A DNA stretch of 41,462 nt from positions 62,001-103,462 of the forward strand of contig JAPEUD010000079.1 in assembly GCA_026026165.1 (NCBI GenBank). Direction: 5' to 3'. This DNA comes from Sarea resinae. Its lineage: Eukaryota. The notes under the pieces were generated by a model. It was given only the letters and a program-made list of their open reading frames with translations. It ran no database searches and was not told the DNA's origin. Made by a program: the position numbers and the translations under genes. Positions 1 to 41,462 of the stretch are shown here, one piece after another; position 1 is the first letter of the stretch, and the number at the start of each line of letters is the position of its first letter.

Positions 1-1153
1 GGTTTACCCGCTTCTCTGCGCCGGCTTTGTTTCGTAGATATAGCGTGTCGGCGCTCTGGACACGGCTGACGATCGCTTCGACATTACCAGCACCGGCGGA
101 TTTGGGTGCGACATGCGACTTGAAGATTCCCAGATTTTGCTCCTTTGCACCTTTTTCAGCTTGCCTCAAGGCAGCCATATCTCCGCCCAGCATGGTAGAG
201 TGATGATCAGTACATCTTGCTAGACCAGCCTTCAGGACGAATTCTGCAATGCTACCATTGGGATGTTTCACGGCTCCGACCAGCTGTCCTTGCGGACTAA
301 CACCGACTATGTCAACTTTGACATTGCGCTGTAACAGTCTCGACTCGACGAACTGATGTGCCTCTTCGCCGTAGGGCTCTGCGGGTTGCTCATGTCCGTC
401 GGCGGTAGCAGCTCGTTTCGTCGACGGAGCGCGGATCCCCGCTACCAGAATCAGAGTCTGCGCATGGCGTGTTGGGGCAATCATGAGTCGGGCGATTAGA
501 CGATCACCGCTGAGCACTTTCTCCACGACAGCTATTCCCGATATCAGCCACGTCCAAGCCACTCGAGGGCGGATACCATACCATCTATGCTTTGCCCCTT
601 CCATTGTTCTGCAAACGCCTTTGTATCTGGAATCTCATAGGTATTTTCAATTCTGCCACCGCTGGTAGCCCAGAGACCCTTGGATTCAGCCTTAGCTTTC
701 GCCTCTGCCTCTTGTAATCTACTGAGCAGGGAAGCCGACTCTTCCGAGTCTTCCTTTTTCCCAGCATCGTCCCGCAGCTTGAGCCATCCCTCAGCAACAG
801 ACAATTCTGGTAGTGATTGTCCGTTTGGCAGGTAGACGATTCCGTAGTCTCGTTTCGCTCCTGTCGGAATCGTGTAGAGAACTTGGAACTGTATCACTTT
901 GCCGACCACGAGCCGGCGCAGGAAGTCTCGACATTCGAATGCAAACGGCTGCATGTTTCAGTCAGCGTCTGTGCGAGCAAAGACGGCCACATGGCCCAGG
1001 ACAATAACTGACCTCATCACCTTCCCTTCGTAGGCGCGGCGCAGAGACAAAGGCCAGACTGAGCACTCTCTCTTGGTTCGGATTATTCACGGCCGTCAAG
1101 ATCAACGTATCACCAGAGGTGACACTCTTAACTTTTGCTTGTGAGATAGGCAT
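1..1153 (-). CDS. SND1: Staphylococcal nuclease domain-containing protein (Tudor-SN/p100), 5' part; runs off the left edge
   Basis: Exons 1153-1013, 948-582, 531-<1. GT-AG introns at 1012-949 (branch GCTGAC) and 581-532. Spliced product AKVKSVTSGDTLIL...LSLAFVSAPRLRREGDE/PFAFECRDFLRRLVVGK...LSVAEGWLK...AKAESKGLW and AVVEKVLSGDRL match successive SNase repeats. Confidence 0.93.
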
Positions 1154-2048
1154 GATCGAAGATGGCTGGATTCACGAGTCAGTTAAGCTCCCCTCCAATT
1201 TCGACGCTCCAGGATGTTTAGTAGCCATTGGCATTCGCGCACCACCTGGCCCATAGCTGGACGTAGCACAAACATCCTCGAGCCTCGTCGTGGCAGCTCG
1301 ACCGGCCTTGCAAGTGCATGGGCAGACCGTGGTAGCTTGGGGGTCTCACCGAGTAGGGTCCAAGACGGCGTTTTCAGTGTGAACGGTGAGATGTGCCTGA
1401 GACGAGCGAGAAGCTTGCAGCCAAATTAAGGAAAATATGCAATAGATTAGAGAAATGCGAGAGATTCAGCCTGACTATATAGTGTGAGCCGTGAGGTCGG
1501 TGAATAGACAAGAGCACACCTTACATTCACAGAGAGGGTGGTTTCGTTAAGTCCGCCCTGACGCTACGCTCGCGTGAGCATACGTCGATGGTGTCCTTTT
1601 CGACCAAATTGGGATGTCTGATGTCCCACCTGTAGAGTACATGCCGCGAACCAACCAACCACCCAATCAATCAGAGCTGTGATGCACAATTCACTGCAGA
1701 GCTTCGAGAATCTCAAGCTGATGGACTCTAGACATATGGCATGAGTATTCTCTGCTCCAGGTCCATTATTGTGGAAAGTACAGTGCATTCCCTCGCTACC
1801 CTAGTCACCAGTGGGCCGACGGGCACTCCAAACTAGAAGGGGCAAATCTACAGAACGATTGACACTACGACACGACACGAAGGAACAGGACAATGATGTC
1901 TAAAGCAAGGTATCCATGGCTTTTGGTATTAGATCGCAGCCACTAACTGGCGGATATCAAAATCTTGACCCTACAAAAGTGCCAAACGATCTGGTCGCTT
2001 CCATTCCGTAAGGCGGGAGCAGCTGGACTTGACTCGCATTAGGTTGAT

Positions 2049-2969
2049 TTAAGCTGCAATACCGATGACACCTGGACAGAATGAGTAGACGCCCTGGCAG
2101 CATGAACAGATCGGTACTCACCGCAAGCCGGGCGGGGACCAGCATTGCCAGTTTTCTTCGACTCCTCGTTGCCACCCTTGCCAAGATCATCGGTACCGGC
2201 GTGTACCACGACGGTACGCTAGAGACCTGTCAGCCATACTCTTAATCCCGGCCGAGGATCAACATACTCCTAGAACGCTCTCGGGTCCAATGAGCTTGAC
2301 GAGCTTGTCTGTCGTTGTGCCAGTGGAGTTGCCTTGGCCATCGAACTTGAAGTTTCCGAGGTCACCAACGTGGCGTTCCTCGTCTGTCGGGGCACCGTGG
2401 GTCTTGGAGTGCGGGTTGACTGTCGGCAGCCCATTAGATCTCAACGGTCAGAAAAGGGTCAATAGAAAGACTCACAGTGAGGGCCGGCAGATGTGCAGCC
2501 GTTGGTGTTGTCACCAAACTGGTGGACGTGCAGGCCTCGCTCCGCATTCGAGTCGTGGCCAGAGATGTTCCATGAGATGGTGGTGGGGGCAGACTCGGAG
2601 GCTTGCTCGAACGTGACGGTTCCGTTGACCTTGGAGTCACCACGGAGGACTGCGACTGTACGGATCATCCACGGTTAGCACGGGGTTCGATGATGACATT
2701 CTAGAGGACCTGGAGGGTTTCCTCCCACCAAGGTGCCTCGAGCGAAGACACCATCGACCAGCAGAGCGAATGATATAGCAGCATCAATATATTCGAAACT
2801 TGTCATGATTGTTTTCGTCAATTTGATCGCTGCCCATGATGCAGAAACTCCCTCAATTGCTCTCGATCCGGCCCACCCTAACCCAGAAAGTACTCTACGC
2901 GAGCACCCGGATTCGAAAGGAAGGAATTTGGATGCAACAAGGGCGTCGAAACTTACCAGCTTTGACCAT
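2049..2969 (-). CDS. SOD1: Cu/Zn superoxide dismutase, 154 aa
   Basis: Exons 2969-2957, 2655-2476, 2419-2268, 2218-2122, 2071-2049 (465 nt). Product [12 protein letters not shown]...[36 protein letters not shown]...[15 protein letters not shown]...[17 protein letters not shown]. Metal-ligand His/Asp residues, the disulfide Cys pair and the catalytic Arg are all present. Confidence 0.98.
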
Positions 2970-4666
2970 TTTGAATGATTGATGAAATTATTGGTTTGAG
3001 GCGATGAATTTGATCAGTATTCTCAGTTGAAGGCGAGTCCAGACGATGAGACGGGAGATAAATTGGGGGAAGAAGCTTCTCGGGCATTGAGGGTTTGGAG
3101 GGGTTAAGCGGGGCATCAACGTCACCATTAGCGCAGTTCGTAAACAAAATAAGAGGGGGACTTGGCTCGAAGTATTCCTCTGTACTTTCTCCGCTCTCTC
3201 TCCCAATTCCGTGGGTGGCCATTCCATGAGAAGATCAAGGAGATACCTCTATCGGAGCAATAGAGACTTCTTCACAGGTAGCTCGAGGCATCCCTCTCGA
3301 CCATCTCCCACTGACTAATTCCCCAGTGTGTCCGAACCGGCTCTCAGCTTACTGCCTTGCCCTCCGAACCTTACTCAGCTCCTAGGAATACTTCGTTATT
3401 CGCAAGATGGAATGAAGTATCACGACATCGAGAAAGGATCCAAGGATGCGTCGAAAGCAGGGACAACGGTCCCGATCATTCGTCTCCTCCCGAGTCCTTG
3501 CCGCGAATATATTGTTGATATCTATGGATGGTGGTTGAAGATATGCTAACCCGCCCAGGCTTATGAAGTTCATTGAGAAGAATCAATCATTTGGCCCAGA
3601 TGAATTGAGGACTGATCCATGGCTTCTAGCTGCTATTTACATCACGCATGGCAGAAATGCCAAGGTACAGCCCAGGTATCTCTTGTTCGAGCTGGCGGCC
3701 CTCGGCCGTCAGGAAACGGAGAAACAAAGATACAGAAGATACGTAGGTACATTAGGTACCTACTCCGGAGGTGCGAACCGATTGCTTATCTAATCGGGCC
3801 CTTGATCTTCGCTGTCGCTGTTTCACTCGGTTTCAGGGCCCTCTCACGTGCCGAGAGAGGCCCTGGATGGCCCGTGCTCAGGGCTGATCCGTCAGGGCTG
3901 TAAGAGAGACGAGCAGGTACCGTGCCAGCTCTATACGGCTCGAGCACGAGGACGAAGGAGCGCGAAACAAAGCAGAGGGCGAACGAGGGTATCGAGCGGT
4001 AGAGTAATCATCTCCAAGGGAAAGAGGACAGCCATCATGACGAAGAGGGGCTGTTGTCCTTGTTAGATATGGATCAGTCGAAGAGCTTCATTCTCAGTAC
4101 GAGTAGAGGACTCCGTCGATGATTATGTATGATGACTGCGTACGGAGGAGAGTGCATTCGGGCAAATGACTGATGGGTCTGGCGGAGTCTTGGCTGCAGC
4201 GAGAATATGATGTGATGCGAGGAGGAGGATGTTTAGGAGATGGTCTAGGAGGTTTGGGAGGTTTGGAAGGTCTACTATGGAGGTGACCTGAGGACCTCGG
4301 GACCTTGGGACTTGGGACTGGAGGTACGAATGGAAGTCACTCATCAACCTCGATGGGGCCAGCTCCTTGAGATCTCGCCGATCAACATACCGGAGCATCA
4401 GCCTCGCACCCATACACGAACCTATTCCGTTGCCGGAGTCGTCCGTTCTTCCCTTCTGATTCTTCTGATTGATGCTTCGCGACGCATCGCCCTGCCCCTG
4501 TGAGATGACATAGATCTTCTGGGCCTCGAGTGCGGCTCGCCAACCAAGAAACCCCCGTCCTTTGCTTCTTTGTCTGCCGTCGGATTCGCCGTCGCTCTCG
4601 ACCGCCGCTCGATTCCACGCACGCCCTCGTTGCTGAGATCCCAGTGCGCAACGGCGGAAGACGGCC

Positions 4667-7600
4667 ATGTCTTACTACCAGAATGGGCAGAACTATTACG
4701 GCCATCGTAATGCGGTCCAACCCCCACCGCCGCCGCCACCGCAAGCTCAGAATCATTCCATAGCGAGATCGACGAGTTTCGATGCCGGGGATGACGCTGC
4801 CCTCACCGAATCGAATCAGTCGAATAGTGGACTGGGCTTGAATAGGTACGGACGGTCGGAAGACATGGCGAACGGAGCGTATCGTGCCGGAGCCAATGTG
4901 GGAGCGGCGCAGAATGAAGACATGTACATGGGTGCACTCCCTCCACGGCCATCGCAAACAGCCCAGAGCTCGCCGTATCAGTATCAACCTCAATCTCCCG
5001 TTGCGCCCTATCAAGGCTACAATCCCCAGCAGTTCCAGCGATCTCAAACACAGTCATATCAGACCTATAGCGGTGCAAACAGCCAGTACGGCTCCGTTCA
5101 TCAGCCTTATAATCCCGCCGCCTATCAAGCGCCCAATGTTCAGCGGCATTCAAGCTCTCCTGCGCAGCCCTATGGATTCTCTCCTAGCAGTCATTCGTCG
5201 TCGACGTTTTCACATCCTTCCCCTGGCCAGCCGGCTTATGCGCCTCCCACCCCCTCGGCGCAACACCCTCCCCAGTCGCCATATTGGGATCCGGGCAGAC
5301 AGTCTCAGCATCCCACCCCGCCTACACAATACTCCCCTTATGCTGCCCAGGTCCCTCCGCAACCGACCTCTACATCTATACCTCAACAGTCCTCGGGCTA
5401 CTCTGCTCCTCCACGACTACCTCCCCGTCCTCCCCTTGAGAGCCTTCCGTCAGATGAGTATTACTCAGTGCAAGCGCAAGACACATATCGTCCAGAGACT
5501 GGGCGAAATTCATATTCGCCACGCTTTGAGAGTACACATCCCAGCCAGCGCCGTCTGCCCTCTCCCCCTCGCTATGTAGACTCCAGTACACCCGCACCCT
5601 TTTCGACGCTTCGCCGTCCATCGACTTCATCAACTCACATGGCGGAAAGCCCGCTTCCGCCTACTCCAGGACCACCTCCACCTCAACACTCGCCTCAACG
5701 GACAGATACCCTTACACGACATCCTCAATCACGCCCGCTTCCGGGACCGCCCCCTGAAGACAGTGATGCGGACTATTTCCGGAATGTCAATGGCAATGGA
5801 GTTGGAGAGCAGCAGAATGCATCTCCAGAGCTCACGCAGGATGACATCTGGAGAGAGGTAGAGGCGGCAGTGATGCGGACGGGTTCAGACTCCCGCTCGC
5901 AGAGACTCAGCCCACGCGTGGAGAGTAGTCGTCGATCGACGATTGATGAACAGCAAGAACCGCAACCGCTTTTTGCCGGCGCGAGTCACGAATCCGGATT
6001 GAACAATGGAGGACACGTGAATGGTCAGATAAGCGCAACAGGATCCGGTCAATATGTCAACTACGCCCCATACAGTGATGAGAGCGATGCAGAGGCCGCA
6101 GCAGGACTGGCAGCGATGAACATGGCCGATCAACAGGACTTGGCGGATCAGGCCCGTGGTATGGGCGGCGGTATGTTTCGTGGCTATGGGCCGGGCCAAC
6201 ACTCGGATGACCAAGGTCCTGCAGAGCAAGATCTCGAAGAACCAGACAGCGATAGTGCTTACGGCGTGGATATTGACCTCTACGGGGGAGGGTATGGAGG
6301 GGCTCACTTGCACTACGGAGACGATGTCGGCCACAAAATTCACGAGGACCAAGGCGCAGCAGAGAGCACCAGTCGTCCACTACCAACGCCCGGATCTGGA
6401 GCAGACTCGGGCGATGACTATGGGTACGACTATCCTTTGGACTATCAGGATACGATGCTTCCGTACGCGCCCGTCAAGGTTGACGCTTTCGGTACCGGCG
6501 GGCTGTCAGAACCAACCGCTGGGCGACGGAGGCTGAGTTTCGATGAGGGTGATGAGGTAACATTGGCAGAGTCTGATATGGGTGACCAAGTGACCTTGGC
6601 CGAGTCTGATATCACTGGGATGTCGTCAATGGGCAGCGCTACCAAAGAAGACATGCCCGATTTGTTCTACCACCCGGGACCGTCCCAGAGGTCTTTACCC
6701 CAGGCACCGGATCAAGCAGTCTTGATGCCAGGAGGACCTTATCAACGCTTTCCGGAATTCCAACAGCCTCCACCTACTGATCGTCATTTCTTATCCGCCG
6801 CAGCAAATAGGGATCAAACAACCTCTCCAGGTCCGCTCGGCCCTCGCTCTACGTCGCTTTCGAGTCATAGTAGTACTCCCCAAATGATCCCCCCCATAAG
6901 GTCAAAGACCGATGCTGAAGAGCGTCGCGTGAGGCTCTTGAAACAGCAGCTAGAATATAGGCTCGAGAACGCTGATACTCCAGTAACGTCGAGCATCACA
7001 CTTGACCTTCCGGCGATCCCCCTGGGACGAATGCTGAATCCCGCCAAGCTATCGAATTCCGATTTCAAGAAGTGTACGGAGCCTTGGGCTCTTAGCTCCA
7101 TTGCTGCATGGGTCAAGGAGATGAGTGAGGGATCCACTGATCTGAAGAAACATACTATCGTCGATGGAATCGTTGCTCTCTTCACTCACAAAGTGCCCAC
7201 GATGAACACTGCTGATGCAGAGACGCTTGGTGCTCGGGTTGTCAAGGACATGTTCGAAGCCGGAGCTCTGATCAAGGAGGAGGAATGGGTCAAACTTGGG
7301 GTAACGACGGAAATGACCGGAGTGATCTTTCAATTGACCGGGAGCGGTTGCTATTCTCCAAAGTCGCACAGTCAAACAATGGCCGGGAGATGTTACGCCC
7401 CTCATTGTCAAAGGACTCTCAAGAAAATCAACCTCCAAGCACAACTGTTGGAGCCACAGCGAAAGCTCGAAGATTGGATCACCTTTTACAAATTCAAGAA
7501 AGAGGATCTTGAAGGGGTCCACAAAAAGGAAATTGAACGGCAGAACATCTTGCATGAAATAGTGCAAACAGAAGATATCTTCATGGATCAACTAGATGTC

Positions 7601-10240
7601 TTGCGGCTTCTGTACCGAGATCAGCTTCGAAAGACTAACCCACCCGTCCTCGCGCCAAAAAGGATAGACAAGTTCGCCACCGAGGTATTCGGTAAAGTGG
7701 ACGCAGTCAAAAAGGCAAACGAAGAGTACCTTCTCCCACAGCTCAAATATCGTCAGCAGGAGCAAGGACCGTGGATTGTCGGTTTTAGTGATATCTTCAG
7801 AGAGTGGATACGGAAAGCCAAGGTTGCCTACATAGAATATGCGGCGAACTTTCCAAATGCGACCTTTGTTGTCCGGAAAGAAGCAGAACGTAATATTCAA
7901 TTCCGGAATTTCCTCGACCAGATGAGAGATAATGCTCGATCGAAAAGGCTTGGATGGGACACTTATCTCAAGGCACCGATCACGAGATTGCAACGCTACA
8001 GCCTGCTTCTCGCAACTGTACACAAGAATATGTTGCAGGACACCGAAGAGAAGGCGAACTTGAAGATCGCTATCGACGAAATCAAGGCCGTGACGATGGA
8101 ATGCGACGCCCGAGTTGCTGAGATGTCGAAGAAGGTCGATTTGGCTGATCTTAATTCGAAGCTGGTCCTTAGACCGGGAATGGAACGCGTAGAACTTAAT
8201 TTGAACCATCTGGGAAGAGAATTAATCTTCAAAGGCGACTTGCAACGACTTAGCTCCAATCGATTCAATTGGCTCGAGACTCACGCTCTCCTTTTCGATC
8301 ACTATGCTGTCTTCGCAAAAACAGTCTCTCAACGGGATGCGGCTGGTGGGGTGAAGTATGAAAGATATGATGTGTCGAAGCTGGTATGTCTTTCCGTGGC
8401 CTTGGAATTCTCAGCTAACGCGGTCTAGCCAATTCCCATGGACCTGCTGGTCCTCGAGAGTACCAATGATGACACTGTGGTCAAGTCTGCGGTCAAAGGA
8501 ATCGGAGCTGTTACGACGGTGGCACCGAAGGTGTCGGGAACTATAGAAAACAGACTTGGCCGGATGGCTACGAACACTCCTCCCGCCGATGGGAGCCTCA
8601 CGCTGACGAGCACCAACACGTCCTCCGCATCAAATGGTACGCCCAATGCGAACAGAATCGTCACGAACACCGTCCTCGAGGGTTCGAAAGATGATAAGAT
8701 ACTGTACCCCTTCCGGGTCAAGCACCTGGGAAAGGCGGAAGTCTACACACTGTATGCGCCCACAGCGCAGAATCGACGAGACTGGTGCGACAAGATCATC
8801 GAGGCCAAAACCCGACATGCCGCGTCTCTGTTTGCGCAAAACGCCGAGCCGTTTCGGCTCAGAGTGATCGCTGATACTGCGTTCGGTTATGACACAATGT
8901 CTGGTGGCTCGAAGAGTATCAGCATTCGAGGAACGCCACTCGATCGTGCCATCCGAGAAGTTGAATCGAATTTCAAGACTGTAGGACCGAGACCGGGTCC
9001 AGTCTGCAGAGCGGCTGTCAATTGCGCCACGGCTTTCAATCAGCCTCCTGGCAATCCGATGGTGGCTGTGGGTACTGATTATGGAGTTTTCATCTCTGAA
9101 GCGGATAATCCACGAGGCTGGAGAAAGGTCAGTCTGTTTTATACACATGTAATAGGCTAGTTGCTGACAAGAGAACCAGGCCACCAACACCCCACCGCGC
9201 GTCACCCAAATAGCTGTTTTGGAAGAGTTCGGCCTCATGCTACTCATTGCCGACAAGTCTCTCATCGCGTACCACCTCGACGCCGTCTGTCCGGTTAATG
9301 GCGCCGCGCCAGCCAACGACTCCATCAGACGCGCACCACAGAAGCTCTCAGGAACACGAGACGTGGGCTTCTTCGCTACGAGCACCATGAAAGACCGAAC
9401 GCTAGTGTTTTACAAGAAGCGTGAAGGCCTTTCATCGACCTTTAAGGTGCGTACTTCCTGAATGCTCGGGGCATCCCAATCTCGCCTCAATCTTCCAGCT
9501 TTTAGCTTCCCATCTCCCAAAGACGTACTGACTCTAGCCCCGAATTTCAATTCAAACAGGTACTCGAACCCGTCTTTCAGAAGTCGACGCCAAAAACCTC
9601 CCGCTTCCTCCTCTCGTCCGCCGCTCTCCGCAACCGTGGCACCACGGAATACTTCCGGACATATGACGAGTTTTATATCCCGTCCGACTGCTTCTCGCTG
9701 AATCTCTTCCACTCGTCACTCGCGGTTGCCACCGCGCGCGGCTTCGAGGTGCTCACCCTCGACAAGAAACAGCCCTTCTCCGTCCCCGACCTCAAGGCCC
9801 CGCACGTCGTCACCATCGCCAATCGTCTCGCGGGCCAGAAACCACTGGGGATGTTCCGGCTCGGCGAAGAAGGCGATGGCAGCATGCGCGGTGACGGTGG
9901 CGGCGGCCAGGCCCAGGAGTTCCTGCTGTGCTACGAAGAATGCGGTGTCTACGTCAACCGGCACGGCGACGTGTCGCGGTCGGTGATTATGGAATTCGTG
10001 GGCCGGGCGCGGGCGGCGTGCATGGTGCGCGGCTTCCTGGTGCTCTTCGACCACGAGTTCGTCGAGGTGCGCAACGCGGTCAATGGCCGCCTGCGCCAGG
10101 TCGTGCAGGGCCGCGATGTCCGGTTGCTGGACGATGGCGGGGCGCGGGGCGGCGCCGTCAAGGTCTGCATGCAACATCCCGAGTTCGAGCGCTGTCAGAT
10201 CGTCTTTGAGTTGGTGCTTAATGAGGGTACGAAGGAGTAA
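4667..10240 (+). CDS. Rho guanine nucleotide exchange factor with DH, PH and CNH domains (Rgf3/Tus1-like, Rom2 family), about 1787 aa
   Basis: Exons 4667-8383, 8429-9127, 9180-9446, 9560-10240; all three introns are GT-AG and phase 0. Long P/Q/S-rich N-terminus, DH motifs (EIERQNILHEIVQTE; YLKAPITRLQRYSLLL), PH region (RELIFKGDL; LLFDHY; YPFRVKHLG..YTLYAPT), and CNH region (VAVGTDYGVF; VTQIAVLEEF; EFLLCYEECGVYVNRHG). The Rgf3 rather than Rgf1/Rom2 assignment is from recalled motifs (LTGSGCYS..RCY..HC). Confidence 0.9.
6548..6613 (+). repeat. 33-nt tandem duplication within the GEF coding sequence (GDEVTLAESDM / GDQVTLAESDI)
   Basis: ggtgatgaggtaacattggcagagtctgatatg is followed directly by ggtgaccaagtgaccttggccgagtctgatatc. 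Confidence 0.85.
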
Positions 10241-10246
10241 TGTCAT

Positions 10247-11190
10247 GTTTTTTTTTTTTCTGTTTCCATTCGGGCGCTTTCTCGTCGTTATCTTCTTCGT
10301 ACCTTTTTTTCTTTTCTTTTCAGGGGCATCTACGTCTGTAGGGGTAGCTAGGGCCAGGCTCGGCCAGACTGAGGATCATTGTTTCTCTTCTCTTCCTTCG
10401 TCTTCTCTATATACCTCTCCGGCGGCGCTTTTGTCGTCGTCTATCCCCATCTTCATCATCATCTTCTTACTCTTCTCTTCATGCTGCAAGTCACCCCTAT
10501 CCTCCACATCTCATCATCATTGTCATATCATACCATACCATATCATACCATATCAACGTCCTTGGCCATTTGCTTCCAACTTCCCATTTTTTCATCGCAC
10601 TTTCTGTATGTATGTGTGTATGTGTCTATGTATGTCTGTCTGTATATGTGTATGTAAGTTGGCTAGTTGGCTTAAGTTCAAAGCGCAAGAAAAGGGGGCA
10701 GTCACGGTGGCATCTGGGCGGTTTTTTCTTCTCTCTTTCTCTCTTCTCTCTCTCTGTCTCTTCTACGGTTGCTTTGTGGCTGCTTTTCTTTCTTTTTTTT
10801 TTTTTCTTGGTTGGGTATTCGCTTCTTTTTGGTGGAGGCAGAGCGCGGGGGAAGGAGGGGGGGCTTCTTCTTCTTCTTCTTCTTCTTCTTCTTGCTGTTG
10901 GGGGGTTTGTGAAGAGGTTAGGGGAGAGGGAGAGGGAGAGAGAGGGAGAAGAAAGAGAGCAGAGTAAAAGAGAAATGATGGCTTCTCTAGGGCACGGCAA
11001 CGCGTGTACGAGTGACAAGTGACGAGCGCATAAGTGGTTTGGAATGCCGTCTTTGTTACTCTGGGGCGCATGTTGTGTTGTGTTGTGTTGTGATATGATG
11101 TATTGTATTGTATTGGAGTCGCGTGATGTAGCATGCTTTGTGAGTGTGGTCGTAAGTGGTCCGTAAGTGAATGTGATTGTAAGTGATTGT
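10247..11190. repeat. Microsatellite and low-complexity cluster between convergent 3' ends
   Basis: Poly-T at 10247-10259 and 10793-10805; CATAC/CATAT pentamers at about 10525-10553; TATG/TGTC-type tetramers at about 10605-10655; CT-rich tract at 10725-10760; (CTT)10 at 10864-10893; GA-rich tract at 10920-10975; TGTTG/TATTG pentamers at 11071-11115. Confidence 0.9.
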
Positions 11191-11231
11191 GAATGCGACG
11201 ATATACACGCAGCAAAGATCTACCTCAGCCT

Positions 11232-12211
11232 TTACGAAGTCTCACTTCCTACACCCCCGCCCCCCCCCCTCTCGGCCCTTCTCTCCCCTTTCTCCCCTCC
11301 TCGACCCACACCAGCCACGCCACGGCCACGGCCACGCCACCCTCGCAAAACAACCCCCACATCCCGCACGATCCCGCTCCCGATCCGCCACAGGGCCCAG
11401 CGCGACTCGTACACGGGGTACAGCACGCAGATGACCATGCTGCACCAGACCCAGAGGAAGGAGATGACGATGTAGGCGGTGAAGAAGCGGCGGCTGAAGA
11501 TGTAGGCGGTGCCGAAGAGGGTGAGGGGGATGAGCTGTTGTCGGAGGAGGGGTTAGTGGTGGGGGGGTTTTATGGAGGGGGTGTTCTAGGAGGAGGGGTT
11601 GAGGAGGGGGGAGAGAGCGTGGGGATTGGGGAAAGAAGAGGGGTGGGAGGAAAGAGGGCATGGAGAGGGTTAAAGGGGTCGAGGAAGGGGGATTGTGGAA
11701 ATAGGGGTAGAGGGGGAGTTTTAGAGGGTGAGGAAGGGGAATAGCGGGACATGGAGGCGCGGGTGTGATTGGAGGGGGTATGATTGAAATGGTCAAGAGC
11801 GGATGAGAAGAGGATGTGAAAAGGGGGGCAAGCAGACAGGGAAAATGCGAGAGTGCGGAATGGAGAAGAGGCGGCCCTGTGCAGAGGGGAGGTGGATACG
11901 AAAAAGGAGTAGAAAGGAAGATGAAAGAAAAAAAGACACTCACGATTATGCATATGGCGACGTAGAGCACGTTCACAATCGCCGCGAGACGGAAGCCTCG
12001 TTTCACGAGATTCGGCGCTAGCGGCGGGATGCTGAGTAAGGGCTCTGTGGCGGCCGTGGCTGTTGTGGTGGTGGTGGCGGCGTTGCTGTCGATGTCCTTG
12101 GCGGGAGTGGTGCTGGATTTGGCAGTGGGTGCAGAAGATACTTGTTTCTCATTGGTGGGAACGTTGAGTCTATCTTCACCTGGTGTGGTCAAAGTCACAG
12201 GAGACCTATCA

Positions 12212-12261
<50 letters not shown>

Positions 12262-14430
12262 TGAAGACGAAGACGAGGCATCCGCATATCCGACACCTTC
12301 CTTCTGACCGGGAAACACAAGCGACAGGACAACGGCAATGACGCCGCCGCCAGCCCAGCTGGCCAGATTGCCCGCCATGGCATTGGTCACGTCGCCGGTC
12401 GACGAGACGGTGATGGCGCCGCTGCGTTGACTCGTGCACACGAACCAGGCAATCAGCCCGACCGCGAGCCCGACCCACGGCGTCGCGATCGTCGAGACGC
12501 GCGACATGCGCGGCCAGAGGAGCACGAGGCCCGCCGGGAACGAGGCCCCGCCTACAATCACCCCCTGCACGGTCAGCAGCCAGGTGAGGTCGACCGAGAC
12601 CGCATTCAGCAGACTGCAGAAGGCGGCCAGAACCAGCGCGTAGAGCAGGATCGAGTGGTGCGATATCAGCAGCAGTCGGCGCGGTGAGGGCGGTTGGTCC
12701 GTGATCGACGACGGGAGGAAAGGGTGGATGTAGGGCGTGTAAATGTCGAATGTCAGGAGTGTCGATACTGCTATCAGTTCTGCGGATGTCGAGGATGTCA
12801 CAGCCATCTATATGGAAACAGTGAGCTGGCCAGATACGGAATGGCAATGGATGGGCTTGAGCACGTACAAAGAGCAGCAGCAGCATTAGTACCGCGCCGC
12901 CTTTTCCTAGGAGCGCAATGGCAGATGCAGGGGCCGAGAGTCCGGCTCCTGTTTGGGCGTCTGAGAGAGGGTTTGGATAGGTGGGAAAAGAGGGGGTTAA
13001 TGTCAAAGCCGCGCAGCCCAGGCCCATGGCAGACGCAAATCCGAAAGGAATCTATCGTGCGCGGCATGTCAGCCGAACAATTCCTTGTGCTAGTTGAACG
13101 AGAAAAATACTCACGCCGTACCAGGCTACACCGCCTAGGAGATACGCCTTCACGCTCGTTTCGGGCCGTGAGGCAATGGCACGTTGCCAGTAGGCTTGGT
13201 CCAACCAGACGGTTGCGAAGCCAGAAACCAAGAGATCTGGAGAGATTCAGTATATAGAGCCAAAGGAACGGAGCAGAAGACTCACCGACTGCGAAGATCA
13301 GTCCATCATTAGACTTGAATGTCAGATAAGAGCCCTTGTGATTAGTGGCGATGGGCATCTTCTCCGACGCTTCTTTGAGCAGATCATAGAGTTTGTCTAT
13401 GCTTTGCGAGCGTCAAAATCTGCGGGAGCCTGTTGTATGCTTGGAAGACTCACCTGCCAATGGTGTTGCTCGTCGCATACAAGACAAAGCCAAAGACAAA
13501 TATAGAAATAAAGAGAATTACGGTATGGGCATAGTCTGCAATGAAGGTGCTTCTCAAACCCCCAACGATGACATAGGCGGATACAACAAGGGGTATCTGC
13601 GATTATCTTAGTACATCAACAAACAACAGGAGCCTGAACCCACCAAAAAACAAGCTGCATAAACATTCATCCCTGACATCGCCGATACCACCTGGCTGCC
13701 TCCAAGCACGAGACAAGCCCCGACCAGCAGGTTCGTCGCCAATCCCATGAACAGATATGTGACGTGGGCGATTCGGCCATGACGCACCCGTATCATCTCA
13801 GGGAATGTGTGAGCGTCTGGGGCGTTGGCCTTGACTTTGATTGCGATGAGGGAGAAAATGAGGATTTGAAACGCTGTATTTTATATAAGCACAGTCTGGA
13901 GACGAAGTTCACTGGCGCAAAACTTACTCCCATTCGCCGCATACCACATTGGCCCTGTCTTTGTTAGTACATTCGTTGAACTTCGTTTATCACTCATCCC
14001 GTACCAGAAACGCCATATTGATAGGCTAGAAGATATTAGCCCAGGATCAAGTGTCTGCGCCAGGGAAGCTTGCCAAATGTGCTCGAGGTGAGCAACGTCG
14101 CACTCCACGTCCATGAACTGGCTTCAGTTATAGCGATGTCCTTGAAAGCTACTGGACGATATTGTCATATACGCACCTCACGATACCCGCAGCAATCAAT
14201 CCTGGCTTGACACTCCTCGAAGCTGTATTGAACCTGTAGCCGATTAGCAGCGGTCCTCAACTTCTAGTATCCTAAACGTACTCTTCTGATTGATGAGTCG
14301 AAAACGCCGTATACCGATTCTGGAGATAAGTAATGCCCAGCATCATGAGAGCGAAGAAGCCTCCAATACCAATGACGATCCCATAGCCTGCACCGGGCGG
14401 TAACACTTGGATGCCATCCTGGGCTGTCAT
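11232..14430 (-). CDS. DUR3: Urea/polyamine active transporter, sodium:solute symporter family (DUR3-like), about 752 aa, 12 exons
   Basis: Exons 14430-14282, 14233-14177, 14117-14074, 14025-14005, 13954-13928, 13873-13644, 13596-13454, 13401-13286, 13236-13115, 13051-12869, 12807-11944, 11534-11232 (2259 nt). Motifs include [102 protein letters not shown] and YPVYESR. It may be a DUR3 paralogue rather than the orthologue. Confidence 0.92.
12211..12276 (-). repeat. (TCG)n trinucleotide tract encoding a 22-residue poly-Ser insertion in the DUR3-like protein
   Basis: (GAC)16 at 12212-12259 on the + strand plus degenerate flanks; read in frame as Ser codons on the - strand. Confidence 0.92.
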
Positions 14431-14539
14431 GGCTACGTTGCCGCGATGTTGCTGTGGCCCGTCGGCGATTGCTCCACTGCAATTCAAGGCGGAGAGGTGA
14501 GTGAGGTTATGGGCACGAAATCAGGATCATGACGCGTGG

Positions 14540-14704
14540 AGATAGTGCCACACACTCTAGAAAAATGAAGTTCGGAGTTTGCGATTGGAAATAGATTACT
14601 ATGACCTAGACTATCGGCGCATTATCTGCTATCAGCATCCCGGTCGAAATGGTGCAACCACGTAATCCCAGGCAACACATGGGCGTTGACAGAAGAACGG
14701 ATAA
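14540..14704. promoter_or_regulatory. Cluster of GATA elements upstream of the DUR3-like gene (candidate AreA/NIT2 nitrogen-regulation sites)
   Basis: AGATAG at 14540-14545, CTATCG at 14611-14616, TTATCT at 14622-14627, CTATCA at 14629-14634 and GGATAA at 14699-14704, all 110-275 nt upstream of the ATG at 14430. Urea transporters are established targets of GATA-factor nitrogen control. Confidence 0.6.
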
Positions 14705-16127
14705 ACGGGGTACGAGCATGTCGAGCTAGAACATCTCATATTGATCTCCTCTCATGGATCTCAGGACCATTGAATCCCATCGACCCCAATTCTACCCCTC
14801 CCGTTCGCCATCATCTTGACTCACAGGTCGAAGTCTGGAGCCTGGCTTGGATCTGGCTAAAGCAATCACTCAGGCCACCAATGGGGCCACCTTTTGGCGG
14901 ACGAGATGGTGGAGGGCCCCATGCTAGATGCTACTATATGGTAGATACTAGCCTCTGGCGCCTGGCGGTTTCTCGGTTGTATTGCGATTAATTGAGGGAA
15001 GAATGTTCGAAGAAGAATGGAAAAGGGTCTGTTGGCGTGGGATCCGGCGCGAAACTAGGGATCCAAGTTGACTAAGCCGAGGAAGAATCGCGACATTTGA
15101 TCTACTTCACGATCCCAAGTGCCGGGGACCGAATGACACATGGAAGCAACCTCAGGTACTCTGTATACAATGATGAACACTCGGCATGCTGGACCGGAAG
15201 TGTGCGTAATGCTTTCAATAATCTCCACGACAAATGTCCGAAAAGATATCCCCAGTCCCAGGCCCATCATCGATTCAGACCCGAAAAAGCAAGAATGATC
15301 GTCCCCAGACGAACGAAAAAGAGAAAAGTGCATCGATAAGATAAGAGTCCGAGAGTCATTCTACTATTAGCCTCTTCATCCTCGACTAGTGATTACCTTG
15401 TTCGGAGTAGTATGCGTCCGTGAATCAATGATCCATGCTCTCGGCTCAGCACCCACAGCATAGCATAGCACGATGTTTGGTTGCCAAGGCATTTATTGTT
15501 ATCGTCTAGGCTTGCTTCGCAGAAAATCAAGGAATCAAGTGAATAGCAAATCAACAAACAAAAAGCAAAAGGAGATACTGGAAATTCAAGAACTATCTGA
15601 AACCGCAAATTGTCGTGCCGACCAGCTGATAGATATCTTCATCCCTCATGGAAGGTTAAATTAAGTCCAAGGAGCGAACAGCTTGGGCTTGAGCTGGAGG
15701 TCAGTAATGGCTTTCAAGAAATAACAAGCAAGCGCAGCAAATTAGGAGACATATATTAGGGCAGAAAACTAGCAGCAGGATTGGCAGAAATCGAGAAAAT
15801 CAAAGAGGTTGGGGATATAATCGCCAGTGATGCAAAAGAGTGAGTGACGATGTAGACGTCTATGTCTTTTGGCGAGATGCCCTTGAGATAGTGGTGACTT
15901 GGCTTCGTAAAGAAGTAATGTTGGGCCCGAAGGCGTAGTGTTGCTGGGTAAATAATCTGCAAATTGGGGGCTTTCGAGGCTGAACTCTGCTGGCTAGCGT
16001 GCAAAAAGTGTCAAATGGTAGACATGTTTTGTCGAAGAAAATTGAAGAGCAAGAAATCCGGTCTAATTGAATGATGCAGGAGAAGTCGATTTGTTGAGAA
16101 GTTCCTTGCAATGAGTGACCGAAGAGA

Positions 16128-19100
16128 CTACAAAGTCTCTGAAGGTCCAGTACCACTCGGAGGGGATTGAGGACCAGCAGAGCTCAGCGGCGCTGTGGCC
16201 GGGTTCTCGCCATCGTAGATGCCCTCGTCCGGCTTGACTTCGTACCGTGGTACATTGTCTTTAGCCAGGGAAGCTGGGTCAATATAGCGGCATGTAAGAG
16301 CAAAACGCAGTAAGCCCTCGGGAACGACAGCGTGCTAGGAATGTCAGCTGCAGCACGATTCAGATCACAGAGCAGGACTTACTTCATAATATTTCTGGAT
16401 GTCTGCTCCGTGCATGATGACAATGTCTCCGTGATTGAGTTCGATTGTCACGGCAGCTGGACCATGCTTAGATTTGATCTTGAAGGCACTGACAATGGAC
16501 TTCCCCTTTGCATCCCGACCCTCAGGTGAGGTCGCGACCCACTTCTCATATTCCGCCTTCCTCTCCTCATATCTACAACATCCGGGGACAGGCTTCTCGG
16601 CGACATATTTCGATTTGAAGTGCCCACAGAAGTGCTTGGCTTTCATGCGGAGGGTCATTTTCGCAGGACAGCCGACCGACAGTGTAGCTATGGTAGGCCC
16701 GAGGCCCTTCTCACCATCGTCGTGAAACTATGCACTATTGTAAGCTAAGTCGCGTCGGAATACCAAGAGAATACTCACAGAAATTGATTGGTCTTGAAAA
16801 TATCCAAGAGTGAGGAGCTCGTTGAATTCCTGGTGTGTTTTGCCCAGGTCGCCAGCCACGTATCGACCAGCCCAATTCATACGCGTTCGAGCAAGAAGAA
16901 CAGCACGGCATGCATCTTCAAAGCTACGCGAATCCACTTTAGAGACAAATTTATATGGCATACCCTGAGATCTGTTAGCATCAGCTTTCGGTTTGGGGCA
17001 TAGGGCTCACAAAGTTTGCGAGAAATTGCCGGCCGAGAAAAGGTCCAGGGACTGAGGAGGCGTCAGTGAGAAGCTTTATTAGAATCAGAGACGCTTACCC
17101 TTGCTCTGCGTAAGGCATCTTGATAGTCCGAGGTCCGCTTGTTGCAAGTCGTTCCACATTTCATCTGCGCTTCCAGCTTGCTCATTGATCGCCTTGTTCG
17201 CCACGAAATGATAAAGGAATCCACATTCAGGAACTTCATGTCGATAGATGAGCCATTGCTTAGCATGGTAGGTTTTTGTGGCTATGTTCGCACCGACTGC
17301 GTAGTTCGGGAGCCGGAAGCCCCAACCAAAAGGAGACTGTGGATCGGACAAAGCCCGGAGTGGCAAGATATTGTGAGTAACCTGACGTGTGTAGTGGCAC
17401 CCCACAGTGAGACATTGCCAGTAGCTCCACTTGATGCGACTATTGCAACGGCCGCACTGTGGACAAACAAAGCCTTTCCAGGCAGCTCGAGATACGTTAT
17501 GTCCGAACTCGACCTGAGGGTCTTCGTGAAATATACTTGGCTGTAGTTGGTAACACGTCGCCATGGTCGGGTTGGTACGGCGCTGCTTGAGAAAACGAAG
17601 GTCGTAAGACAGCTCACCAGGCGTCGCCCAACCATCCATCTTCCAAAACGCCTTGCACTTATGATTCAGACACATCCACCCTTGATTGTAGACCTGAGGG
17701 CATGACTGATGGCACAAATAGCACTCATTCTCAACCGGATCCGGATACTGTGCTGGAAGAGGCTGGAGTCCAGGGTCTGCCGGGCTCCACCAACTTGGTT
17801 CATTCTGCAATACCTTTTCGAAGCGGTATTTGAAGATTGTGTTCCGCCCCTCTTTCTCAGCCCACATATTGGCGACTTTGAATAGAGCGAGGACGTTGTA
17901 CTTGTGTGGGACAGCGCTGGGGCATTTTCGGTTCCCATCACCTAGAAGCAACGATACATTAGGTTTCATAAAAAACTTCGCGACATGAAGATTGCTTACC
18001 AACGATGATGACCAACGGGACGTCACGCTCCATGTTCATCCGAACGGCTTTATATTGGGCGGCGGCATCCGTCTGGTCCTTTTCAAAGACCATTTCATGT
18101 GAGTTCTCCACTTTCGTCATGCCTCCGCCCCTGTGAGCTGTTAGCTTAAGAGCCATCATCCGTAGAAGTGAGATCCTACGCTCTGGTAATAACGACCCAT
18201 CCATCCATGAAGTCTCTAATATGGGTCTCCTTATCGAGAAGAAACCCAAAAACAAACCCATCTTTATAATATGATCCGCTCTGGTGGGATTTGAAGTAAT
18301 TGATCGATTCACAGAGCGCTTGACGAGCCTGCCCGAGGTGTTTGTTAGCCATGTCTCTGCTCTCGGATTTTGTGAAGCTTGCCTCTGCCCATATCTTTGG
18401 CTGTCCCTGTGGTGGAGGTTTTGGATGGGCGAGATTGGTGAAGCGCTCTGGCACGGCGTATTGAGGGTCAAGCGGCATGAGCCACTTATTCTCCACCATT
18501 GAGACTCTTATTCGCCGCTTAAGTGCTTGCCCTTCATCTTGGGAGAAATGAGAGCTCAGGGATGCTAACGCCTCGACAGATGCTGACGAAGGCATGTATT
18601 CGGGATCGTCGGCGAGTCTCATCATCAAGCGACTGCCCGACTCTCCATCACACGCAACACTGTTCACTTCACAATTGTGGCAAACATTGCCCCGGTCGCA
18701 CGAAATGTGGCTCGAAGCACAGCTAATCCGATTCAGCATTTATCAAAAGCAGAGATTCAGAGACTATATCAGACCTTGTGCACGGTCGAGGGACCCAGAG
18801 CTCCCCAGCGACCAGTCGGATCATAGAGACGTCGTAGTTTTCAGCCAGTCGTGAGAGGAATTCATTATCAACTTTCTGAGATGCCAAGGACGCCTCTTCC
18901 ATAGTGCAATGTACTGCTGAGGCCAAAATGTTTTCAGCGACATCCATAGGCTCTGGTCCTAAGGAGTGAGTGTCAGATTGCTAACGGTAACCTTCAGTGA
19001 AGGGCAAAATTTACCATGTTCACGTTCTCTTGTCACCTTCTGACGTTTTGCAACGGTGTCTGCACTATGGGAGACATCATAGCCTTGATCCTCACGTTCA

Positions 19101-19445
19101 TGTTTATTTGAGCCGGTCAATGTTGAATCAATACCGGATGATGCCTAAGGGGGAAGTTAGCGCGGGCAACCGTGTTATGAACTGAGCTTGTGCTGTTGAC
19201 TGAAATGAGACAACCTGAATAGATAGCCAAGTCGGATATGCTACCGCATTAAAGAATCGTACGGAAAAGAGTTGTCCAATTCGAGAAAGATGAGCTCTCT
19301 GCAGACTTACAAGTGTGACTGTGCCGACTGGTTCATCTTGAGATGCTGGCTGTGAGCGCGGCTTTGCCTTGATATTGCGTTTCTTGCCTTGAGCTTTGGG
19401 AGCGGGGTCAGTCTTCATTTTCTTCGTACGCGAGCCTTTCGCCAT
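16128..19445 (-). CDS. Fungal AlkB-family 2-oxoglutarate/Fe(II) dioxygenase with an N-terminal Zn2Cys6-like motif, probable SRA-like region and Cys4 motifs, about 896 aa, 11 exons
   Basis: Exons 19445-19311, 19144-19015, 18958-18775, 18722-18383, 18328-18180, 18130-18000, 17941-17099, 17051-17011, 16964-16779, 16727-16383, 16334-16128 (2691 nt). Catalytic signature: FNELLTLGY..FHDDGEKGLGPTIATLSVG (HxD), LNHGDIVIMHG, YYEHAVVPEGLLRFALTCR (distal His and RxxxxxR). The C-terminal exons are well supported; the first three exons and the true start are less certain. Confidence 0.85.
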
Positions 19446-19970
19446 TGTGTGGCCTTGCAAAGCTGCGAGATCTGAGGTAGCAAAGCTTTTGCTGAAGAGA
19501 GGAAGATGTGTCTTGGCAGTAGATAGAAGACACTCAGAGGAAAAGCCTAGGTGTTAAAGTATGGTTTCAAAGAGATAAGAGTTGGTGCTAAAGAGAGCTT
19601 GGGGGAGCTAAGGTATGAATGGGGAAGCTAATGTATGAGAATTATAGAGGAGTTAAAACGGCAACGGAGGTCTAGCAACGCTGTATCAAGACAGCGAAGC
19701 TGATCGTTGGAGTAGATCTTGCTCGAGATAATGGAGGGTGCCGATGTTGAGAATGTAGAAAGTAAAACGGGCTTGCAAAAGCTTCGAGATGTTCAGTCCG
19801 TAAGCAAAGCAGATGAATTGAGGATTATCGTGATATGTAGAAGGAAGTGAGAGTTACTATGAGTGAGAGCAGCTGCAGAACTTATAGAAGTGGGAGACCG
19901 TGAATGGCGGCAACATCCGGTTCTGCCTTTGACAACTTGGACATGCCTCCTTTCTGGAAAGAGCAACAAT

Positions 19971-20933
19971 TCACTCTCTGAAGCCATTTGAAGATCCGTA
20001 GTTGCTTATTTCAGGGGGCCAGAACAAGGAAAGGAAGACGAACAAAATGACAGGAGATATTGAATACCAAGGGACGGAAGATATCAAACGCGAAGAAGAG
20101 TGCCCGTGGTACTCACAACGAGACTTGCGCTGTTTTTTGCTTGAACTTTTTGCCTTTGGCGGAAATACTGGCTTGTGCCTTGCAGGAGCCGGTAGCTTGC
20201 ACTGCAAGGAAGGCGCAGAGTTGGGTTTTGCCAGAGCAGAATTGACTGCAGGAGGCAGATCGTCAAGGGAATTTTTGGTGGCAGTGCGTAGGGCATGGCG
20301 CTCCGAGAACCTTTCTGGTAGTTGGAGCTCTGCAGCCTGGGCCAGTCTGATGCTCTCGCCTTTCTTTGAACGCTTCCGGGGCCACGTTGTGGTCGGCTTC
20401 ACTTTAATGATTTCATTTGGCTCATTCGCAATCTGGGTGCTACTTGTACTGCCTGGAGAGCTATGAGGAGACTCCATTTCAGCATCATTGAGGTCGAAGA
20501 CGGACGAAGTGAAAGTCGATAGTGGCGAAGATGGTGGATCCTCTGAAGAGCAAGCACCCTGGTCGCCGTTTGGCCTGTCTGGTCTCGTTTCCGGATTCGA
20601 ATTCGATACCGGCAAAGTCTCCTCGTGTGAGTTCATTGAAGCTGCTGCCGCCTCCAGTCGAGGCAGAGAAGGCCGTAAGGATGGGCTTTCTGGAAGGGTA
20701 CGTGGCTTGCCGTATTCTCTCTGCGAGTCAATCCGACCTTCAGGACCAAGGGACAGAGGTCTCAATGCCTTGAACAGCTGATGAGTATTTGGAGGCACTG
20801 AAGAAGAAGGACGAGATGGGGGTACAGAAGAATTTGGAGAAGATGGACAAGAAGTCAAAGGACAGGAGTATGTGATGGATGTCGTCGTCGTAAGGTTAGC
20901 CACTGGTACAGTGGGGTCCCCCCCGTTCTCCAT
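19971..20933 (-). CDS. Ser/Pro-rich, probably disordered ORF; either an upstream exon of the AlkB-family gene or a separate hypothetical gene
   Basis: 320-codon ORF on the same strand as the AlkB gene, with basic clusters PRKRSKK and KKQRKSR. A strong donor T|GTGAGT lies at 20116, after which the sequence turns pyrimidine-rich and intron-like. No family recognised. Confidence 0.55.
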   Translation of the reverse strand: MENGGDPTVPVANLTTTTSITYSCPLTSCPSSPNSSVPPSRPSSSVPPNTHQLFKALRPLSLGPEGRIDSQREYGKPRTLPESPSLRPSLPRLEAAAASMNSHEETLPVSNSNPETRPDRPNGDQGACSSEDPPSSPLSTFTSSVFDLNDAEMESPHSSPGSTSSTQIANEPNEIIKVKPTTTWPRKRSKKGESIRLAQAAELQLPERFSERHALRTATKNSLDDLPPAVNSALAKPNSAPSLQCKLPAPARHKPVFPPKAKSSSKKQRKSRCEYHGHSSSRLISSVPWYSISPVILFVFLSLFWPPEISNYGSSNGFRE

Positions 20934-22663
20934 TCTCGCAGCGGTACGCGTTTGAACAGCAGGTTCATCAGTGATGGATCAGCGATGATCAGGGCAGTCA
21001 GAGCTTTGTGACTTTTCACTCCCGTCCATAGCCCGCGGCTTGGACTGGGGGTCGATATCGATATCTGGCGTTCGGTGATGGGCGACGGAGCAGTTGCACT
21101 GGACCAAGGTGATTCCCAGCACGATCTCACTGGATGGTATAAAGGATTTTCAAATCAGAATATATATGTTTGCAGTCTCTTCTGAGCTTCTCTCCATGCT
21201 CCCATGCTCCCAATCAACGACTACGAAGAACGCACTTCGGTGGTTGCCTTCTGCCCACCTCTGGCCCCGAACATTTCGGTTGGACACCTGCAAGGGTCCA
21301 ACCTTGTCCACATCAGGGCAGCGAGTAGCACATACGAATTCGTACATAGTAGTAGATGGATAAGGTAGCCTGTGCGACATATCAGTGGGAACGTTGGAAT
21401 TGGCTTGACCGGTAAAAGGAAATTGGCAACGACGTTCGGAACGATGGGGGTCTGATGATGGTGATGGGTCGACATCTGTCAAACATACATAGTAGAGTCG
21501 GCCACAGGCATCCATGATACCATAGGAGCGTCCATTACTTCCAGTACTAACCTCATGGAAGTCTACCTTACTATGTACAGCTTCTCCCGCTGTTCACGTA
21601 GGTAAATCCCGAGCGACTGCCGGGCAACTACGAAGTACTACCTTCGTATCTTGCTTCCTACCCGGCCCAGATCTAGGTCGGCTCCGCATGAGTACGAGTA
21701 CCTAGACACCTACAATACATAGGTACCTAGTGTGCATCAAATCTATCACAATGGCCTTGACGGTAGAGACAAATACTGTAGAACGGCTGCAGGAGAACGG
21801 ACCGACACACACAGCCCGAGCATCCATACCTCCACTGCATCTCCGAGCCTTTGCATACAATTGGTCCGCAGTAGTTCATCGTACATACCATGAATCCTAA
21901 GAGTGCCAGTAGATCGAAAAGTACAGCACAAGTAGACAGTTCTGCACTAGGCCTCTCTTGCCGATCACCTCGACCTAAATGACTAGGTACTAATGTACTC
22001 CGGTAAATGTATCCTTGGATGGCGCTCTCCTGAAGTACTCGAGTACGCCCTAAGCAGGGTTGAAGGGGCCCTGAATGCGGGGTTCAACACTGTACCGCAC
22101 CGCACCGCACTGCATTGTATCCATCCATGGGGTGCAATGTCATGGCGGTCCTCTGGCTTATTACGACTATCGATCCCACCGCCGTTTGCTATTGATCGAA
22201 CCAACAGAGGTCGAGCAGAGCTAGAGTACAGTAGTCTTCTGATCCATCACTCCGCAGTCTCCGTTCTGCCCCCACAATGTCATCAGATGAGGCTCTAGCT
22301 GGCAGATTCATCTGAATAGCCAATTCGGCCTACGCTGTACTTATCTATTCCTATACCCGGGCAATTGTGACGTCTGAGCCGCAGATGTACTTTGCAGAAC
22401 GAAGAGACAGCTTTGCAACCTGCCAAGCGCCCACGATTGTGAAGTCACTGAAGTGGGGGTTTGTTGCTGCATCGCAGGGACAGTAGCTGCATCTGCGGAT
22501 GAGAATTCGCCGCCTTCACAACCGAAGCTTGAGCCGCACTGCGCAGTATCTTTTTATTTAGTTGCTCATGCCCCATGCCTAAGTATCTTCTGTTTTCAGA
22601 TGCGAGGAACCGTCTCTTACCGGCTACTGTCAACCGTTGCTGAGAACGCTGCATCCTGCGACC

Positions 22664-24705
22664 ATGGTGTTCTACGCACCAACAGGGCAAGCTGCCGAGC
22701 TGCCTTATGAGGTTCCAGAATCACTCGCCATTTGCGAATTCTTGTGGACCGAGCACTATGAGCGAAATCCTCTGGGCTATTCAAGGCCACCTTTCGTGTG
22801 TGGTCTTTCAGGAAAAGAGTACTCGGCCCTCGAAGTGCGGGATCGGGTCGACCATCTCGCCCGGTCACTATCTACCGACCTTGGTTGGCATCCAAATGAA
22901 AGTTCTGAATGGGACAAGGTCGTGGCGATCTTCGGTCTCAATACCGTAGGCTGTCCTCTTTTTCGAGTAATCAGCCGTAGCTAATGTGTGCTCCTAGATT
23001 GATACCCCAACGCTTGCCTGGGCTGTTCATCGACTGTCTGGAATCGTGACTCCAATCAACGCCGCATACTCCGCCCCCGAGGTCACTCATCAGCTCAAAG
23101 CTTCGGGTGCCAAAGCTCTCTTCACCTGTGTGCCGCTGCTACCTCTGGCACGCGAAGCCGCGCAGCAGGCAGGGATCCCACAAGATAAGGTTTATCTAAT
23201 TGATCTGCCTGTCGAGATAACGGGGCAAACGTCTCTATCAAATGAGTTCAAGACAGTCAACCAGCTGATTCAGGCTGGCGAGAAGCTACCGCGTTTAGAG
23301 GCCTTGAAGTGGGCCGAACACCAAGGGTCGACTCAGGTTGCCTTTCTATCTTACTCCAGTGGTACTTCTGGTTTGCCGGTAAGTCTCTATCGAAGGTAAA
23401 TTGACACCGTATCTAATCTGGCCTTGTGAATTACAGAAAGGCGTAATGGTATCACATCGCAATATCATTTGCAACGTATTACAAATCACAGCCCAAGAAA
23501 AGCCGTACCGAGACACCCAAAAGGGCCTTGGTAACGTGTCAGACTACACGGAGATCCAGCTGGGCTTATTACCGCAAAGTCATATTTATGGATTAACTTT
23601 TCTCTGTCATCTTTCCGCTTATAGAGGAGACAGCGTCATCGTGTTCCCAAAATTCGAACTGCAACAGATACTCAACTCTGTCCAGCAATTCAGGATCAAC
23701 ACACTGTTCCTGGTAAGTTTCGGCCCGTGGCTCTCTTTCATGGACCATTGGCATTAGATCGCAAAGTTGACCTAGATAGGTACCACCTATCATCATAGCC
23801 ATGACGAAGAATAAAAAGCTGGTAGACAAGTATGACCTGTCCAGCGTGACTTGTATATATACCGGAGCCGCCCCACTTGGGGTTGAGACGGCCGAGGAAG
23901 TCCACCAGCAGTATCCATCATGGAAGATTAGGCAAGGCTATGGTACGCCAAACCTCATCGCCTTTGACTCAGACCAAGATGCTAAAGTAGCGGAATCTAG
24001 GCCTTACCGAATCGTCACCAGTCATCAGCTCAACGCCACATACCGACATAGTATACGGATCATCTGGCTGCCTCCTTCCTTTGACGGAAGCACGTCTTGT
24101 GTCTCTTGAAGGCAATGAAATCACTGGCTATGATCAGCCTGGAGAACTTCTTGTAAAAGCGCCCAACGTTGTACTCGGATATTACGAAAACGAAAAGGCG
24201 ACTAGGGAGACCTTCCAGGATGGCTGGCTACGCACTGGCGATGAAGTCTTGATCCGAAAGTCCCCTCAAGGAAACGAGCACATATTTGTGATTGATCGGA
24301 TCAAGGAATTGATCAAGGTCAAAGTAAGTCATGAAAGGAGGGAACTTTTCTCGGTCCTTCGACTAATATTTGCAGGGCTTCCAAGTCGCCCCGGCCGAGC
24401 TCGAAGATCATCTATTATCGCACCATTCTGTGGCAGATGCGGCAGTAGTACCGATCCCAGACGACAAGGCTGGTGAGTTGCCGAAGGCGTTCATTGTCAA
24501 GTCGCCCTCAGTGGGTATTGAGGAGAACGAGAGGGTCCTGAAGAGAGACATTAGCAAATGGGTAGAAGAGCACATGGCAAAGTACAAGTGGCTCCGTGGT
24601 GGCATCGAGTTTGTTGATGCTATCCCGAGGAGCCCGAGCGGGAAGATCCTAAGGAGATTGCTAAGAGACCAGCATCCAGGGAGGAAGCCCGTCGCTAAGA
24701 TGTAA
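22664..24705 (+). CDS. AMP-binding acyl/aryl-CoA ligase (phenylacetyl-CoA ligase / 4-coumarate-CoA ligase-like), about 584 aa, with PTS1-like C-terminus
   Basis: Exons 22664-22945, 22998-23378, 23437-23712, 23780-23942, 24001-24323, 24376-24705 (1755 nt). Motifs YSSGTSGLPKGV, LPQSHIYGL, TGAAPLG, QGYGLTE, WLRTGD, DRIKELIKVKGFQVAPAELE and PRSPSGKILRR; the protein ends in AKM. Confidence 0.94.
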
Positions 24706-25129
24706 AAGAAGGCATGGAATTTATGAAAGGTTTACGACTGAGGAACTTTGAGCGAAGGCAATAGAACAGATGTATCTACATCTGGAGCCACGACTACTGA
24801 GTGTATATATGTTAAATAGTTGCAATATATTGACACTCAACGAGAAGAAAAACGACGTTACCATTCAGTAGTCATGTCGAGGATAATGTTTGTCTCGTTT
24901 GCACGAGATGACGCGCGAAGCGAAAATGTCCCACTAGATAGCAGTTCAGCAAAACATTTCTAAGCAGCGCTGGAGAAACACTCAACACCATAAACTTGAT
25001 CGTCCTCTGTCAAATCATCACCACCATCATCATCATCACTCCTTTGCAGTTCTTCAAGTTGCGCAATCTTTCCTTACCAAGATCGGCTCGTCATTCCCTG
25101 CGGTGCTCTTCTCGCCGTAAGACGCCGCC

Positions 25130-26761
25130 ATGTCGGCTTCCAACATGCCCCACCAAGAGGAGCCGCCCGAGGACGAAGGAGACGTCATGCTCGACCCCGC
25201 CGAAGCGGGCGAAGAAATTCCCGAAGACGAGGACTTCCCAATGGGCTCTGATGGCGAGGACGAGGAGGAAGACCCTTCTGCAACTCTGGAAGAGATTCAA
25301 CTCCAAAACGACTCCGTCGCCCACTTCGACGCCCATAAAGACAGCATCTTCTGCATCGCCCAGCATCCCATCCACCCTGAAATCGTCGCCACCGGTGCTG
25401 GTGATGACACGGCCTACATATTTGACGCTACTCCTCCCGAAACTCCCGTCCTACCCGCTAGCTATCAATCTGCACCGTCTACGCAACCACAAGAGCGCGA
25501 TTCCCTCCGCGCCATCTATAAATGCGAAGGCCACACCGATTCCGTAAACGCTATCACCTTCACCCTTCCCAGAGGCGAATACGTCCTCACCGCAGGGCTA
25601 GACGGCCGCCTCCGCGCCTACAAAGACGCCTCATCCTCCCTCAACGGCCAGAACTGGACCTTCCTATCCACCGTCCAAGAAGTCGAGGAGATCAACTGGC
25701 TAATACCCTGCCCACATCCCTCCTATCCGAATACGATCGCCCTAGGTGCCAATGACGGCTCTGTCTGGATCTATACCGTCAACGCCGCTGACACGGCCAG
25801 TCCTCTGACCATTGTGCAAGCTTTCTACCTCCATACCGAATCCTGTACCGCGGGCGCCTGGTCTCCAGACGGCAAGCTCCTCGCCACCGTCTCGGAAGAC
25901 TCCAGCCTCTACGTGTGGGACGTGTTCTCGGAAGCCGCAGCGGCCGGGCTGACGCAGACCGAGGGCTCATCAGGCGGCCAGACCGTCGTGGGCCTCACCG
26001 CAGCAGACCAGCGCTTCGCCGTCGAAGGCGGCCTCTACAGCGTCGCCATCTCGCCTACAGGCACCTTCGTCGTGGTCGGCGGCGCAGAAGGAGGCATCCG
26101 CGTCATCGGCCTCCCCCGAATCGGCGCCCTTACGTCTTCGTCCACGGGCGCGCGCGGCTCCGGTGCGGCCAGCAAATCCGCAGGCGGCAAGCGCAGCGGC
26201 GGTCCCAACAATCTCTCCACCTCCTCGAGCCCGAGCGCAGGCCAAGCCGGCACGATCCTCGCCGCGCTGCAATCGCAATCGGACGGCATCGAAACGCTGT
26301 CGTTCTCGTCGCCTCCGCTGACGCTGTTGGCGGCCGGCAGCGTCGACGGCAGTATTACTCTCTTCGACACGGCGCATCGCTTCGCCGTGCGCCGACACAT
26401 CAAGGACGCGCACGAGGAGTTCGCCGTCGTCAAGGTCGATTTCGTCCGGCCGGCTGGTGGCGCACAGGCCCAGGCTCAAGCCCAGGCCCCGGCTGCCGGC
26501 GCCGCCACAGCGAGCAGTAGCGCCAGTGGCGGCTGGCTGCTCACGTCGTGCGGCATGGACGGCGTGGTGCGGCGCTGGGACACGCGCGGCGGCACCGCGG
26601 CCGCGGGCCAGGGCCTCGTGGGCGAGTGGAGGGGTCACAGGGGCGATGGCGAGGGAGGCGGGGTCCTGGGGTTCGTTCAGGGCGGTAGAGGGGGCCGGGA
26701 TATAGTTACTGCGGGCGATGACGGCGTGAGTTTGGTTTTTGATGCGTCTTCTACCGCATAA
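25130..26761 (+). CDS. SQT1: WD40 beta-propeller 60S ribosome assembly factor (Rpl10/uL16 chaperone, Sqt1/AAMP family), 543 aa, intronless
   Basis: Acidic N-terminus followed by NDSVAHFDAHKDSIFCIAQHP, ATGAGDD, GHTDSVNAITF, TAGLDG, EVEEINWL and GANDGSVW, then further WD repeats ending VTAGDDGVSLVF. Confidence 0.88.
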   Translation: MSASNMPHQEEPPEDEGDVMLDPAEAGEEIPEDEDFPMGSDGEDEEEDPSATLEEIQLQNDSVAHFDAHKDSIFCIAQHPIHPEIVATGAGDDTAYIFDATPPETPVLPASYQSAPSTQPQERDSLRAIYKCEGHTDSVNAITFTLPRGEYVLTAGLDGRLRAYKDASSSLNGQNWTFLSTVQEVEEINWLIPCPHPSYPNTIALGANDGSVWIYTVNAADTASPLTIVQAFYLHTESCTAGAWSPDGKLLATVSEDSSLYVWDVFSEAAAAGLTQTEGSSGGQTVVGLTAADQRFAVEGGLYSVAISPTGTFVVVGGAEGGIRVIGLPRIGALTSSSTGARGSGAASKSAGGKRSGGPNNLSTSSSPSAGQAGTILAALQSQSDGIETLSFSSPPLTLLAAGSVDGSITLFDTAHRFAVRRHIKDAHEEFAVVKVDFVRPAGGAQAQAQAQAPAAGAATASSSASGGWLLTSCGMDGVVRRWDTRGGTAAAGQGLVGEWRGHRGDGEGGGVLGFVQGGRGGRDIVTAGDDGVSLVFDASSTA

Positions 26762-28280
26762 GGAAGGAGGGACAGGAAGGAAGGGCAGAAAAAGAAGAGA
26801 TCAGATGCCACAAGATAGAAAGCCACCTACCTTAGTCGGCTGCATCTTGTTTGTCGTGTATACCATATTTATGATGTCAGAATTCACGTCTACATTTTCC
26901 GTGCCGTAGAGGACGTCTTTACTCAGTATGGTCCAAGGTCTTCTAGACTCGGTCTTCTACTCTCACTTTCACTTTCGTTTCCAGTGCCCTCGTATCACGG
27001 CCCATGAAGTGCACCGAGTTTTGCATGAGAAAAAAAGTAAACAGCGGACAAGCCCACACGGAGCTCGGTCGAGGCTGGTATTATTATAACTATCTAAGGA
27101 ACGAAATGACAGGCTAAGAGACACAAGAAGTGAAAAGAATATCTATCTCCTGGCCTCCCTTTCTTTCGAAGGAAAGCGTGGTGAGGAAAAAGGGCAATCG
27201 GAAATCGTGGTCTAGATGAAACGAGCCGAACGTTTTGAACGAGACGGATCAGACGCGGCACTGCTAGATGCGTGATCGCTAGATGTGGCAATATCACCCA
27301 CCGCTGGCTGATTGGCTGGCTGGTATGGGGGTTTTGATCGGCCTGCTGGAGATTTCGCTGGCTGGCAAATGACGATGTGGAGGTGATGGTTGGTGACAGA
27401 CGAACAGCGAGAAGAAGATAGAATGACGAGTTGGAAAACTTGGGGTATCTTGGTGACGGACGTGCGTGATGAGAAGGCTATGTGAGATACTGGCTGGTAT
27501 GTGCACAGTTGGACAGTGTATTTATGTCGCTTGAAAATCATCTCTGAATGCTGTGGCGGGTTGTAGGTAAATGTGCATGACACGGGAAAGCCAGATCCAC
27601 AAGGCGGGCTCGAGGCAGGAGTAGAGAGGCTGTAAAGAATGGGCCAAAGCGAGAACAAGCTCAAACAGGCCCATGTCGATATTATCAGAATCCGAATTCG
27701 AGTTCGCAGTCATAAGAACGTCCAGTAATATCTTCAACTTCGCCACACTGCGAGAACATGGTCGACGACGTATCCCTTCATCCCAACCCTGTCCAGTCCC
27801 CCATCACACAAGCAGCAGCGGTACGCCCAGCTCAGAAAGACCCACGAGGAGAAACTCACTCTGTGGATCCAACGAGGAGCGGTCGCGCGCGCCGGTGATG
27901 GGTTCTTGGAAGGGAGAACGAGGATGGTTTGTCTGAATGCTGATGTCGATGCAGAAGGTGCGGAGCTGGAAAGCTGGTCTACCTGGATGACGGACTAATT
28001 TGGCGGCTATCGGCCTAGATCATCGTGCCAAAGGAAATACTGATCGACCTTCCGAATAAAGATGTGTGGTTGGATGTGTCGCCCGTTGTGTGCATGCGCC
28101 AGAGAGATAAAACGCCTGAACTCCCGTAACATTCTCCGATGATCATGATCTTTATCATGAGCCGTTTATATCGCTTTTCTGCTTCGTTATTTCGTATAGC
28201 TCATCGAACAAAGACTGTTCCCAACGCCACCGTTATCCTTCATCTTCATACCTCCACCTTCGGACTTTCTGCAGCAGCGA

Positions 28281-31200
28281 TTAACCAAGTAATGACCTGT
28301 CTATAGACAGCCACCGTTCAACCTGGAATTGCAATTGAGCTACCATCCTCGAGGCTTCTTCTCCAAATAACCATCCCACAAGACCTCCATCTTCCCATCC
28401 TAGATTGGTCATAATTGGTGTATACTGCTTCAATCTGCTTCGCTCTATTATGAGATTTTGGCGAGTAAGATCATTGGCCTCGAGCCACATATGGCGTTCC
28501 TTGACCGTAAAGCTAATATGGTAGAGCACGTAGGCCAGGATAGCTAAGATGAGGAATTGATGAAGGATAAACATCAAGGCGTGATACATAATCAAGAATC
28601 TTGATCTCGGTTGCGGTGCCGATGCCGAAGTGGTGTTTTGGCCGGCCCTTGAAGCGCGAGAGGATCGTGTGAAAGAATACATGAAAGAGCCCAAGAATTC
28701 CGAATAAGAATCTAGCGGAGACGAAGAAGGTTGGGATATTGCGATAAAGAATTCGACATATGATTTCATGCACCATCTGAAAGGAGTGTACATCTTGTTG
28801 AGAAGGATTTCTTGGCGACGTAATTCGTCATTCTCATGTGAGGTTGGGGCATGATTGGTGGATGACTCCAAAACCACTTCGACCACAGCCTCAGTAGGAT
28901 GCTCTGATACTGCCTCGACAACACTTCCTGAGGATTGACCATTCTTGGCAGTCTCGCTTGATATGGAACTCTCAACAGTGGCTGGTGCATCTTCAGGAGC
29001 TTGAAGATCTGCTGAAGTCGCAAGCTTGCCATCATCGGTCTTATCTTTGATTTGTGTTACTTGCGTAGCGTCGACAATGTCGCCAAAAGCAGTCTCCGCA
29101 TTTCCAGGCTGTTCCTCATTCGTCGATGTCGAATTATCCGGCTTCTCTTGTTGTACTACTTTGGGCAAAATCCCGGCGCCTGTCCCCGATTCGAGTTCGC
29201 CAGTAGGCTTCTCCTCGATCTCATGATTGATATCTGATTTCTCATTCTTTGCGTCCGCGGATTCATTCTGGAAAACTTGACTCAATGCAGTCTCTGGTTC
29301 AGGGCTCATGACTGAATGTCTAAGCGACTCGAGAGAAGTTTCTGCCTTGAGTTCCGGCCATTCTGTGCGGGCCGTCTCTTTGCTCCTCTCAGAAAACTTA
29401 CCAGAGGCGGAGTCTGTGCCGTCTCGTTCTTTTGCGGTCATCTTATTGCGCCGTTCTTTCTTTCCAGTGGGATCGTCTTGGTGCAACATAGCATACGCTT
29501 CCTCAAGCATGATGTCCGGAATTGATTTCATCGAGTTGGGGCGCGTCTTGCCCTTCGCAGACTGAGCACTAGGTGGTCCAGTCTCAGAGTCGGCTCTTGT
29601 GTCATCTTCACTCTCCCCGCTACTTTGACCTGAGAACCCTGCCAACTCATCTTCCAGATTTTGCTCATTTCGAGTCTGCTCAAACCTCTTCGAACTCTTT
29701 GGTTCATTTGGGCTCTCTTCTCCACTATCATCAGGCGCTCGATAGATCTGCCTCGCCCAATCTGGGTTCAAACGTTTACGCCGGAGGGATTTGGATTTCC
29801 AGTCGCTGGCCTCAGCCTCTAATTGGTCGACTTGCTTTTCGAGTCGTTCCACCAGATTGTCTTTGGACTCGAGCTGAGCTTCCAGATCGAGACGCGCCAA
29901 ATGCTCATCTTCCATGCTTTGAATTCTCTCCTGGCTCTGAGTCAAAAGTCTGTCAAGTGAGGCCTTCTCCAGAGCCGAAGACGCCGCTTGAGATCTGTAT
30001 GCAGACACTTGCTCCTGAATATTGGTCAACTCCTCTCTGGTTCGGTAAAATTCTTGTTCCAAATCGTGAGTTTTCTCCTTCTCACTTGTAAACTCTTCTT
30101 TCAGGACGTCAATCTTGTTGGCAAGCCTTTTCACTTCGTCTTCGGCACGGTCTGCGTTGCCCTTGAGCTGAACCACTTCCCCTCGCAGCTTCCGAATCTG
30201 AGCATTTTTCTCGGTAAGCTCCTCCTCTTTTTTGTCTAACAGATCTTGAAGCATGCCAGCCTCATCTGAAAGTGTCTGCTTCTCGCGATCGGCTGCATCC
30301 TTCCATGACGAGAGCTTCGCTTCGAACTCCCTGTCCTTGTCCTGCGAGTCTTTCTCCATCGTCTCTCGATATTCTCTTTCTAGCTTGTCGCGCCTTGCTC
30401 CTTCTTCCTCCCGTCCCTGCTTACGCGCTCCGGCAATAGAAAGTATGGACCGACTCGAGACGTGCGAAAGCGCTGGCGTGCCTCGCCTGCTAGGTATTGA
30501 AGGTGCTGGGGTCGCCCGCCTGCGGGGTGCTCGTGATGGTGGTGTCGTCGACTTCCTCGGTCCAATCGATTGTTCTCCAACCTCTATGCCGTGGTTGTCG
30601 GTTCTGGGCGATTCTTCGCTTGAGGAAGTGACTTTTTTGGGGAAGGTGCTACTGAGATATTCACTAGTACGATATTTCGGAGTGAGAATCGCATCATAAT
30701 CTTCGGGGCGTTGGCTGAGGTTCGTCTCTGTAAGGCGATGTGGATGATGGTGAGGTGAGCGTATTGGGAAGGGTTCTGGGGAGATTCGTGAGGTTTGTTG
30801 ATATGAGGTAAGAGGTTGTGGTACATGGAGCGGTAGGGGTACGGGTGCAGGTACATGTGCTTGTACCTCTCGCGGAGCTTCCCGCGCTGCAGTCTCGCTT
30901 GCCATTGCGGGACCTGTCTGACCCTGCGCTATGCCCGATCCATCTACGTGTACTTCTGCGCTTTGATGCGCTTGCGCTTGCGCTTGTGATGTTGTCGTAG
31001 GTGTCGCGGGCTCTTCGTCGCTGAGCGCCAGCCCTTCAAGGACCTTGGCGATTGACGCTGTGGCCTCATCATCCTCGCGAGAGACGCTCTTCTGGGTCGT
31101 CTCTGTCTGTCCTCCCCTTTCTCCAAATGGAGCGAACACGCTTCCCATCTCTTCATCCCGCTCGATCTCGTCATCATGGCTGAGACCGGATCCAGTAGTC

Positions 31201-32033
31201 CTCCTCGATTCGGACCTGTCGCGAGGATGAAGCATTGCTCGGCTCTGGGGCCTGCTGAAGCGATTTGAGCGCGCCTCTTCTCCCGTGTCATTTGCAGACA
31301 CGGGGGGATCTTCCTTGATGAAGGATCCCCAGCTCTCACCGACAAGGGCGGAATGTCGTCTCTTCTTCTCCAGATCATCCTTGTCTAGCCAGTCCATAGT
31401 GTCCTCGGGCGTTCCCGCAACGTTGGGCTCCTGTATGGGCTCTGTGGCCAGCGTAGGCACTACCCCTTCCATCTCGTCCGATCCACATTCGTGGGGTGTG
31501 TTCTTCACGTTCCCCATATCCACATCCATGTTGTCTGGGACTCCCAATGTGGGAGCTTGTGCCCCTTGGATGTCTCTATCTATGTCGCTCCACCCCGAGG
31601 CATTCTGCCACTCATTTGAGTCGGCACTCAAGTGGCTATCGCCCTCATGGCCAGACGATCTGAGCGTCTCGTCTTCAGGCGCTGCGGCCCGCCAAAAGCT
31701 GGGATCTGGGGTCTCGTTTCTCTCGGCAGAACCCATGCTGCTGAGATCGAAGCTGTCGTCACACTCGTCCCCCGGTGCAGCTTCCGGTGAGTTGGCCTTT
31801 GGCGAGGCCAGACGATCCTGATGGTTCGGATCGGCCTCTTCGTTCGGCAAAAATCGCTCTCTCCCCTTTTCCCTCTTCTCTTCATCTACTTCTTGATCAT
31901 CATGGTCCCTCTCCGGACCGCGCCCTCCTTCACCATCCTCCTCCTTGTCGCCTTTCTCGGCCTTTTCTACCTGTGCCTCATTTTCCTGGCTGGCGGGCTT
32001 CTCCATCTCAAGGAGCTCTCGTGTTGAGTCCAT
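28281..32033 (-). CDS. Uncharacterised 1250-aa protein with acidic disordered N-terminus, central coiled coil and C-terminal transmembrane segment
   Basis: 3753-nt uninterrupted ORF with an in-frame TAA just upstream of the ATG. A heptad-like E/K/L/Q-rich stretch spans about 30410-29790, and the hydrophobic segment FLIMYHALMFILHQFLILAILAYVLYHISFTV lies at about 28600-28505. Confidence 0.85.
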   Translation of the reverse strand: MDSTRELLEMEKPASQENEAQVEKAEKGDKEEDGEGGRGPERDHDDQEVDEEKREKGRERFLPNEEADPNHQDRLASPKANSPEAAPGDECDDSFDLSSMGSAERNETPDPSFWRAAAPEDETLRSSGHEGDSHLSADSNEWQNASGWSDIDRDIQGAQAPTLGVPDNMDVDMGNVKNTPHECGSDEMEGVVPTLATEPIQEPNVAGTPEDTMDWLDKDDLEKKRRHSALVGESWGSFIKEDPPVSANDTGEEARSNRFSRPQSRAMLHPRDRSESRRTTGSGLSHDDEIERDEEMGSVFAPFGERGGQTETTQKSVSREDDEATASIAKVLEGLALSDEEPATPTTTSQAQAQAHQSAEVHVDGSGIAQGQTGPAMASETAAREAPREVQAHVPAPVPLPLHVPQPLTSYQQTSRISPEPFPIRSPHHHPHRLTETNLSQRPEDYDAILTPKYRTSEYLSSTFPKKVTSSSEESPRTDNHGIEVGEQSIGPRKSTTPPSRAPRRRATPAPSIPSRRGTPALSHVSSRSILSIAGARKQGREEEGARRDKLEREYRETMEKDSQDKDREFEAKLSSWKDAADREKQTLSDEAGMLQDLLDKKEEELTEKNAQIRKLRGEVVQLKGNADRAEDEVKRLANKIDVLKEEFTSEKEKTHDLEQEFYRTREELTNIQEQVSAYRSQAASSALEKASLDRLLTQSQERIQSMEDEHLARLDLEAQLESKDNLVERLEKQVDQLEAEASDWKSKSLRRKRLNPDWARQIYRAPDDSGEESPNEPKSSKRFEQTRNEQNLEDELAGFSGQSSGESEDDTRADSETGPPSAQSAKGKTRPNSMKSIPDIMLEEAYAMLHQDDPTGKKERRNKMTAKERDGTDSASGKFSERSKETARTEWPELKAETSLESLRHSVMSPEPETALSQVFQNESADAKNEKSDINHEIEEKPTGELESGTGAGILPKVVQQEKPDNSTSTNEEQPGNAETAFGDIVDATQVTQIKDKTDDGKLATSADLQAPEDAPATVESSISSETAKNGQSSGSVVEAVSEHPTEAVVEVVLESSTNHAPTSHENDELRRQEILLNKMYTPFRWCMKSYVEFFIAISQPSSSPLDSYSEFLGSFMYSFTRSSRASRAGQNTTSASAPQPRSRFLIMYHALMFILHQFLILAILAYVLYHISFTVKERHMWLEANDLTRQNLIIERSRLKQYTPIMTNLGWEDGGLVGWLFGEEASRMVAQLQFQVERWLSIDRSLLG

Positions 32034-32130
32034 CTCTTAATGAGGACACGCGGATGATCTCAAAGACTGCCGATAATTGGCTTGAAGGTCTGTATGAGGC
32101 GGAAAGGGAAGATCTGAGGGATGGAGGGAT

Positions 32131-32170
32131 GAAGTGAGGAAGTGAGGAAGTGAGGAAGTGAAGAAGTGAG
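32131..32170. repeat. (GAAGTGAG)5 octamer repeat; pyrimidine-rich on the - strand just upstream of the 1250-aa gene
   Basis: Five tandem units, one of which is the variant GAAGTGAA. Confidence 0.85.
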
Positions 32171-33257
32171 GATTCGAGGAAGAGGAGGAGGAAGATGAGA
32201 AGGTGGGGAATTATTGGGTCTCTTTGTTGATTGCAGGACTCGGTGCCCGAGAAGATGTCGAGAGTGTCTTTATTGAAGGCAGTATTGTTGCGTTCGAGAT
32301 CGTGCTATTGGTACGCCGGATCTGGAAGAGGGAAACAAAGAGTTCGCCTTCAAGTGTGTCACGAAGTGGGGTTCAAAGAGAATCTCAATGGAAAGTGCGC
32401 TGTCTACGAGATACTATCGAGCTTAGGTACGCGAGCCTACATACCTGTAGGTAGGTATGGTGAATCTCTCCGAGCTATCTAGATTCTACGCGATGAGAGT
32501 GAAGGAGTGAAAGATTGAAGAAGCAGGGAAGAAGTGAATGTAGGTTCTGGCCGGTAGTAGGTAGGCAAAGGAACGGACGGCAACATCACCCCAATGGCTA
32601 CGTGGGCCTCATCCTCTCTGTGGTGGGAGTCCCACGGAAGACTATACAGAGCACATTAAAATATACATCCATGGTCCTGCTTTCAAGGCCATACAACGTC
32701 GTGACATTGATCTTCCGTTCTGAAGATACTCTTGGGAGCTGTGGTTGCCGCGGTCTGGCGGCAACGCGCTTACCCATCCTTTAGCTCGCTCGGAAGTGGG
32801 TGGGTGCAGGTGAGCCGGAGGTGGTCATTTGATGCTCGTACAAAGTAAGGTACAATGGTACCTCGTCCCTCTCCACTGCCATCCCGCAGCTGCTCTCCAA
32901 GCGCTCCGTAGAGGGAATGTGAAACTACTCCGGAGTACTTCCAGTTCCTCCATACCTACCGACGAACCTACTGTACCTCACATACCTCAGCCTACTCCGG
33001 AGTATACCATTTTTATCGACGGCCGTGATCCTCCTCCCCTCGACCTCAGTGATGTTGATGTTGTTCAGCACTGAAGAGCCATCATCGTCATCACCATCGC
33101 CATAAGCCCATCGCCTTCGCTCTCATCGGTCCCGCATGCTGGCACCGTGACTCTGGTGCGGAGGTCTCTCCGAACGAGTCCGTCCACGCATGATTTGACT
33201 CGCTTCCCCCGCTGTCGTGTCTTACTCAGTGGTCGTTTCTTGTGCTCGTGAATCGCC

Positions 33258-36200
33258 ATGTTCAACTTCACAAATCTAATCCAGAAGGCGCAGTCCTTTA
33301 TCGATCCGTCCCTTGCACAAAACACCTTTAGCGCCGATCGCAAACCCTCGAAAGCCACTCTCTTTCGCCATCAGTTCAGACTGCCCGACAGTCAATCGCC
33401 CATACAAGAGATACCTGCCGAACTGACGCTGTCATTGCCTTTCACAGCATCATCCGTTGGAGTCACCCAAGGCGAGAAAGAGCGCGATAGAGGAAACCAC
33501 TATGTTGGCAGGCTGCACTTGAGTCAGGCTTATCTGTGCTTTTCGACTCAGCCGAGTAGCTTCCTCCCATCAGCGAGCATAAGCGCCTCTAGCGTCTTCA
33601 CTGGTCAAACACATGGCGCTGGACCCGCCGGCAATGGATTCACGTTGCCCCTTTCCGCCATCAGGCGTGTCGAGCGATTGCATAGCCAGAGCTATATGTT
33701 CGCGCTTGCCATTACAACATGGAATGGCTTCAACTCATCCTCAACCCCTCAAAGCAGCACGACAGGCGCGCAAAGATTGACAATACAGCTGGCCGGAAGT
33801 CGGCAGGCATGCGAGCGGTTCTGTGACGCCCTGAAGAAAGGACTGCGAGAGGGTGTTAGAGAGGTGGAGAGCCTCAAGGCCGTGGTCGCTGATTGCTACT
33901 CTGAATACTTGCTCTCAAATGACACAAGGAAAAGCAAGGATGGTGACGGCAGTGCAGAAACAAACGACAAGGTCAGGAAGCCCCCAGATGCGGGGCTAGG
34001 AATGGTCTTCAGATACCCCGGAGACGCGCGTAAGCTCCGTGATAGAAGTAAAATGAGACTATGGGGCGAATATATGAGAGGTATGAAGATTCTTTGCCGT
34101 GTCTCGTCTGAAGTATACTGACTGTCACAGAAAATGGTCGCAACGTAACTCTCGTTCGGCAGCCTACGTTTCATAAGTTGATCCGAGTCGGTCTTCCCAA
34201 CCGGCTGCGTGGAGAGACTTGGGAGCTCACTTCCGGATCCTTATTCCTTCGACTGCAAAATCCTCAGCTATACAACGATACTCTGTCGAAGTTTGTGGGT
34301 CGCGAGTCTCTAGCAATTGATGAAATCGAGAAAGATCTGAACAGAAGCTTGCCAGAGTATCCGGGATTTCAAAGCGAAGAAGGAATTGGCCGACTTCGAA
34401 GGGTCCTGACCGCATACAGCTGGGTCAATGAAGAGGTCGGTTATTGCCAAGCAATGAACATTGTGGTGGCTGCTCTGTTGATGTGGGTATTCTCTACAAC
34501 TACTATAGATGGCAGCTAACGGGTGGCAGTTACGTGTCCGAGACCCAAGCGTTCTATCTTTTATCCATATTATGTGACCGCCTTCTCCCAGGGTACTACT
34601 CGACGACCATGTACGGTACACTCCTGGATCAGCGTGTCTTCGAATCCTTAGTCGAGAAGACGATGCCAGTGCTTTGGGATCATCTCGTCAAATCTGATGT
34701 GCAACTCTCCGTCGTATCCCTCCCGTGGTTTCTCTCCTTATATATCAATTCAATGCCCCTTGTGTTCGCTTTCAGGGTCCTCGACGTCTTTTTTCTAGAA
34801 GGCCCAAAAGTTCTCTTTCAGGTGGGACTTGCGATCTTGCGGATAAATGGAGAGGAGCTTTTGGACGCTACAGACGATGGAGCATTCATTTCCATCCTGA
34901 AGTCTTATTTCTCGCGCCTCGAGGAGTCTGCCCATCCGAAATCGGAGAATGCAAGGCTGAGGGCTGTCACCAGATTTCAAGAGTTAATGGTTGTGGCCTT
35001 CAAGGAATTCGCTGGTATCACTCAGCACACTATTTCTGAGCAGCGGGCAAAACATAAAGATGGGGTACTGAATAACATTGAAAGCTTTGCGAAGCGGACA
35101 TCCATCCGCAATCTTGGGCCTGAAAGCAAGCGCTTGAGCGTTGAAGATTTAGGCGCCGTGTACGACCGCTTCTATGGCATTCTATATCAGAGACAGCAGA
35201 AGATGCAGATGATCCAAGAGGCAAAGGATAAGCGGGCTAAGTCGGGTGGCTCAAAGGCTATTGAGATAGTTAGCGGGCATGCTGGAAATGATGATGTGGA
35301 GGTGGGCAGAGTCGGCCTGGGCCCCAGCCCGACGATCATGGACTACGATGGATTCCGAGAGTTCCTCGCCGGTACCGCGAAATGGGCTATTACAGACTCT
35401 CCAGCGCCTTCGCAAAGAAGCTCTACCGCGGACAAAGAGAATCACTCCGCCTATGGTAACGGAAACGGCCACGGCGGAAGAAGTCGGAGCGCATCTGTCT
35501 CTACCTGGGGTCAAGAGAATCCGGAGCCAGCAGATCATGAGTTCATGCAAAGGTTATTCCGCCGTTGGGATACTGACATGAAAGATGGGCTGAGCTTACA
35601 AAATGTGGTCACGGGCCTAGCGCAAGTAAAGGGAAATAGAGATATCATGTCAAGTATAAGCTACTTTTTCGAGTTATACGACGACGATGGAGATGGCAAG
35701 GTGGACCGCGAGGGTATCTTGCGTATATCAGAAGCGCTTCTGTTTCTGTCCAGGCGTGGTCTTGGCAACGCTCTGACGCCATCCTCTTCCACAAGTGGAC
35801 TACACGATCTAGATCCTCACGGCCGCGCATTTCAAGATGAGAAGAATGGGAACATGGGCGAAAAGTTCTTAGGTAGTGTGAGTGCTTTCATTCGTCGCTG
35901 TTTCGAGTACGCCGATCCCGACCAGCCACGAGAGAAATTTTCTTCGTCCAACGATGGAGTCGTCGATACTCCGATAGAAGCTGGGGTCGAGGCTTTCAGC
36001 ATTGGTGAAGATGAAGACGAGGATCTTCTTGACCTTGGCCCAAATGGCGCAGAAGAGTCTGCTCCCGTCAAGAAAGAGACCTCCGACTCCAGCCACATTA
36101 CGGGTCTACCTACCTCTCCGAAAGTCGACGTCAAGTCTGCAAACCTTGCGCTTGACCCCGCCAATCCTCTTTATATCACCTTACCGACCTTCCGAATGGT

Positions 36201-36747
36201 TATACTCGCCGATGAGCTCCTACAGCATTTCTTTGAGACATCTTTTCCGGATTCGTTCTGGCTCTCTGAACAACCAAAGCCTGCGTCAGGACTATCTCCA
36301 ACATCGAATCTGACAACATTCTCGAATGCTGGATTCGGTAAAGTGGGCCTGCCATCGAAGGTGGCGCCAAACACACCAACCATGGGCGCCGTTCCACCAG
36401 CCAAGAGCCTTAGAGGCGTGCTGGATAATATCGTCACGGATGGGATCAGAGTTGCGGCCGAAGTCCGGAGAAGGATGGACGACGCGCAGAAGGAAATGGA
36501 GAAGAATGCGCTGAGCAGGGAAGAGGAAGAGGAGGAAGAAGAGGGTGAAGAGAAGCGAAGAGTCAGGGAAGGCGATAGGGATCTGCTCGAGGGTGCAGAG
36601 GCCGAAGTAGGGAGCATCAAGGAGAAAGAGTCGGTAGAGCTACCGTCCAGCTCACCCCCCACTGGGAGCCTGAATGTGCCAACACCCGGAGGGAGGGCCA
36701 GGAGTTCCAGTGCAGCGACTCAGAAGATCATCGAATTCGAACGGTAG
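33258..36747 (+). CDS. GYP2: TBC-domain Rab GTPase-activating protein with GRAM-like and EF-hand regions (Gyp2/Mdr1 family), about 1130 aa
   Basis: Exons 33258-34080, 34131-34482, 34530-36747 (3393 nt). Motifs [18 protein letters not shown] (GRAM-like), [15 protein letters not shown], the Arg finger [10 protein letters not shown], the Gln finger [18 protein letters not shown] and the EF-hand [16 protein letters not shown]. Confidence 0.93.
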
Positions 36748-37966
36748 CCCTTGGCTTTCTTTCCCTCTCTCTCTCTCTCTTTCTCTTTTCTTGACGGCGT
36801 TGATATCTTTTTTTCGTCTTGGGTTAGGGTCATCCGGGCATGATAATCTTCGCGCCGTCGATGACATCGCAGTCCTTCTTGATCCTTGGTGGGGCATGAA
36901 AGGATTGTTGCAGGCATCATCAGGTAGAGCCATCGTAGACGTTTAGCGTAATGCGTCCGTTCCGACGTCCCCGGGAAGACGGTGTAGAGTAGGGCCGACG
37001 GGCACTAATCGCTCTACTCGACCTGAAGTCGACTCTCCTTTTGGCCAATAATGCGGTCTTGTCTCATAGCATCTGTAGGTAGTGGAGGGTAGCATCGTCA
37101 ACGTTCTCGTAGCAATACTCATACCCGTCCCGCCTCTGCGCATTGTTCTCCCGCGCTCATCGATCCCTACGCAGGGGCGAGCACATGGCCGATCATTGGC
37201 ACTTGCACATTGCTTTTTCTTGCAGCACTCAAGTAATTGTCGTAGTAGTGCACACGGTACTGGACACGGCTATGTAGGTCCTCGTACTCTACTGAAGTAC
37301 TACGAGTATGCTTGGCTGATCGTGGCTGATCGTGGCCGAGCTGGGCTCCTTGATGCTTGGACTGGGAGGGAGATTGCTGCTAGCGCACGGCAGAGGGCGG
37401 GGCGGCACAGAGCCACGTTGCAGGCGCATGCATGGTCTAGGACCAAAGAGGGCCCTTCTGGCTATTCTCCATGGATCCATCCTCGGATCAATACTAAGAG
37501 ACTACTCGTACCATGTACGGAGTAGGTGGCATGGTCACGATGGTCACGATGGTCACGACGTGAAGGTTGATACCGCCGTCGCAGCACGCAGCACACGGGA
37601 CGCAGTCTGCAGTGCGCAGTACGGCATCGATGCACTCGACGCATCCCATCTTGTCATTGCAGCGAGGGTCTGAGGCGTACGACGTATGACCGAGACGAGA
37701 ATGATGATTCGCAGGGATCGAAGATGGCACTCGAATAGCCTTCGAGCATCATCGGACGGCCGTTCAATCAGGCGCCTTACGGCCTTAGCGCCCGCTTCAG
37801 GACGGTCGAGTATCCCTGGCTGCATCCCCCATTGCATGCCCGGTGCATCCCCGTTGCATCCCCAGTCCCAGTGACTCCAGTTCGCAGTGCATCCAACCCT
37901 CCTTGCTGTGGACGCGGTAGAGTAGGGTACCCATCGACTCTGAGAGATGGTATTCGACAGACGAGA

Positions 37967-37991
37967 ACTCGACTCGACTCGACTCGACTCG
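37967..37991. repeat. (ACTCG)5 pentamer microsatellite
   Basis: Five perfect tandem units. Confidence 0.85.
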
Positions 37992-38152
37992 AACCCGTTT
38001 GTTCACCGAAGCGGCTCTGAGACTGCCTTGCCTTGTCTACCTACCTTGCCTACTACCTTACCTTGCCTACCTCACCGACCTACCTTACCTTTTTCGATAT
38101 TAATTCGTCATCTCCCTCACATCGCGTGCTCCTCATTCGATGCTTGACTGCG

Positions 38153-38256
38153 CGATGATCGATGATCGATGATCGATGGTCGATGGTCGATGGTCGATGG
38201 TCGATGGTCGATGGTCGATGGTCGATGGTCGATGGTCGATGGTCGATGGTCGATGG
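38153..38256. repeat. Heptamer tandem array (CGATGAT)3(CGATGGT)11 plus a partial unit
   Basis: Directly visible with no spacers, about 590 nt upstream of the methyltransferase ATG. Confidence 0.95.
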
Positions 38257-38841
38257 ATGCGTGGATTCATTAATTGACGGATGGATAGATTGATATACCC
38301 CGCACAGCATTCCAAGAGATGACCAATTCGTCCACTGCTCTCTCGATCAAGAGGTCCAGACAGCAGAAACAACCAGACGCATTCAAGGAAGACGGCCGCC
38401 CACATCAAATGCGATATCACAACGGCCCGCCCCGCCTGTCAACTCGGACTTGACACTTCAGCTTTCTTCTGCCCTCGTCCAATTGCAAGAGGTACTCCGG
38501 GAACTCACATCGGTGCTGCCGTCACTGCCGCTGCTCCTCTCCGACCTGAATGCAATTCTCGCCTCGATTAGAATCCCTTGACGAGTGAAAACGACGGGAC
38601 CGGCCACATCCTTTGTTCTCACCCGGAGAGAGTCATCATCTTCGAGATTCTTGATCGGTCCGTCCCAGAACCTGACCGCACTCACTGGTTCGGCTCTCAC
38701 ACGCGCGCCCCCGATTGCGCGCTCCCGAAAACGACCTCTTTGATCGTGGCTTTGGCGTCCTTGACTGCCCGGTCATGGAATCTTGATCTCGACATTCCTC
38801 TTTTTCCACGAGGACCGTAAAAGGTCGCATTCCATCGAATC

Positions 38842-40272
38842 ATGGCAACTCCACCGCGTCGACTCTCCAATCCTCCTCCGCCCACTTACTCTCCCTCCCC
38901 GAACCAGGACACAAGTGCCGCCCACGGAACAGCCTCTCACCATCTGGAGGCTTCGCAGGCCTCGAAAAGTCAAGACCCGCCCCTCGGCACTTCCGCCTCG
39001 ACATCCGATCCCCTGACGCCGGCTGAGAATCCCACTCGATCGACCGCATCAACGGCCAACGAGCAGGCGAGCGCCAGTAATGCGCCTGCCAGTCCTCAAA
39101 ACCCTCCGCCAGCAGCGCCTGTCATCACCCAGCAAGAGCACGCTGACGCCTTACATCAAGCGCAGACGACCATCGCGCCCGCCGCGGCAGAAGACCTTGA
39201 CTCGGGCAATGAGTCCAGTTTTGACATCGACAGCATTCGTAGCTTGAGCACGTCGCTCGCATCGAGCGCGCTAGATTTTCCTTTTGAGAATGGACGAAGA
39301 TATCACAAATTCCGCGAAGGGCGCTACCTTTTCCCCAACGACGAGGTGGAGCAGGACCGTGAGGATCTGAAGCATTGGACGTTCATGGCATTGACGGGCC
39401 AACAACTCGTCCTTGCGCCGATCGGAGACAATCCCCAGAGGATCCTGGACGTCGGAACAGGCACGGGTATTTGGGCTATTGAAGGTTTGCGTCTCCCGCC
39501 GTATATCGAGCGCTACCATCGCTGTGGACAGAGATGACTGACGTGTTGCCAGCCGCCGATTCTTATCCCAGCGCCGCCGTGACCGGCATAGATTTAAGTC
39601 CGATCCAACCGCAATGGGCGCCGCCTAACCTGAAATTCCTTGTGGACGACTGCGAGGACGATTGGCTCGATCCTCCGGACTGGTATGACTACATTCATAG
39701 TCGAAATATGGTCCAGGGTATCCGCAGTTGGCCTTTGTACTTGAAACGGGCACTCCGGTAAGAAGCACGGGAACGATCATTATTCAGGCTGTGCTGACTC
39801 CTCCATCCTGGATAGTCACATCAAACCTGGCGGCTACATGGAGCTACAAGAAGTTTTCCATTACCCCTACCAGCAAGGAGCGCCAATGGCATACGCGGAT
39901 TGTCCGCTTGCTCAGTACTGGAAGAATGTCATCGACGGGTGCGGCGAACTTGGCGTCGACTTCCACCGACCCAAGAGGCTTGCCGACGAGATGAGAGCCG
40001 CAGGCTTCGTCAACGTCGAGCAAAGAATCTACTGGCTCCCGATCGGCGGATGGGCCGAGAACAAAGTGCTCAAGTCCGTGGGCTTGGGCTGGAAGGAGGT
40101 TCTCACCATTGGCATCCAGGCGATTGCCTTGGGGCCATTTACCCGCGGGCTTGGGTGGTCTCCCGAGGCCGTCGAGGTTTTCCTGGCCGGTGTCCGGAAG
40201 GCTTACAACGATCCGTCTATTCAGGCGTCTATGCCGCTCTATGTCGTCTATGGCCAGAAACCTGCCGAATAA
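38842..40272 (+). CDS. Class I SAM-dependent methyltransferase, LaeA-like/TAM family, about 434 aa
   Basis: Exons 38842-39484, 39553-39757, 39816-40272 (1305 nt). Motifs STSLASS..FPFENGRRYH...YLFPNDEVEQDREDLKH, ILDVGTGTGIWAIE (SAM motif I), VTGIDLSPIQP, FLVDD, DYIHSR, HIKPGGYMELQE, AGFVNV and YVVYGQKP. It is probably a LaeA-like paralogue rather than LaeA itself. Confidence 0.93.
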
Positions 40273-40915
40273 GCAGGGCGAACGAGCAGCCATCGTGTGT
40301 TGACGCCAAAACGATATCTTCTTCCTCAATCTCTCTCCTTCTGTCACTGCTCTATTACTGCCCGATCTTGCATCTGGCTCTCACGATAACGAAAATGAAT
40401 TGGTAGGATGTGTCGGGCGAACAATATTCTTTATTTACAGCGTACTCTGCGATTATATCTGGTCCGGTCTAGAAGGTACCATGCGTCTGGCTCAAGCTAT
40501 CGCGAGCTCTATCTTCCCTCCTCTCACCCGCTATTTTTGAATTTTCATGTTCCCGTGCTCATTCCCGGTTGCTATGTGAGCAAGTTGCGAATCCTTCAAA
40601 CATCTATCGGGCTCTGAGCTCGTTATTGCTACCCATCACCGTTCACTACATCAGATATCTTCCGTGCATGTACGGATGTCTCCGCCGTCGTCATTGAAGC
40701 CGAGGTTTCGCTTGCTGGCTGGCTGGCAGGCTTCCTGGCTTGTCTGATTGATTGATTGATTGCTTCATCGATGTGCCCCGGGCGGTTTTCCTTTTCTCTC
40801 TCCCACATCTATCGGTAGCGAGCGCGTGGGGAAAAATGACAATATTCAACTCTACCACTCTTTACTCCCTCTCTCTCTCTCTTCTAGACAGCGAGGTGTT
40901 GTTATGCCTTGTAAA

Positions 40916-41394
40916 TGGCGTGGGATGGGATAGGATGGCATGGCATGGCATGGCGTGGCATGGCGTGGCGTGGCGTTTTATTGGAAATGCGCCCTCTCAA
41001 CGTGCCGCTGCTGTTCTACTTCGTACCTTGGTCTTGTAGTGGTGGAGGGAGGCGTCCGTTAAAATATTGTGTGTGTGTGTGGATGTGGGTTTGCGGCAAC
41101 AATACTCAGCACTCAGTATACGGCGTACTGCGGTGCCAACATTCAGACATTCAGACATTCAGACAATCAGACATTCAGCAATAACTCCCCGCCATGTGAT
41201 CGGATCGGCGTTTTCTGCAATGGCAGGTAAGGGAAGGGAAGGGAAGAGAAGGGAAGCCCAGGTACTGTTCGAAGGAAGTATTGTAATGAATGAATGGATG
41301 GATGCTCCTACGTCAATTCGTGGCTCTGGCAGAAACGAAACACGGAATAGAACAGTGAAACAGTGAGACAGTGAGTGAGTGAGTGAGTGAGTGA
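40916..41394. repeat. Cluster of short tandem repeats near the right edge
   Basis: TGGGA/TGGCA/TGGCG pentamers at 40916-40975; (TG)n at about 41068-41081; (CATTCAGA)~5 at 41140-41178; AAGGG units at about 41229-41256; (GTGA)6 at 41371-41394. Confidence 0.85.
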
Positions 41395-41420
41395 TAACGT
41401 CCTCCCCACCAGACCAAGCG

Positions 41421-41462
<42 letters not shown>
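41421..41462. repeat. Poly-C homopolymer of at least 42 nt at the window end
   Basis: 42 consecutive C bases terminate the sequence. Confidence 0.95.

What the first reader, a model, noticed from the sequence alone, without database searches (positions are those of the whole stretch)
18650..18782. Intron-split GAL4-type Zn(II)2Cys6 motif fused to an AlkB-family dioxygenase
Seen in the sequence: removing the 52-nt intron 18774-18723 (donor GTCTGA, branch TGCTGAA, acceptor TAG) joins two separate ORFs of the track into RPCTSCASSHISCDRGNVCHNCEVNSVACD, an exact C-x2-C-x6-C-x5-C-x2-C-x6-C spacing. The frame then continues without a stop into the AlkB-family coding region. Established: this spacing defines the fungal binuclear zinc cluster, normally the DNA-binding domain of transcription factors, not a part of base-oxidising enzymes. 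The loop between Cys2 and Cys3 is normally basic but here is ASSHIS, so the specificity may differ from canonical CGG binding. Inference: a lineage-specific fusion that could target a demethylase or base oxidase to particular DNA sites or chromatin partners. The motif is invisible in the unspliced ORF track.
Basis: partly seen in the sequence, partly recalled or inferred. Interest (0 to 1): 0.85.

Follow-up and report, generated by a model that had tools for sequence, protein, structure and literature searches.

The report
Intron-split zinc-cluster module on SRA–AlkB enzyme
A fungal gene for a methyl-removing nucleic-acid enzyme carries, near its start, a six-cysteine zinc-cluster-like module that is visible only after a weak 52-base intron is removed; the same module, split by an intron at the same spot, occurs in scattered relatives, so it is old and real rather than a one-off.

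Summary
Removing window 18774-18723 (52 nt, minus strand) joins a Cys codon at the end of exon 3 to five Cys in exon 4, giving C-x2-C-x6-C-x5-C-x2-C-x6-C. There is a competing donor 9 nt upstream, in frame, which the public NCBI model (Sarea resinae MAG) uses; it leaves only five Cys. No RNA data could be listed.

- The module, with a conserved flank before Cys1, occurs in 5 of 159 family proteins and 4 of 45 metagenome loci.
- All 4 loci carry an intron at the same position and phase.
- Profiles built without Sarea score the 6-Cys splice 10.6 to 11.6 bits above the 5-Cys one.

The module resembles Zn2Cys6 domains: the best PDB sequence matches are PUT3, Cep3 and RSC30. It stays below Pfam's threshold and lacks the basic DNA-reading loop.

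The partner is more than AlkB. It is an SRA-like domain, two Cys-rich segments and an ALKBH3/2-like dioxygenase, a fungal fusion already noted computationally (Iyer et al. 2016).

"Lineage-specific" is refuted and sequence-specific DNA targeting is unsupported. I call it a new variant of a known kind, of moderate interest.

The parts
16128..19445 (-). Whole gene, 10 exons, 914 aa in my model. Exons: 19445-19311, 19144-19015, 18958-18775, 18722-18180, 18130-18000, 17941-17099, 17051-17011, 16964-16779, 16727-16383, 16334-16128.
   Evidence: The model was joined by coordinates and is open to a single terminal stop. It is identical to NCBI P0001 (Sarea resinae MAG) except at two splice choices.
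18775..18958 (-). Exon 3. It encodes the conserved flank before the cluster, ending in a hydrophobic-aromatic stretch then P-x-x-Cys1. The Cys1 codon is 18782-18780.
   Evidence: It aligns with the flank of 8 homologous modules. Profile matches to model A start at residue 113-124.
18723..18774 (-). Donor GTCTGA, CTGAA branch-like site, acceptor TAG. It is phase 2, in the codon just before Cys2.
   Evidence: An intron at the same position and phase is present in L033, L059, L073 and L074.
18778..18783 (-). Alternative in-frame donor GTGCAC, giving a 61-nt intron. The NCBI model uses it. It deletes three codons including Cys1.
   Evidence: It scores 10.6-11.6 bits lower against homologue profiles.
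18650..18721 (-). Cys2 to Cys6 of the Zn2Cys6-like cluster, at the start of exon 4. The Cys2-Cys3 loop has no Lys or Arg.
   Evidence: Regex hit unique in the window. Pfam Zn_clus 16.8 bits, E 0.0072, below the cut-off of 21. PUT3 E 0.0087. Profile hits to Cep3, PUT3 and RSC30.
18737..18739 (-). ATG inside the intron, in frame with exon 4. It opens the 187-aa ORF of the unspliced track.
17811..18400 (-). SRA-like (SAD/SRA, PUA-like) domain, interrupted by introns 18179-18131 and 17999-17942. Bounds are approximate.
   Evidence: Family profile against PDB: SUVH5 SRA E 2.4e-7, SUVH6 9.1e-5, SUVH4 1.3e-4. Model of homologue P0099: TagI Z 14.8, KRYPTONITE 13.9, NP95 SRA 13.6, SUVH5 SRA 13.2.
17391..17723 (-). 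Two Cys-rich segments between SRA and AlkB (about 17723-17643 and 17465-17391). They are probably zinc-binding.
   Evidence: The Cys columns are invariant or nearly invariant in the family alignments. No Pfam family matched.
16128..17306 (-). AlkB-type 2OG/Fe(II) dioxygenase domain; the start is approximate. His-x-Asp lies within 16727-16710, the second His is 16334-16332, and the Arg pair lies within 16310-16287.
   Evidence: Pfam PF13532 at 48.3 bits against a cut-off of 31.2. ALKBH3 E 1.5e-8. ALKBH3 fold match Z 19.9. Motif positions.

Best explanation
Its removal restores a six-cysteine, Zn2Cys6-like module that is an old accessory N-terminal part of an uncharacterised Pezizomycotina enzyme family. 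That family has an SRA-like modified-base-binding domain, two Cys-rich segments and an ALKBH3/2-like Fe(II)/2-oxoglutarate dioxygenase. The module has been kept in a minority of lineages, Sarea among them, and lost in most.

Likely working, all inferred:
- The six Cys bind two zinc ions and form a small folded knob.
- The knob has lost the basic DNA-reading loop. It therefore acts as a docking or regulatory piece, towards protein or unspecific nucleic acid, rather than as a CGG-reading transcription-factor domain.
- The SRA-like domain brings the enzyme to modified bases.
- The AlkB domain oxidatively removes a methyl group. Candidates are 3mC or 1mA lesions, or m6A as proposed by Iyer et al.

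Shown here: the sequence anatomy, the homology, the conserved intron position and the intact catalytic motif. Not shown: the splice in RNA, zinc binding, any ligand and any activity.
For: Homologous modules.
- A 6-Cys module with a conserved preceding flank lies upstream of the same core in P0049 (Piccolia), P0099 (Geopyxis), P0089 (Pseudogymnoascus) and P0095 (Phlyctema). With Sarea that is 5 of 159 family proteins scanned with a module profile.
- It is in 4 of 45 metagenome loci that have at least 900 nt upstream of the SRA-like start. 80 loci were fetched and 56 showed that start. L073 and L074 are near-copies.
- All six Cys columns are invariant across the nine modules.

Conserved intron.
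- In all 4 loci an intron interrupts the codon just before Cys2 in phase 2, exactly as 18774-18723 does.
- Their donors are GTGGGT, GTGGGT, GTGAGT and GTAATT, and the intron lengths are 68, 68, 69 and 47 nt.

Profile scores, from profiles built without Sarea.
- Profile of 4 homologues: the 6-Cys splice scores 25.1 bits and the 5-Cys splice 14.5.
- Profile of 8 homologues: 33.4 against 21.8 bits.

Zn2Cys6 likeness.
- Pfam Zn_clus E 0.0072 on exon 4 alone.
- PUT3 is the only PDB sequence matched by the single peptide, E 0.0087.
- A 4-sequence profile of Cys2-Cys6 gives Cep3 0.0036, PUT3 0.052 and RSC30 0.44, which is 6 of 7 rows.
- The top three Atlas clusters for the P0099 module are Zn_clus, at scores 0.82-0.84. 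That is a lead only.

Core.
- PF13532 above its cut-off.
- His-x-Asp, the second His and the Arg pair are present.
- Profile against PDB: ALKBH3 1.5e-8 and SUVH5 SRA 2.4e-7.
- Fold matches on the P0099 model: ALKBH3 Z 19.9 (rmsd 2.7, 196 aligned) and SRA-type domains Z 13.2-14.8.

In print. The SRA-AlkB fusion in several fungi is described in PMC4738411 (passages read).
Against: - No RNA evidence for either junction.
- Donor GTCTGA has C at +3, whereas the 8 other introns of this gene all have a purine there. The rival donor GTGCAC has the purine but lacks G at +5. Both are weak, and NCBI's pipeline chose the rival.
- Sarea's nearest neighbours in the tree that have N-termini are P0009, P0002 and P0008. 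They have 246-272 residues upstream of the core with 0 Cys.
- Module-bearing rows are scattered: 5 changes on 139 rows. Many losses, or many truncated annotations, must be assumed.
- Pfam Zn_clus never reaches its cut-off of 21. Exon 4 scores 16.8 and P0049 16.9. There is no row for P0089, P0095, P0099 or P0160 at E up to 10, nor for P0001 at E up to 1.
- In Sarea the Pro before Cys4, kept in the 8 other modules, is Val. The cluster's net charge is -1. That could mean decay.
- In the AlphaFold model of P0099 the module has only pLDDT 49-65.
Confidence: 0.7

Rival explanations
1. The NCBI splice (donor at 18783, 61-nt intron) is the one used. Sarea makes a five-Cys remnant that no longer forms a binuclear cluster, so this is a decaying module on its way to loss, as in most relatives.
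For: - The public model P0001 uses this donor.
- It has a purine at +3, like all 8 other donors of the gene.
- Sarea's module has lost the conserved Pro before Cys4 and all basic loop residues.
- The nearest relatives lack the module.
Against: - The Cys1 codon sits at exactly the x2 spacing and after the conserved P-x-x position. It would be unconstrained intron sequence under this model.
- This model scores 10.6-11.6 bits lower against homologue profiles.
- The donor lacks G at +5.
- The same NCBI model demonstrably mis-splices the SRA-like domain.
Confidence: 0.13
2. Both donors, 9 nt apart and in frame, are used. That would give a zinc-competent and a zinc-incompetent isoform. Alternatively the weak intron is often retained, and translation from the in-intron ATG (18739) gives an N-terminally truncated enzyme. 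Either way the module would be switched by splicing.
For: - There are two weak in-frame donors and a near-consensus branch site.
- An in-frame ATG inside the intron opens a 187-aa ORF continuous with exon 4.
- The homologous introns elsewhere have stronger donors, so Sarea's is unusually weak.
Against: There is no transcript evidence of any kind. Weak donors are common without regulated use. The in-frame ATG may be chance.
Confidence: 0.12
3. One reading: the module is a working DNA-binding zinc cluster. It would steer the dioxygenase to particular DNA sequences, with an altered specificity.
For: - It is homologous to DNA-binding Zn2Cys6 domains.
- It is fused to nucleic-acid-directed domains.
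- Some homologues keep up to 3 basic residues in the Cys2-Cys3 loop and a net charge up to +4.
Against: - Sarea has 0 Lys/Arg in that loop, as do L059, L073 and L074. The loop length varies (6, 7 or 11) and the loop residues are not conserved across the nine modules.
- The PUT3 and Cep3 segments shown have 4 basic residues there.
- No Pfam family other than 2OG-FeII_Oxy_2 was reported for P0001 at E up to 1.
Confidence: 0.12
4. The cysteine pattern is a chance feature of a disordered N-terminus, or exons 1-3 belong to a different gene.
For: N-termini of this family are mostly unconserved. Homology in the phmmer search starts near P0001 residue 220-250 for nearly all of the 150 listed hits.
Against: - The expected count of the 5-Cys pattern is 0.015 per shuffled window.
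- Nine homologous modules have six invariant Cys.
- The conserved flank lies in exon 3 and the cluster in exon 4, so the two exons code one module.
Confidence: 0.02

Closest known systems
Fungal Zn(2)-Cys(6) binuclear cluster domain (Pfam PF00172; solved examples PUT3, Cep3, RSC30)
   Same:
- A C-D-R start after Cys3.
- The best or only PDB sequence matches are Zn2Cys6 proteins.
- It is restricted to fungi and lies near the N-terminus.
   Different: - It is below the Pfam cut-off in every member tested.
- The Cys2-Cys3 loop has 0 basic residues in Sarea, against 4 in the PUT3 and Cep3 segments shown.
- Loop length varies (6, 7, 11) among homologues.
- It is preceded by its own conserved flank.
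- It sits on an enzyme, not on a transcription factor.
Fungal SAD(SRA)-AlkB fusion proteins noted by Iyer, Zhang and Aravind 2016 (PMC4738411; passages read)
   Same: A divergent SRA domain fused to an AlkB 2OG/Fe(II) dioxygenase in fungi, within the AlkBH3 clade. This matches the core found here.
   Different: The words binuclear, Gal4, Zn-cluster, zinc cluster and Zn2Cys6 do not occur in that paper's main text. Its Figure 4 and its supplements were not seen. The N-terminal zinc-cluster-like module and its conserved intron appear not to be described there.
Human ALKBH3 / ALKBH2 (1mA/3mC repair dioxygenases)
   Same: - Best sequence match: ALKBH3 at E 1.5e-8.
- Best fold matches on the P0099 model: 8jnr_A (ALKBH3 with 3mC ssDNA) at Z 19.9, rmsd 2.7, 196 aligned; and 3h8o_A at Z 18.3.
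- The His-x-Asp...His and Arg motifs are kept.
   Different: ALKBH3 and ALKBH2 are single-domain proteins of about 210-290 residues. The protein here has about 650 extra N-terminal residues holding the Zn-cluster-like module, the SRA-like domain and the Cys-rich segments. Its substrate is unknown.
SRA domains of UHRF1/NP95 and plant SUVH4/5/6
   Same: Profile match to SUVH5 SRA at E 2.4e-7. Fold matches at Z 13.2-13.9.
   Different: Pfam SAD_SRA is below its cut-off (best 21.0 bits against 30.7). Iyer et al. consider this version divergent and possibly not 5mC-specific.

Membership tests
Zn(2)-Cys(6) binuclear cluster (PF00172) | Six Cys spaced C-x2-C-x6-C-x5-12-C-x2-C-x6-8-C | tested here: met
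Cys fall at residues 148, 151, 158, 164, 167 and 174 of the model spliced at 18775/18722. The NCBI splice gives five Cys.
Zn(2)-Cys(6) binuclear cluster (PF00172) | Pfam PF00172 score at or above the gathering cut-off (21 bits) | tested here: not met
   Exon-4 ORF (5 Cys) scores 16.8 bits, E 0.0072. P0049 (6 Cys) scores 16.9 bits. P0089, P0095, P0099 and P0160 have no row at E up to 10. P0001 has no row at E up to 1.
Zn(2)-Cys(6) binuclear cluster (PF00172) | Sequence similarity to solved Zn2Cys6 domains | tested here: met
   The single peptide matches PUT3 only, E 0.0087. The 4-sequence profile of Cys2-Cys6 gives Cep3 0.0036-0.0069, PUT3 0.052-0.09 and RSC30 0.44, which is 6 of 7 rows. E-values are marginal, as expected for about 25 residues.
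Zn(2)-Cys(6) binuclear cluster (PF00172) | Basic Cys2-Cys3 loop that contacts DNA | tested here: not met
   Sarea has 0 Lys/Arg in the loop, and the eight homologues have 0-3. The PUT3 and Cep3 segments shown have 4. The role of this loop in DNA contact is recalled.
Zn(2)-Cys(6) binuclear cluster (PF00172) | Binds two Zn(II) through the six Cys; binds DNA | not testable with these tools
   The AlphaFold model of homologue P0099 gives the module pLDDT 49-65, with two short helices at 216-219 and 229-233. No coordinates or metals are available.
AlkB-type 2OG/Fe(II) dioxygenase (PF13532) | Pfam PF13532 above the cut-off (31.2 bits) | tested here: met
   P0001 scores 48.3 bits. The single exon 16727-16368 scores 33.9 bits.
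AlkB-type 2OG/Fe(II) dioxygenase (PF13532) | His-x-Asp...His iron ligands and Arg for 2-oxoglutarate | tested here: met
   His-x-Asp within residues 732-737, the second His at 847 and the Arg pair within 855-862 of the 914-aa model. The corresponding columns are invariant or nearly invariant in 44 and 72 family sequences. The assignment of roles is recalled.
AlkB-type 2OG/Fe(II) dioxygenase (PF13532) | AlkB fold | tested here: met
   Tested on the model of homologue P0099, not of Sarea. ALKBH3 Z 19.9 (rmsd 2.7, 196 aligned), 3h8o_A Z 18.3, FTO 17.1, E. coli AlkB 15.9.
AlkB-type 2OG/Fe(II) dioxygenase (PF13532) | Oxidative demethylation of a nucleic-acid base | not testable with these tools
No experimental paper on this family was found.
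SAD/SRA domain (PF02182) | Pfam PF02182 above the cut-off (30.7 bits) | tested here: not met
   Sub-threshold rows appear in 6 of 16 family proteins scanned: 21.0, 20.2, 18.8, 15.0, 13.6 and 12.3 bits. There is none for P0001 (the E limits differed between calls).
SAD/SRA domain (PF02182) | Profile and fold similarity to solved SRA domains | tested here: met
   Family profile: SUVH5 SRA 2.4e-7, SUVH6 9.1e-5, SUVH4 1.3e-4. P0099 model: TagI Z 14.8, KRYPTONITE 13.9, NP95 SRA 13.6, SUVH5 SRA 13.2.
SAD/SRA domain (PF02182) | Binding of a flipped-out modified base (5mC) | not testable with these tools
   Iyer et al. regard this fungal version as divergent and possibly directed at m6A (PMC4738411, passage).

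The most novel reading that the evidence does not exclude
The zinc-cluster-like module is a new, non-transcription-factor branch of the Zn2Cys6 fold that gives an SRA-guided AlkB demethylase a second layer of targeting. That targeting could be to a particular DNA or RNA structure, sequence or chromatin partner. In Sarea the weak, dual-donor intron inside the cluster would then work as a splice switch that turns zinc binding, and hence targeting, on or off. This would be a locus-selective eraser of base methylation in fungi whose genomes are shaped by cytosine methylation and RIP.
Probability: 0.12. Interest if true: 0.8.

Novelty: new variant of a known kind. Interest (0 to 1): 0.55.

Why it matters
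- Ascomycete filamentous fungi methylate DNA, yet the 2026 review I read in passages (PMC13297926) names only Dmt1 and CcTet as characterised fungal demethylases. Neither is from this group.
- The SRA-AlkB family is large. The phmmer search found 368 representatives at E up to 1e-30 and 1190 at E up to 0.001. It has intact catalytic residues, so it is an obvious untested candidate for repair or erasure of methylated bases.
- Part of the family carries an old, intron-split, Pfam-invisible zinc-cluster-like module. This gives a handle for asking how the enzyme is recruited or regulated.
- It also shows that the Zn2Cys6 fold, usually treated as a transcription-factor marker, has a branch on an enzyme.
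- It is a practical warning too. The public gene model drops one of the six cysteines and 26 residues of the SRA-like domain, so automated annotation hides this architecture.

Tried and rejected
Searches that gave nothing.
- RNA evidence: no RNA holder was listed for window 16128-19445, so read laying could not be used.
- No whole genome is held for this window. I therefore could not build a genome-wide splice-site model or search for paralogues.
- Word-based protein searches restricted to the N-terminal region found only self and two core-only relatives (P0001 residues 90-420) or only self (P0095 residues 95-210). That is no evidence of absence.
- Earlier findings of this scan: nothing near the place and nothing by words.

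Weak or uninformative results.
- Atlas look-alikes for the P0099 module are Zn_clus clusters, but at 0.82-0.84, under the 0.9 level. This is a lead only.
- The AlphaFold model of P0099 with 72 aligned sequences is confident for the core. The module reaches only pLDDT 49-65 and the flank is below 35, so it does not settle the fold. The structure search rows cover only residues 341-624 and 644-917 of the model, so the module's fold was not tested.
- The tree of 139 rows used the quick method. I dropped all rows under 550 aa and the ten extra cluster members P0154-P0163. Module-bearing rows do not form a clade (5 changes, no better than shuffles). I therefore reject a 'module-bearing subfamily'.
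- P0085 and P0120 lie next to P0089 on very short branches. Their models are shorter (852 and 556 aa against 1255 aa) and lack the module, so annotated absence is unreliable.

Readings rejected.
- Chance.
- Two separate genes.
- A lineage-specific fusion.

Literature searches with no hit.
- 'SRA domain'+AlkB+fungi+fused.
- 'SAD SRA'+AlkB.
- Zn2Cys6+AlkB+dioxygenase+fusion.
- PF00172+PF13532.
- The 2011 Iyer chapter, which I recall as possibly relevant, is not held.

Not measured. Donor strength could not be quantified. My statements about the fungal donor consensus rest on the 8 other introns of this gene and on recall.
Full report
**The sequence**

The finding lies in a minus-strand gene of a filamentous ascomycete. 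Its product is identical, apart from two splice choices, to NCBI protein P0001 ('MAG: hypothetical protein M1819_006626 [Sarea resinae]', 885 aa). Guided by homologues, I built a 10-exon, 914-aa model running from 19445 to 16128. It is open to a single terminal stop.

Exon 3 ends with a Cys codon (18782-18780), a Thr codon and two bases of a Ser codon. Exon 4 gives the third base and then Cys2 (18721-18719). In the spliced model the cysteines are residues 148, 151, 158, 164, 167 and 174, which is C-x2-C-x6-C-x5-C-x2-C-x6-C.

The contiguous five-Cys part is the only such pattern in the six frames of the 41-kb window. Dinucleotide shuffles gave a mean of 0.015 (200 shuffles, maximum 1) and never the six-Cys pattern.

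**The catch: a second donor**

A second donor, GTGCAC at 18783, is also in frame and gives a 61-nt intron. It is the one in the NCBI model, and it removes three codons including Cys1.
- The other eight introns of the gene all have a purine at +3, and seven of the eight have G at +5.
The rival has G at +3 but A at +5.
- Sequence alone cannot decide between them.
- No RNA run could be listed and no genome is held.

The NCBI model is not a strong authority. In the same gene it skips 26 residues of the SRA-like domain that all four compared orthologues keep.

**Comparative evidence**

A full HMMER search with P0001 found a large family: 1190 representatives at E up to 0.001 and 368 at E up to 1e-30. 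For nearly all of the 150 listed hits, homology begins only near P0001 residue 220-250.

Scanning the sequences held showed a six-Cys cluster upstream of the core in four more proteins:
- P0049 (Piccolia ochrophora) and P0099 (Geopyxis carbonaria);
- P0089 (Pseudogymnoascus) and P0095 (Phlyctema vagabunda), which have a seven-residue Cys2-Cys3 loop.

All four are preceded by a conserved hydrophobic-aromatic stretch ending in P-x-x-Cys1. A profile of these four modules finds the module in 5 of 159 family proteins, Sarea included.

A scan of JGI metagenome contigs returned 80 loci.
- 56 show the start of the SRA-like domain, and 45 of those have at least 900 nt upstream.
- 4 of the 45 (L033, L059, L073, L074; the last two are near-copies) carry the module.
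- In all four the module is split by an intron in phase 2 within the codon just before Cys2.
- Their donors are GTGGGT, GTGGGT, GTGAGT and GTAATT, and the intron lengths are 68, 68, 69 and 47 nt.

In the nine-module alignment all six Cys columns are invariant. Profiles built without Sarea score the 6-Cys splice above the 5-Cys splice:
- 25.1 against 14.5 bits with four homologues;
- 33.4 against 21.8 bits with eight homologues.

The remainder is split between exclusive use of the other donor and use of both.

**What the module is**

It resembles the fungal binuclear zinc cluster.
- Pfam Zn_clus gives E 0.0072 on exon 4 alone.
- PUT3 is the only PDB sequence matched by the single peptide, at E 0.0087.
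- A four-sequence profile of Cys2-Cys6 gives Cep3 (0.0036), PUT3 (0.052) and RSC30 (0.44), which is 6 of 7 rows.

It is also divergent.
- No member reaches Pfam's cut-off of 21 bits. Exon 4 scores 16.8 and P0049 16.9. There is no row for P0089, P0095, P0099 or P0160. This probably explains why the architecture is not annotated.
- The Cys2-Cys3 loop has 0 Lys/Arg in Sarea and 0-3 in the homologues. Loop lengths are 6, 7 or 11 and the loop residues are not conserved.
- The PUT3 and Cep3 segments printed have 4 basic residues in that loop.
- Net charge of the cluster is -1 in Sarea and 0 to +4 in the others.
- Sarea alone has Val instead of the Pro before Cys4.

A canonical CGG-reading function is therefore unlikely. 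I favour a zinc-stabilised docking or regulatory knob. This is inference.

**What it is attached to**

The partner is more than an AlkB domain.
- A family profile against PDB sequences gives ALKBH3 (1.5e-8) for the C-terminal domain. It gives the SRA domains of SUVH5 (2.4e-7), SUVH6 and SUVH4 for the region after the N-terminus.
- An AlphaFold model of P0099 with 72 aligned sequences is confident over the core. The model's mean pLDDT is 68.6, and most 10-residue blocks from about 330 to 900 exceed 90.
- That model matches ALKBH3 bound to 3mC ssDNA at Z 19.9 (rmsd 2.7, 196 aligned), 3h8o_A at 18.3, FTO at 17.1 and E. coli AlkB at 15.9.
- In its N-terminal half it matches TagI (14.8), KRYPTONITE (13.9), NP95 SRA (13.6) and SUVH5 SRA (13.2).
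- His-x-Asp, the second His and the Arg pair are present in Sarea and conserved in the family.
- Two Cys-rich segments with nearly invariant Cys lie between the two domains.

**What is known**

Iyer, Zhang and Aravind (PMC4738411; I read passages) state that a divergent SAD(SRA) domain is fused to an AlkB domain in several fungi. They suggest these proteins might demethylate m6A, and they place SAD/SRA fusions in the AlkBH3 clade. The core architecture is therefore already described computationally.

The words binuclear, Gal4, Zn-cluster, zinc cluster and Zn2Cys6 do not occur in that paper's main text. Its figure and supplements were not seen.

Four further full-text searches for the combination found nothing. 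A 2026 review of fungal DNA methylation, read in passages, names only Dmt1 and CcTet as characterised fungal demethylases.

One alternative substrate idea rests on the link between cytosine methyltransferases, 3mC damage and ALKB2 repair, which is summarised in PMC7343188 (passages). An SRA-guided ALKBH3/2-like enzyme could repair such lesions where methylation is laid down. This is inference.

**Evidence against, and limits**

- The module-bearing rows are scattered on a quick tree of 139 family rows: 5 changes, no better than shuffles.
- Sarea's nearest neighbours with N-termini (P0009, P0002, P0008) have 246-272 upstream residues without a single Cys.
- Either the module was lost many times or many gene models are wrong. 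Shortened models on very short branches next to P0089 show that the second does happen.
- The structure model gives the module only pLDDT 49-65, and the fold search did not test it.
- Nothing here shows the splice in RNA, zinc binding, a ligand or an activity.

**Surroundings**

The neighbours are ordinary and unrelated: an RGF3-type RhoGEF (4637-8425, +), a WD40 protein (25121-26758, +) and a RabGAP-TBC protein (34432-36744, +).

**Verdict**

The Zn2Cys6-like module and the fusion are real. 'Lineage-specific' is refuted, and DNA-site targeting is unsupported.
- It is a new variant of a known kind: an undescribed, ancient, intron-split, Pfam-invisible zinc-cluster-like module on the already noted fungal SRA-AlkB family.

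Noticed in passing
window 18131-18259 (-): The NCBI model P0001 splices out 26 residues of the SRA-like domain, up to the exon-4 end at 18180. Orthologues P0002-P0005 all keep that stretch. The public gene model is probably wrong here as well.
   Followed up: partly
window 18737-18739 (-): An ATG inside the 52-nt intron is in frame with exon 4 and opens the 187-aa ORF of the unspliced track. An intron-retaining or internally started transcript could give an N-terminally truncated enzyme with five Cys.
   Followed up: no
window 17643-17723 and 17391-17465 (-): Two Cys-rich segments lie between the SRA-like and AlkB domains, with nearly invariant Cys and Trp across the family. No Pfam family matched. 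The only weak sequence hit is ribosomal protein eL40, at E 0.18. From memory they recall GRF-type zinc fingers of DNA-repair enzymes; I did not test this.
   Followed up: no
P0059 residues 497-507 (Baudoinia panamericana): A C-x2-C-x6-C stretch with a strongly basic loop lies about 160 residues upstream of the core, and no Cys4-Cys6 follow it. It may be a remnant or a mis-spliced second kind of zinc cluster in this family.
   Followed up: no
window 18723-18774 versus L033 5128-5174, L059 5163-5231, L073/L074 5932-5999: The homologous introns in the metagenome loci have near-consensus donors and CTAAC branch sites. Sarea's has a poor donor and a CTGAA branch. The Sarea intron looks degenerate relative to its homologues.
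   Followed up: partly
window 19974-20978 (-): The upstream neighbour is a 335-codon open frame rich in Ser and Pro, with no Pfam match at E up to 0.001.
   Followed up: no
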